From positions 7,006 through 71,005 of the IMG/VR virus record IMGVR_UViG_3300030450_002194: a stretch of 64,000 nucleotides of DNA; one strand, given 5' to 3'. The translations under genes and the position numbers were made by a program. Numbering within the stretch: position 1 is the first letter of the stretch; the number at the start of each line of letters is the position of its first letter. This DNA comes from a virus. Below the pieces are notes generated by a model, which saw only the letters and a program-made list of their open reading frames with translations, was not told the origin of the DNA and ran no database searches. Below are positions 1 to 64,000 of the stretch, one piece after another.

Positions 1-63
1 TCTTCTATTACTAGAAGACACTCTCTTATATCCCCCACATTTTGAACATTTATAATCACTCAT
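1..63 (-). CDS. partial small Zn-finger protein (runs off window)
   Basis: ATG at 63 after GGAG; reads MSDYKCSKCGGYKRV..., CxxC. Confidence 0.5.
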   Translation of the reverse strand, partial: MSDYKCSKCGGYKRVSSSNRR

Positions 64-64
64 T

Positions 65-166
65 TTACGGTCTCCTTATAGTAGTTTCACTAAACGCTTT
101 TAATATAAAGTGTACACAAATTATGTAAAGTCCTATTACTGGAAGTGTACATAATAAATCCGTCAT
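65..166 (-). CDS. 33 aa hydrophobic peptide
   Basis: ATGA overlap with polB stop; MTDLLCTLPVIGLYIICVHFILKAF...; hand-translated. Confidence 0.4.
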   Translation of the reverse strand: MTDLLCTLPVIGLYIICVHFILKAFSETTIRRP

Positions 167-1848
167 ATTTCCATCACCTTAAACGCTGCTTCTCTAATGG
201 CTTCTCTAGCACTAGCAGTAATACTAGCGGCTAAATCTATATCTGCCCAACCAAATCCCTGGTAGGCAACAATTCCGTAAAAAGAAGCCATCAATCTTTT
301 TACGGCTAACTGGTTATTGTTCCACTTTATGTAATCTTCCTTAGATTCTGCGGCCTTCATCTTTTTCTTATAATCATTCCGCAATTCTTTCAATTCTAAA
401 ACCGCTCTAGGTAAAAGACCTAACTCATCAGTTTTATAATAAAGCATTTCTTTCTCATCTTCATCAGTGAAATCCCTAGGTGTTAGAATATTAACACCAA
501 AAACAGTTGGTTCAATTGATTTAGTTTCCCATGAGATGTTTCGTGCAATCATCATACTCGGATAAAGTCCAGCAAAGTCAAAGGCGGCTACACCTAGATG
601 TAAACCATTTGTTCCTTCTGTCATAGGGTCATAAATCATTGCACCTTGATAATCAACCTTATCTCCATGTTCACCAGTAGGTGCTTTCCAAGTTGCATTA
701 CGCATAAAGTATATCCCACCCATATTACTTGCATAGAAGCAAGCATCGAATGGGGCCTTTAGTAATCTTTGTAAAGCAATTACTGCTTCAGATGTAAAGT
801 TTTCTTCATCAATTCTAACAAGAAGCATAACGTCAACGGCTGCATAATCGAGATAATGCTTAGTGTCTTCTAACCATCCTCTAGAGAAAAACTCATTCTT
901 ATCTGGAAACTTCTCAGATACTAGTTTCTTCTCACCTAACACTATATCAGCAACATAATCTAATGCTAATGACGGTAAGGTTCCTCTTTGTGCGTCATTC
1001 CACTGGCGTTCAAAAGCCAAGTCTAGATTTAATACTAGCCTTCCTCTAACTGGTTGTTCTATAGGGCTGTAATTGTTCACGTTTTTGGAAAGTTTGATAC
1101 CTTCATCGAAATAAACCCCCTTCACATCGTTATATGGCGATAATTTTCTGGGGTCAAGCCCATTAGCATGGAGTCTTTCGATTAATTTTGGCAGGTCGAA
1201 TTTAGAACCGAACCAAGAAATCATCATATCTGGGTCTTCTTTTCTAAGTCGCCCTACAAAAGTCTCTAACATTTCTCTCTCCGTTAGGAAACCTTCACCA
1301 ATAAGATTTCTTTTAGGTGGAGTATCTCTAGGAAGCCAATATAAAACTCTATTTCTTTTAGTATAGTTATCATAGAAAACCATACAAGTAATAGCCCCAT
1401 CGTGTTCTCCCCCCTGTTGCCATTCTAAATCCCAATACCATTTCCTAAGATTATACTCTGGCATCTGCTTAATGTTATCAACAGCATATCTATAATGATA
1501 GGCTACATCTGCTTCAAATGTTTCCTTCCATTCTTTCCTTAATGTTCTCATATATCCAGGTTTAGGAGGATACCAAGTTACTTTCTTTAAGGGGGTTCCA
1601 TCTAAAGATTTAGAACCATCTATCTCATAGGAAAGAGTAATGTCTACTCTACTCCCAAAATCTCTAAATGTGATTCTATCAATATTTCTATCTGTTGTTT
1701 TAATATAGAAATATGGAGGAGCATCATTATAGGATACTGTTTCCTCTTGTCTATTATCATTTTCATCTCGCCATCTAAGGGCTATCATATTATTTTTATC
1801 TATCGTACTAATTATCATATTCTCACTCATTTCTAATATAGGGTGCAA
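163..1848 (-). CDS. polB: family B DNA polymerase, N-terminal part (exonuclease plus motifs A and B); likely start ~1818
   Basis: ExoI WDLE, ExoII FGSKFDLP, ExoIII YAAVDV, motif A FDFAGLYPS, motif B QLAVKRLMASFYG; ends before YGDTDS. Confidence 0.93.
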   Translation of the reverse strand: MHPILEMSENMIISTIDKNNMIALRWRDENDNRQEETVSYNDAPPYFYIKTTDRNIDRITFRDFGSRVDITLSYEIDGSKSLDGTPLKKVTWYPPKPGYMRTLRKEWKETFEADVAYHYRYAVDNIKQMPEYNLRKWYWDLEWQQGGEHDGAITCMVFYDNYTKRNRVLYWLPRDTPPKRNLIGEGFLTEREMLETFVGRLRKEDPDMMISWFGSKFDLPKLIERLHANGLDPRKLSPYNDVKGVYFDEGIKLSKNVNNYSPIEQPVRGRLVLNLDLAFERQWNDAQRGTLPSLALDYVADIVLGEKKLVSEKFPDKNEFFSRGWLEDTKHYLDYAAVDVMLLVRIDEENFTSEAVIALQRLLKAPFDACFYASNMGGIYFMRNATWKAPTGEHGDKVDYQGAMIYDPMTEGTNGLHLGVAAFDFAGLYPSMMIARNISWETKSIEPTVFGVNILTPRDFTDEDEKEMLYYKTDELGLLPRAVLELKELRNDYKKKMKAAESKEDYIKWNNNQLAVKRLMASFYGIVAYQGFGWADIDLAASITASAREAIREAAFKVMEI

Positions 1849-2599
1849 TCACCATTTTTCTATTCGGCCCTGTTATTACTATTGGTTTATTATCCCCACT
1901 CCAAAGAGCCATTACATTTTTCACACAAAATTTACCAATTGGTGCAGAAAATTCTACAGTTAAGTCTTCTCTAGAAGGAGTACCAACTAAGGCAATCGTT
2001 CTATCTACAAACTCTGTTCTATGAAAGTTAGAAGATGAGATAGTTATGTCACTTTGTCCTGCAATATATTCTATCTTAAAGGATGCTGTTCCAACCAAGT
2101 TACAAAACTTAATTGCATTCGCTAATTCTTCACCGTTTACCATAAGCATACAAGGTAGTTGTGTTTTACCAAAAACTACTGGTTCACCAGTCTTAATACT
2201 AAGACCCCTAATCATAGAAATTAGGCCCATGTTATTGTGTTCTACTAATACTGGTACTTTAATAGAAGTCCTACCCATATTGAAAGCAATATTAGATTCC
2301 CCAATACTAATCTTTAAACTTCCTGCTTTGAGATTTTTAAGGTACTTCATAATCTTTTCAATATCAAATATAAACATATATTCTTTTTGTGGTTCTCCCT
2401 CTATATCTATTGTCACACTAATAGCACTTTTATCATTACCATTAAGTAACTCTAATCTAGTATCTTTAATAATGCCAACAGCAGTATTGCTGATAACACC
2501 AACTTTAGATACAGTCGAGGACTTATATTTGCCTCTCAGCCAAATTGCCTCAACCGCATCTCTAAATTTATCTAAATCACAGTTTATTATTTTACTCAT
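1823..2599 (-). CDS. putative PCNA-like sliding clamp
   Basis: ~258 aa, two-lobed alpha/beta pattern, C-terminal IAP, next to polB and near RFC genes. Confidence 0.6.
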   Translation of the reverse strand: MSKIINCDLDKFRDAVEAIWLRGKYKSSTVSKVGVISNTAVGIIKDTRLELLNGNDKSAISVTIDIEGEPQKEYMFIFDIEKIMKYLKNLKAGSLKISIGESNIAFNMGRTSIKVPVLVEHNNMGLISMIRGLSIKTGEPVVFGKTQLPCMLMVNGEELANAIKFCNLVGTASFKIEYIAGQSDITISSSNFHRTEFVDRTIALVGTPSREDLTVEFSAPIGKFCVKNVMALWSGDNKPIVITGPNRKMVIAPYIRNE

Positions 2600-3492
2600 A
2601 GTTTTCCCTCTCGTAGTTCTGGAATCCCAAACCATTTATTATCACCGTTGGTGGTGAAAATAGTCCATTCCTGTCCTACAAGGGAGGGATTCGTTTTACT
2701 AGCCGTTAATTTGGCTACATAGTTTGTGGTCTTTCCCTTCATTACCTTTTCAATATGAATCATCTGCACGAATCTAGCAGGTGTTGATTTATGCCAATCA
2801 GGTACTTCTCCTATAGGAGTAGGTACATTGATATTATCATACACAGGTTTCATATGTGTAATCAAAAACCTATCACATTCTAAACTACATACTAAGTCTA
2901 GTAATCTGTTATAGATTCTATTCCTAATCTTCCAATCAAGTGTAGATACTCTTACTGAATCAGTAGCATGAACGATACTACCTTCCTTAGTTTGTTGCTT
3001 TACTAGCAACTCTCTAAGCACATCGCTTGAGCCTTCAAATGCCTTATCTACTCCATCAAGGCAGAAGGATTTAACATCTCCTGTCTTAATCAAGTCCTTA
3101 GCATATTGGCAAAAACTATTTGCATTATTAAAGGTCTCTTCCCAATCAGTAGAACCATCTGTTCTAACTTCTATTGGGCTAAAGATAACTATGTTATCAT
3201 CTCTATCCCAAGCAGAATCCCACGTTGGTTCAGCCCCATTATCAAAATCCAAAATAAGAATCTTCTTACCTTCTTTTACTTCTTCTTCAGTTCTAGAATC
3301 TAAAACCAATCCGGTCTTACCCACCTTTGGGTTACCCGTTATTGAGCATAGATTATAACTTCTATCCCTATTTAGTCTGGCCTGTATTTGTGCCAATATC
3401 TTTTTCTTTTGTTCTGCGAAAAAGTCTGGGTTATTAACTCCATCATCACTTCCCGCATTTCCTTTCTTATCTTTAGTCCAATCCATATTCAT
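2596..3492 (-). CDS. RecA-fold ATPase, Sak4/AAA_24-like recombinase
   Basis: Walker A GNPKVGKT, LDFDNG, Walker B CLDGVD, ITHMK. Confidence 0.75.
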   Translation of the reverse strand: MNMDWTKDKKGNAGSDDGVNNPDFFAEQKKKILAQIQARLNRDRSYNLCSITGNPKVGKTGLVLDSRTEEEVKEGKKILILDFDNGAEPTWDSAWDRDDNIVIFSPIEVRTDGSTDWEETFNNANSFCQYAKDLIKTGDVKSFCLDGVDKAFEGSSDVLRELLVKQQTKEGSIVHATDSVRVSTLDWKIRNRIYNRLLDLVCSLECDRFLITHMKPVYDNINVPTPIGEVPDWHKSTPARFVQMIHIEKVMKGKTTNYVAKLTASKTNPSLVGQEWTIFTTNGDNKWFGIPELREGKL

Positions 3493-3712
3493 CGCCTATT
3501 TTTAATTCTAATGTGTCTTGATAGACAGCATCCACTATATCTCTTAAGTCGTCCTCCGCAACCTTAACTCTAATTTCTTTACCAGAAGGTAAATGAAGTT
3601 TCACCCAATAATCTCCGGTGTCTTCATTAACTCTCCAAGTAAGAAATTCTACTGAGTCAAGATGTAACGCATAACTACTTCCATGTATTATTCTATTTGT
3701 AATACTATACAT
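3473..3712 (-). CDS. hypothetical protein
   Basis: 79 aa ORF in operon. Confidence 0.6.
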   Translation of the reverse strand: MYSITNRIIHGSSYALHLDSVEFLTWRVNEDTGDYWVKLHLPSGKEIRVKVAEDDLRDIVDAVYQDTLELKIGDEYGLD

Positions 3713-3780
3713 TTTAATTCCTCTTTTGGGGGCTTTGCACCCCCTCGTTGGTCACTACTACCAATAAGATATAATTATAC

Positions 3781-5022
3781 TCAGAACCAGTCCAAGTCTT
3801 CTTCTTCTGCTGCAACGAATGGTTCTGCAACAACACCCATGTTGTTAATACATAGCACACCGCTTAGGTTTAATGAAACATCTCTCATGCTACCATCATC
3901 ATTTCGCCCTTGAGAAGTTCTGCCTACAACCAATACACTTGAATTGATACCAAAATCAATATCAAGGTGTGCTGGAACCCAGCAAGTTGTTCCTGCCCAT
4001 CCTGCTGCATCATAGTTATAATCAGCATTAACATCTGTTATAGTCAACCTTCTGCTACCAATCTTGTTAGGTGTAGCATTAATGTTTGTCACAGTCCCAT
4101 CTGTAATAACAAACTTTTCAGCAAAGTTTCTATCTGCTACAGAAGCATGATACCTGTTAAGGTCAATCAATGGGCTATAGTTATCCAATGCATGTTCCAT
4201 AGTATAGTTTTGCATATCAGTAATGCTTGGTTCTGCAACTCTTGTGTCATCTGTTAGGTCAGCATTCATCTTCAAACTCTCAAGGGTTCCGGTCTTAAAA
4301 CCATAAATCCTGTTTGGAGTGTTGCTATCCCTAATGCAATCAAAGTGTAGAAGCCTAAAGGTTCTAGGTGTAAACTTCTTTGCAGCCTCTCCCTTGTAAG
4401 AGAAGTAATACATTCCTTCTTCACCATCAACCTCACCCAAGAAAACCCCTTGCATTCTGCTTTGTGAAGCAGGTAGTGGCTTTCCATAGTTAGGGTTCTT
4501 CCTTTCACCATATGCAGCAATATTATCTAGTGGAATAATCCACTGTGCAGTATCAACCTCCATATGATTGTCTGGTAGAGCATCAACAACCTTTTCTTGT
4601 ACAGCACCATCAAAGGTTCTACTTACAACAAACTTTTCTACTCCACTTACGAGGGTTTGTGTTGCTACTGCAACCCTACCAGAATCATAGGTTGTTGTTG
4701 GCTCTCTGCTGTATTGCTCAAATATCTGATTGTTAAGCCTAGCCCCCATATCCATTGGCTCATTCACAGATAGGAAATAACCAGTAGCCTTCTTAATGAA
4801 GGAACCACCGCCCGTTTCCTGCGCAGGTGCATCCTTATACTGGTATGCCCCGCTAAACCATTGCCTAAACAATGACAATGCCAGTAGCATGTCGCTTGTT
4901 GGGTCAAGGGTATTTGTCTTGCAGATTTCAAAATACTTTTCCTCTACAATACTTACTTCCATTTCTAGTTTTTCACTAGCCTTATTTATTTCATTACGTA
5001 CTTTTTCTTCCATAATATTCAT
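3781..5022 (-). CDS. putative OB-fold ssDNA-binding protein (RPA/SSB-like)
   Basis: beta-rich C-terminal OB-like segment, acidic-aromatic tail EEEDLDWF, close to recombinase. Confidence 0.55.
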   Translation of the reverse strand: MNIMEEKVRNEINKASEKLEMEVSIVEEKYFEICKTNTLDPTSDMLLALSLFRQWFSGAYQYKDAPAQETGGGSFIKKATGYFLSVNEPMDMGARLNNQIFEQYSREPTTTYDSGRVAVATQTLVSGVEKFVVSRTFDGAVQEKVVDALPDNHMEVDTAQWIIPLDNIAAYGERKNPNYGKPLPASQSRMQGVFLGEVDGEEGMYYFSYKGEAAKKFTPRTFRLLHFDCIRDSNTPNRIYGFKTGTLESLKMNADLTDDTRVAEPSITDMQNYTMEHALDNYSPLIDLNRYHASVADRNFAEKFVITDGTVTNINATPNKIGSRRLTITDVNADYNYDAAGWAGTTCWVPAHLDIDFGINSSVLVVGRTSQGRNDDGSMRDVSLNLSGVLCINNMGVVAEPFVAAEEEDLDWF

Positions 5023-5122
5023 TTCCTTTTATTTTTTCTTTCTGCTTCCATATTCCTGTGATAGCGTTCCCAGGTCATACCTTCTGTATGAGTAATCCAC
5101 TTCCAAAGTCGCTTTAACAACT

Positions 5123-5407
5123 TCATCTTTCTTCCTCATGTGGTATGAGTTTCTTCTTTCTACGCTCGTAGATAATTTCTAATAACGCTTCTGCGCTAAT
5201 TACAATTCCTGCTAATACCCAAAAGGTATCAGAGTTAACTTTTATTATTCCCATTGTATTTAAGATAGGCAATACTATTAAAAGCAATCCACCTAATAGA
5301 ATAATTTCATATCTTAACATCAAATGCTTAAAGTCATTCATATCAACAACCCCATCATCATTGAAATCTAATATTTTTCTAGCCATATTAAAACCTTCCA
5401 TAGTCAT
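5123..5407 (-). CDS. small membrane protein with EF-hand/dockerin-like loop
   Basis: DFNDDGVVDMND followed by two hydrophobic helices. Confidence 0.55.
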   Translation of the reverse strand: MTMEGFNMARKILDFNDDGVVDMNDFKHLMLRYEIILLGGLLLIVLPILNTMGIIKVNSDTFWVLAGIVISAEALLEIIYERRKKKLIPHEEER

Positions 5408-5467
5408 CTCTTACAAACAATAACCGATACAAAACAAAGCACACTATTACTACTATTATGCCGTCCA

Positions 5468-6370
5468 TTATATCATCTGTCCTATTAACCAAGAAGCCAG
5501 AACCTTCGGAGTCATGTTACTACTTCTCCACTCAGCCTCCCCGATTACTCTTAGATACTTAAACTTCTGCATTGGTTCTAAATCAGAATCAACAAATACA
5601 TCGTGTAAATTCTGACAAACAACTTTCATATCTACCGATAGGTAAACAAGTTTATGCAGTTGTGCGAGTCCTCCATTATAATCTTTATTTAGAACAGCAT
5701 CTCTTATTTGGTGGTAAGGTTCATGTGTTCTCTCTATTAGCATTGTTATAGGGGTATTGCTATTTACTGAGGCTTGTATCTCAGTGATTCCCCTACGCAA
5801 GTCACCTTGCAAGGTAGTAATAAAGGTATCGAAATCTTTCTCTTCCGGTTGAGTTTTACCCTCCTTATTGAGAATATTAATCAATACCTCCTTTATCTGG
5901 GCATTACTCAATGCTGTAAAACCATAGTTAGCACACCTAGATTGTAAAGGTGCTATTATCTTATGTCTATGATTACATGTAATAACAAATCTCACATTGC
6001 TACTAAACCTTTCCATTATTCTTTTCAATGCATTTTGAGCGTCCGGTGTCATACCGTCCATCTCATCTAGTAATATTATCTTATGAGGTACATCTCCTAC
6101 CTTCATTGAAGTAGCCACTTCTTTAATAGTAGTTCTAACTACCTCTAACTTCCTATCATCTGATGCATTGATTTCATAAAAGTTTGATTGTTTATCATCT
6201 CCTAAGATTATATTAGCCACCACATTAGCAGCAGCAGTTTTGCCTACACCCGCAGGCCCATACAATATTAGGTTGGGCATTATATCCCAATTCTTTACAT
6301 CGTTTACAAATTTATCTTGTCCTACTATCTGTTCAATAGTAGAAGGTCTATACTTTTCTGTCCATAACAT
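5468..6370 (-). CDS. rfcS: replication factor C small subunit (clamp loader)
   Basis: WTEKYRP, GPAGVGKT, EINASD, LDEMD, AQNAL, SRC motif, GDLR. Confidence 0.95.
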   Translation of the reverse strand: MLWTEKYRPSTIEQIVGQDKFVNDVKNWDIMPNLILYGPAGVGKTAAANVVANIILGDDKQSNFYEINASDDRKLEVVRTTIKEVATSMKVGDVPHKIILLDEMDGMTPDAQNALKRIMERFSSNVRFVITCNHRHKIIAPLQSRCANYGFTALSNAQIKEVLINILNKEGKTQPEEKDFDTFITTLQGDLRRGITEIQASVNSNTPITMLIERTHEPYHQIRDAVLNKDYNGGLAQLHKLVYLSVDMKVVCQNLHDVFVDSDLEPMQKFKYLRVIGEAEWRSSNMTPKVLASWLIGQMI

Positions 6371-6372
6371 TT

Positions 6373-6714
6373 TTATTCCTCCAATCTAATTTTACATTGA
6401 GGGCATCTAATTTTCAAATCCTCAATACTATTCTTAATATCTACCTTTGCATTATAATGCTCATCCGGCAAATATGAAAAATCTGGTAATGCAGGTAAAG
6501 GTGATTTATGATTCATACCCCTACGCAACATCTCTTCTGCTAGTTCATCGTGTCTCTTCTGATACGAAGAAAGTTCTATTTGAACTACAGGTTCAACTCT
6601 CTTTGTAACTCTAAACTTCTTATGGAAACTAGGAATGAACTTATGCAGTTCTCCATGTTCTCCTAACAAGTGTTGATTACACATTAATTTTGGGTCTATC
6701 ATCCACATTCTCAT
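6373..6714 (-). CDS. pyrimidine-dimer DNA glycosylase (T4 endonuclease V-like family)
   Basis: MRMWMIDPKLMCNQHLLGEHGELH and RHDELAEEMLRRGMNHKSP. Confidence 0.75.
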   Translation of the reverse strand: MRMWMIDPKLMCNQHLLGEHGELHKFIPSFHKKFRVTKRVEPVVQIELSSYQKRHDELAEEMLRRGMNHKSPLPALPDFSYLPDEHYNAKVDIKNSIEDLKIRCPQCKIRLEE

Positions 6715-6921
6715 TTATTCTTCCTCCCATAGTTTCTTATCCCAAGGGTTTACCATAACAATATAATCATTAACAAACACGTTGACACAGGGGATACAAA
6801 CTGAACCCCCATCTACTTCAACATACTTTCTTATACCAAACATAACTCTATTAGTATGATTACAAACTACACACTTTTCTATTTTGTTTTGTGATTCATT
6901 TCCTACATACCAAATAGTCAT
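6715..6921 (-). CDS. small Zn-finger protein
   Basis: CVVC...CIPC. Confidence 0.55.
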   Translation of the reverse strand: MTIWYVGNESQNKIEKCVVCNHTNRVMFGIRKYVEVDGGSVCIPCVNVFVNDYIVMVNPWDKKLWEEE

Positions 6922-7178
6922 TCTTCTTCACTTCCTATATATTCCCACACAGTAGTCTTATTGACTTTTTTCTTATAAATTGCAAAGTCCTTAGATTGCT
7001 TTAATAGGTTACCAACCTGAGTAATACTAGATTGAGTATATCTATGTATTTTGCCTGTGTTTTTATTTCTATATGTATTTAAATATTCTAACGCTTCTCT
7101 TGCATGAAATGTATTATGCTTTTTACCAAATTCTCTAAGTGCTTTCATTCTATATACATGTTTAATTTTTCCGGCCAT
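6918..7178 (-). CDS. hypothetical basic protein, possibly winged helix
   Basis: 86 aa basic ORF coupled to neighbours. Confidence 0.5.
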   Translation of the reverse strand: MAGKIKHVYRMKALREFGKKHNTFHAREALEYLNTYRNKNTGKIHRYTQSSITQVGNLLKQSKDFAIYKKKVNKTTVWEYIGSEEE

Positions 7179-8020
7179 TATAAATAATCCTCCAGTGTTA
7201 CTGTCTTCTCTTCTTTTTTCTTAGAAACAATCTGTTTCTTAATGCCTGCTGCTGTCCTATCAACAGGTGATAGTTTACTATATACATAGTTTTGAAACTC
7301 ATTGTCTTGTTTCAACAGTTCTAATAAATCATAGTCAGTTGCCCTAAGTCCTATCTTTCTACATATTAGTGGTCTTCTATCATAAGCCTTCCTTCTAGGA
7401 GGGCTAAATGAAATTGGTGCGCCAGGATGCGCATATGCTATTAACTCATAGAGATAGTCAGAAGACCATCTTCTTTTAACTTTAGCATCTATTAGTGCTA
7501 TCTTCCCAGAGTTAAGGGAAGTCATAACCCAAGTTAATAACATCTCATCATATGGTTTATTATGCTTTAACATATCTGCAACTTTATCTCTGTCCTTAGA
7601 CCTAAGATAAATATTAATCATTTCAAATATATTCTTATCTAAGCCAGTATCAATCTCTTCTGTATTAACACAACCATTTTCTTTAAGTTTAATCTGAGCA
7701 TGGTTAATACTACCTGCTCTTTTTAATTTACACATGTCGTATAATTTCTTAGGTACATCTTTCTGATTAATAGAAGTCAACACAATTGTTCCTTTGTATT
7801 CTAACAATGTTTGTATTATCAAATCTACATTGGGTTTGTGATGTGCCTCTTCTATTAATATACCCCTATCAACGGGGATACTAAAGTTGTCCTCTATATC
7901 ATATTCATTCGCGTATCTAATGATAGGATTATCTGGTAAGCATTCTAATGCTTTAGTTGTCTTTCCTGTCCCACTTTTTCCTACATATATCAACGGTCTT
8001 ATAGTATTTCTATTCATCAT
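7178..8020 (-). CDS. P-loop ATPase, probable divergent clamp-loader large subunit
   Basis: GKSGTGKTT, ILIEEA, IVLTS; C-terminal TLEDYL resembles a PIP-like motif. Confidence 0.55.
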   Translation of the reverse strand: MMNRNTIRPLIYVGKSGTGKTTKALECLPDNPIIRYANEYDIEDNFSIPVDRGILIEEAHHKPNVDLIIQTLLEYKGTIVLTSINQKDVPKKLYDMCKLKRAGSINHAQIKLKENGCVNTEEIDTGLDKNIFEMINIYLRSKDRDKVADMLKHNKPYDEMLLTWVMTSLNSGKIALIDAKVKRRWSSDYLYELIAYAHPGAPISFSPPRRKAYDRRPLICRKIGLRATDYDLLELLKQDNEFQNYVYSKLSPVDRTAAGIKKQIVSKKKEEKTVTLEDYL

Positions 8021-8234
8021 TTTTATTCCTCATCGCCATAATGTCTGTATATTCAACATTACATTTAGGACATTCAACCTGTAAGAAGAAAACTTTAGTA
8101 CCATCTGGTTCTTGTGATACATTTGTAGTAAATACAATGTATCTAAAACCACACTCTTTACATCCGTCCTCTATCGTTGCTGCCACGCTATTTTCTAATA
8201 ACGCTATGTCCTTCGATGAAAATGTTGTCATCAT
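8010..8234 (-). CDS. Zn-ribbon protein
   Basis: CKEC...CPKC. Confidence 0.6.
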   Translation of the reverse strand: MMTTFSSKDIALLENSVAATIEDGCKECGFRYIVFTTNVSQEPDGTKVFFLQVECPKCNVEYTDIMAMRNKNDE

Positions 8235-8629
8235 AGTTCACCTTTAATTTGTAAGATTCTTTCCAATCCTTCTAAGGTGTGGTGTTCACCCGAATCTAAT
8301 ATTTCAATTATCTCTTCAAAGTCATTCCAATTATCTTTGGCATCTGGTAAATCGTCAGGTATTACTTGACAAAGTTTCCATATATTTGTTAGCCCTCCTA
8401 TTGTTAGGATAGGCCTAGGTCTGCTTTTATGTTCTTTTTCTTTGTAGTTAGATTCTACCCCATGTTGTAATAGTGTACGTTGTACACCTAGTAAAAAGTT
8501 AGAGGCCCCACGTATATTTACTCTAACCCTTACTCTATATCCTATCTGTAGTTTTGCAGCCTTTGCGACATGCACTTCTGGCTTTGCAATAGATAGGAGT
8601 ATTCCTTGTAATTGCCCTTTACTATACAT
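8231..8629 (-). CDS. LAGLIDADG-fold protein (degenerate)
   Basis: N-terminal helix LQGILLSIA, GYRVRVRVNI strand, C-terminal HHTLEGLERILQIK typical of LAGLIDADG domains. Confidence 0.6.
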   Translation of the reverse strand: MYSKGQLQGILLSIAKPEVHVAKAAKLQIGYRVRVRVNIRGASNFLLGVQRTLLQHGVESNYKEKEHKSRPRPILTIGGLTNIWKLCQVIPDDLPDAKDNWNDFEEIIEILDSGEHHTLEGLERILQIKGEL

Positions 8630-9098
8630 TATTTTCCCTCAAATATATCTTGTAATCTTTTGCTAGTTCTCTGTTCTGCGGCCACTTACCAAAACCTTGG
8701 TATTGGTCTAATTCTAGCCAATGCCAATGTGCTGCTGTCACTCTATCATCACCTGCATTCTCAGCGTTAGTTTCTGCTCTATCGGCTAACATCATTACAA
8801 GATATTCTAAATGTTCAGCAACAAAATAAGCCAAGTCATGTGATACTGGCATATCAATTTGTTCTTTGATTAACTTCATGTAATGAAACCTAGTCATTCT
8901 TTTACGATTAACAGGTGGGGGTTTAGGTATTACAAGTTGGTTTTTCTCGTCCACAAAAGGGACTAATTTGGCATCCATCTTTCGATACCGACCCCTACTT
9001 TCCTCCCCAACCTTCTTCAAAAACGCCACGCCGTCCTCTATTTTTACACAAGTATAGGGTAAATGCTCTAATAGGGTCATTGAGCCTACGGTAATCAC
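8622..9098 (-). CDS. protein with C-terminal histone fold
   Basis: KLIKEQIDMPVSHDL...LADRAETNAENAGDDRVTAAH matches helix1-L1-helix2-L2 pattern. Confidence 0.6.
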   Translation of the reverse strand: MITVGSMTLLEHLPYTCVKIEDGVAFLKKVGEESRGRYRKMDAKLVPFVDEKNQLVIPKPPPVNRKRMTRFHYMKLIKEQIDMPVSHDLAYFVAEHLEYLVMMLADRAETNAENAGDDRVTAAHWHWLELDQYQGFGKWPQNRELAKDYKIYLRENNV

Positions 9099-10622
9099 TT
9101 ACATCAACTCCTTCACCCTTTGGAGGGTATCGGCTTCAGCAGCATACTTGTCGTGCCGTATCCGCATTGAGCGAGGGAACCTCAAACCAATGTTTCCGTC
9201 AGCATCATTAGAGATTAAATCACTTGTTACTTGCAATACAATTCTAGGCACAAAGAAATACTTATCTCCTTCATACTTTTCTATTCCTTTCCTAAGTTCG
9301 GAAGTAAGATACTGTAAATCATCATCTGAAAAACCAGTACCAACCTTTCCTACTTCAACATAATCACTACCATCCTTTACTGATATTCCAAACGTACCAA
9401 ACCATCCACTTCTTTTACCTTTGCCGTATTGAGCAGAAGTAATAACTACATCTAACTCAATTCGCGGTGGCTTATACTTCAACCATCCTTTGCTTCTCTT
9501 ACCTGGTTCATAAGCCATGTCTGCATCTTTAATCATAATACCTTCAAAGCCCCAATCAATAGCCAGATTATATGCTGCTTCAATAGTAGTATCCTCAAAC
9601 CTAGTTGCAATATAAGGAGATTCAACGTTCTCTTCAAGTTTAATAATTCTGTCTGCCAAGGGTTCCTCTAGTAAAGACCTACCTTGGATTGATAGAATAT
9701 CAAACACTGCTAATTGAATTGGGCATCGTTCTATTGCCTTCGCCTTATCTTTCATATGAACTCTCTTTGCTAATAACTTATGTTCAGCAGGAGAACCATC
9801 TCTATTGATAGGATAGATTTCAGCATCAACGATACAATCAGAACACAATACATGTCCGGCTAGTATCTCGTCAACCAAATCTGCAAATTGATTAGTAACA
9901 AGGTTGCCCTTTCTATTAAAAATCATAACACTTTCTTTTTGAGGTAAGTAATGAATTTGGTATCTATTACCATCATACTTAACATCAATGATGTGATTGC
10001 TTGGCTTTTCCTTTCCTTTCCTTGCCTTTGCTAACATTGGTGTCACCCACAACCCATGTGTTAATTCAACGCTAGGAATAAACCCTTGTTCTAATTCAGC
10101 ACAAATATCTGTGGCAGTATTAAAATGATAATACTTCTTAATATCAGAAATAGTATGCCCATAATGTTTAGCCAGTGCCTTTAGCGGTATGTTATTGTTC
10201 ACACCATTTCTAGGCTTACGCAACCAATAACGTACAAACCACTTCTTTTCTCTAGCACTCATCTTATTAAGGTTCTCAGCAAATAGAGTATATGATGCAC
10301 TTTCAATCCTTGAGCAATCCATATTCAATAGTTGCCAAAACCCCTGAATAGTAATATCTGAATCAGTTTCATTACCTAAATCAATTTCAGCCATTGCTTC
10401 CCCAAAATCACCCCATGTATAAACTGAGGTTTTCACTTCGTCTTCAAATAAACCAAGTGCATTGGCTATCCAAGTCATCGCTCTAGATTCTGCAATATTA
10501 TTTACTGCATATTCTATAGATAATATATTTATCACTAGATGCTTAGAATCAAAAGAAGATAAAGATTCAGATATAGTAGTTACTTTATCAGTAGGCCTTT
10601 GGTCTTCTAATAGTTCACACAT
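9099..10622 (-). CDS. lig: ATP-dependent DNA ligase
   Basis: motif I KYDGNR, VDAEI, FDIL, EGIMIKD, WLKYK, GKVGTGFSD, LRFPR. Confidence 0.96.
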   Translation of the reverse strand: MCELLEDQRPTDKVTTISESLSSFDSKHLVINILSIEYAVNNIAESRAMTWIANALGLFEDEVKTSVYTWGDFGEAMAEIDLGNETDSDITIQGFWQLLNMDCSRIESASYTLFAENLNKMSAREKKWFVRYWLRKPRNGVNNNIPLKALAKHYGHTISDIKKYYHFNTATDICAELEQGFIPSVELTHGLWVTPMLAKARKGKEKPSNHIIDVKYDGNRYQIHYLPQKESVMIFNRKGNLVTNQFADLVDEILAGHVLCSDCIVDAEIYPINRDGSPAEHKLLAKRVHMKDKAKAIERCPIQLAVFDILSIQGRSLLEEPLADRIIKLEENVESPYIATRFEDTTIEAAYNLAIDWGFEGIMIKDADMAYEPGKRSKGWLKYKPPRIELDVVITSAQYGKGKRSGWFGTFGISVKDGSDYVEVGKVGTGFSDDDLQYLTSELRKGIEKYEGDKYFFVPRIVLQVTSDLISNDADGNIGLRFPRSMRIRHDKYAAEADTLQRVKELM

Positions 10623-10632
10623 TCTGGCAAAG

Positions 10633-10878
10633 TTAGCAAGTGAAATTATTATCCCTCCCTACTTGTATTTTACCATAAGCAGCCCACACCATTTTTTCTG
10701 TTACGGTATTAGTGTCTGCTTCCATAAGTGTCATTAGAATAAGGTTAGTTAATGTCTTAGTTATTATCTCATCTACTGCATCATCTACTCCCTTTCTAAT
10801 ATGAGCACCTGCTGGCAAATACTTTCTAAACTCTTCTCTAATCTTCCTCTTGCTCAATGTCATCCTCATCAACCTCAT
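10633..10878 (-). CDS. putative histone-fold protein
   Basis: ~75 aa, LSKRKIREEFR...DDAVDEII...TNTVTEKMV three-helix pattern. Confidence 0.5.
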   Translation of the reverse strand: MRLMRMTLSKRKIREEFRKYLPAGAHIRKGVDDAVDEIITKTLTNLILMTLMEADTNTVTEKMVWAAYGKIQVGRDNNFTC

Positions 10879-11077
10879 TATTTTTTACTGCCTTCTCAAT
10901 TGCTCTTAACAATTTCTTAGCCTCTTTCATATTTACTCTAGTTCCCTTACGGGTAACCTTTCCATTTTCATACCATCGAATATCTAGAATATCTATATTC
11001 CAATAATTACCTGTTCTCACAACTAATTCTTGGGTAGCATTTCTAGGTATTCTTGCTATTATCTTTTCATCATTCAT
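10838..11077 (-). CDS. PC4/YdbC-like ssDNA-binding protein
   Basis: LDIRWYENGKVTRKG signature. Confidence 0.75.
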   Translation of the reverse strand: MNDEKIIARIPRNATQELVVRTGNYWNIDILDIRWYENGKVTRKGTRVNMKEAKKLLRAIEKAVKNNEVDEDDIEQEED

Positions 11078-11490
11078 GTTGACATACCTTCTTTAAATTC
11101 TTTTAATCCTTGCATACTATAAAAGTATCTTGGTGCAGCAAATTCGTCTAACCTATTGGCTATCCATATTGCACCGCCTAAACTGCTGATTTGAACAACT
11201 TCAAATTGTCCTACTTCTGTTTCAAGTAATTCAACAGTTTCCACTTCTGGAACTAGACCCGTTACCCTAGTAAGTTCAGAAGCGACAACGCTAAGATTCT
11301 CAGAAACATATTTTATTATATGCCCTCTTTGAATAGGTATCTTAGCGTCCACTGTAATTCTAATCTTACCATCAAAACCACAGGCCTTACAGCCCCTCCC
11401 CTTTATTGCCTCTGACTCTGCACATATTGGGCAGGGTATCTCAGCAGGTAAAGGGGCTGGGAACCGTATAGTCACTGCTTGTGGTTTCAT
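11074..11490 (-). CDS. Zn-finger protein
   Basis: CPIC...GCKACGFDG (DnaJ-like CxxCxGxG). Confidence 0.55.
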   Translation of the reverse strand: MKPQAVTIRFPAPLPAEIPCPICAESEAIKGRGCKACGFDGKIRITVDAKIPIQRGHIIKYVSENLSVVASELTRVTGLVPEVETVELLETEVGQFEVVQISSLGGAIWIANRLDEFAAPRYFYSMQGLKEFKEGMST

Positions 11491-11936
11491 TCGTTACCAG
11501 TCCATTCTCTATATACACAATAGTATTCTATTGTTATATCATATGGGAAATCAGGAGTGTAGATAGTTGCATTCCCTAAATCGGGTGCATATCCACTACC
11601 AAACAAAAACCCACTTTGGTTTAAGTATCCTTCTAATTCAAAAGTAAAGTTAGAGAATACAATTTGATTCTCCACTACTTCAAAACTTAGATGGGTTGCA
11701 TTTAATATTACAACCTGTAATTCTAACCATGTGCTGCTATTACCTACTGTAAGTATTGGTGCAGTTGAATTGTTCTCACCAAACATTACAGTATAATTGC
11801 CACTCATTGTTTCCCAACCACTTACAGTTATTACTGTTCCTTCTTCGTCAGTAGGTGCATCTGGTATAGCATCAGCACACCCCGCTAACATTACTGTCAC
11901 CATTAATAGTGCCATTATCTTCTTCATTTCATTCAC
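11487..11936 (-). CDS. putative lipoprotein
   Basis: MKKIMALLMVTVMLAGC signal with LAGC lipobox; N-x-S/T sequons. Confidence 0.7.
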   Translation of the reverse strand: MNEMKKIMALLMVTVMLAGCADAIPDAPTDEEGTVITVSGWETMSGNYTVMFGENNSTAPILTVGNSSTWLELQVVILNATHLSFEVVENQIVFSNFTFELEGYLNQSGFLFGSGYAPDLGNATIYTPDFPYDITIEYYCVYREWTGNE

Positions 11937-12054
11937 CTTTCGCTTAACTCTAGCATTTGGTCTACGATTGCTAGATTTGCTCTTATAGCATTCATTGCTG
12001 CAACTATTACAGCCTTGTCTTTTTTACTCATTTTATCACTTTTCTCGTTACTAA

Positions 12055-12564
12055 TCATTCTTCTTCACCTTTACAGTTACTACAACATGTTTCTTCGTTG
12101 GTTGTGTTTCCCCATGTAAATTGGCTGAATACCTCATAGTGGTCTTTACCGTCTTCACCTACTCTAAAGTATACTGAATACTTTTCGCCGTTCCCCAACA
12201 CGGTGGCGGAGTTTAAGAACCTTTCATACATCGAAATTGTACGTAGGTCTGTGCCGCTAAAATAAGCCTTTCCAAATGGATGTGTGTGAATCCATTCTTT
12301 AAGCGGAAAGCGCATACCTTCTGTTTCGTCCTGTCCACCAAAGGTTACAAACCCCGGTGAACCCACACTTATGAACAAGCGGTCATTCCCATCAATGACT
12401 ACTTGAACTTCTCTTGGCTTATCAAAAGCCGACATTGACATGTCCCATATCCTTTGGTGAAAGATATGTTCATTCATGTTAAAACCATCTTGGATAACAT
12501 CTTTCCAAAAAGGTTCTACAACATCAAAGTCTTCCCCACGTACATCTTGAAGATAATTACTCAC
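12055..12564 (-). CDS. JAB/MPN+ metallopeptidase
   Basis: upstream Glu in REVQ and JAMM motif HTHPFGKAYFSGTD. Confidence 0.85.
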   Translation of the reverse strand: MSNYLQDVRGEDFDVVEPFWKDVIQDGFNMNEHIFHQRIWDMSMSAFDKPREVQVVIDGNDRLFISVGSPGFVTFGGQDETEGMRFPLKEWIHTHPFGKAYFSGTDLRTISMYERFLNSATVLGNGEKYSVYFRVGEDGKDHYEVFSQFTWGNTTNEETCCSNCKGEEE

Positions 12565-13247
12565 TTCAATGCCTCCAATTGTCTTTCAAGTTTCTCAGCC
12601 TTTCTTTTAATTCTAAGAACCTTTCTGGTACTTCGCCACTCACTAAACCTAAACCATAGGCTTCTGTTCTTACAACCAGCACAACACTCACATTCCTGTG
12701 TTATCTTTACTTCTTCGGTTTTAATAGAAGTAGTCATCTTCTTCCCTGCAATTAGAGTATTGAGATATTCTGGCTTTGTCTTGCTTATCCTATTCAATCT
12801 AGTTTGGCAGCCCTTTACGCTTCTCTTTAGATGGGTTGCTACTGATTCTCTTTCTCTTGTGTCAGAAGACCAGTTTCTAACTAGATACATGTCGTCTTTT
12901 GGACTCCACTTCATTCTACTATTTCCTGTTAATATTACTTTTCTTGTCACTTTCTTCACCTCTGTTGGTTTGGGTTGAATAACCTCTTCAACCAGTTTCT
13001 TTGCCTTCTTATCATCAGTCCACTTAATCTTAGACTGTTGGGTTAATTGGGTCTTTTTTGTCTTGATTGCATTGAATGAGCGTTCAACATAATCACTCCC
13101 TTTGATACGCTTGAAGTGGTCATTAAATACCATCCAAACAACCGCAACAGTAAAGGGTCTTCCATCTGTTTGCGTCTTATTATTGATTACTTCCCATAAG
13201 TATTCTTCTTCTTCTTTTGTCCATTTCTTTCCCATAATATCACACAT
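12561..13247 (-). CDS. Myb/SANT-like repeat DNA-binding protein
   Basis: KKWTKEEEEYL...RSFNAIK and MKWSPKDDMYL...RSVKGCQTR. Confidence 0.65.
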   Translation of the reverse strand: MCDIMGKKWTKEEEEYLWEVINNKTQTDGRPFTVAVVWMVFNDHFKRIKGSDYVERSFNAIKTKKTQLTQQSKIKWTDDKKAKKLVEEVIQPKPTEVKKVTRKVILTGNSRMKWSPKDDMYLVRNWSSDTRERESVATHLKRSVKGCQTRLNRISKTKPEYLNTLIAGKKMTTSIKTEEVKITQECECCAGCKNRSLWFRFSEWRSTRKVLRIKRKAEKLERQLEALK

Positions 13248-13845
13248 TTATTATTATTTTATCTGCTACGTTTTCCCCATTAAACCAGCGTTGAATCCAT
13301 TGCGCCCCATATCCTGCTATTGCTACATGAGTAAAATGTAATGTTGTCTTATCACCAGTCTCACCAAAGTCTGCACCTTGACAGGAGAAGGAACCTTCTG
13401 GCCCTGTTAAAAATGTTTCACTAAACTTCGGGTCTGTTAAATAACTAATCAGTGCTCCGTTGCGTCCTTGTGCTCTTAAGTCTAGCCATGCATTACCACA
13501 GTCTTCTTGAAAGCCTTCTGCATATAGTAACTTTCTAACATCCAAATTATCAGCACAACAAATCACTAGGTCATAACCATCTATTTGCTTTCTAGTTAGA
13601 ATAGGGAAATGAATCCCTAGCCTAATGCCAGAATCATTATAATGATTCATACACTTAGTCTTCATCTTCATAGCAGATACTTTGTTTAGGTCTAAATCAC
13701 CCACATTAAAGTTTTGATAACTTAGATTCTTTTCTTCTACAGTATCAGGGTCTGCAATAGTTATATCATACAACCCTGTCTTATGTAGGACGGGGGCCAA
13801 ATAGCCCCCTATCCCACCTACGCCTATTATTAATATTTTTCTCAT
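13240..13845 (-). CDS. ThiF/MoeB/E1-like adenylyltransferase
   Basis: GVGGIGG, DPDTVEEKNLSYQ, NKV, ICCADN. Confidence 0.9.
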   Translation of the reverse strand: MRKILIIGVGGIGGYLAPVLHKTGLYDITIADPDTVEEKNLSYQNFNVGDLDLNKVSAMKMKTKCMNHYNDSGIRLGIHFPILTRKQIDGYDLVICCADNLDVRKLLYAEGFQEDCGNAWLDLRAQGRNGALISYLTDPKFSETFLTGPEGSFSCQGADFGETGDKTTLHFTHVAIAGYGAQWIQRWFNGENVADKIIINV

Positions 13846-13851
13846 TTTAAT

Positions 13852-14784
13852 TCACCTTATTCCTGCACAAAACGATTCTACATCCAACAGTAAGAGTTTA
13901 TCTTTATCCACTCCTAACATTGGAAATAGTTTCTTTGAAGTTATTCTTTGCGCTACTGCTGTGCATTGGCAAGCATCGCAAATTGATTGTTGAGTATGTT
14001 CAACCTTACCTATTTTTCTCAATAGAGTTGTCATCCATAAGGCAGAAGCCATATGACTCTTAGAGAAATGTATGTCATGTTTTGTTACAACTTCATTAAC
14101 ATAACTTACAACTGTTCTAGCATCTTGGATAAATACTCTTTCGGATTTTAAGTCCGAACCGATGCGTTCCACCCAAGCATCTAATGGCATGTTCTGTAGA
14201 ATATTTGATTTACCTAAGTATCTAGCAAAGTGCCTAGCACATTTAGATACCTTATGAGAATCTTCATTATTCTTAGCAGCCAATTCCGATATTGTTATTG
14301 GTATGCCACTCTCTCTTAAACACAATACAACTAAGGCACATGCTCTTAGTGGTATGGGTATTCCTCTAAACTTGTGGTCAAGATATAACTTTCTATAATA
14401 GTCATGTACTCTATCTCTAAGGGGATTGTTAGGAAGGAATGGTGATAATACCATATTACATTCTAACAAGCCCTTTTGCATAGAAACGTTCTTCTTATCT
14501 CTATACCTAGTTTGTGTTCTCTTTAATTGAGAAGAAAGTCTTTTATTAGAAACATTATCATCCCCTATCCAAGAACCCATAGTATTAGCAGTATCTGCTT
14601 CTGTTAGGTAAGAGTTTCTAGCCCCATCATAATCCTCAGTTAAAACTCGTTGTTGCTTATCTTCAAAAATATGTGTTACTTGAACATAACCACAACCCTT
14701 ACAGATGGTTTCACCCATCCTATCATCTACATAAAATTCTATTCCACTACATTCATCACATTTCATATTATCAACTTCTGCCAA
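13852..14784 (-). CDS. tfb: transcription initiation factor TFIIB (TFB) homolog
   Basis: Zn ribbon CDEC...GETICKGCG, two cyclin-like repeats, TQQSICDAC. Confidence 0.85.
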   Translation of the reverse strand: MAEVDNMKCDECSGIEFYVDDRMGETICKGCGYVQVTHIFEDKQQRVLTEDYDGARNSYLTEADTANTMGSWIGDDNVSNKRLSSQLKRTQTRYRDKKNVSMQKGLLECNMVLSPFLPNNPLRDRVHDYYRKLYLDHKFRGIPIPLRACALVVLCLRESGIPITISELAAKNNEDSHKVSKCARHFARYLGKSNILQNMPLDAWVERIGSDLKSERVFIQDARTVVSYVNEVVTKHDIHFSKSHMASALWMTTLLRKIGKVEHTQQSICDACQCTAVAQRITSKKLFPMLGVDKDKLLLLDVESFCAGIR

Positions 14785-16127
14785 TTAAAACCTATATTAT
14801 TATTTATCTCTTCCCATTCAACACCAAATCTAGATTCTTTCTCTCCTTCCAAAACAGAACGAGGTATATACTTTGCTATAGTAGAAACTAACTTTACTGT
14901 TACGTTATCATTCAACAAGGCTAATGCTCTTGCTGCATATTGGTCACCTAAACTTGAATTGGTGTGAATATTATCAATACAAATCGGTCCTCTAAAGTGG
15001 CCCTTAAATACTGTATAATCATCACCATCAATTTCCGGGGTTCTAAAGTTTCGGTTCTTAGTATTAGGCCCATCATCAACAAACACAAAGGTTTTCACCT
15101 TTTGAGTCTGTGTCTTATATGCCGAATTAATGATAACCCAATCAGCCAATCTTCCTCTAACAAACATAACCTTATATCCATCTTCTACATCTATAATCTT
15201 AATCCTATTTGGATACTTAACTTCTAGGCTTGCCATTAATTCCTTCGCTCTATTCTCAACCATATCAGAAGTTCTATTTTGTACAAGAAATTCTTCCATT
15301 AGTTGGAGTTGAGATGACGTTGGTTCTTCTCCCATTAGTCTAGTCCAAAGTTTCTTCGGTGTCATGTTTGCCCATGTCTTTGCTCTAGCATGTTCATGAT
15401 AGAAATAGTTAACCATAATATCTAAGTCATTAATTTCAATTGGGGCCCAAATTCCATCTGATATTTCTAACACTGCTTCAGTATTACTAATTAGTCTAGT
15501 ATTTAATCTACAGTTTACCTTCTCCCTTTCCTTAATATTGAAGTAAAAGAATGGTGTTCTGTTCTCCAATACATAAGTTACATTCTCAGGCATTGTTATC
15601 ATTCTAATTATATACTCCAACAACGCGGTTGGTTCTGTTTCAAAGCATGAGCGATAGATAAATCTTGATAGAGCAAAGAGCAGGTTTTTCTTTCTTACTC
15701 TTTGATTCATCAATTGATAGTAAGTCTGTCCCTTTTCAACCATTACAGCCATATTAGTTTCTGGCAATACAAAGGCCATCTTAAAGGTCTGTGGTGCAGT
15801 ATAACGATTACTTCGCCTAGACCCCCAGCCTAAAACTTCTTGAAGAGTATTCTTTAACTCTATAATAAGAGGCTCTCCTTTATGATATGCTCTAGACTGA
15901 ATGTGTGAATTAATCACATACTTACCATCTTCAAAGTCTACTGTCCTCATATGATTATGATATATATCACGCCCATAAGATGTTGTCCTCTGAGTATGGC
16001 GTTCCAATTGCCTTATTGAATATGTAGAATACAAGTCTACATGTGTAGAATTATAACTACTATTATCATCATCAGCAGTGTATATTCTAAATTCACATTC
16101 ATATTTATTTCCGTAATGGTCAAACAT
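14763..16127 (-). CDS. hypothetical protein; C-terminal domain possibly E2-like
   Basis: 454 aa; GHFRGPICID motif near C-terminus; lies near E1 and JAB genes. Confidence 0.45.
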   Translation of the reverse strand: MFDHYGNKYECEFRIYTADDDNSSYNSTHVDLYSTYSIRQLERHTQRTTSYGRDIYHNHMRTVDFEDGKYVINSHIQSRAYHKGEPLIIELKNTLQEVLGWGSRRSNRYTAPQTFKMAFVLPETNMAVMVEKGQTYYQLMNQRVRKKNLLFALSRFIYRSCFETEPTALLEYIIRMITMPENVTYVLENRTPFFYFNIKEREKVNCRLNTRLISNTEAVLEISDGIWAPIEINDLDIMVNYFYHEHARAKTWANMTPKKLWTRLMGEEPTSSQLQLMEEFLVQNRTSDMVENRAKELMASLEVKYPNRIKIIDVEDGYKVMFVRGRLADWVIINSAYKTQTQKVKTFVFVDDGPNTKNRNFRTPEIDGDDYTVFKGHFRGPICIDNIHTNSSLGDQYAARALALLNDNVTVKLVSTIAKYIPRSVLEGEKESRFGVEWEEINNNIGFNWQKLII

Positions 16128-16129
16128 AT

Positions 16130-16531
16130 TTATTTCTCCTTTGGTTTATATTCGTTCTTGAGCCTAAAGTCTGGGGGTTTCTGAACAAAGTGGCCCATAT
16201 GATAAAAGGTTCTCCAACCCTTTTTCTTTCTTTGTTCCCATATCTTCTTATCTTTATTATACCAATCTGTTTCCTTAAGGTTTTGTAGATATGGTAGTTT
16301 GCATCCTTTCATAAAAGCATACACTACAATAACATCCTTTGGTAGTTTCTTAAACTGAGTCCAAGAATAAGTCTTGTTCTCAATAACTGGTCTTTCTAGA
16401 CCATTACCCCTATCTCTACCGAAACCATCACTTCTCTTCCTATGCATCTTATTATCTCTAAGATACTTTTGAAGTCCGTTTATAATATCGGCCTTAGTAA
16501 AATCCTTATAAAAATCTGTTACATCATTCAT
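16130..16531 (-). CDS. hypothetical protein
   Basis: 133 aa basic ORF in operon. Confidence 0.6.
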   Translation of the reverse strand: MNDVTDFYKDFTKADIINGLQKYLRDNKMHRKRSDGFGRDRGNGLERPVIENKTYSWTQFKKLPKDVIVVYAFMKGCKLPYLQNLKETDWYNKDKKIWEQRKKKGWRTFYHMGHFVQKPPDFRLKNEYKPKEK

Positions 16532-16967
16532 TTATATCTACCTCCACATACTCAACGTCCTTAACAAAGTAACCAGTGTGTAGTCTAACATTAAACTTAC
16601 CCAATGGTACTATGCTGATAAATTCTAACTCAAGCCTCTTTCTTCTCTCGTTGAATTTATACTTCCAGATTATATGCTTATCTCTCCAACGTGTGCATTG
16701 GAACTTCTTCCTTCTTGCAACCTTTTCAATGTTTGCTGCAATCTTTAACACGTCTTCCACGTCTGCATCTGGCACTCTTTCTTCAAGCCTCTCAATAAAA
16801 TGTGGGGTAAAAATTGCCCAAAAGAAATGAAACCCGTCTTCCTTAATCACCTTATGGTGTTCGGCAGAAAAGGGGTTAAAATACTTGCCACATGCTTGGC
16901 ATTGCATCTTACCATTTCTTAATACTTCAAAGTTATTACTTCCACATCTACAGTCACTAAATCTCAT
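16524..16967 (-). CDS. Zn-ribbon plus possible RelE/DUF4258-like domain
   Basis: CRCG...CQAC, then FTPHFIERLEER. Confidence 0.45.
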   Translation of the reverse strand: MRFSDCRCGSNNFEVLRNGKMQCQACGKYFNPFSAEHHKVIKEDGFHFFWAIFTPHFIERLEERVPDADVEDVLKIAANIEKVARRKKFQCTRWRDKHIIWKYKFNERRKRLELEFISIVPLGKFNVRLHTGYFVKDVEYVEVDINE

Positions 16968-17346
16968 TTTTATTCGCCTCTATATAATTTGCTAATTGTT
17001 TTATTTCTAATAATTTATTACTAAATCCTTTATCATCTTTCACTATCACAGCGCATATGAAAATGCGCCTAAGATAGCGTAGGTAATCTCTTACCATAAA
17101 CTTGCCATTGATGGCATCCTGTGTTGCCCTTCTAAAAGATGCCTTTAAACTATCCGCATCAGCATACGGATATAGGCTATTTTTAGATGTTAAAGTTGGC
17201 AACACATGCTCAACGGCATCTATCTCTTCAGACAGTAAGTCCTTAATTAATGCAATATGCTCTGGTGTGCGTATAATCTGATAACTATATTTCACACGCC
17301 CCACCGCCACACGCCGGTTCATCACCGAAATTGGTATCATCATCAT
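16957..17346 (-). CDS. hypothetical protein (true start probably downstream of RNR stop)
   Basis: ORF in operon, overlaps RNR end. Confidence 0.45.
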   Translation of the reverse strand: MMMIPISVMNRRVAVGRVKYSYQIIRTPEHIALIKDLLSEEIDAVEHVLPTLTSKNSLYPYADADSLKASFRRATQDAINGKFMVRDYLRYLRRIFICAVIVKDDKGFSNKLLEIKQLANYIEANKNEI

Positions 17347-19180
17347 ATTCTATTATTTGCGTAAGGTCTATTGCCTTTAGAGATTTCATCATTTGTTCAT
17401 ACTTAGCCTTAGTGCAAGCCTCAAATGGGGCTTGTACATATACGCTCTCATCATTTGGGAAACAGGATAATCCATTATAGAAATGCCTGTTAAGCCACAT
17501 CCATTCTCCTACTTCATCCCATTCATCGGGGTTAACATAAACTGTTGCAGATACATTGTGAGTATTCTGCCCACTAGAATGTCCTGGGTTTACCCATCTA
17601 ATGCTTGTGTTCTTTACTCTTTCTAAGAACATAAAGGTATCTTCTTGCTTCTTCCACAATGCGCCAGCAGGTGCTTTTTGTGGTATCTCAATAATCCTAC
17701 CATCCGGGTTAAACTCATCATCTACTATTAACTCAGGATGATTTTCACTTAGATGCTTACAAATGGCTTCTTGTCTGCCTACCCTTATTCTTCTAATGTA
17801 ATAGTCATTATGCCACGCATGAATACCAGATGAAGAACCGCATACCATTGATGCAGTTCCACTAGGCTTAACACACGTTAACCTTGCGGCTGGATTAATA
17901 CCCATTACTTTAGCCCATTCCTTGTTTACTTCTTTAGCCATGTAAACAGTTCCTGTTATATCTAAATTTGTCACTTTGTTAGAAGCGAGTCCTGTCATTG
18001 ATACACCAAGTAAAGAATCCTTCTCTGTTGTTGTCTTCCATATATCTCTTAAGTAATGGAAGTCTGTATAAGATGCTTGTAGAGTACCTAGTATAGTGGC
18101 TGCTCTAACTCGCTCATTCAAATCTTCTTGGTCTACAACAGTAGAAGAATTTATTTCAGTCAAATTACAGAATTGATATGGTCTAAGAGCAATCTCGCAG
18201 CAGGGATTTGTTCCCCAATCTTTATCATTAGTTAGATAAATGCCAGGTTCTCCAGAACCTCCTGCTTGAACCCTATCCCATATCTCATCAAAGTAATCCT
18301 TCTTTATTCTATGTCTAAGCAATACAACAGAATTGTTTGCTCTAAATCGCTGAGAGTCAGTTTGTTGCCATCCTTTCCCTGCCTTACAATTCATCATGTG
18401 CATATCATTAGCACTAAATAAAGCAATTAAAGCAGCCCTTCTATTTCCGCCTGCTGTTACTGCGTCTGCTAAATGACACAAAATATCATGGCATTCCAAC
18501 GTTGTTAGTTGGCTACCATCTTCTTTAGTTTGAAGAATGTTTTCAACCATTACCATACATTTCCTCAATGGTTCTGGGCCTGGGGCCTTTCCTCCCCTAG
18601 TCTTCAATCTTGTTCCCTTTGGTCTAATATCATCATAAATAAACCTAGGTCTTTGAGTTAATTCACCAGTATAGGAACGAAAGAGTTCCTTTACTGCGTC
18701 TGCCCAACCCATGATAGAATCTTGAATTACTATCTTTCTTGTTCTATCCCTGTTTGGTTGCTTAATCTCTGGCAGTTGTCTTACATGGTGTTGTTGAACC
18801 GAATAACCTAATCCAGTTCCATTCATCAGTAGAAACATTGCTTCATGAAAGCATTCTACTGAATCAACAGGCATGTAAGCACAATTGTAGATACTATTAG
18901 GTGATACTTCTATTGCCTTCCCTGCATATTGCATTGAACGCATTGACGGAAGTATCTTAAATTTCCTCACTTGATTATTATAAATATCTACTACTTCCTT
19001 ATAATAATGTGAGTCTTCATCATGCCCTAATTCTTTTAACTTTGCTAAATGCATTTGTAGATTTCTATCTACAATCATATCCCATGATTCCTTCTTAAAC
19101 TCTAAAGGAAGCCACTTGGCATACTTCATGTATATAGTTATGTCACTCATTATTTTACTTGCTAATTCCATCTTTAACAC
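17285..19180 (-). CDS. nrdJ: class II (adenosylcobalamin) ribonucleotide reductase
   Basis: YNCAY, RRAALI, GEPG, TNPCCEI, CNLTE, VKPSGT, C-terminal CGGGACEI. Confidence 0.95.
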   Translation of the reverse strand: MLKMELASKIMSDITIYMKYAKWLPLEFKKESWDMIVDRNLQMHLAKLKELGHDEDSHYYKEVVDIYNNQVRKFKILPSMRSMQYAGKAIEVSPNSIYNCAYMPVDSVECFHEAMFLLMNGTGLGYSVQQHHVRQLPEIKQPNRDRTRKIVIQDSIMGWADAVKELFRSYTGELTQRPRFIYDDIRPKGTRLKTRGGKAPGPEPLRKCMVMVENILQTKEDGSQLTTLECHDILCHLADAVTAGGNRRAALIALFSANDMHMMNCKAGKGWQQTDSQRFRANNSVVLLRHRIKKDYFDEIWDRVQAGGSGEPGIYLTNDKDWGTNPCCEIALRPYQFCNLTEINSSTVVDQEDLNERVRAATILGTLQASYTDFHYLRDIWKTTTEKDSLLGVSMTGLASNKVTNLDITGTVYMAKEVNKEWAKVMGINPAARLTCVKPSGTASMVCGSSSGIHAWHNDYYIRRIRVGRQEAICKHLSENHPELIVDDEFNPDGRIIEIPQKAPAGALWKKQEDTFMFLERVKNTSIRWVNPGHSSGQNTHNVSATVYVNPDEWDEVGEWMWLNRHFYNGLSCFPNDESVYVQAPFEACTKAKYEQMMKSLKAIDLTQIIEYDDDTNFGDEPACGGGACEI

Positions 19181-19557
19181 CTTACGTTTTTTCTATATGG
19201 CATTTCTGCTAGATTGGTAAATGCCGATACCCATTCGCCGGACCTTTTAATAGCCCATTGTTTCTCTATTTTTACTTCCCATTCAGGAAAGGTTTCTATT
19301 GCGCTTTCCCCATAAACTTTCTTCATATCTTCAAAGTTTGTGAAGGTTAAGCCATCATATACTATTTGCATTTCTCCATCGCAAACAATTATTGCTTTGG
19401 AACTATATGCAAAGATATGACCTAATGGATAAAAGTCTGCTCTAACCACAGCCAATCCATCGTGAGTCATATAATCATCTTTTATCTCCCAACCAAATAT
19501 TTTCATTATATTTGGGAAGACACTCTCTTCTATAAAATTAATATTATCCTTTAACAT
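19174..19557 (-). CDS. hypothetical protein
   Basis: 127 aa ORF coupled to RNR. Confidence 0.6.
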   Translation of the reverse strand: MLKDNINFIEESVFPNIMKIFGWEIKDDYMTHDGLAVVRADFYPLGHIFAYSSKAIIVCDGEMQIVYDGLTFTNFEDMKKVYGESAIETFPEWEVKIEKQWAIKRSGEWVSAFTNLAEMPYRKNVRC

Positions 19558-19574
19558 AGTTATGCCCCCTTGTG

Positions 19575-19617
19575 TGAGGGCGAGCCGCAGAAGGCTATTC
19601 TTACGACTCGACCCTCA
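19575..19617 (-). terminator. long stem-loop downstream of Ubl gene
   Basis: minus strand TGAGGG-TCGAGTCGTAAGAA...TTCTGCGGCTCG-CCCTCA, with G-U pairs on that strand. Confidence 0.55.
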
Positions 19618-19626
19618 ATACCAGTA

Positions 19627-19830
19627 TTACTGGATACCGCCAACAATGGCGGGTATTAAGTCTACGGATTCTACTGAATCCCAACTAACTTCGGAAATCA
19701 TTTCCCTTGAAGTTAAATCACCATCAATAACAACCCAATGTGAAGGGTGGTCATTTATTTGGTCTATTACCTGAGATTGGGTTGAAACCATCTCAGTGTG
19801 TCCTGTTTCGTTAATTATTGTCAACAACAT
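19627..19830 (-). CDS. ubiquitin-like (beta-grasp) protein precursor
   Basis: 67 aa, ThiS/SAMP-like pattern, ends VDLIPAIVGG-IQ. Confidence 0.75.
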   Translation of the reverse strand: MLLTIINETGHTEMVSTQSQVIDQINDHPSHWVVIDGDLTSREMISEVSWDSVESVDLIPAIVGGIQ

Positions 19831-19869
19831 ACATATTCCTCGGTAAATTTTCTATACGCTCACGCCTTA

Positions 19870-20073
19870 TTAATCTTGCGTTTGCCTACCTTCCAATAAC
19901 CTTGCGGTCAGAAGGTTAATGGTTTCCTCGTATTTATTTACTAACACAGCCATATTCCTATTAGCCGTTACTAGGGATTGATACCCTACACTTAACTGGT
20001 TAAGTTGCTCAGTCGCCTTTACTAACTCTTCTTCCAGTTCCTTTTTTGTCTTGGTTTTATCACTCATGTCCAA
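19870..20073 (-). CDS. coiled-coil protein
   Basis: heptad pattern. Confidence 0.6.
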   Translation of the reverse strand: MDMSDKTKTKKELEEELVKATEQLNQLSVGYQSLVTANRNMAVLVNKYEETINLLTARLLEGRQTQD

Positions 20074-28946: not shown

Positions 28947-29313
28947 GTCCTTGACGGAGGACACCGGAGTGGCTGAATATCACCGTTGTTAGGGTGAAAG
29001 GCACACATCTAGGGGTCATAGTGGCCCATCGAGCCGACTAAAGAAAACGGTAGGCAGTACAAACGCCCTTAGCGGGGTTAGATGTGGTATGTGCGGGTAA
29101 AGCAATATAACACTGTTATTGAAACTGACACCCATTGCACATTGAGAGAAACTAGAAATAGGCTTCTCTTCTCCACCCTTGAGCCAGTTTTGCACATTTC
29201 TGGCACTTAACCAAAAAATGTCGCATCTCAATAGTGAGTAAGACAACGACTTGTAACAATATAGTTAGCGCAAGTGGAAATCGTTGCATCATTATTGAGA
29301 TGAGGTCTTTTTT
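28947..29313 (+). ncRNA. putative structured non-coding RNA (~365 nt)
   Basis: follows promoter copy 3, no sense ORF in track, many helices, final hairpin plus T6. Confidence 0.6.
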
Positions 29314-31652
29314 ACAAAGTTATTACCATATGGGTTTAAGTTCTACAGATATAACTTAAGATAGCAATTAGGCGGACGAAGTCGCGCCGAAAGCAAAAGT
29401 AATCGTAGGATGCATTAAGCATCAGCGTAGCGTAGTAATTAGTTTTGTTGGAGGGAACGTAATTCCTATCTTAAGTTCTACACAGAACAATTACCCTCAA
29501 TTTGGGGTCATGTTCTAATTACTGAGAACATGTTACCATATGGATATGACTAACGATTAGTGTCCAGGAAAGCGTTAATCACATTAAGTGATAGCAGGAG
29601 TCTTAGCCTTATGTTTAGGGATGATATAAACTACGTTTTGATAACTACGTTTATTACTACCATATGGTTGCTGAAAGAGATAACGGCGAAATTCATCAAA
29701 ACAAATGAATTGAGCCGTAGTCTCTGTAACAGCAGTGGAGTACCTACGAAACGTACCCCAATTCTATGCTGTCTTATGTTATACACTCCTTCTGGTCTTA
29801 TATGGAACCACACTATATACCTTCAGTCGTTATGCTTTGCATGGTGCATAATGCACCTGTTACCACTCCTTCTAATTATAGGTGGAACCTATGACCATAT
29901 GGATGAGAAAGGTTTCAGTCGGGATACGCTGAAGCATGGCGAGATGTTATTGCATTAAGCAATAGCGATACGCGTGTATGGAGGCATGTCTGGTGCGTAT
30001 CTTGCTGGGCCAATCTTGCATCCTGATAGGATGTTTTGGTTAATCACTTTTCCTTACTTTACGTGATTAACGTCACACCATATGGTCGGTGAGGTTGAGG
30101 TGTCGAAGACGGTGGTGCTTGCACCTTGGCATCATCGAAGACATACGAAGTAATAATGTCTGAGATATGCCAAATAGTCGTAGGCCCCTCATAATGCACC
30201 CAGACCTTATGAGAGGAGTTGATTTATACGTGTAGTCTTTAACTTTGTTAAAGCCAACTTTAACTTAATGTTTTAAATAAATAAACTTAACCTCATATGG
30301 TAGTGCAAGAGCGATACAGCAAACAACAACTGTATCAAACTTGATAGGAGATATGAAAACACACTCTTGCAACTATCCTCATCGGCTCACCACTTAGCGG
30401 TAGCATATGGGTGTAGCCCTGACAGGGTGCATAATAACTTGCAAATCTCCGCTGGAACTTCGTAACATTGTTTAACAAGAGGCTTAATGCCTCTATACTT
30501 TACGAAGATTCCAGTCTCCGTTTGCAAGTAATTATCATTTCATGCCCATATGGAAAGGTGGGGTATAAAGTCTTCAGCGCAGCATGTAGGCATTAAGCAG
30601 GGTGCTAAGCACCCAATGCTGCGATTTATACCTTACAATCCCCAAGCATTAGGGTTGTATTGTCTTTGTGTAGAGTATACGCTCTTACGAACTAGTGTTG
30701 TCTTATCTCCTGGAGACAACACTCAGTTCTCCACTATCGTAGCATATACTCTACTGCTGAGTATACCAACCATATGGATAGTAAGGCTTACGGTAGGCTT
30801 ACCGTAGCGAGTCGATAGTGTACTTACATTAAGTAAGAGCAGAGGTAATAAACGTAGTTTATGCCAGGATGCGTTTGCTATCGGGCGAGACGGTGGTAAG
30901 ACTAGTGGGGCCATTAAATCCTGATGGGGTGTTTCACACCATATGGTATGAGTTACGGTTTACCAAGGTTTACAGGGTTAAGTAAGAGTACGCTACAGTG
31001 GGGAACAAGTATAGATGCATTAAGCATCGAACAAAGTGGAATGCAGTTCCCGGATATGTAGCGTAGTCTTAGTTAAGACTGTAAACTGGTGTGGCCGATA
31101 ATACGCAATACCAGAACATAGGGTAGTTATCACTACGTTCATTGCTTAAAGGAAGGAGTTAAACTGTAGAACTCCGATGCTCTGGCTTAACGCCTGTCCC
31201 GCTGAATCTAGCGGGAACCGCATGTTTATCTTCATTCTACAGAGCCTCCTCCTTTAACCGTCACTCCGTTTCACTACCATATGGCTTTGCCTTCGATTTT
31301 TTTTCTTATTGTTTAATCATTCTTTATCCAATGTTGGCATAAGATTTTGTTCTTCCAAAGCCTAATTTGATATACTACCCGTAGGGGTGTCCATATAGAG
31401 AAGCGTCAGGTGTGCTAACTCTAGTAATTAAACATAAATAAATTCGCGGTGCTGTGATATGAACAAAGGATACAATGAAGTATTAACCTTCGTTTAACCA
31501 CAGCCCATTGATAGGTAAATAAAAAGCATAGGCTTATCCTGGGAATGCACAAAGTTTAGGTTAAAAAAAAACGCAAGTGCCACATAAATTACAGCCCAAA
31601 TTTCAAAAAATAAAGGTCTAAAAAATTCCACCACACAAAAGAGGTAAAAAGC

Positions 31653-32063
31653 ATGCATTGGGAAAACGTGATAAAGAGAAGAGATATAGGTAATGTGTAT
31701 ATACCTAGTAAAAGAGACCAAGGAGATGGACCGTATAATGCTTATCGAATGGTGACTACAGAATTAGGACAGGGGAGTTTAGGGCTTCCTGAACCATTGG
31801 ATTCTAAAATTATGTCTATGTTTGATAAATTAGGCATGGGTCATCCAATTAAAGTACATGAAATACCCAAAGGTAGATGGGTTCCAAAGAACGATAGAAT
31901 GGGCGGTCAATTTTATATTACTATAATTGACAGAAATGGAAGAGTTAGAAATTTAGGTGAATCTCCTAGTGGCTGGATAATGTCTGATAAAATAAGTCAG
32001 GGTACAGTAGGCTTTCGGTTAGAAGAAGACGAAATAGGCTTAACTGCTTGGTTTGATGAATAA
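31653..32063 (+). CDS. WxxIK-tagged hypothetical protein
   Basis: MHWENVIKR. Confidence 0.7.
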   Translation: MHWENVIKRRDIGNVYIPSKRDQGDGPYNAYRMVTTELGQGSLGLPEPLDSKIMSMFDKLGMGHPIKVHEIPKGRWVPKNDRMGGQFYITIIDRNGRVRNLGESPSGWIMSDKISQGTVGFRLEEDEIGLTAWFDE

Positions 32064-32072
32064 GGTGAAAAC

Positions 32073-32765
32073 ATGCATTGGGCCAATCATCTAAAGAAGC
32101 AAAAGAAGAACTGGGCAGTTGATGGCAGGGATTATTCTAAAATAAAAAAAGACCCAAGACCCAAACCAGCCCATGATTTTAGAGTAGCAAGGTTTCCCAG
32201 GCAGTATTTACGTGATGAAGACGGAGAATGGTTTTATAGAGATAAAGACGGACCCCCAGCCTATCCTGAAAGGTTGTCTTGTGATGCTATGTTAATGTTA
32301 GGTTATTTTTGGTTTTTAAAGCATGTAAAACGGACCTCTAGAAAAAAGGTAATTTCTGGTAAAAAGTTTACATTTGCTGATTTAGGATTTCCACCAATGC
32401 GTGTGTTTAAAAATTCTCCTGTAATTTTTGCTTATTTGAGAACACCACCAAGAGTACCGGATGATTTTTCTAAGTTAAATAATGCTGTACGTTTTTCGGA
32501 TGTTACTAATTTGATGAAAGCACTAAAATCAATTTTAGATGCTGGTTATTTACAGCGTGATATTCATATGAAAAATATGGTAGTGAGTATGTTATCATGG
32601 TACAACAAGACTGGATGTGATTTTGGTGAGTTAATGGATGATTTAGATATAATATCTACAGATATGCGTGAAGTGCATCTAAAACAAAAATTACGTGATA
32701 AAGCGCAATTTAACACGAATCAGAATAAACGAGTAAAGATAAATGGCCAATGGAAGATGATATAA
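32073..32765 (+). CDS. WxxLK-tagged hypothetical protein
   Basis: MHWANHLKK. Confidence 0.7.
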   Translation: MHWANHLKKQKKNWAVDGRDYSKIKKDPRPKPAHDFRVARFPRQYLRDEDGEWFYRDKDGPPAYPERLSCDAMLMLGYFWFLKHVKRTSRKKVISGKKFTFADLGFPPMRVFKNSPVIFAYLRTPPRVPDDFSKLNNAVRFSDVTNLMKALKSILDAGYLQRDIHMKNMVVSMLSWYNKTGCDFGELMDDLDIISTDMREVHLKQKLRDKAQFNTNQNKRVKINGQWKMI

Positions 32766-33175
32766 TGAATTGGTTTGATATTATTAAAAATGTGGAAATA
32801 GATGAAACCGAGTTAAATGCTCGGGAATTTGCAGAAGAGAATTGTTGTGCTAATATATGGAAATCTATTGCTCAAGAACAACGTGAAGTTTTTAACTATT
32901 TACGGAAGACTCCTTTATGGCATAGCAGAAAAACTACAGAGGGATGTAGTATGCTGATAGAATGGTTAAGGGAAGGTGCAGTGGGTAACATAAATACTAC
33001 TGCATGGGACTTCCCAACAATGGGCGTTAGTTCTATTAGAGAAGAAGATTATAACGATTGGATAACACGAATGGGAAAACACATTTATAATCAGAAAAAG
33101 GGCTGGTTACAAGATTATGTAGATTGTCGTAATTTACAGGACAATGGCAATCGCCCGCAACTTGGAATGTATTAG
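32765..33175 (+). CDS. tagged protein with CC..C..C domain
   Basis: MNWFDIIKN; ENCCA...GCS...YVDC. Confidence 0.7.
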   Translation: MNWFDIIKNVEIDETELNAREFAEENCCANIWKSIAQEQREVFNYLRKTPLWHSRKTTEGCSMLIEWLREGAVGNINTTAWDFPTMGVSSIREEDYNDWITRMGKHIYNQKKGWLQDYVDCRNLQDNGNRPQLGMY

Positions 33176-33637
33176 GTGATGAATATGACTGATTTTTTGG
33201 TATTAAGAGATTCTTGGAGAGATGCTTTATTGAAAGAATATGAATCTGGCGATGGTATGATGTTTCCCGACCCGTTTGATGATGGAACAATGTTAGAAGT
33301 TAATGTAGATACTGGCGATGATGATGAGTGTTGTGAAATGATTAAACAAAAATATGCAGACGTTTTAAGTTACCAATACCAATATCCTAGAAAACAGAAC
33401 CCTAATACTGGTAAATGGGAATTTGTAGATAAACAGGGTTATGTACCTTTATCAGAATTTTCAAAATATAATATTGATTGTAATAGAATAAGACAATCAT
33501 TAGAAAGAAATGCCTATAGGGACGCGGGTACTGACCCCGCAGCAAAGCAAATGAGAAAAGACCATTATGCTAAGATAATTAAAGAGTGGGACGAGTGTGA
33601 AAAATCAACAAATAGTTGGAAGAATGAATTAAGGTGA
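33176..33637 (+). CDS. tagged protein with CC..C..WxxC domain
   Basis: SWRDALLK; ECCE...IDC...WDEC. Confidence 0.7.
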   Translation: MMNMTDFLVLRDSWRDALLKEYESGDGMMFPDPFDDGTMLEVNVDTGDDDECCEMIKQKYADVLSYQYQYPRKQNPNTGKWEFVDKQGYVPLSEFSKYNIDCNRIRQSLERNAYRDAGTDPAAKQMRKDHYAKIIKEWDECEKSTNSWKNELR

Positions 33638-33641
33638 TAGT

Positions 33642-34115
33642 ATGTGTAAAGACTGTTGGAAGGATGTATTAAAGAGTGAAGAAGAAGATGATGATGAAAT
33701 ATTTCATAAAATCTTTGGTGAAGATGAAGATGAAAGTGATTTAGATTATGGTACAAGAGATAGAGCCAGTGCCTCTAAATTTGGGTTTACTGATAGAGAA
33801 AAAGTCGGTGAATTTGATACACAAGAACAAGAGGATAGGTTTCATCATGGTATAAAATGTCATTATTGTGATGAAGAGGCCGAATGGAAATGTCTTAATG
33901 GGTTAAGGGATGGGTGTGCATATAGTGGCCCATCTAATGATGGTATTCAAGTATGTGGCGCAAACAGTTTATTTGCAGAAGATAATCCAGAAAGGTATCC
34001 CAATGGACATAAGGACTATGCTCTTGAAGTAAACTCTGGACATGATTTTGTAGAAATAGACCAATATTTTACTTTTGACAAGAATAGGGGCTATCATCAT
34101 AAAGACCACAGGTGA
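33642..34115 (+). CDS. tagged Cys/His-rich protein
   Basis: CWKDVLKS; CHYC...C...C. Confidence 0.7.
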   Translation: MCKDCWKDVLKSEEEDDDEIFHKIFGEDEDESDLDYGTRDRASASKFGFTDREKVGEFDTQEQEDRFHHGIKCHYCDEEAEWKCLNGLRDGCAYSGPSNDGIQVCGANSLFAEDNPERYPNGHKDYALEVNSGHDFVEIDQYFTFDKNRGYHHKDHR

Positions 34116-34205
34116 AAGAAATATGGCAGATAGACACCCTAATGGAGATTGTAAATTCTTTAAGGATTTTATGAAAAGTTTAATTGAAGCAGAGGAGGAA
34201 GATGA

Positions 34206-34760
34206 ATGAATTGGGAAGATGTATTAAAGGTCAGAAGAAGACCAAGAAAGAAAAAGGCACAACCGGCTAATCCGTTTGCAGGAGAATCTAAAGATTTTAA
34301 AGATACGGTAGCAGGTAAGTTAGAAGCCGAAGCAGCCGCAGCAGCAGAAAGACAAGCAAAATTAGATGAAGAAACTAAATTAACGCCTAGAGGCAGAGTT
34401 AAGTTTCATAAGTTAACTGAAACAGAAGAAGGAGGACATAAACTAAAGGACGATTTACCACTATCAGGTAAAAGGAAACCTAGGAGTCGAAAAGGTGTAT
34501 TAGCCAAAGATAGATGTACCCTGTGTGGAACGAGGATTAGGTATTCAGAAGCCAAAAAACTATCAAGAGGTAAAAGCGACCCTAATAAAAACCTTGGATA
34601 TTGTGAAAAATGTGCTGGGCTTTTAGCAGGTACTGTAAGTTCTAAAACTTTTACACCGTTAGATACTGCTGCCTTTAAAAGAGGACGTGGAAAGGCTACT
34701 AGTAGTCCTAGAAAACATTGGCATGGCAGGGGCCAACGTAAGCGATATGATAAATCCTGA
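34206..34760 (+). CDS. tagged basic Zn-finger protein
   Basis: MNWEDVLKV; CTLC...CEKC. Confidence 0.7.
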   Translation: MNWEDVLKVRRRPRKKKAQPANPFAGESKDFKDTVAGKLEAEAAAAAERQAKLDEETKLTPRGRVKFHKLTETEEGGHKLKDDLPLSGKRKPRSRKGVLAKDRCTLCGTRIRYSEAKKLSRGKSDPNKNLGYCEKCAGLLAGTVSSKTFTPLDTAAFKRGRGKATSSPRKHWHGRGQRKRYDKS

Positions 34761-34772
34761 GAGGTTGAGAAT

Positions 34773-34925
34773 ATGACTTGGAAAGAACATTTAGTAAAGG
34801 CTTGGATGCCTAAATGCTTTGGGTGTGATATTCCAATGGAAAAGGTAACTGAAAAAATAATGGGTAAAAGACACAAGGCTAGATTTAAATGTCCAGAATG
34901 TGGTGCAGTTGAGGTGTTTAGATGA
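34773..34925 (+). CDS. 50 aa tagged Zn-ribbon protein
   Basis: hand-translated MTWKEHLVKA...CFGC...CPECG. Confidence 0.65.
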   Translation: MTWKEHLVKAWMPKCFGCDIPMEKVTEKIMGKRHKARFKCPECGAVEVFR

Positions 34926-35722
34926 ATTGGTTTGATATAATAAAAATTTCTGAAGATGAATTAGATTCAGTTAAACCTTGGATTAGAGATGAACTATCAG
35001 AAGGCAAGAAAGATAAAGGGGCAGCCTATAGTAGATTAAGAAGAAAACTTGGTAGAATACCAACACCGGAAGAAATAAATGAACAACTTAAAGTAAGACC
35101 ACATAGAAGGAAACACGGTACGTCTATATTTAGCAAAGACCCAGGAGCATATAATAGAGCCTATAATAGACTAAGATATAAACTTGGTAGAAACCCTAAT
35201 CAGGATGAAATTGTTGCAGAAATAAATAATCCAACTTATAGTGGGTATCACCCCACTAATGACCCTACACGCACAAGTAGGAAAGAACATAAAGAGAGAC
35301 TTAAAGAAGAGAATCCAATTCCGGAAAGAAGAATGGCTGATTTAAAGGGCGATTTAATTGTTAATACGCTTGAAGTGTTTATGTCAGAATTTTTTGATAT
35401 AGATTTATTGGAGATAGCAGGAAAAACAACTGACAATGATAACAGACGTTTTATTCATCTTCAGAAATATTTAGATAATTTCACAGATAATGAATTTAAA
35501 ATTTTATCTAACATGGAAAATGACATTCCTGCAATGGCGGAAACATTGCTTGAGTTATTAGATAGTTTTAACCCAAACAAGAACAAGAATGAATATACAC
35601 GTAGACGTAAGAAAGGCTTGCCGCATATACCTGGTCTCCTATCTTCTAAAAAGAAGAAGAAGAAACGCGGCCCTAAGCCGAAGAAACCTGACCCTTTATC
35701 AGAGAGGAGGGATATAATATGA
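34922..35722 (+). CDS. tagged protein with tandem helical repeats
   Basis: MNWFDIIKI; RLRRKLGRIPTPEEI and RLRYKLGRNPNQDEI. Confidence 0.7.
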   Translation: MNWFDIIKISEDELDSVKPWIRDELSEGKKDKGAAYSRLRRKLGRIPTPEEINEQLKVRPHRRKHGTSIFSKDPGAYNRAYNRLRYKLGRNPNQDEIVAEINNPTYSGYHPTNDPTRTSRKEHKERLKEENPIPERRMADLKGDLIVNTLEVFMSEFFDIDLLEIAGKTTDNDNRRFIHLQKYLDNFTDNEFKILSNMENDIPAMAETLLELLDSFNPNKNKNEYTRRRKKGLPHIPGLLSSKKKKKKRGPKPKKPDPLSERRDII

Positions 35723-36021
35723 GTTGGGAAGATATAATAAAAAGTAGACAAGCATGTTGTAAAAAAGCAAAAGGGGAGTTTCTTCTTCAAACTGTTATAG
35801 GATTAAAAGGCAGAGGTATGAAATATACTCAAGACGATTTAGATGTGTTTTCTAAGGGTGTTGCTAGAGCAGACTGTGATGGCTTTAAATTAAAAGTGTC
35901 TAAGTGGGCAAAAGGTCAAGAATTACCAAAGGGGCCACAAGGATTAATAAGACAAATAGCAGCCGATGTAACAATTAAATATTGGAGAGAATGTTTAGAC
36001 CGAGATAGGGATTATGTATGA
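35719..36021 (+). CDS. tagged protein with CC..C..WxxC domain
   Basis: MSWEDIIKS; ACCK...ADC...WREC. Confidence 0.7.
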   Translation: MSWEDIIKSRQACCKKAKGEFLLQTVIGLKGRGMKYTQDDLDVFSKGVARADCDGFKLKVSKWAKGQELPKGPQGLIRQIAADVTIKYWRECLDRDRDYV

Positions 36022-36488
36022 GTAATTGGGAAGACATTCTCAAAAGAGAACTTACTGGTAAGCGCGTAATGTGTAAAAGATGTGGTAAAAGAAGATTAAG
36101 TTCTAGTGCTGTATTTGCTGGGTCTACTCAATGTGCTACTTGCAATAGACGATTTGGTGCAGATAAAGGCGGTGGACAATTTAAAGTTAAAAAGAATCTT
36201 AATGTAGAAATAGCCAGACGTGTTTTAGAAGGCCCAGCCATTAATAATGATGATGAGAATTATGACCTTTGTTGTGAGCATGCTAGAGAAGCAATTGAAA
36301 GACAATTACGTGCTTATGGAGAAATAGGTGAGGGTGTATTAGCAAGTCCTGAATGGAGAAATTATAATTGCGAGAATTTAAGGACTGAATTAGAATTATG
36401 GTCTGCTATGGATATGCCAGGAATGCAACAAATAGTAGAAGCATGGGATAAATGTGCAGAAATGGGTGGTGCAAATGACCTGGTTTGA
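36018..36488 (+). CDS. tagged Zn-finger plus CC..C..WxxC domain
   Basis: MSNWEDILKR; CKRC..CATC; LCCE...YNC...WDKC. Confidence 0.7.
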   Translation: MSNWEDILKRELTGKRVMCKRCGKRRLSSSAVFAGSTQCATCNRRFGADKGGGQFKVKKNLNVEIARRVLEGPAINNDDENYDLCCEHAREAIERQLRAYGEIGEGVLASPEWRNYNCENLRTELELWSAMDMPGMQQIVEAWDKCAEMGGANDLV

Positions 36489-36828
36489 TTTAGTTAAATC
36501 TTCAGAAATGAAGGAATTTGAAATGCTTGCTGAGAAGTATGCAAAACCTAATGATATGAAACACTTAGATTATCTTAGAAAGAAACACGGTAAGAAGAGT
36601 AATGAATTTTATGATACTTTAGAAAAGCAAGTTGAGAATTACTTGACTGAGGATTGGGTTTCTATTCAAGATATTATAAAATCATTAAGAGAACAAAACC
36701 CTGGGCTAAAAGATTCAGATGAAAACTTGACAGCATTCTTACGCAAGAGATTAGAGGCTATGGATATTAAAAAGAAACAAGAACCAGCAGTAGGTAGAAC
36801 TGGTAAGAAAACATTCTATAAGGTGTAA
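36475..36828 (+). CDS. tagged protein, possible winged helix
   Basis: MTWFDLVKS. Confidence 0.7.
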   Translation: MTWFDLVKSSEMKEFEMLAEKYAKPNDMKHLDYLRKKHGKKSNEFYDTLEKQVENYLTEDWVSIQDIIKSLREQNPGLKDSDENLTAFLRKRLEAMDIKKKQEPAVGRTGKKTFYKV

Positions 36829-36830
36829 TT

Positions 36831-39227
36831 ATGTTAAAGGCTTGGAAAATTAGTAGCAAGGTTGGTTCTGAAGAAGACGCAGGAACTATGTGGGCTGACT
36901 TTTTAAAGACTCATGGATATAGTCCTGTTCAAGCATTTCCTCCTAATACTAAAGCGGGAACTTCTAGAATTGCAGGTGATGCTGAATTTCAAAGAAAGAG
37001 TTCAATTTTGAATCATCTATTTAAACCCACTTGGAAATCTCATACCTATTATGCTAAGACTAAAAAAGGCAATATTCCATTATATACAAAAACCAGAGGA
37101 ATAGTTGCAGGAACAGAATTACGGTTATGGAGTGGATTTCAAGGGATTAGAGATTTACTAGGTGATAAGATACCTGACCCGAAGGATGATAAAAAAACTA
37201 TTTCTAGAAGAAAAACTATGGATGTAGAATCTCCAACAAAAACAGCAATAGAAGCAATTGAAATTATAGATGAGGCAAAGAAAAAGAATCCAGAATTTAC
37301 TGGAAATAAACCTCCCACCAATTGGGCTAGTTTATTCGCGGGTGATGTTGATGCACAAGAAGAATGGCTAGAAGAAAATTATCCTGACTATCATAAATAT
37401 CTTGTGGAAACATTACACAAACCCACAAGTGCAGAATCAACATTAGATGAATTAGTTATGACTCCTGAAAAAGCAAGGCTTTTAAGAAAAATAGAGAGCA
37501 GTATTAAAAGAGACTTTCCTAAACTATCTGAAGAAATTTACAAAGAACATGTAGAATTAGATAATAATAAATGGATAATAGTTATATTTGCTAATAATAA
37601 CTTAAAACCCAGAGCAGAAGGATTAGGATTTGTAAATCTTTTTGCCAAAGATTATTTTCAAACACTACAAGATTCTGATGAAGTGTCAGATTATATGAAA
37701 AAAGCATTACAGCAATTACAAAGTGAAGAAGCAAAATTGACTGGGGCAGATAGCGAATACTTTATTAGAGCACCGCAGGGTAAGAAAATCAAACCCAAGG
37801 TCTCTAAATGGTTAAATAAATTAAAGAGAAGTGAAACAGTGTTTGATGACATAAAGAAAGAAAACAGCGATTGGTATGAATTACTAAAAGCCAAGAAAGA
37901 TGATGAGAAGGGTTCTTCTAAGAAACCTATAGACCCTGATAATGAGGGGAATATAAGAGACAGAAAAATACAAGATAAAGAACTTTGGTCTGGTGATTGG
38001 GAAAAAGATGAAAATATGAAGGTAGACCCTACTACTAATAGAAAGAGAACTGCCCCGGAGTCAGAAAAGGCAAGAGGTAGGACAGCAGAAAACACCACAT
38101 GTTGTATTATAATTAAAGAAGCCATAGCAGATTTTATTCAATTAAGTAAGCCTGCAATTATGAATGGATTTGGAAGACCAGGCATTAGGTCATTGATTGA
38201 TGAAAATTTACCTTGTATGGATATGGAGAGAGAGTGGAATCTTGAGAACGAAAGCCTTGGAGAAATAGTATTCAATTTTAATGGAATGGAAACATTAGAC
38301 GGGGATTATTTTGAAGGTGATGGTACTGTTGTAATTAACCCCTTAGAACCCGCACCATTTGATAAATATGCAGGACAATTAACATTACTTCCGAAACAGC
38401 GATGGCAAGCAGAAGATATAAGACAAGGTAGAGATGTACGCGGTTATGGAAGCCACGAACAAAATTATGGTGGGCCTCATTTAACCTTAGTACAACAATT
38501 TTTAAGGTGTGAAGAAGGTCAAATGTCAGAAGATGACAAAAAGCCTTTAAATTTAAGAACTGGTGATGAAGCAGATGTATTAGACGCATTTAGCGATAAA
38601 GGTTTAGATGAAATGACTCTTCGTAGGTTAAGAAAGAAAATTGCACAGATATGGGTTCAAAGATATGGTGGTAGAGATTCAACCCCCGCGATGATGAGAA
38701 GAGAAGAAGAAAAAATGAAAAGGGTATGGCCTCATGGACATGCTATTTATTTTAATAGACCTGGACAACAAAAGTTAGATAGTGGACAGGTTTCTCTTAG
38801 TGAAAAAACAGAAGAAGAGTTTACCCGTGAAAGAGTTGATGACTATTTAGATGAAATATTACGGTGGAAGAAATCAAAGAAAGACCATAGAGGTAGACTT
38901 GTTTCACCTAAAGTTGACAGAGACTATCTTCGACCGGAGGTAGCAACAGAACGTGGTATTCCTGACCCCAAGGGTTCTGGTAGAAAACCAGTAATTATTT
39001 GGGTTATGCTTGATACTGACGACCAGAAAGAACACGTTAATGAGTTAAAGGGTGAAATAGCACTAAACGGCTGGGCTGATAAAATTGAATGGAAGGAAGT
39101 AAAGGATGCAGATGACACTACTGTGAGTGAAATAAATAAACTTGGTGTGTTACCAGTATTACAACACGGCACACACTTTGTTTCTGGGAAAGTATTAGGG
39201 GCTTATTTGGAGGACTTATTTGGTTGA
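36831..39227 (+). CDS. large multidomain protein with C-terminal thioredoxin-like segment
   Basis: 798 aa; internal WYELLKA tag and CC..C..C domain; ends INKLGVLPVLQHGTHFVSG. Confidence 0.7.
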   Translation: MLKAWKISSKVGSEEDAGTMWADFLKTHGYSPVQAFPPNTKAGTSRIAGDAEFQRKSSILNHLFKPTWKSHTYYAKTKKGNIPLYTKTRGIVAGTELRLWSGFQGIRDLLGDKIPDPKDDKKTISRRKTMDVESPTKTAIEAIEIIDEAKKKNPEFTGNKPPTNWASLFAGDVDAQEEWLEENYPDYHKYLVETLHKPTSAESTLDELVMTPEKARLLRKIESSIKRDFPKLSEEIYKEHVELDNNKWIIVIFANNNLKPRAEGLGFVNLFAKDYFQTLQDSDEVSDYMKKALQQLQSEEAKLTGADSEYFIRAPQGKKIKPKVSKWLNKLKRSETVFDDIKKENSDWYELLKAKKDDEKGSSKKPIDPDNEGNIRDRKIQDKELWSGDWEKDENMKVDPTTNRKRTAPESEKARGRTAENTTCCIIIKEAIADFIQLSKPAIMNGFGRPGIRSLIDENLPCMDMEREWNLENESLGEIVFNFNGMETLDGDYFEGDGTVVINPLEPAPFDKYAGQLTLLPKQRWQAEDIRQGRDVRGYGSHEQNYGGPHLTLVQQFLRCEEGQMSEDDKKPLNLRTGDEADVLDAFSDKGLDEMTLRRLRKKIAQIWVQRYGGRDSTPAMMRREEEKMKRVWPHGHAIYFNRPGQQKLDSGQVSLSEKTEEEFTRERVDDYLDEILRWKKSKKDHRGRLVSPKVDRDYLRPEVATERGIPDPKGSGRKPVIIWVMLDTDDQKEHVNELKGEIALNGWADKIEWKEVKDADDTTVSEINKLGVLPVLQHGTHFVSGKVLGAYLEDLFG

Positions 39228-39228
39228 A

Positions 39229-39390
39229 ATGGGCTGGTTTGATTTCCTTAAAATTGCTACCGCAGTTACTACAGGTTCAACCTATGGTGGAGAATCAAAC
39301 GAAGCAACAGATGCACTATATAATTTAAAGTTTGGAGAAGGATTAGAAGAAGAAGAATGGGAGGATTGGATGCATGGTAAAGAAAGATAA
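39229..39390 (+). CDS. 53 aa tagged peptide
   Basis: hand-translated MGWFDFLKIA... Confidence 0.6.
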   Translation: MGWFDFLKIATAVTTGSTYGGESNEATDALYNLKFGEGLEEEEWEDWMHGKER

Positions 39391-40519
39391 GAAAAGAAAG
39401 GCATCAAAGCCTATTAAAGAAAAAGGTAATTCTGCCATCCAAGAATTTGATTATGGTAAGTTCCAAACTATGTTTGATAAGTGGAAGTCTGAATGTGCGG
39501 CTAGTGGTTCTAAGATAGGAATGGCATCTAGTGCATCTTTATTAGACTTAATAGAAAATCACGGTATTGCTGCTAGACCTTATACTAAAGATAAAGTGAG
39601 TAGAGATAAAGGCGCAGGCAGTATTGTAGAAATGTTAGACGAGTGGGATACTGATGCTGCTATTTTAGAAACTGTTGATATATTGGCTTTGGATAAGGTT
39701 ATGAAAAAGTTAGATGACATGAGAGATTCTGATACTGACCCTAGAAATATTAGATTTACTGTGCCTATCCCTGATGAGATAGATGATGATACTGGTAATT
39801 ATGATGATGAGGATGTAACAGAAGTATTTGGACATTATAGAACAGCAGATTATGTAGAATATAGAAACATATTAGCAGACATAACCGGGTCTAAAGTTAA
39901 TAAAGAAACAATCAGCGCAGTTAATCCAAAATGGTATGCTACAGGAAGTGATGGAAAGAACACAGCAAAGCCTCCAATGTGGCAAGCATTATTTGCAACA
40001 GGTGATGGTGACGTAGTTAAATACGGATTATATCATATTTGTCAAGAAGCCAAGAAATTAGTTAAAACGGCTAAGATTACTAACGTTAAATTAAAGATAG
40101 ACGATGATGGTGCTGGGTTATTGGCTGCTGATATTTATAAGATACCTGCTGTTAAGAAGTGGATTAATCAGGTTGTAGGTACTGCTACTTCTCCTGGCCC
40201 TGGAATAAATAGTAAAACATTACATTGGCAAGATAGACCAATGCATAGAGAAGCAACATCTCAACAGTTTCCAGTAGCAGGTTTAAAGCAAAGTGAATTT
40301 ATTAAGAGAGCCGCCAACTTTGATAAATATGTAGGAACACTAGAAACATTTAGTTTAGATATTACAAGGAGACAAGTTAGAAAACTAGCAACATTAACTG
40401 GTAATTGTAAGAAGTATGCTGGTAGAGATGTTGTGCACCACGTTAGTAAAGATTTGAAAAAGAAGAAGAAAAAGGAGGTAAAGAAGTCATGGACGGAAAT
40501 AATTGGTACGACATATTAA
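39374..40519 (+). CDS. hypothetical protein
   Basis: 381 aa; C-terminal KKSWTEII. Confidence 0.7.
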   Translation: MVKKDKKRKASKPIKEKGNSAIQEFDYGKFQTMFDKWKSECAASGSKIGMASSASLLDLIENHGIAARPYTKDKVSRDKGAGSIVEMLDEWDTDAAILETVDILALDKVMKKLDDMRDSDTDPRNIRFTVPIPDEIDDDTGNYDDEDVTEVFGHYRTADYVEYRNILADITGSKVNKETISAVNPKWYATGSDGKNTAKPPMWQALFATGDGDVVKYGLYHICQEAKKLVKTAKITNVKLKIDDDGAGLLAADIYKIPAVKKWINQVVGTATSPGPGINSKTLHWQDRPMHREATSQQFPVAGLKQSEFIKRAANFDKYVGTLETFSLDITRRQVRKLATLTGNCKKYAGRDVVHHVSKDLKKKKKKEVKKSWTEIIGTTY

Positions 40520-40842
40520 AGATAAGAAGAGAAGATTTGCACCGTAGTCCTACTAGAGTAGTAGGTGGACAAGTAATACGAAACATTACCCCACTTCCAA
40601 CACCAACTAAAGAACAAAAAGTAAAGTTAACTTATGAAAACTTTAAAAGAAGAAATACTCACTATTGGGATGAGGCAAGGGGTTTACCAGGAAATGGTGA
40701 AGTAGCCGCCTTAGATTCTATAGTTATGGAATATTTAAATGAGACAATCACTGATAAGCCCCCGACACCAGAAGAAAGAACTGCTTTATGGGAAGGGTTA
40801 AAGGATGTAGCAGAAGGACATATGGGAACACTATATAGGTGA
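40489..40842 (+). CDS. tagged hypothetical protein
   Basis: NNWYDILKI. Confidence 0.65.
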   Translation: MDGNNWYDILKIRREDLHRSPTRVVGGQVIRNITPLPTPTKEQKVKLTYENFKRRNTHYWDEARGLPGNGEVAALDSIVMEYLNETITDKPPTPEERTALWEGLKDVAEGHMGTLYR

Positions 40843-40846
40843 TAAA

Positions 40847-41503
40847 ATGGTTAAGAGAAAAAGATGTAAACTTTGTAATCACGAAGACCGTGATGATATA
40901 GAAGCAGCGTTAGAAACAATGGCTAGAAGGCCAGACGCTATAGATTTAGAATATGATTGGCCTAGTGGAACTACCGCTAAACATCAAAGAAATCACATGG
41001 GAGAATATTATGATGCATCTAATCCTAGATGTAAAATCTGTACACATGAGTTAAGGCCCCTTATTGAAGAACAACTAAGAGAAGGAGATGTGACCCCAGA
41101 TTTGATAGCAAGAATGGCTGATTGTTCAGAAGAGCAGGTTAAGCGGCACATGAGGAAACATTTGCAGCCGTTGGTTCAGAAGGCGGCGGCAAGCATTATA
41201 GCCGTGAAGGAAGTGGACGAGGTTGAGTCACTAACAAAGATTCTAGTACGATTAGAAGATAAGTTAGACTTGCTGTTTGACCAAGATGAAATACATCCAA
41301 AATACATTGATAGTTTAACTAAGTTAGCAAAAGAAGTAAGAGAAAGTCTTCGTTATCTATTAGAATTTAAGGGTAAGTTAGTACACAAGAGACAGGACAC
41401 AATTATAGTAGCACAAATGCAGATTGTTCAAGAAGTATTAGCACAAAATCATCCACAAGTTTGGCTCGATGTAAAAACTAAAATGGAGGAGAAAATGGCA
41501 TGA
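40847..41503 (+). CDS. duplicated Zn/HTH protein, possible terminase small subunit
   Basis: two CxxCxH...HxxxH repeats followed by helical region. Confidence 0.45.
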   Translation: MVKRKRCKLCNHEDRDDIEAALETMARRPDAIDLEYDWPSGTTAKHQRNHMGEYYDASNPRCKICTHELRPLIEEQLREGDVTPDLIARMADCSEEQVKRHMRKHLQPLVQKAAASIIAVKEVDEVESLTKILVRLEDKLDLLFDQDEIHPKYIDSLTKLAKEVRESLRYLLEFKGKLVHKRQDTIIVAQMQIVQEVLAQNHPQVWLDVKTKMEEKMA

Positions 41504-41664
41504 GTTGGGAAATTATAATTAAAGCAAGAAAACATTGCTCATGGTGTGGTAATCCTAAAGGTTGGAATGGTAAAAATTGCATTAGTTGTAATAGGGCAGA
41601 TGATGAAGAAATGGTAGAAACTCATACAGAAATGTCTGATGAAGAAAGGAGGAAGTTACAATGA
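41500..41664 (+). CDS. 54 aa tagged Zn-finger peptide
   Basis: hand-translated MSWEIIIKA...CSWC...CISC. Confidence 0.6.
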   Translation: MSWEIIIKARKHCSWCGNPKGWNGKNCISCNRADDEEMVETHTEMSDEERRKLQ

Positions 41665-42107
41665 GTTGGAAGAATATTTTAAAGAATGATGCAATACTAA
41701 AGATACAAAGAGCGACAGACCCTAATACTGGGATTGTCTATACCAAAGACCCTACTAAGACGGCAATGAAGGGTTTGACTACAGATGCTAAGATACTTCA
41801 TGCCGCAGGTCGAACTCCGGGTAGTAGTCTTATCTCTTATGATAATAGTGGATTTAGTCATACTAGTAGCGGGCATCAAGCCTATGGAGTATCACAAGGT
41901 TCTCAGACTAGGTGGTTTTGTTTATCATGCCATGTAGAATTTAGAATGCCTGATGATGCTGAAGATGAACAAAGACAAGCAGATAGGGATGAAGGAAGAG
42001 AAGTTCATCAAACTCCCCCTTACGGAATTGGTAGTCAAGGATTTAACATACAAGAGTATGGTAACACTCAAGCAGTTAATCAGAGAAGACAGGGGGGACA
42101 ACAATGA
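41661..42107 (+). CDS. tagged hypothetical protein
   Basis: MSWKNILKN. Confidence 0.7.
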   Translation: MSWKNILKNDAILKIQRATDPNTGIVYTKDPTKTAMKGLTTDAKILHAAGRTPGSSLISYDNSGFSHTSSGHQAYGVSQGSQTRWFCLSCHVEFRMPDDAEDEQRQADRDEGREVHQTPPYGIGSQGFNIQEYGNTQAVNQRRQGGQQ

Positions 42108-42385
42108 GTTGGTTTGATATAATTAAAGGAAGATGGATTTCTAGAAAAGAAAGAAATAGAATAGAGGATGCAATTACTTCTGTTGAAGGAGTAACAATTA
42201 AGGCTTTAACAATGACTAAAAAAATGCACATGAAATATTCTTTAACTTATCAAGGAGAACATGCACCTACTAATGCACCTGTAGATTTTACAATTATAAT
42301 AAGCACAAATTCTAGAGATGCTAGAATAAAGAGAGACATTAAATCTGCTTTAGAAAGAATGAATGTATTTATAGGAGAATGGTAA
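42104..42385 (+). CDS. tagged protein, weak HicA-like pattern
   Basis: MSWFDIIKG; KKMHMKY...ISTNSRDARI. Confidence 0.6.
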   Translation: MSWFDIIKGRWISRKERNRIEDAITSVEGVTIKALTMTKKMHMKYSLTYQGEHAPTNAPVDFTIIISTNSRDARIKRDIKSALERMNVFIGEW

Positions 42386-42386
42386 T

Positions 42387-42617
42387 ATGGTAGAATGGGA
42401 ATATTTAGTTAAGGCAGACCCAGGCAATGCTCCTATGTTTTCTCCTCCTATGGATGGCGATATATTTGAAGATGAAATAGATGAAATAGAAAAGAATGCT
42501 AAAGCATTGATGAGAATTGCTAAAATGTATGCTGGTCATGATAAATCAGACATAGATAATTTATATGATGAAATTCTAAATAGTTTAAATCAACTGTTAA
42601 CAATATATAACAAGTGA
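42387..42617 (+). CDS. tagged hypothetical protein
   Basis: MVEWEYLVKA. Confidence 0.6.
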   Translation: MVEWEYLVKADPGNAPMFSPPMDGDIFEDEIDEIEKNAKALMRIAKMYAGHDKSDIDNLYDEILNSLNQLLTIYNK

Positions 42618-42622
42618 TTATT

Positions 42623-42799
42623 ATGAGTTGGAAAAATCTCTTAAAAGAAGATAAAGGATTAGGAGACACTATTGAAAGAGTTACTACTGCAACTGGAATA
42701 AAGAAAGCCGTAGATTATGTATCAGAAAAGACAGGTAAAGACTGTGGGTGTTCAAAGCGCAAGGCAAAATTAAATGAGAGGTTTAGTTATGGAAATTAA
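42623..42799 (+). CDS. tagged small protein
   Basis: MSWKNLLKE; GLGDTIERVT...CGCSKRKAKLN. Confidence 0.7.
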   Translation: MSWKNLLKEDKGLGDTIERVTTATGIKKAVDYVSEKTGKDCGCSKRKAKLNERFSYGN

Positions 42800-43358
42800 A
42801 AAGAAGGATTATACTAGAGTTTATGATTTTATTCTTGCTGAGTTAGAGGCAGATGGCTATGGGGCAATGGTTGAATATTTAGAACAAAATCCTCCTAAGA
42901 AAACACAGGGAACTTTGTATAGTGTTGACATAGTAAATGCTTTGATAGCAGCAAAGAATGTTGCGGGACCACAACTGGGCGCATTAGATTTAGCAAATTT
43001 AGATTCTGTTAAAAATCATGGTAACTTACGTCAGATGCTTAATCATAAAGAAGAAGGCAAATGGTTTAGGACATTAAAGGCAATGGGTGGTTCAAAAACT
43101 GGTGCTAAACAGATTTCATTAGTTTGGACTAAAACCGATTTAGACACAGGTAATGAGCAAAACAATGAAGATGATGATGAATGTATATGTGATGCATGTG
43201 AAGAAGCATATCCTTTTTGGAAGAATCCAAATACAGTAGAGCAATTATGTGATTCTTGCTTTAAACAAGAAGTTAATGTATCGGGTGGAGACCACGGATT
43301 TCAACCTTGGGATTGTGAAAAAGATGAATACTATCAATATAGGGAGGATGTACCATGA
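42774..43358 (+). CDS. hypothetical protein with C-terminal Cys cluster
   Basis: internal WFRTLKA; CDAC...CDSC. Confidence 0.6.
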   Translation: MRGLVMEIKKKDYTRVYDFILAELEADGYGAMVEYLEQNPPKKTQGTLYSVDIVNALIAAKNVAGPQLGALDLANLDSVKNHGNLRQMLNHKEEGKWFRTLKAMGGSKTGAKQISLVWTKTDLDTGNEQNNEDDDECICDACEEAYPFWKNPNTVEQLCDSCFKQEVNVSGGDHGFQPWDCEKDEYYQYREDVP

Positions 43359-44266
43359 ACTGGTGGAATACGATAAGAAAACAAGAGATAAGAAAGACAC
43401 CTTATTATCGACAAGGTAATAAGTATTACTGGATGCAATTGGAAGATATTCCAGGATTAGCGAAAATGTTTACCAGAGGGAATTTCCCTGCTGAGAAGTT
43501 TATAAATAGAGGAATGAAAGCAAAGGCACATTTGTTAGATTCTAACAGGTGGTATCCTAGTATATCACAAAGAAAACACGCACTGCTTTTAGTGAATATA
43601 TTAAATACGGAAACAGGAGAAAGAGAGTTTCCTTGGGCTGTAGGTAAAATAGAAACTGAACACAGCAGGGCTACACAAAGAGAGAAAAATCTTGCTGCTG
43701 GTGATACTCCGTTTGATTTGCATCCAAAAGATATTGGTGTGGCGGTTATTTTGCAGGATGCTAATGCCGGTAAAGGTAGTAATAACTTTAAGTGTATTAT
43801 AAATCTATACGTACCAAAAGACAATGAGTTATGGGAACAAATACAATCTACGGTTACACTTGGAAGTGTACCAGAAGATTATGATTTAACTAATGGGGCA
43901 GCAGCAGCATTATTAATTATGACCCAAATGATTCTAAAAAGAGGCAAGAATCCGGTTTACAAGGAACAACAAGCAGCCTTTGAAGAATTTGGCATTGGGC
44001 CATTAAGTAGAGATACTGAAAGCAAATACATAAAGGAGTTAGTAGATAAAGGATTATTCCGAAGAGAATTTCAACACGGCTCTCCAAGTATGAGAGGATA
44101 CCCTCAACCAACTAATAAGGGACACGGTGTCAGTAATAGGTTTGAAATGAAACATGGAGATTTCTTTGGTTCATTCAAAGCAGAAGTTAGGGCTAACCCC
44201 GATAAAAAGTTCAAGATACAGCAGTTTGGCGGCGGGGCGAGCGACTTTGAGAGTGAGTTTGCTTGA
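43355..44266 (+). CDS. tagged hypothetical protein
   Basis: MNWWNTIRK. Confidence 0.7.
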   Translation: MNWWNTIRKQEIRKTPYYRQGNKYYWMQLEDIPGLAKMFTRGNFPAEKFINRGMKAKAHLLDSNRWYPSISQRKHALLLVNILNTETGEREFPWAVGKIETEHSRATQREKNLAAGDTPFDLHPKDIGVAVILQDANAGKGSNNFKCIINLYVPKDNELWEQIQSTVTLGSVPEDYDLTNGAAAALLIMTQMILKRGKNPVYKEQQAAFEEFGIGPLSRDTESKYIKELVDKGLFRREFQHGSPSMRGYPQPTNKGHGVSNRFEMKHGDFFGSFKAEVRANPDKKFKIQQFGGGASDFESEFA

Positions 44267-44275
44267 TGTGGTTAA

Positions 44276-46228
44276 ATGAGTTGGGCTGAATTATTGAAAG
44301 CATTACCAGACCCTGTTTCATTACCTGGGTTTTTGCTCAATGATGAGGGTCTAACTCATTTAATCACTCAAGCAAAGGGTGAAGATAAGAAAAACATTCT
44401 TAGCACTAGAAAAAAAGCACAAGAATTAGAATCTGGAAAGGGTATTCCAGAGGGTTTAGATGCGAAGGCTGTTCAAGCCAACGCAGAGAAACTTGTTGTT
44501 AAATTAAGTGAAATAATTACTGATTCTAATAAGAAATCTCAAGACTCTTTGGAGAGCAACCTACAGAAGATTATTGAAGAAAAAGATAAACAGGGCCTTA
44601 TGGAATTTGTTACTAAAACCCCAGTTAGAAAATGGACTAATAAAATACGAGATAAAAAGAAGAAATTATTAACAGATAATAAGAAAGCAATTTTAGAATT
44701 TATTGAACTTGATGATACTGATTTATTTTATTTTGATACTTCAGAATTTTCAATAAGTTCTACTAAACCTACGGGAGATTCAGATTGGCATTCTAAAATC
44801 GAAGAATTAAAAACTCAATTAGATGATACTGATGTTACTATTACTGGAGGAGATACTGTTACTATTCAATTTCCAGAGATAACTTCTTGGCCTGATATGA
44901 AAAATGTTTTAGATGTTGCACAAATTAGAATTGCAGGTAAAGGGAAGTCGAAGGCCTCAACTGCTGAAGATATATTATTATTTGAGAAAAAAGGAAAGTT
45001 TACAAAGTCTCCATTATTAGAGTTATATATCAAGGGAGATGCACCCAAGAATGTTCAGGATAAAGTTAAAGATGCAGATATCAAAAATTACACTAATACT
45101 GTAACTGATTCTAAAGATGCCTTAAGTTATTTAAAGTGTGTTTCTTACAAGGGTCTAAGAAAAGATATAATGTTTATGCCAGTTCCTTTAATTCAGGGTG
45201 GTTCTAAGAAAGTTACTAGAGATGCTAAGATTCAATTATTAGGGTCCGAATTAAGACCAGCAGTATCAGCATCATTAGCAGGTCTTTTAAAGGCATCAAC
45301 ATTTGACTTATCAAACTTAGTAAAAGAAGGAATGGTAGAAAGTGAAACTAAATATGTGTCTCCTAGACTAAGAACTATTTTAGAATCTGATGAAGATGTT
45401 GCTGTTGGTGGTTTAACTGCTGAACAAATTAGCACATTAAAAATTAAGTTTAAAAAGACAAAAGAAATGCCTCTTTTTATTAGCAGATTAAAGGGAACTG
45501 ATAAATCTATCTTTAATAGATTGAATGATGAATTAATAGGCAAGAAGCCTAACTTGTTCAATGAGAAAGAAAAGGAATTGTTTGAATCTCTTAAGGATAC
45601 AAATCCAATAACAATTAAGAAGAAAATGAATAGTTTTTATAAAACAGATATAGATACTAGAACCGCCAGATTAATAGGTCAAGCAGTTAGCAAAGGTGAC
45701 CCATTTACTAAGGTAGAAGGTGGCTATAAGTTTGACCATAGGAAAATACCTATGGAGTTTGATGACTTAAAGGATTTAGTATATGAATTAAAAACCCTTA
45801 GACAAACTTTACAATCTTCTGAAGAACAAGAGGATAAAGAAAAGATTACTCTTAATTTAGAAGATAGTTTAAAAACTTATACTAAGGGTTTTACTGTTAA
45901 TCAATCTGGTTCCGCAAATCCAGCAGACATGTTACATTTCTTATATATCTTAGATTTATACTATGGTAGAACAAACTTTAAATCGGTTGCTAGAAAGTTT
46001 AAAAGAGGACAGGTAGAACCACAAGAAGTAATAAAGTCGGCTGAGACTAATTTTTCTAAAATCATTGAGGCATTTGTTGGACAAGTAAAAGCAAAGATTG
46101 ATGATATTTTAGAAGATAAAGAAAAGTATCAAAGAGCATTAACTATTGATAAAGATAGTAAAGCCTATAAATTATTTAAGACTTTAGAAGAAAAAGAACT
46201 GATTAAATCTACGGAGGCCACAGAATGA
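44276..46228 (+). CDS. large tagged protein, possible internal virion protein
   Basis: 650 aa, MSWAELLKA. Confidence 0.7.
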   Translation: MSWAELLKALPDPVSLPGFLLNDEGLTHLITQAKGEDKKNILSTRKKAQELESGKGIPEGLDAKAVQANAEKLVVKLSEIITDSNKKSQDSLESNLQKIIEEKDKQGLMEFVTKTPVRKWTNKIRDKKKKLLTDNKKAILEFIELDDTDLFYFDTSEFSISSTKPTGDSDWHSKIEELKTQLDDTDVTITGGDTVTIQFPEITSWPDMKNVLDVAQIRIAGKGKSKASTAEDILLFEKKGKFTKSPLLELYIKGDAPKNVQDKVKDADIKNYTNTVTDSKDALSYLKCVSYKGLRKDIMFMPVPLIQGGSKKVTRDAKIQLLGSELRPAVSASLAGLLKASTFDLSNLVKEGMVESETKYVSPRLRTILESDEDVAVGGLTAEQISTLKIKFKKTKEMPLFISRLKGTDKSIFNRLNDELIGKKPNLFNEKEKELFESLKDTNPITIKKKMNSFYKTDIDTRTARLIGQAVSKGDPFTKVEGGYKFDHRKIPMEFDDLKDLVYELKTLRQTLQSSEEQEDKEKITLNLEDSLKTYTKGFTVNQSGSANPADMLHFLYILDLYYGRTNFKSVARKFKRGQVEPQEVIKSAETNFSKIIEAFVGQVKAKIDDILEDKEKYQRALTIDKDSKAYKLFKTLEEKELIKSTEATE

Positions 46229-48762
46229 GTAAAGCAATAGTTGCAGATTATATTGGTCTTCTTTGGAGAGAGTTCTCTTCAAAACATTCTAACAAAGATG
46301 TTGATTCTTTCCTAGATTCTATAGGAGAATTAGAATTTGATGAAGCGCATCTAGCCCCGTCACATATTGAAATGTTTAAAGAAGGAGAAAACAGGTCAAC
46401 ACTTCTTACAAACGTTAGAAATGACTTAAGAGAAAAAGACTTTTCTGAGAATTATATTTCAGAATATATTGACCAATTAGAAAAAGTCAGACCATCAGAT
46501 ATTTTGGTAAGAGTTATTACAAATGATATTTTAGAATATTTCCAGTATAATAATGAGAAGATAAAAATAAGTGACTTAAGAAGTTCTTTAGATAACCAAA
46601 ACCTTACCACTAATAATGTAGATGATTCTACTAAGGAAGCATTAAAAGAACAACTTAAATTTTATCTAAGACAAAATACCAAATATGAAAGTGGGCTTCA
46701 ATCTTTATTAGATGAATTAGAAGAAACGGCTCCGCGTGGGTTTAATAAAATAACAAGGAGAGTAAGTTCTATTACACATGTAGACCCTAGTAATGCAGAA
46801 GATAGACTGGAACTTTATGATTTCTATGAAGAAAGATTTCCTTTGTATCTAGAAATGAAAAATACTATTAGAGAAGTTTTAACTCTTTGGGATAGAGTAG
46901 AAGAAATGTTTGAAGGTGAGGGTGATAATAGAAAATCTACAGGTAAATTCCAAGCAAGAGAAGGTGAGGAAGAATATATTGAAGAGTTGGATAACGAATT
47001 AGAAGAACTAAAAGAAATTCATAATTTGATGGATGATAAATTAAATTATATTTTGAAAGTCCCTGCTATACCATTTAACGTTACTACTTCTAAAGATTCA
47101 AGTGTTAGTGAAAATGTAAGGGGCATGGTTTTAGAAAAGATAAAGGGTATTTTGGGTCATGATGCATCCGAGATTATACAAGAGATACAAGACGATGATG
47201 ATGAATTTACATATGGCGAAGATGAAATGCAAACTGTTGGCTATGATAATCCAGAAGAAGAAAGTCAACCTATGGCTGAAATAAACCTTGAAGAAAAGGA
47301 TGAAGTTCAAGAAGAAATGGATGACTTATTACAAGATATATCTAATATAAATATGATGCATGAAGTTGACCCGCTATATGTAATTGCATCAGAGGCTGGT
47401 ATTTTAAAGAGAAAGTATACTGTTGAATCTTGGGAGAAAACAAGACAAGAAATACTAAGTAGATTAACAGATGTTGAACAAAATAATCCTGGAGTTATTT
47501 CAATCTATAAACAAATTCTAGATGAGCATGAAGAATTTAAAGAGAAATCGTTTAAACCGTTTGAGGGAGAAGATTTTTATATTCCTGCTACAGAATCAAG
47601 CATTGCTGCTCTTATGAAGTATACTGATTTAGATGTTGATTTTGAAAAAATAGAAACCTTACACAATAGATTAGTTAAAATTATTATGAGATTATTAGAA
47701 TCAGACCTTGAACAATCTACTTATCCTATTCACATGGAATTAGAAGATATGGCTCCTGGAAAAGAAAAGACCACCAGTGGCGTGAAAGAGGAAAGGATTC
47801 CAAGAGATAAGGGACGAAAGCAACAGATGTTCCAGAATTTTAATTTATTCAGTAGAGTAAAGGTTGGTAAGAAGGGTAAGAGAAGAGAACCAGTACAATT
47901 TGGTAAATTTGCAGATAGTCTAATGGATTTATTTGAGATTGCAGATAGATATTATGGTGACCCAATTAGAGAGTTAATGTTACCATATAAGTCAATACCC
48001 AGTTATTTAGATGCAGACACATTAAGCGCATTAATTAATCATGGGCCTGAAAATGTTGGGCAATTAACTCTCGGTTTATATAGAGATTATTTTATAGCAT
48101 TTGTTACACCAAGAGATTTATCAAGGTTAACAGATTATTTAAAAGTTAGTAATGCTGCTAGAAAAAGCGTTGAGGATTTAGAACAAAAAGCAAATGGTGT
48201 TTTAGATGTTCTAGAAAACATTGTTCCTGCTAATAGAGAAAACGATATACTTTGGTTTGCTAATGAGTTTAAGAAACAAGCGAGAAGAGATAGTAGTTTT
48301 AGTGCAGAAGGAGTTAGACTTCAAAATAGAGATATATCTGAGATGGGTTTTGATAGGAAGAGAAATCGAACTGCTTACCATCAAGTGTTATGGTTAATTT
48401 ATAAATTTAAAGAACAATTCTTGAAAAATCCATATACAAAAACACAAATGAAAGAATTTGTTAAGGCATATACAAATCAATCTGATATGAAGTTGGCTTC
48501 ATATGCACAAACAAATATATTAGAATGCCATGATGATGTTAGAAAAATGTTAGGTAAGCCTATTTATTATAACACATGTAGGTTAGATAGTTTTGACCAC
48601 ATGAACGACACCATTGATATAATCAAGGAAAACTATAATATAGAGATGACTAGTTCGGATGTTGTAGGCATTGTGAATGAGTTTGACACTATGGAAACAT
48701 TGGCTAAAAAATATGGCACTAGGCCAGATGTGATATATCATATTAAGGCTTTATACCGGTGA
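46225..48762 (+). CDS. large acidic helical protein
   Basis: 845 aa ORF; C-terminal HTH-like LAKKYGT. Confidence 0.7.
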   Translation: MSKAIVADYIGLLWREFSSKHSNKDVDSFLDSIGELEFDEAHLAPSHIEMFKEGENRSTLLTNVRNDLREKDFSENYISEYIDQLEKVRPSDILVRVITNDILEYFQYNNEKIKISDLRSSLDNQNLTTNNVDDSTKEALKEQLKFYLRQNTKYESGLQSLLDELEETAPRGFNKITRRVSSITHVDPSNAEDRLELYDFYEERFPLYLEMKNTIREVLTLWDRVEEMFEGEGDNRKSTGKFQAREGEEEYIEELDNELEELKEIHNLMDDKLNYILKVPAIPFNVTTSKDSSVSENVRGMVLEKIKGILGHDASEIIQEIQDDDDEFTYGEDEMQTVGYDNPEEESQPMAEINLEEKDEVQEEMDDLLQDISNINMMHEVDPLYVIASEAGILKRKYTVESWEKTRQEILSRLTDVEQNNPGVISIYKQILDEHEEFKEKSFKPFEGEDFYIPATESSIAALMKYTDLDVDFEKIETLHNRLVKIIMRLLESDLEQSTYPIHMELEDMAPGKEKTTSGVKEERIPRDKGRKQQMFQNFNLFSRVKVGKKGKRREPVQFGKFADSLMDLFEIADRYYGDPIRELMLPYKSIPSYLDADTLSALINHGPENVGQLTLGLYRDYFIAFVTPRDLSRLTDYLKVSNAARKSVEDLEQKANGVLDVLENIVPANRENDILWFANEFKKQARRDSSFSAEGVRLQNRDISEMGFDRKRNRTAYHQVLWLIYKFKEQFLKNPYTKTQMKEFVKAYTNQSDMKLASYAQTNILECHDDVRKMLGKPIYYNTCRLDSFDHMNDTIDIIKENYNIEMTSSDVVGIVNEFDTMETLAKKYGTRPDVIYHIKALYR

Positions 48763-49124
48763 TTAAGATGTTAAAGGAAGATAAAGAATATAATGCCTTG
48801 GCTATTAAAGTAGCAACTAGAATGGCACGAATGCACATGATGCACGAAGCACAGACCCTTTGGGAAGACGTAATAGGAATTGCTATTACAATGGGGAAAG
48901 CCATAGGTATTGAGAATGAACACATTAGACAGTCTTTAGAAGAAACGTTTGATTCAAGACATGATGACCATTCTAACTATCTTGCTGACGATGATGAGTT
49001 TATGACAATCTTAGTAGATGAATTTGGATTAGCCCTATCTTATATTGATTTTGAGGCAGTTCAAACAGAGGGAAAACATCAGTGGATGATGTTAGTAGAT
49101 GATATGATGGAAGCCTTACTATGA
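48759..49124 (+). CDS. hypothetical protein
   Basis: 121 aa coupled ORF. Confidence 0.6.
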   Translation: MIKMLKEDKEYNALAIKVATRMARMHMMHEAQTLWEDVIGIAITMGKAIGIENEHIRQSLEETFDSRHDDHSNYLADDDEFMTILVDEFGLALSYIDFEAVQTEGKHQWMMLVDDMMEALL

Positions 49125-49309
49125 GGTGGACTGATGTTATTAATAATACAATGAATAGGAGTCAACATCAGGGAGATAATTTAGACGCAGGCTGGAATAT
49201 AGATGGTAATATTAAGTGTGATTTATGTTGGCGGCCAGCAGTAATAGATTGTATCAAATGTAATTATAGATTATGTAATGTTCATGTAACAAGGGGTTGT
49301 AAAAGATGA
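49121..49309 (+). CDS. B-box-like Zn-finger peptide
   Basis: MRWTDVI; CDLC...CIKC...CNVH. Confidence 0.6.
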   Translation: MRWTDVINNTMNRSQHQGDNLDAGWNIDGNIKCDLCWRPAVIDCIKCNYRLCNVHVTRGCKR

Positions 49310-49575
49310 ATTGGTTTGATATAATAAAAATAGTAAGGCGTCCTAGAGTTCCTTCCTATAAACCAGCATACGTACCTCCTTCACAAGAAGAAGTAATGGA
49401 TGAAGAAAAACATAAAACTTTAGGTGATTATGAATTACCTGAAACAGAAAAAGAATGGGATTCATTAGAAAATAGAATAACTAGAAGTACATGGTTTAGA
49501 CAGACTGATAAACAAAAAAAGAAAATGATTGATTTCTTTAAGAGAAAAATATTGAGAAGGCCGCGAGATAGATGA
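49306..49575 (+). CDS. tagged hypothetical protein
   Basis: MNWFDIIKI. Confidence 0.65.
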   Translation: MNWFDIIKIVRRPRVPSYKPAYVPPSQEEVMDEEKHKTLGDYELPETEKEWDSLENRITRSTWFRQTDKQKKKMIDFFKRKILRRPRDR

Positions 49576-49576
49576 T

Positions 49577-50335
49577 ATGGTTAAGAAGCCCCGTTCTAGA
49601 GATGACCATAGAGGTTGGTTTAGCATCTTACGGAGAGGAAAAAAATCATTTATAGAAGCATTACATAACCAAGAAAAAGAAAGAAATCCTTTAGAAACTG
49701 ATAATGAAGATAGGTGTAATATGATAGCCTGGGAAGCAATGCAATCATATATTGGCTCAGACCAATTTGAAATGCTCTATAATAGAGACTTTAATACATA
49801 TGATAGAGATAAATTTTATCAAGGAGTAACTACATCAGGGCATCGTATTCCTAGTGAGATGGTAAAAATATTATTATGGTTTAGGAATCAATTACCTCAA
49901 ACTAATTTTGAAGATGATTGGAAGATGGCAGAAACTCAACTGTTCGGTTCAGACCATACAACGAACACCACAAAACTATTATTTTGTTTCCAGAAGATGG
50001 AAGAAATTTGGAATGATTTAGAATTTCAAAACAATTATTTTGCTGAATTGAAAGGTTGGTTAACAAGATGTAAAGGTGAAGGGCCGCTACATTCGGGGCC
50101 AGATGTAATAAATCCTAGACATAATAAATGGTATACTTTAAATAAAAATAGAGCAACTACCCAAAAAAAGGAACCCGAAAAAACTACAGACCAGAAAGAT
50201 AGAAAAGGGAAACCCGCTAAAACCTGGGACGAATATAACAAATTGTTAGATGAACTTTTAAGTGAACAAAGGAAAACACTAGAAGACGCATTTAAAGACT
50301 CTTTCTATCGAAACCCTGGTTCTATGAATAAATAG
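49577..50335 (+). CDS. hypothetical protein
   Basis: GWFSILRR tag variant. Confidence 0.65.
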   Translation: MVKKPRSRDDHRGWFSILRRGKKSFIEALHNQEKERNPLETDNEDRCNMIAWEAMQSYIGSDQFEMLYNRDFNTYDRDKFYQGVTTSGHRIPSEMVKILLWFRNQLPQTNFEDDWKMAETQLFGSDHTTNTTKLLFCFQKMEEIWNDLEFQNNYFAELKGWLTRCKGEGPLHSGPDVINPRHNKWYTLNKNRATTQKKEPEKTTDQKDRKGKPAKTWDEYNKLLDELLSEQRKTLEDAFKDSFYRNPGSMNK

Positions 50336-50605
50336 GTGTTATTATTGTATTGGGAGGATATATTAAAAAGGGATGCCGATAAAATAATAAAGGGTTTAGT
50401 TTGGGATTATTATAAGAAAAGAAATTTAGATGGGATAATTAAAAAAGTTTATGTTAATCGTAGAGAGGTTCCAAAGACAATTTATATAGAAGCAAGGGTA
50501 ACCAAAAAGGAGGAGAACATGGCACAATTGATTGGAAGAAGAGGAATACATCCTAATAGAATCAATAAACTATTCTTTTCAAAATGGGAGGTTAAAATTA
50601 TATGA
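50336..50605 (+). CDS. tagged KH-domain-like protein
   Basis: YWEDILKR; MAQLIGRRGIHPNRI (GxxG loop). Confidence 0.55.
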   Translation: MLLLYWEDILKRDADKIIKGLVWDYYKKRNLDGIIKKVYVNRREVPKTIYIEARVTKKEENMAQLIGRRGIHPNRINKLFFSKWEVKII

Positions 50606-51411
50606 TGAGTTGGTTTGAAGTATTGAAGGACTTTAAAACAGATTGGAAAGACCCCGAGACTGGTAAATCAAACCCTAATGTATTAGGTGTCTATGACCCA
50701 GATGAACAAAGCGTTCATATTAATTTAGGTGCAAATGCACTTAAAAATGTATCAGAAGAAGAGGCGATAACTCTTATTACTGATACATTAACCCATGAAT
50801 ATACACATATGGGTTTTAATCAAATTGCCGGTACTGTTGAGAAATATTATGAAGAATTAATTATGCTTCTAAATAAGTTTCATGGTGATGTATTAGACGC
50901 ACAAAAGGCATTGCCCTTACCAGAAGAAGAAATAATAGACATAGTTCAAAAAATAGTTGGGCATAAATTAGTTGATGAATTAAATGCGACACGTTCTAAT
51001 TTAAAGGATGGCCCATCAAGAGTATTAATAGAAGGCTATCATAAAGATTCTAGTAGAAAATTTGGTATTTTGCTAAAGAAATATATAAATTCTATGAAAA
51101 CAAAAACAACTGAACTTGCATCAAAACTTAGTAACGAACTTTCTGGTTCTGTGAATGAACAAAGAGGGCTTCGTGCATATTTAGATTTTGTAAAGAATTT
51201 GTCATTGGGAACATTAGAATTTTTAGACACAAAAATAGAAGGTATAATTAAATTATATGAACTGTATTATAAAAATGTTATTGCTAAATTGTCATCACAG
51301 GAATTAAAAAACAACCCTGATTTAACCAATCAATATGTAAGAACGATGAGACGAATTGCAAAGGATGGCAATTGGCATTTATTAGAAGAATTTTGGGACA
51401 AGGAGGTATGA
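50602..51411 (+). CDS. tagged zincin-like metallopeptidase
   Basis: MSWFEVLKD; GVYDP...IN...LTHEYTH. Confidence 0.7.
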   Translation: MMSWFEVLKDFKTDWKDPETGKSNPNVLGVYDPDEQSVHINLGANALKNVSEEEAITLITDTLTHEYTHMGFNQIAGTVEKYYEELIMLLNKFHGDVLDAQKALPLPEEEIIDIVQKIVGHKLVDELNATRSNLKDGPSRVLIEGYHKDSSRKFGILLKKYINSMKTKTTELASKLSNELSGSVNEQRGLRAYLDFVKNLSLGTLEFLDTKIEGIIKLYELYYKNVIAKLSSQELKNNPDLTNQYVRTMRRIAKDGNWHLLEEFWDKEV

Positions 51412-51413
51412 GA

Positions 51414-52061
51414 ATGAATTGGAAGAATATTTTAAAGAGTGACCCTTGTACAGCAGAAACTAAAGAAATGCTCTATAATACATTAAAAAAATTAGGTGCA
51501 AACAATGAGTTATTAGATGAAATTAAAAATACTCAAATAGATGATTTAAGGGATATGATAGAAGAGTTAATTAGAACTACTCAACACCCAACACAAGCCA
51601 AAATATTTAAACAGATATTAAGAAATTGGGATATGTGTATAATTGAAGCACAAAGAAGCCCAGTACAACAAGCAAACATGGGAGGTAGTAACAAGGATTT
51701 CCCCCAAGGTTTTGATACAAAGAATGCTATGGATTTATTAAAATTTAGTCCCGATTCACATTCTGGGCCAATGGTTCTACCCCACTTTTTAACAGAAGTA
51801 TTTGATATTCCTTTAAAATATGCTAGACAAAAAGTGGAAGAAATACCACATGATATTAGAACAGCATTAACTACATTTTTAGGCCATCAGGATGGTGTTA
51901 TAAATATGTTAACTGAAGAAGAATTTCAGTCAGTAGCAACACATATAACTCAACCTTATAATCGAAAGGGGATATACCCAGGTATAGTACCGGGATTATA
52001 TAAATTACTTGAAATTCTTAAGAAACACGTTCATAGAAGAGATACGGAACAAGAGGAATAA
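51414..52061 (+). CDS. tagged hypothetical protein
   Basis: MNWKNILKS; DPC...WDMC. Confidence 0.7.
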   Translation: MNWKNILKSDPCTAETKEMLYNTLKKLGANNELLDEIKNTQIDDLRDMIEELIRTTQHPTQAKIFKQILRNWDMCIIEAQRSPVQQANMGGSNKDFPQGFDTKNAMDLLKFSPDSHSGPMVLPHFLTEVFDIPLKYARQKVEEIPHDIRTALTTFLGHQDGVINMLTEEEFQSVATHITQPYNRKGIYPGIVPGLYKLLEILKKHVHRRDTEQEE

Positions 52062-52063
52062 AA

Positions 52064-53500
52064 ATGGAATTAGAAGAATTAGACTTTACTCATCGTATGG
52101 ATATGGAGTTATCTAAACACTCGTTTCCATATTTCTTCCAGAATGTATTAGGAATGATGTATCCAGAATACATGGAAGAGTGGTTAGGTTTAATGGAAAG
52201 TACAGATAGAACAGTTATTATATGTTCAAGAGACCACGGGAAATCTGTATTTATGCATTCTTGGGTTGTATGGAATTTATTATTCCAAGAACCCCCATTT
52301 CAGATGCTATATATTTCATCTAACCAAAAGCAGACAATGGTTCACATGAGAGAGATTGATAGATATTTCAATCTACCAGCACTTAAACAATTTAAACCTA
52401 GTCGTGGATGGGCTATTGGAAATATTACATTAACCAATGGAAATTCTGTTCTTGAAAGGTCGGTAGGTTCTCAGATTCGTGGTCTTCACCCGCAAGAAAT
52501 TATTATTGATGACCCTTTGAAGGAATTTAGTATTGCGGGTATTAGTAGAGTCACTGATTGGTTCTTTGGAGACATGATTCCTACACTTCACCATACAGCA
52601 AACTTAAGAATGATTGGTACTCCTTTTACTTATACTGATATTTTCTCACAGTTAGAAGAAAATCCTGCATATACAGTTAGAAAATATCCTTGTTTTAATT
52701 CATTAGAAGAACCGCTTTGGCCTGCTAGATGGGATTATGATGCTTTGGTACAAAGAAAGGCAGAAATTGGTTCATTAAAGTTTACAAGAGAATATTTATG
52801 TATACCTGTTTCAACTGGAACCGCGCTGTTTGGTATGGAACACTTAGAAAAGGCAAAAAATAAGGATTTTGTCTTAAAATTAGGACAAAGAAAAGATAAA
52901 GGTTACAAATATTATGTCGGTGTTGACCCTGCTATCTCTACAGATGGAGATTATAACGTAATTATGGTTTTAGAAGTAGATGATGAAATGAATAAGACGA
53001 TTGTTCATGTAGACAGGTCTAAAAATGTTAAATTTAGAGAAAATATTGAGAAATTACGTTTAATTGGTGGTGTGTTTAAACCTGATAACATTCTTTATGA
53101 AACAAATACCTTCGCTAAGGCATTTACACAGGAATTAAGGGCGGTTTCTGACCTAAATGTTAGAGATTTCGATACTACGCGCCGTAAGAAGCAAGAAATC
53201 ATCTTAAACTTACAAATGAACTTTGAAAATGGTAAAATTAACCTACCTTATGGTGATAATAACAGTAGGAAAATGACTTCTATGCTAATAGAGGAATTAT
53301 CCATGTTCTCTATCACCGATTCTGGTAAGTTTGAAGGAGTAGGCGCACACGATGACTTGGTTATGGCTCTTGCATTAGCAAATGCGGCCTCACAGACGGC
53401 GACAGAAGCCTTCATACTCCTTGACGACATGGAAATCTTCGGAGGGCCGGAGAAGCCGTTAATAGGGCAGAAATCGAGCCTTATAGGATTAAATTTTTAG
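52064..53500 (+). CDS. terL: terminase large subunit
   Basis: SRDHGKS, IRGLH, IIIDD, IGTP, GVDPA, HDDLVMALALA. Confidence 0.93.
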   Translation: MELEELDFTHRMDMELSKHSFPYFFQNVLGMMYPEYMEEWLGLMESTDRTVIICSRDHGKSVFMHSWVVWNLLFQEPPFQMLYISSNQKQTMVHMREIDRYFNLPALKQFKPSRGWAIGNITLTNGNSVLERSVGSQIRGLHPQEIIIDDPLKEFSIAGISRVTDWFFGDMIPTLHHTANLRMIGTPFTYTDIFSQLEENPAYTVRKYPCFNSLEEPLWPARWDYDALVQRKAEIGSLKFTREYLCIPVSTGTALFGMEHLEKAKNKDFVLKLGQRKDKGYKYYVGVDPAISTDGDYNVIMVLEVDDEMNKTIVHVDRSKNVKFRENIEKLRLIGGVFKPDNILYETNTFAKAFTQELRAVSDLNVRDFDTTRRKKQEIILNLQMNFENGKINLPYGDNNSRKMTSMLIEELSMFSITDSGKFEGVGAHDDLVMALALANAASQTATEAFILLDDMEIFGGPEKPLIGQKSSLIGLNF

Positions 53501-53505
53501 GACAG

Positions 53506-54816
53506 GTGGGTATTATGGGTGAAAAGGGAGATAAGTACCGTCAACTAGGCGATGAGGAAGATAAAATTGATGAGATTAAGGATAATATTAATCGAATACA
53601 AGATGATATGAAAAATGCATGGCTAGAACAGCAGCCTATCCGTGACCACGATGATGTAGTCAAGGATTATGCTAATATCTCTAATATGAACCTTACAGAC
53701 GCTAAGGCATCTTTATTCCACTACCCTAAAAAGTATGAAATTGAAGGTAAAGACATTCCTACGCTAATTAAGAACATGCGGTCTTATAGGCGCACCTTAA
53801 AAGGAGAAACTAAAATCGCATTTACTAATTCGATAGATGAATTGATTAAAGGATATTCTGAGTATCTTGAGAAGTGTATAGATAGTATATATTGGATAAA
53901 GAAGTATAAATACCCACTTAAGCAAATGAATTATAATGAAGATAAGTTAAGTAAGTTAAATTCAATAACTACCGCCGAAGAAAAAAGAGCCTTCATAGAT
54001 GTGCTTTGTAAGTATTGGGAGGCAGAACAAGACATTCAAGATTTACCCTATGGTAAAGAATTTTCAAGACTAACTAAAGAGATGAAGGCACATAAAAAGC
54101 AATTCACACAATTACTGAAACAAACACCTATAAGTACCTCGCCAAAGGACACAATAAGGAAAGCCATTCTAGATTCTGTTTGTGAAACTCCAGGCATCTC
54201 TTCTAGGGAAATACACGATTCATTACCTAAGAAACTACATGATAGAAGTTCTCCTCAAATTATAGCAAAACTTGCAAAGGACGAAAATATAACTAATATT
54301 GACGGTGCATACTATAAAATCAATGATGACATTAAAAAGAATATTTGGGCTTATACCGCAGCATTTATTGATTCAGACGGATATATTACAATGGATAAAA
54401 ATCATAACCCAAGAGTAGGATTAGTAGCAACAGGCAACAGAGGAAAGGCCTTTATGTTAGAAATGCATAAATCGCTTGGAATGGGAAGACTACATTTAGA
54501 CCAGAAATCACCGCAAGATACTAGACTCATTAATAGATTAAACTTTTATTCCGGTGGAGATATTAAGAAATTATTAACAAAATGCTTACCACATTTTAAA
54601 CTTAAGAAAAACAATGCTAATGTGTTATTAGAACTTATTAAGATTAAGAAAAATGATAAGAAGAAAGATTGGTATAAAGATAGAAAAGGGGAACTATTTA
54701 AGTTAATGAAATATTATAATCATAGTGACAATGCAAAGTTTGATTGGAAAGCATGGGATATTGATATTGATGGTATCACAAAACTAGAAGAAAATAGTAA
54801 AATGGATGTGCTATGA
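53506..54816 (+). CDS. helical domain fused to C-terminal LAGLIDADG domain
   Basis: WAYTAAFIDSDGYI...LPHFKLKK. Confidence 0.75.
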   Translation: MGIMGEKGDKYRQLGDEEDKIDEIKDNINRIQDDMKNAWLEQQPIRDHDDVVKDYANISNMNLTDAKASLFHYPKKYEIEGKDIPTLIKNMRSYRRTLKGETKIAFTNSIDELIKGYSEYLEKCIDSIYWIKKYKYPLKQMNYNEDKLSKLNSITTAEEKRAFIDVLCKYWEAEQDIQDLPYGKEFSRLTKEMKAHKKQFTQLLKQTPISTSPKDTIRKAILDSVCETPGISSREIHDSLPKKLHDRSSPQIIAKLAKDENITNIDGAYYKINDDIKKNIWAYTAAFIDSDGYITMDKNHNPRVGLVATGNRGKAFMLEMHKSLGMGRLHLDQKSPQDTRLINRLNFYSGGDIKKLLTKCLPHFKLKKNNANVLLELIKIKKNDKKKDWYKDRKGELFKLMKYYNHSDNAKFDWKAWDIDIDGITKLEENSKMDVL

Positions 54817-56465
54817 TGGTAGAAGAAAAAAGAAGATTTAGTATGAGAAATTTCTTTAGAAGGAGAACTCCAACTCCCAAAGACCCTAAGATATTTAATC
54901 CAGGGATACAAGAAAAAGCAACAGATTACATGATAACATCTCCTGTGTTATATCATGTAGCCCAACAATCTGTTATAGTTAGAACCTGTACCACTCAATT
55001 AAAGAATGAAATATTTAGAAGAGGGTATCTTTGGAAAGAATCATTCGCATATAAGTGTAGAGATTGTGGTCATCTCCATGATGAACCAGTTGAGGTTTGT
55101 AGTGAGTGTAAATCAGTTAGTTTGGCTAAACCAGATAAAGACCAATTAAAATATGCTAAGAAGTTTTTAGATGGTTATGTTAATAATTCTGACCAATTAT
55201 TTATAGACATTCTAAAAGAATTAGAAGACGATTTAAATATTATGGATGATGCATATATTATTCTAAAAAAGGAATATTATCTTGATGGTAACGGAGAAAT
55301 TAAGATGCATAAAATAAAAGAAATATTTAGGGGTGACCCTGTTACTATGGCTATCTATACTGATGAAGATGGAGAAAAAGGAAATATAGGATTCACTTGT
55401 TTAAATCATAGAGACCAATTACATGAAGACCCGTACCAAACATGTGATGAGTGCGGTGCTGCTACTTTCCCTGTTTATTTTATCAATAGATGTAATGGCG
55501 AAGAACAATACTATATTAAGGGAGAAGTTTTACACTTTAGTAAATATAATCCAAGCAGGCTTTATGGTTTATCTCCTGTGTTAACATTATGGAATCATAT
55601 TACTACTTTACTTGCTATGGAAAACTATGTTAATTCATCATACTCAAAGGCTAGGATGCCAAGAGGATTACTTGCGGTGCAAACTAGAAATATTGACTCA
55701 ATGAAATCTTTCTGGCGTGGCGTTAAAGAGAAGATGGAACAAGACCCACATTTTATTCCTGTAATGGGTATAGAAGCAGAAAATGGTAAGGGTTCTATTG
55801 AATGGATTAAGTTTATGGATAGTCTTAAGGAAATGGATTATATTTCTGTTAAAGACGATTTAAGAGATAGAATTTCTGGGTTCTATGGAGTGAGTAAAGT
55901 ATTTATGTCAGATAACTCTGCAAGCGGTGGATTAAACAATGAAGGTATGCAGATACTTGTAACCAACCGAGCAGTAGAAATGGCACAGACTATTTGGAAT
56001 AATTATGTTTTCCCTTTCATCATTAAACAGTTTGGTATTTCAGATTGGGAATTAGTATTACCACCTTCAGAAGAAGAAGATGAAATTGCTAAATTAAGAA
56101 AGCGAGAGATAGAAGTTAACGTTGCCGCAGCAATAAAGAATCTAGGCTTTGAGGTAACAATGGACGATAAGGGGCGATTTAAGTATTCTAAAGAACAACC
56201 ACAACAAAAGGGTGGTAAAGGCGAAGGGGGAGGAGATGTTGAATTAGACCCCTATGCTGGAACAAATATAGACCAATCACAATTAGGACAAATGATGGAA
56301 CAAGGTAATAGACCTACCAAAGAAGAAGCGGGCGCACCAGCCTCAGTAAAAGGTAATAGAAATAAACCATCAAAGAGTGTTGGCCCAGATAAAAGATTTG
56401 CAGGATTACCTCAAGATGCTGGTAATCAAAACGTAGATAAAAGAACGGAGAGAAGAACACCATGA
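54813..56465 (+). CDS. portal protein
   Basis: EVLHF...YGLSPV...PRGLL...EMDY...ISGFYGVS; follows terL. Confidence 0.88.
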   Translation: MMVEEKRRFSMRNFFRRRTPTPKDPKIFNPGIQEKATDYMITSPVLYHVAQQSVIVRTCTTQLKNEIFRRGYLWKESFAYKCRDCGHLHDEPVEVCSECKSVSLAKPDKDQLKYAKKFLDGYVNNSDQLFIDILKELEDDLNIMDDAYIILKKEYYLDGNGEIKMHKIKEIFRGDPVTMAIYTDEDGEKGNIGFTCLNHRDQLHEDPYQTCDECGAATFPVYFINRCNGEEQYYIKGEVLHFSKYNPSRLYGLSPVLTLWNHITTLLAMENYVNSSYSKARMPRGLLAVQTRNIDSMKSFWRGVKEKMEQDPHFIPVMGIEAENGKGSIEWIKFMDSLKEMDYISVKDDLRDRISGFYGVSKVFMSDNSASGGLNNEGMQILVTNRAVEMAQTIWNNYVFPFIIKQFGISDWELVLPPSEEEDEIAKLRKREIEVNVAAAIKNLGFEVTMDDKGRFKYSKEQPQQKGGKGEGGGDVELDPYAGTNIDQSQLGQMMEQGNRPTKEEAGAPASVKGNRNKPSKSVGPDKRFAGLPQDAGNQNVDKRTERRTP

Positions 56466-56995
56466 GTTGGGAAAATATCATAAAAGCAAAGAAGATAAGG
56501 TTTAGCAAAGATGTTGGCCCAAAGAACACTACTCCTAAACCAAGTAGGTTTTCAGCCACACCTTCCCCATCAACACAAGGGTTACATGTAACTAAGTTTT
56601 ATATGTTTATGAAACGTTGGTTAGCAGATACTCATACTGACAAATTTTTAGAATATTATATTCCTTATCCTGAATTAGATGACCAAGAGCGAAGGTCAGT
56701 AAGATATGCATTAGAAGATATATTGGGTGTTAGACAGCATGGCCGCCGAAAAACCGCATTTCCTGGTATTGAAGTAGTTCATTTAGCCAATGAGAACATA
56801 CAATTAGAATTTAATGACCAAAAACATTTAGAATATCGAGATAAACATATTGAAGATTCAAGAGAGGTAGCAAATACCTACTGGTGGTTAAAACCCCCTC
56901 CTTATGATTCTGAGATTCAAGATGCCTGGCTTCGTCTAACCAGTACAATTAAAACGAGTAAAAATTGGAGAAGAAAATGGGCTAACAGATATTAG
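56462..56995 (+). CDS. tagged hypothetical protein
   Basis: MSWENIIKA. Confidence 0.7.
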   Translation: MSWENIIKAKKIRFSKDVGPKNTTPKPSRFSATPSPSTQGLHVTKFYMFMKRWLADTHTDKFLEYYIPYPELDDQERRSVRYALEDILGVRQHGRRKTAFPGIEVVHLANENIQLEFNDQKHLEYRDKHIEDSREVANTYWWLKPPPYDSEIQDAWLRLTSTIKTSKNWRRKWANRY

Positions 56996-57008
56996 TGAGA
57001 TTGATAGT

Positions 57009-57233
57009 ATGAAAGAAGAAAGGACAACAAGAGAATTAAGGGAAGCCTTAACTAAGAAAAGAAATGCTGACAGGAACAGCGTAAAAATAACAAAGAACAG
57101 AAACTTTGACCATGTAGGGCCAGACCCTGATGCAAAGGTGATAAAGCGACCAGATACCGCAGATGTACCTGATTATATTGGTAAGCCCAAGACAAAGGTA
57201 AGTAGAAAGTTACAAGACAGTTTACCATATTAG
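57009..57233 (+). CDS. hypothetical protein
   Basis: 74 aa ORF. Confidence 0.55.
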   Translation: MKEERTTRELREALTKKRNADRNSVKITKNRNFDHVGPDPDAKVIKRPDTADVPDYIGKPKTKVSRKLQDSLPY

Positions 57234-57241
57234 GTGATTAA

Positions 57242-58717
57242 ATGGATTTTTTAGATGGGCTTTTAATTAGAAAAGCAATGACAGTCGAAGACGTATTGTT
57301 TGAAAAAATAAAACAAAACCCATCTGAAATTAGACCCTATACAGAAAGACAAATTAGACAGATATTTGATGATGCTAAATCAAAATTACAAAATGATAAA
57401 ATCCAATTAGATGCTACGGAACCTGAAAGGCATGCTAAACGAGAGAGGGCAACAACTACTACTGGTAATCAAATAATGAGGATTAATAATCCTGTTATTT
57501 TGTCTGCAATAAGGCAAATTCAAAGTAATATACCAGAAGATTTACTTTCTAAATTGGTTGATTTTTTAACTCCAAAACCTAAATCAGAATTTAAAGATAT
57601 GCCAATGAACAAACCACAGGAACTTGTTTTAGAACAGTTATTAGATGTGGTAGCAAAAAGAAATCATTTATCAGAAACTTTACAAAATAAATTATATGAT
57701 AACGGTTTATTAGAACTTAAATTTTTATTGATGATGAATGAGATGGCAAAAACAGGCGTAAGAAAAGTTCACCCAAATCTCTATAAAAGATTGATGCGTC
57801 AGAAAGAACGGCCCGAAAATACCCCGCCATCTATAGATTATGGAGGCTTTGAACCAACAGAACTGTTTGAAAATGTTATGCAAAAATTAGAAGAGTTAGC
57901 GGGTTCAAAAAGACCAGATAAAGAATCTATTTTAAGGGAATATAAGTTGTTAAGAGACCAAAGAAAACTTTCTGTTGTAGATGTTGTTAGATTAGTTAAT
58001 ACAGATAAATATAGATTTCAAGGGAAACAAACTAAAATTGATTTAAAAAACATAACTGAAAGAATTAATGACATGCTAAGAGAGTCTTGGGATGAAGTAA
58101 CTGAGAGATTTATAAGAGATATTGAAGTCACAGATGCTAACGGTGAAACTAGAAGAGATAGAAGTTGGAGTACCGCAAATTTAGATAATGAATTAGTAGC
58201 AGAGTGGGAAAGAATTAAAGAAAATAAAAAGGTTAGTTTTGAAGAGATTAGAGGCAAAAAATATCAAGCAGCAATAGATAAATTAGAAGAAGAGTATTAT
58301 AGGATTGCAAGATATTTTAAAGCGGCAAGAAGACTTATTCAAATGCTTGAAGAGAAAACCTTTGTGTCTGATGATGTGAATTATAATTTAGAAGGAAGAG
58401 AAAAAGAATTTCACGACCAATATAAAATGATTCAAGAGAGCATAGAAGACTTTGAAAAATATAAAAAGGCCTTTCATCGAAATCTTAAGGATAAAAAGAA
58501 AAAGCAACAGCAACTTGAGGCTAAACTAAGAAGAAAAGATAGTGCTGAAAGACCGCCAGCAAAACCAGAAAAAGAAGATACTGCTGAAACAGATGACTTT
58601 ATGGCACAAGTAGCAGCAGAAAGAAAAAAGACAGAACCTACTAGAATAACACCAGGAATGAGTGTTGAAGAACTAAGAGACAAAGTAAAAGAAATGAATG
58701 AGAGGTATGGAAAATGA
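57242..58717 (+). CDS. coiled-coil hypothetical protein
   Basis: 491 aa, GGTGA upstream; N-terminal LLIRKA. Confidence 0.7.
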   Translation: MDFLDGLLIRKAMTVEDVLFEKIKQNPSEIRPYTERQIRQIFDDAKSKLQNDKIQLDATEPERHAKRERATTTTGNQIMRINNPVILSAIRQIQSNIPEDLLSKLVDFLTPKPKSEFKDMPMNKPQELVLEQLLDVVAKRNHLSETLQNKLYDNGLLELKFLLMMNEMAKTGVRKVHPNLYKRLMRQKERPENTPPSIDYGGFEPTELFENVMQKLEELAGSKRPDKESILREYKLLRDQRKLSVVDVVRLVNTDKYRFQGKQTKIDLKNITERINDMLRESWDEVTERFIRDIEVTDANGETRRDRSWSTANLDNELVAEWERIKENKKVSFEEIRGKKYQAAIDKLEEEYYRIARYFKAARRLIQMLEEKTFVSDDVNYNLEGREKEFHDQYKMIQESIEDFEKYKKAFHRNLKDKKKKQQQLEAKLRRKDSAERPPAKPEKEDTAETDDFMAQVAAERKKTEPTRITPGMSVEELRDKVKEMNERYGK

Positions 58718-59058
58718 CATGGGAAAATATATTAAGAAAGGCTCATAGCCCAATATTAGATAAGGCTAACCCGAAGCAAAAAAAGAAGGTTAAGAAAACT
58801 TTACAATCGGTTCAACCTTCTGAATATATGGGTCAAGATTTCACTAAATTAGGGGATTTACTAGATGAAATAAACTCTTTAGATTTTAATAAGTCTAAGC
58901 CTATGAAAAAGAAACTGGATTCCTTTGCTGAGAGAAATACTGATTTAGTAGCCAGGGCTGCTGAAATGAGAAAAGACTATGAGATTCTATATCGTCAATT
59001 ACGAGCGATGGTATATCCAAAGAGTAAGGGCGATTTAGGAGATGAAAAAGATGAGTGA
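58714..59058 (+). CDS. tagged hypothetical protein
   Basis: MTWENILRKA. Confidence 0.7.
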   Translation: MTWENILRKAHSPILDKANPKQKKKVKKTLQSVQPSEYMGQDFTKLGDLLDEINSLDFNKSKPMKKKLDSFAERNTDLVARAAEMRKDYEILYRQLRAMVYPKSKGDLGDEKDE

Positions 59059-59287
59059 AGAAAATGAAATGTTAATGTTGTTAAAGACATTAGTAAATAA
59101 AGTAAACGAACTGGAAAAGGCAGTTTATGACAAAGATAATCTGTTGATTAAAGCAGGTTATGTTGTTGTAGATACTCCTACACCAGTTATGTCTGCTAGT
59201 GAGACTGGTACAGATGTAGATGCAATCGCTAAAATGGATTGGGAAGATATTGGTAAAATGATGAATAAGTTGGAAGGTGGTTATTAA
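59042..59287 (+). CDS. hypothetical head-module protein
   Basis: coiled coil, LLIKAG, C-terminal MDWEDI like the protease tail MSWGDI. Confidence 0.65.
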   Translation: MKKMSEENEMLMLLKTLVNKVNELEKAVYDKDNLLIKAGYVVVDTPTPVMSASETGTDVDAIAKMDWEDIGKMMNKLEGGY

Positions 59288-59502
59288 TGCCAGAAAAAGT
59301 AACAAAAGATGAAAAGATTGCAGAACTTCTGCTAAAGGCAACAGAAAAGGCCGTTGAATTAATTGGTAATCAAGATGATTTCAACGAGGACGATTTGTCT
59401 GGTGAGACTGTTAAGTTAAGCCGACCAAAGGCCACAAAGGTTCCTGATGCAAAGGGAAGCGATGAAGAAAAGACAAAGATACGAGATGAAATAGAGGGGT
59501 AA
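59287..59502 (+). CDS. hypothetical protein
   Basis: 71 aa; LLLKA. Confidence 0.6.
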   Translation: MPEKVTKDEKIAELLLKATEKAVELIGNQDDFNEDDLSGETVKLSRPKATKVPDAKGSDEEKTKIRDEIEG

Positions 59503-59504
59503 AT

Positions 59505-62024
59505 ATGCCCCTATCTGGTGTCTTTGATAAGAAGAAACCTTCGTTAGCGAAGCGTGTCTTAAACTTCTATGAAGACGTTAGATATAATTATTTATCGGCA
59601 AGAGAAGACCCTAAAGGGTTTAGTAAAGAATGGAAAAAGTCTATCGAAAAAATACGTGATGACTTTGATGGGTTAAATGATTTTTCATCAGAAATGAAGA
59701 AATATTTAACTGAAAAAAATGTATTTTCTAAGGAAGCCCTTGACCCAACATCGCATCAAGCAAGAGATTTATACAAAGAAATCAAAAATCTACGGTTTAA
59801 TTCCGAAGAATTAAATGACCCGTTTGCTAAACAAATGGGGGATAAAGTCATACAAAATCTAGTTGAGAAGCCCTCTATATATGCTATGTTTATACACTAT
59901 GCTTTACGGTCACACGCGCATAGTATTAAAGAAGAATCTTGGGAAAAGCACAGCCGGATGGCTGATAATATTACCGAGGGTGCTATGGGGTTAGACCTCG
60001 CAGTAGATGATATTCCAACATACATCATAGAACACTATGGTGATGACAAAGACACATCAAAAGTTAAACCTAAATTTAAACCAGCATTAGAATTACTAAA
60101 AGAAGTATATCTAGAAGACAATACTCTTGAAAACTGGGAGACTTTATTAGAATTAGATTTGAAAAAGAGTGAAGAGGAAAAGGCAAAGGTAGATTTTATT
60201 GTACCAAATAAACCAATGTATAGGATATTTGAAATAAACGATATAAAAGAACTCAAAGGTTTTAGTGGTGAGTGGGTTGTTCAAGAAAAATATGATGGTA
60301 TAAGGATTCAACTCCATAAAATGGGTAGTAATATTAAAGTTTATACATATAATGAGAAGGATATTACTTCTAAGTGTAAGAAGATAGTAGAAAGATTAAA
60401 GAATAAACAATTTGGTGATTTAATTTTAGACGCTGAGTTAATTCTATATGATAAGGATGAGCCTTTACATCGTGCAGATACTATTGCCCACCTATTTAAA
60501 GATAAATATAAGGATGCAGAATTAAAGGCAAGAGTTTTTGATATTATGTATCATGAGGATAAAAACATTGCAGACGATACTTTAAGAGAAAGGATTAATA
60601 TTTTATTCTATCAATTCTCTCAAAATTCATCAGATGAATTAGGGTTTCCAAATAAAAAGAATACTAGAATTGCTGACTCATTAGAAGAAGTTAAAAAGTA
60701 TGGTAAAGATATAATGGAATCTAGAACTGCGGAAGGAGTAGTAATAAAAGATATTGAGTCTACATATTATATTGGCACGAAAAAGAATCCTAAGTGGATT
60801 AAGTGGAAGAAGTTTGTAGACTTAGATGTTATTGTTCTTGAAAAGAAAACAACAAAATCTAACTTAAATTCGTATACAGTAGGCATAGGCCCGCTAACAG
60901 GGGAAGAATCAAGAGAGCATGATGGAGTAGAATTAAACGGTAAAACCTATCTAAAGGTTGGCAAAGCATTAAACACTAAAGAAAGTGTTGAAGTGGGGTC
61001 TATTGTTAGAGTGAAGGTTGATGAGGTAAAAAGAAAAGGAACTGGATATAGTTTATTTTCTGCTAAAGTAATAGAAATACCAGAAGTAGAAGCACCAGAA
61101 AAACTAATTACATTAGAATTATTAGCAAAAGATAGTAGAAAATCATTGGCTTATGATGTTCAAGAAGCACTCCAAAAATATATTATTACAGATGGTATTC
61201 ATGGTGAAGCAGAAATAATATTAAAGAGTAATTATGAAGGTTTTACTGTTTATGGATTTGATGGAGATTCTTTAATGGAAAAGAATGCTTTAGTTGATAT
61301 GGACTCTTGGACTGACCAAATAACAGAAATAAATAAAACAAAAAGTTCTGAGGCCAGAGGCGCAATTAAACAATATCTAAAGGATAATGACCCAAAGGAG
61401 GAAGGAATGCCCATTCAAGATATATTAGAGTTTGTGCTTCAACATCCAGAAGTTAAACAAAACGCAGATACATTATGGGATGGTGAACCCAGAAAATTAA
61501 AAAATTGGATGAATGACCAAGATGAGTTTATACCAATTAGCGGTAATAAGTTCACATTTAACTCAAACCATATTTCTAAGAATCCTATCAAAAAGGAAGA
61601 AACGACCACAGGTACATTTAAATTATTATCTGGGAAAGATGGTAACATTAGTTTAGTTTTTAATGTCAATGATAAAAGACAGGCTTGGAATATTGATATA
61701 GAAGATACAGAAGATATTTTCAATTTGTTTGGTAAAGCCGGTAAATTCCCAGCAGAAATTGCTGAGAGCATAAAAGGGGAGAAGGTCTTAGATAAGGGGA
61801 AAATTGAACTCGGTGTTCAAAAGCATGGTTATCACGAATATAGGATAGATGGCGACAAGTTTGATACCAGACTTCACTTTAGAGTCGTACCTGTGAACGA
61901 ACAAGATACTTGGTTAGTTTGGACAGGATACAAGCAAGAGATGTTAGATAAGAAGGAAAACAAAGGAATATGGGATTTATCTGAGGATAGGTTTAAAAAA
62001 TTAACCATGCAAATTCCTGAATAA
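59505..62024 (+). CDS. second ATP-dependent DNA ligase with N- and C-terminal extensions
   Basis: QEKYDGIRIQLH, LDAEL, VFDIM, EGVVIKD, WIKWKK, OB domain. Confidence 0.88.
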   Translation: MPLSGVFDKKKPSLAKRVLNFYEDVRYNYLSAREDPKGFSKEWKKSIEKIRDDFDGLNDFSSEMKKYLTEKNVFSKEALDPTSHQARDLYKEIKNLRFNSEELNDPFAKQMGDKVIQNLVEKPSIYAMFIHYALRSHAHSIKEESWEKHSRMADNITEGAMGLDLAVDDIPTYIIEHYGDDKDTSKVKPKFKPALELLKEVYLEDNTLENWETLLELDLKKSEEEKAKVDFIVPNKPMYRIFEINDIKELKGFSGEWVVQEKYDGIRIQLHKMGSNIKVYTYNEKDITSKCKKIVERLKNKQFGDLILDAELILYDKDEPLHRADTIAHLFKDKYKDAELKARVFDIMYHEDKNIADDTLRERINILFYQFSQNSSDELGFPNKKNTRIADSLEEVKKYGKDIMESRTAEGVVIKDIESTYYIGTKKNPKWIKWKKFVDLDVIVLEKKTTKSNLNSYTVGIGPLTGEESREHDGVELNGKTYLKVGKALNTKESVEVGSIVRVKVDEVKRKGTGYSLFSAKVIEIPEVEAPEKLITLELLAKDSRKSLAYDVQEALQKYIITDGIHGEAEIILKSNYEGFTVYGFDGDSLMEKNALVDMDSWTDQITEINKTKSSEARGAIKQYLKDNDPKEEGMPIQDILEFVLQHPEVKQNADTLWDGEPRKLKNWMNDQDEFIPISGNKFTFNSNHISKNPIKKEETTTGTFKLLSGKDGNISLVFNVNDKRQAWNIDIEDTEDIFNLFGKAGKFPAEIAESIKGEKVLDKGKIELGVQKHGYHEYRIDGDKFDTRLHFRVVPVNEQDTWLVWTGYKQEMLDKKENKGIWDLSEDRFKKLTMQIPE

Positions 62025-62054
62025 CGTGGACTTCATATAGTAAATTGAGGAAGT

Positions 62055-63272
62055 GTGTTCATGCCGCAAGCGGTTTTACTAAAGTCGGATACAGAAGGCT
62101 CCTTTAATATATTAAAATCAGATGACTTAGTTATAGGTGGATATGCGTCAATAGAAGTTGTAGATAAACAAAATGATTTAATTACATTGTCCGCATTAGA
62201 AGAAGCAGTAAAGAAATACATGGAAGTAAAGAAATACAGAAATGTAATGTCAAACCATTCAAATGTTCAAGTCGGGGAGGTCATAGAGAAATACAGAGAT
62301 AAACATGGGATGTTACACAAAACCCATGTTGATGATGTTGGCTTCTATGTAGTAATTAAACTCCGAGATGATATAGAAAAGGCAAAAGAAATTTCAAGAG
62401 GGATTAGAAAAGGAACCCTACGTTCATTTAGTATAGGTGGACAAGCACTATCAAAGAGGAAAAAAACATCTAAAGAATTAGGTGAATATAACGAAATTGA
62501 TAAATTAGAACTCCATGAAGTAACAATTTGTGAGAAAGGAATAAACCCAGAAGCAAAGTTTGACATATTAAAGGAGGAACGTGAAACCATGAGTGAAAGA
62601 TTGGAAAAGACGTTGGAGGAGATTAACTCGCTGATGAAGCAAGTTAACGACCTTCAGAAAGAGGAAGCCCCTGAAGAGGAGGAAAAGGCGGAGTATATGG
62701 ACACCAACGAAGAAGAAGGTGAAGAGATGGCCCTATCTGACTCAGAAGGAGATTCAGAAGGTGATAGTGATGAAGGTGAATTAACCTTATCAAACTATGA
62801 CAGTGAGGCAAAAGGAAGGACTGGGCCAGAGGGCTTTGTTGAGGCAGGTTTAATCGGTGAGGAATCACAAGGAAAGAAACTGCCACAGGCAGCGCAGGTT
62901 GGGCCATTATACAAGGAGTGGAAGAACGAGGAGTTCGCTACTTTAGACCTTTCAACGGCCAATGTAGAAAAGGCGTATGAGGCTTTCAAGGCGGAACAAC
63001 TTGAAAAGATGGCATACGACTCCTTAAAGAAGCAGTTTGAAACTCGCTTCGTTGAGGAAACATCAGTACGGAAGTCTGATGTTGCAAGGCGCGAGTATGA
63101 CGCTAAGAACGAGGTTGAAACACTAAGAGAGGAGTTTGCTACCCTTAGAAAGAGCCTAGAAACAAGGAATGATGAGATTGTGAAGTCTCAAACCATACCT
63201 GTCCCAGAAGTAGATGTTTCTGAGATGAGTTGGGGAGATATTCATAACTTTATTGCTGAATATGAAGGGTGA
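62055..63272 (+). CDS. prohead protease with C-terminal scaffold-like region
   Basis: IGGYAS..VDKQND, MSNH, RSFSIGG, LHEVTICEKGINPEA (HK97-type), acidic/coiled-coil tail. Confidence 0.9.
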   Translation: MFMPQAVLLKSDTEGSFNILKSDDLVIGGYASIEVVDKQNDLITLSALEEAVKKYMEVKKYRNVMSNHSNVQVGEVIEKYRDKHGMLHKTHVDDVGFYVVIKLRDDIEKAKEISRGIRKGTLRSFSIGGQALSKRKKTSKELGEYNEIDKLELHEVTICEKGINPEAKFDILKEERETMSERLEKTLEEINSLMKQVNDLQKEEAPEEEEKAEYMDTNEEEGEEMALSDSEGDSEGDSDEGELTLSNYDSEAKGRTGPEGFVEAGLIGEESQGKKLPQAAQVGPLYKEWKNEEFATLDLSTANVEKAYEAFKAEQLEKMAYDSLKKQFETRFVEETSVRKSDVARREYDAKNEVETLREEFATLRKSLETRNDEIVKSQTIPVPEVDVSEMSWGDIHNFIAEYEG

Positions 63273-63277
63273 AAAAT

Positions 63278-64000
63278 ATGACTAATTATATTAAGACAAT
63301 GAAAGATTTAGAGGCTGCATCTTACGGTGGTAGGAGCAGCATGGGTGGTAATAACCTGTTAAAGAGCGCAGGCGCAGTTGCTGGATTGCATGGATTGCAT
63401 GATGGTGGAGCAGCAGGCACACAAGGATTAGGTACAGGGACAAGCGCAGCAGGCGGATTAACTAGCCTTTACAACCTAGTATATGGAAAGAAAGTTTGGT
63501 CAATGCTAAACCAAGAAGTTAACGCATTGGCTATGCTCGCAAAGAGGCCTTATACCTCTAGCGGGTGGAGAATAATGACAAACAGGCCAGAAGGTGGTTC
63601 TTCTGCTACGTTTTCAATAACGGGCGGTGGAACGGCGGTTGCTGGTAGCGCAACGGCTACTGGTGGGGCTTCCCCACGAACCGACCAAATTGGTGGTGTT
63701 GCTGAGAATGCTAAGTTAGGAACAGATTTCAAGGCTTTAGCACCAGAATACACCACTCTCTTTACAAGCCCAAAGACTGTTGCTCACATGTTTGAGTTCT
63801 CAGAACTGGCTTTAGAGATGGCAAAGATTGATGACGGCGTTGGTGATTTAAGAGCCTTAATCCGTGAGGATATGGGTAAGCACCATGCTGAAGTTCAGAA
63901 CATGATGTTGCTAACACCACTTGAGCATTATGACCAAACCCATGATGACAGTGCCACCGCAGGAAACATCATAGACATGACGAAGAACTATACTTCGTTA
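63278..64000 (+). CDS. major capsid protein, 5' part (runs off window)
   Basis: open frame after protease: MTNYIKTMKDLE...LLKSAG...VYGKKVWSMLNQEVNAL. Confidence 0.8.
   Translation, partial: MTNYIKTMKDLEAASYGGRSSMGGNNLLKSAGAVAGLHGLHDGGAAGTQGLGTGTSAAGGLTSLYNLVYGKKVWSMLNQEVNALAMLAKRPYTSSGWRIMTNRPEGGSSATFSITGGGTAVAGSATATGGASPRTDQIGGVAENAKLGTDFKALAPEYTTLFTSPKTVAHMFEFSELALEMAKIDDGVGDLRALIREDMGKHHAEVQNMMLLTPLEHYDQTHDDSATAGNIIDMTKNYTSL

What the first reader, a model, noticed from the sequence alone, without database searches (positions are those of the whole stretch)
28947..29313. Promoter-driven ~365 nt structured RNA without an ORF
The promoter is almost identical to that of the 27274 gene, but what follows is a run of helices: GTCCT/AGGAC, CACATCTAG...TTAGATGTG enclosing GGGTCA/TGGCCC, GCCG/CGGT and GGC/GCC, then GTGC-GGGT...ACCC-GCAC, GAGAGAA/TTCTCTT, GCCAG/CTGGC and CATCTCAATAGTGA...TCATTATTGAGATG, ending in T6. 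G-U pairs favour the plus strand. I do not recognise RNase P, SRP or ribozyme cores.
Basis: partly seen in the sequence, partly recalled or inferred. Interest (0 to 1): 0.8.

Follow-up and report, generated by a model that had tools for sequence, protein, structure and literature searches.

The report
Stand-alone manA-type RNA gene, archaeal virus
The flagged stretch is a real gene for a folded, non-coding RNA of about 367 bases in a marine virus that probably infects archaea; its front two thirds are a divergent relative of the known phage "manA" RNA, here made as an RNA of its own and not as the leader of a protein gene.

Summary
28947-29313 (+) folds better than 100 of 100 shuffles (z -3.68). 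Fourteen relatives from viral and marine metagenome contigs keep the fold: 34 of 53 pairs show compensatory changes. No ORF is conserved.

It is not a new class. 28947-29180 matches Rfam manA (RF01745) over the whole model, at 41.9 bits and E 1.8e-9, below the gathering score of 55.2. All 15 members score 36.8-51.4 bits, so routine annotation misses them. A model built from this subfamily finds the canonical manA of cyanophage P-SSM2 in return (E 1.6e-11).

What differs from known manA:
- The virus looks like a magrovirus (TFIIB homolog, RFC, PolB, a second ligase in the structural block).
- The RNA sits in its own cassette, bounded by CCATATGG, behind a BRE/TATA-like promoter shared with two protein cassettes.
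- No gene follows it.
- It carries a conserved 3' hairpin domain that also occurs alone in a relative.

One metatranscriptome contig lies inside the RNA.

Best reading: a free-standing manA-class RNA. A 2026 preprint reports that canonical manA RNAs self-assemble, but that is not tested here.

The scan has found stand-alone manA-like RNAs before on other DNA, including a related archaeal-virus cassette.

The parts
28885..28892 (.). Left cassette boundary, palindrome CCATATGG
   Evidence: 23 exact copies in the window, all within 24804-31284, against 0.98 expected. It stands about 54 nt before the RNA start in the relatives too.
28900..28905 (+). ACTTTG box, the left half of the cassette's extended inverted ends (the partner CAAAGT is at 29315-29320)
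   Evidence: Present at the same distance from the palindrome in the 13 distinct upstream regions printed (11 RNA cassettes plus protein cassettes 1 and 2), with variants GCTTTG (4 RNA cassettes and cassette 2).
28913..28946 (+). Promoter-like word. ACC plus the TATA-like box TTAAGTA lies at 28916-28925 (-31 to -22), followed by an A/T-rich stretch and a pyrimidine just before the G start.
   Evidence: Repeat family D5 has 3 copies, two of them in front of protein genes. The position of the ACC+TATA-like box is kept in relatives whose remaining promoter sequence differs. It is not sigma-70-like. That it is an archaeal BRE/TATA promoter is inferred.
28947..29180 (+). manA-like core domain: 12 helices, including the 5' hairpin with a GACG loop at 28947-28962 and the long-range closing helix GGAG/CUCC
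   Evidence: cmscan RF01745, model 1-192 of 192, 41.9 bits, E 1.8e-9. Subfamily model R1 covers 28946-29178. Covariation.
29181..29222 (+). Linker: hairpin GCCAG/CUGGC (29183-29187 with 29200-29204) and the conserved A-run CCAAAAAA (29211-29218)
   Evidence: Fold. The A-run is present in all 9 relatives aligned.
29223..29307 (+). 3' domain: a long hairpin with a conserved internal loop (GUAAGAC at 29238-29244 opposite GCAUC at 29286-29290)
   Evidence: Inverted repeat I19 and folds. TAAGAC and GCATC are invariant in 10 of 10 sequences, and the inner stem covaries (3 of 4 pairs; 4 of 5). The same module stands alone behind the same promoter architecture in L014.
29308..29313 (+). T6 run, the likely transcript end
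   Evidence: Read in the sequence. Kept in 5 of 5 group-A sequences and absent in group B, L031 and L033. Its termination function is inferred.
29315..29333 (.). Right cassette end: CAAAGT (29315-29320) and CCATATGG (29326-29333)
   Evidence: Repeat family D8. The same ending occurs in the relatives.

Best explanation
The stretch is a self-contained gene for a non-coding RNA of about 367 nt in a marine tailed virus of archaea (magrovirus-like).

Transcription most likely starts at G28947, about 22 nt after a TATA-like box, and ends at the T6 run 29308-29313.

The first 234 nt fold into a divergent version of the manA RNA architecture: a 5' hairpin with a GACG loop; a long-range closing helix; the CUGAAUA junction; an inner stem carrying three hairpins; and two further stem-loops, one capped by a GAAA tetraloop.

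The last 130 nt are a second, separately conserved hairpin module.

The RNA works as a free RNA, not as the leader of a gene. The most likely mode of action, by homology only, is that of canonical manA RNAs, which a 2026 preprint reports to assemble into closed homo-oligomers through loop-loop and tetraloop contacts. In this subfamily the invariant apical loops (UAGCG twice, AAAGAAAAC, GAAA) would be the contact or binding surfaces, and the 3' hairpin a tethered second module.

Shown here: fold, conservation, family relationship, absence of a coding frame, and cassette context.

Inferred: start and end of the transcript, the archaeal host, action in trans, and self-assembly.
For: 1. Fold: z -3.68, 0 of 100 shuffles as good.

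2. Family: a full-length match to RF01745, E 1.8e-9. The same holds in 14 of 14 relatives that carry the subfamily's conserved 21-mer (36.8-51.4 bits). Model R1, built from 13 subfamily sequences, finds in 137,318 bases only the window's own copy and the canonical manA of P-SSM2 (40 bits, E 1.6e-11, full length). That site scores 181.6 bits with Rfam's model.

3. Covariation on 13 distinct sequences: 98.4% of cells paired against 82.3% in shuffles (0 of 500 reach it); 34 of 53 pairs have changes on both sides; slid controls give 38-52% paired.

4. No conserved ORF on either strand. Minus-strand ORFs change frame and length between close relatives.

5. Own transcription unit. The promoter-like word is shared with two protein cassettes. 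The ACC+TATA-like box sits at -32 to -22 in all 11 distinct RNA-cassette upstream regions printed, although the rest differs.

6. The virus encodes a TFIIB homolog (PDB match E 1.1e-4 over residues 18-193; Pfam zinc ribbon E 2.8e-5, below its cut-off).

7. 14 of 15 members carry the 3' hairpin domain in place of a gene (in L024 the contig ends inside the domain).

8. An RNA-library contig (run X3, 169 nt, 29036-29204, no differences) lies inside the RNA.

9. Canonical manA RNAs form pentamer-based decamers and a 60-mer cage (bioRxiv 10.64898/2026.07.01.735769; passages and section 8 read).
Against: - The Rfam score is below the family's gathering threshold in all 15 members.
- The loops that are complementary in the canonical P-SSM2 RNA (GUGGUG and ACCA, read by eye) are replaced by two identical, non-complementary UAGCG-type loops. 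A search for conserved loop-loop complementarity of 4 or more columns in the core found none. The specific contacts reported for manA assemblies therefore cannot simply be transferred.
- One member (L030) has the core directly in front of a 63-aa ORF with an AAGGTGAT Shine-Dalgarno-like word. That is the classical cis-regulatory layout.
- Expression evidence is thin. It consists of contigs, not reads, so there is no strand, start or end. Only 1 of 4 laid runs has a contig on the RNA, and DNA carry-over in RNA libraries cannot be excluded.
- The T6 run is missing in group B, L031 and L033.
- The host is inferred from gene content only.
Confidence: 0.6

Rival explanations
1. It is a cis-acting riboswitch-like leader, the classical reading of manA. 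The core senses a metabolite and controls what lies downstream, either termination at the T6 run or expression of a neighbouring cassette.
For: Weinberg et al. 2010 place manA RNAs in 5' UTRs and rate them riboswitch candidates (PMC2864571, passages). In P-SSM2 the canonical copy sits 16 nt before a purL-annotated gene. In relative L030 the core is followed at once by a 63-aa ORF, and its AAGGTGAT word can pair with the AUCACC tail of the closing helix (read by eye; ORF).
Against: In the window no plausible gene follows. The next units are short hairpin cassettes, and the 132-aa ORF at 29560-29958 runs across two cassette boundaries. 14 of 15 members carry a conserved structured 3' domain in place of a gene, and that domain exists on its own in L014, so it is not merely an expression platform. 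About 40 nt and a separate hairpin lie between the core and the 3' hairpin, with no evident alternative pairing. No ligand for manA was found in the papers reached.
Confidence: 0.2
2. It is a decaying remnant: a former leader-plus-gene cassette (like L030) that lost its gene and has no present function.
For: L030 shows that a gene-bearing form exists. Cassettes in this array are shuffled and inverted between relatives.
Against: Compensatory changes keep 98.4% of cells paired across lineages that differ at about a quarter of positions. Apical loops are invariant (9 of 9 columns of AAAGAAAAC). The 3' domain is conserved and covaries. A matching contig is present in an RNA library.
Confidence: 0.05
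3. The hairpins act at the DNA level, as recombination or replication structures of the CCATATGG cassette system, and not as RNA.
For: The cassette ends are inverted repeats, and cassettes change orientation between relatives. The array lies between the two divergent gene blocks, where GC skew changes sign.
Against: Many conserved pairs are G-U on the plus strand, which would be A-C mismatches on the other strand. The plus strand folds better. The core is homologous to a known RNA family.
Confidence: 0.04
4. It encodes a small protein: the 42-aa plus-strand ORF at 29082-29210 or the 46-aa minus-strand ORF at 29152-29292.
For: Both ORFs exist in the window. The minus-strand ORF keeps an open frame with a hydrophobic stretch in three group-A sequences.
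Against: The plus-strand ORF is found in the window's sequence only. The minus-strand ORFs have different lengths and C-termini in the window, L028 and L035, and are absent or unrelated in L033, L031 and group B. Within group B the frame shifts between L010, L023 and L025/L034. No PHROG family matches the 42-aa product.
Confidence: 0.02

Closest known systems
manA RNA motif (Rfam RF01745; Weinberg et al. 2010, PMC2864571)
   Same: The overall architecture is the same and aligns over the whole model: the 5' hairpin with a GACG loop, the long-range closing helix, the UG-CUGAAUA junction, a hairpin followed by UAAGG/AAAGG, an inner stem with three hairpins, the GGUA junction and the 3' stem-loops. 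Reciprocal detection of the P-SSM2 copy. Viral and marine origin.
   Different: - Its score is below the gathering threshold (41.9 against 55.2; canonical copies reach 181.6 bits and 100.6 bits in PMC9964418).
- Peripheral loops are replaced: two UAGCG-type loops and an invariant 9-nt A-rich loop.
- It lies in a magrovirus-like archaeal virus behind a TATA-type promoter, not in a T4-like cyanophage or a gamma-proteobacterium behind a sigma-70 promoter.
- No gene follows.
- It has an extra conserved 3' hairpin domain.
- It lies in a palindrome-bounded cassette.
Self-assembling natural RNAs: manA cages and decamers (bioRxiv 10.64898/2026.07.01.735769). By recall only, ROOL, GOLLD, OLE and raiA.
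   Same: A phage- or virus-borne, ornate, ORF-less RNA with strongly conserved apical loops and a conserved GAAA tetraloop. These are the kinds of elements that mediate the reported assemblies.
   Different: Assembly is not tested here. The canonical complementary loop pair is not kept. The supplementary figures that define loops L3-L9 could not be seen, so the helices could not be matched one to one. The mention of ROOL, GOLLD, OLE and raiA is recalled and comes from no call.
Promoter/stem-loop bounded mobile cassettes of T4-type phages (PeSL; recalled, from no call)
   Same: Short modules, each with its own promoter and end structure, shuffled between related viral genomes in a hyperplastic region.
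   Different: Here the boundaries are CCATATGG palindromes with extended inverted ends, the promoters look archaeal, cassettes occur in both orientations, and many cassettes carry RNA hairpins and not ORFs.

Membership tests
manA RNA (RF01745) | Score at or above Rfam's gathering threshold (55.2 bits) | tested here: not met
   41.9 bits in the window. 0 of 15 subfamily members reach it (36.8-51.4 bits). The default scan is silent.
manA RNA (RF01745) | Statistically significant alignment over the whole model | tested here: met
   Model positions 1-192 of 192. E 2.3e-8 in a 7.2-kb search, 1.8e-9 in 551 nt and 5.4e-11 per genome.
manA RNA (RF01745) | Reciprocal detection: a model of the candidate group finds a bona fide member | tested here: met
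   R1 hits L038 1500-1698 (P-SSM2, the site that Rfam's model scores at 181.6 bits) at 40 bits, E 1.6e-11, positions 1-237 of 237. It is the only hit in 137,318 bases besides the window's own copy. Only one canonical member was tested.
manA RNA (RF01745) | 5' hairpin with a GACG loop, the closing long-range helix, and the conserved junction words (UG.CUGAAUA, UAAGG, GGUA) | tested here: met
   Alignment. The closing helix covaries (3 of 4 pairs with changes on both sides) and the 5' hairpin covaries in 5 of 6 pairs.
manA RNA (RF01745) | Peripheral loop sequences of the three inner hairpins (consensus GUGGUG, a short hairpin, uaACCAg) | tested here: not met
   The helices are present but the loops read AUAGUG/UUAGCG, AAAGAAAAC and UUAGCG.
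manA RNA (RF01745) | Position in the 5' UTR of a protein gene (Weinberg 2010) | tested here: not met
   No gene follows in the window. Only 1 of 15 members (L030) has an ORF directly behind the core.
manA RNA (RF01745) | Formation of closed homo-oligomers (2026 preprint) | not testable with these tools
   It needs purified RNA and native sizing or cryo-EM. No conserved loop-loop complementarity was found in silico.
Riboswitch | A ligand-binding aptamer coupled to an expression platform that controls a downstream gene | tested here: inconclusive
   The ligand is unknown and not testable here. No downstream gene and no alternative pairing were seen in the window. A possible SD-sequestering pairing occurs in L030 only (by eye).
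Archaeal BRE/TATA promoter | An A/T-rich box centred about 26 nt before a purine start that follows a pyrimidine, used by a TBP/TFB system | tested here: inconclusive
   The box lies at -28 to -22, preceded by ACC, in all 13 distinct upstream regions printed. A viral TFIIB homolog is present. There is no sigma-70 match. The start is not mapped. One contig of the sister cassette ends 2 nt from its predicted start with adapter letters beyond it, which is only a weak hint because contigs cannot show starts.
Magroviruses (viruses of Marine Group II archaea) | An archaeal-type replication set plus an HK97-type morphogenetic block, with a second ATP-dependent ligase inside the structural block (Philosof 2017) | tested here: met
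   - PolB, RFC-like ATPase, ligase at 9099-10622 (-), ligase domain at 59505-62024 (+) between portal and prohead protease, and terminase.
- The PolB records listed first (best 15 by coverage times identity) are all haloarchaeal tailed viruses.
- Description of the group from PMC5434244, passages.
- MCM, primase and PCNA were not looked for. No phylogeny was made.

The most novel reading that the evidence does not exclude
The virus makes a two-module RNA in which a manA-type core self-assembles into a closed multimer inside the archaeal host and thereby displays or encloses many copies of the tethered 3' hairpin module. This would be an RNA-only particle used by a virus, carried on a shuffling cassette system that trades structured-RNA genes between magroviruses. 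It would give the in-vitro manA cages a natural, trans-acting biological setting, and it would show that the fold works across bacterial and archaeal hosts.
Probability: 0.2. Interest if true: 0.85.

Novelty: new variant of a known kind. Interest (0 to 1): 0.6.

Why it matters
manA is an orphan RNA. It was proposed in 2010 as a riboswitch candidate of cyanophages, and a 2026 preprint reports that it builds RNA-only decamers and a 60-mer cage in vitro, with no biological role known.

A subfamily that Rfam's threshold misses turns up in viruses of a different host domain, behind its own promoter and without a gene to regulate. This argues that the fold acts as a free RNA and that its function does not depend on bacterial expression machinery.

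It also supplies natural sequence variation for testing which surfaces matter: invariant loops, covarying stems, and forms with the 3' module, without the core, or with an ORF.

In the papers reached I found no report of manA-type RNAs in archaeal viruses. Of one search's seven listed papers I saw only the listing, and its term matched by word start.

Tried and rejected
- A default Rfam scan of the window found only the tRNA.
- blastn of 25500-31400 against named phage records found no match.
- A protein-guided search for relatives with the 230-aa product of 32073-32765 found none.
- Pfam and PHROG searches found no family for the 179-aa, 66-aa, 200-aa, 132-aa and 42-aa products.
- The triple-palindrome pattern returned 20 loci. 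17 of them are regular tandem repeats, or hold only 3-9 copies in unrelated contexts. Only L002, L010 and L014 are arrays like this one.
- RF01745 was sought in 18 of those 20 records (two are not held). Only G008 matched at E <= 0.01.
- R1 found no further copy in the window, L002, L014 or four unrelated loci.
- The search for conserved loop-loop complementarity in the core printed nothing at 4 or more columns.
- A loose regular expression for the 3' motif gave chance hits in coding regions as well as the true ones. Only the L014 hit was followed.
- MAFFT alignments of the 3' domain recover only the inner stem. The outer stem is misaligned by indels and was judged by eye.

Sequencing runs:
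- None of the 24 listed runs holds half of the words of the 2301-nt query. Shares were 0.06-0.23, and the query was dominated by the 179-aa gene.
- In the four runs laid, no contig covers 27870-29035 or 29205-29400. Absence of cover is no finding.
- The X3 contig has only 24 letters beyond 29180, so it does not count as bridging core and 3' domain.

Supplements are closed. Weinberg's Additional files (gene contexts) and the preprint's supplementary figures (loop numbering) could bear on the 5'-UTR rule and on matching loops, and were not seen.

Full report
WHAT IS THERE

The window is 64 kb of a 71,005-bp viral contig. The contig has two divergent gene blocks: minus-strand genes up to about 24.2 kb and plus-strand genes from 31.65 kb. 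GC skew changes sign between them.

Between the blocks, 24804-31284 holds 23 exact CCATATGG palindromes. About one is expected by chance, and none occurs elsewhere in the window. Several one-base variants are also present. The palindromes cut the region into roughly 27 short units.

The flagged stretch is one such unit, 28885-29333. It is more stable than all 100 shuffles (z -3.68), and it is better than the minus strand.

The 35-nt word that ends at 28947 recurs at 27199-27233 and 27890-27924, in front of a 179-aa and a 66-aa ORF (family D5). All three units end with TTTACAAAGTT-like words followed by the palindrome (family D8).

WHAT KIND OF RNA

The default Rfam scan reports only a tRNA-Leu. 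With an E-value threshold, 28947-29180 aligns to the entire manA model RF01745, positions 1-192:
- score 41.9 bits, below the gathering score of 55.2;
- E 2.3e-8 for a 7.2-kb search and 1.8e-9 for 551 nt.

The alignment begins exactly at the base where the promoter-like word ends. It matches the model's conserved words:
- the GACG loop of the 5' hairpin;
- GGAGUG-CUGAAUA;
- AAGG;
- GGUA;
- the CUCC-ACC tail.

RELATIVES

One used the triple palindrome. The other used a 21-22-nt word from an invariant loop region.

Together they brought in:
- two viral contigs with the RNA (G008 = L010/L022, and L023);
- twelve marine metagenome contigs (L024-L035).

All 14 carry a full-length manA match at 36.8-51.4 bits, and none reaches the gathering score.

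I aligned 13 of the 15 sequences. L026 was dropped because its core is identical to the window's, and L027 because it is identical to L010.

Covariation results:
- RNAalifold predicts 53 pairs, 34 with compensatory changes.
- On that structure 98.4% of 687 cells pair, against 82.3% in column shuffles (0 of 500 reach the observed value).
- When partners are slid by 1-3 columns, 38-52% pair.

Caveat on these counts: seven of the 13 rows are close to each other (group B) and four to each other (group A). The number of independent lineages is therefore about five or six, and cell counts overstate independent events.

A covariance model built from this alignment (R1) was run over 137,318 bases. Besides the window's own copy it found a single hit: the canonical manA RNA of Prochlorococcus phage P-SSM2, at 40 bits and E 1.6e-11, over its full length. 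Rfam's own model scores that site at 181.6 bits.

The relationship is therefore reciprocal. This is a divergent subfamily of manA, not a new class.

NOT CODING

The 42-aa plus-strand ORF exists only in the window's own sequence. Minus-strand ORFs over the 3' hairpin differ in length, frame and C-terminus even between close relatives.

TWO DOMAINS

Behind the core, 14 of 15 members carry the following elements:
- a short variable hairpin;
- a conserved CCAAAAAA-like run;
- a long hairpin whose internal loop is invariant (TAAGAC on the 5' side and GCATC on the 3' side, in 10 of 10 aligned sequences);
- an inner stem that covaries (3 of 4 pairs; 4 of 5).

In L024 the contig ends inside this domain.

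In the window and its four closest relatives a T6 run follows. In group B, L031 and L033 it does not.

In L014, part of a 96-kb relative rated complete, a cassette with the same palindrome, ACTTTG box and TATA-like box encodes this 3' module alone, without a manA core. The two domains are therefore separable modules.

The single exception among the 15 is L030. There the core is followed at once by a 63-aa ORF behind an AAGGTGAT word. This is the layout that led to the original cis-regulatory reading of manA.

PROMOTER AND HOST

Anchored on the first base of the 5' hairpin, the upstream regions of all distinct members and of the two protein cassettes share the same layout:
- the palindrome at about -62;
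- an ACTTTG/GCTTTG box at about -45;
- ACC plus an A/T-rich 7-8-mer at -32 to -22;
- a pyrimidine just before the first base, which is G in every RNA cassette.

The sequence between -20 and -1 differs between groups. No sigma-70-like site lies there.

Gene content points to an archaeal host:
- a TFIIB homolog;
- an RFC-like clamp loader;
- family-B polymerase, whose 15 listed records (ranked by coverage times identity) are all haloarchaeal tailed viruses;
- terminase, portal and prohead protease;
- two ATP-dependent ligases, one of them inside the structural block.

Philosof et al. 2017 describe that last trait as notable for magrovirus groups A and B (PMC5434244, passages).

I therefore read the promoter as an archaeal BRE/TATA type and the virus as magrovirus-like. 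Both are inferences.

EXPRESSION

The single run search used a 2301-nt stretch. It returned 24 runs, 20 of them on record as RNA, all holding only small shares of the stretch.

Four runs from four studies were laid, all as contigs:
- All four hold contigs on the 179-aa gene.
- In X1 a 571-nt contig covers 27235-27779, with adapter letters directly beyond 27235. That is 2 nt from the start predicted for that cassette.
- One run (X3) holds a 169-nt contig identical to 29036-29204, inside the RNA.

Contigs show neither strand nor ends, and RNA libraries can hold DNA. This is a hint of expression, not proof.

MECHANISM

Weinberg et al. 2010 found manA RNAs in marine metagenomes, T4-like cyanophages and two gamma-proteobacteria. 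They placed them in 5' UTRs and rated them riboswitch candidates (PMC2864571, passages). The S-CREM1 paper repeats this (PMC9964418, passages). Rfam 14 corrected the family's structure (PMC7779021, passages).

A July 2026 preprint reports by cryo-EM that manA RNAs form pentamer-based decamers, octamers and a 60-subunit cage. The assemblies are held by kissing loops and a GNRA loop-receptor contact (10.64898/2026.07.01.735769, passages and section 8).

In the window there is nothing to regulate in cis. The RNA has its own promoter, and the conservation pattern is that of an RNA with surfaces to present: invariant loops on covarying stems.

I therefore favour a free-standing RNA that acts through its fold, with multimerisation as the most likely mode by homology.

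Against a simple transfer of that mode:
- The canonical complementary loops are not kept.
- I found no conserved loop-loop complementarity.

The riboswitch reading remains the main rival because of L030.

CONTEXT OF CASSETTES

G008 also has homologs of the 200-aa, 179-aa and 66-aa cassettes, but in other relative orientations. The palindrome-bounded units therefore behave as independent, invertible modules.

EARLIER NOTES OF THE SCAN

After reaching the manA reading, I found that the scan already holds many notes on manA-like stand-alone RNAs in phages: 394 notes hold the search words.

One follow-up concerns a related archaeal-virus cassette on other DNA (e1-6074727, which shares 12 of 120 short words with this stretch). 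Another concerns an expanded manA-type RNA in a magrovirus (e1-5915231).

They agree with this report. They are not independent evidence, and I did not test them.

VERDICT

The RNA is real, non-coding and conserved.

It is a new variant of a known orphan family:
- it scores below Rfam's threshold;
- it occurs in an archaeal virus;
- it stands alone;
- it has two domains;
- it is borne on a cassette.

Its function is unknown. The best-supported mechanism is action as a free, possibly self-assembling RNA.

Noticed in passing
window 24804-31284; relatives L002, L010/L022, L014: An array of about 27 units bounded by CCATATGG (23 exact copies against about 1 expected). Three other viral contigs carry similar arrays with 11-16 palindromes. 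Homologous cassettes stand in different relative orientations in G008.
   Followed up: partly
L014 2815-3025 (-): A cassette with the same palindrome, ACTTTG box and TATA-like box that encodes only the 3' hairpin module (TAAGAC/GCATC internal loop), without a manA core. The two domains of the window's RNA are therefore separable.
   Followed up: partly
L030 8545-9009 (-): The only member in which the manA-like core is followed at once by an ORF (63 aa). Its AAGGTGAT word can pair with the AUCACC tail of the closing helix (by eye), which would be a possible translational switch.
   Followed up: partly
window 27274-27813 (+): A 179-aa protein with no Pfam or PHROG family, behind the same promoter word. 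Contigs of it are present in 4 of 4 metatranscriptome runs laid (word depth 52.5 in X1). By eye, the 5' leader and 3' trailer look complementary.
   Followed up: partly
window 13852-14784 (-); 59505-62024 (+); 163-2635 (-): A virus-encoded TFIIB/TFB homolog. A second ATP-dependent ligase domain inside the structural block. The family-B polymerase may be split over two overlapping ORFs (561 aa and 270 aa). These traits fit magrovirus groups A/B as described by Philosof 2017.
   Followed up: partly
window 26214-26471, 26632-26876, 28405-28592 (minus strand): Three cassettes share a fixed leader after the palindrome, followed by small ORFs. Two are hydrophobic peptides of about 62-64 aa and one is an acidic 43-aa peptide. 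These were read by eye.
   Followed up: no
window 25763-31193: Many units contain a hairpin capped by GC-ATTAA-GC or its reverse complement. No Rfam family matches them at E up to 5.
   Followed up: no
window 27924-28011 (+): The leader of the 66-aa ORF starts, at the predicted transcript start, with a 10-bp long-range helix (27924-27933 with 28002-28011). This was seen by eye and not folded.
   Followed up: no
window 23011-23097 (-): tRNA-Leu (anticodon TAA), the only tRNA in the window. L030 and L034 also carry a tRNA near their arrays.
   Followed up: no
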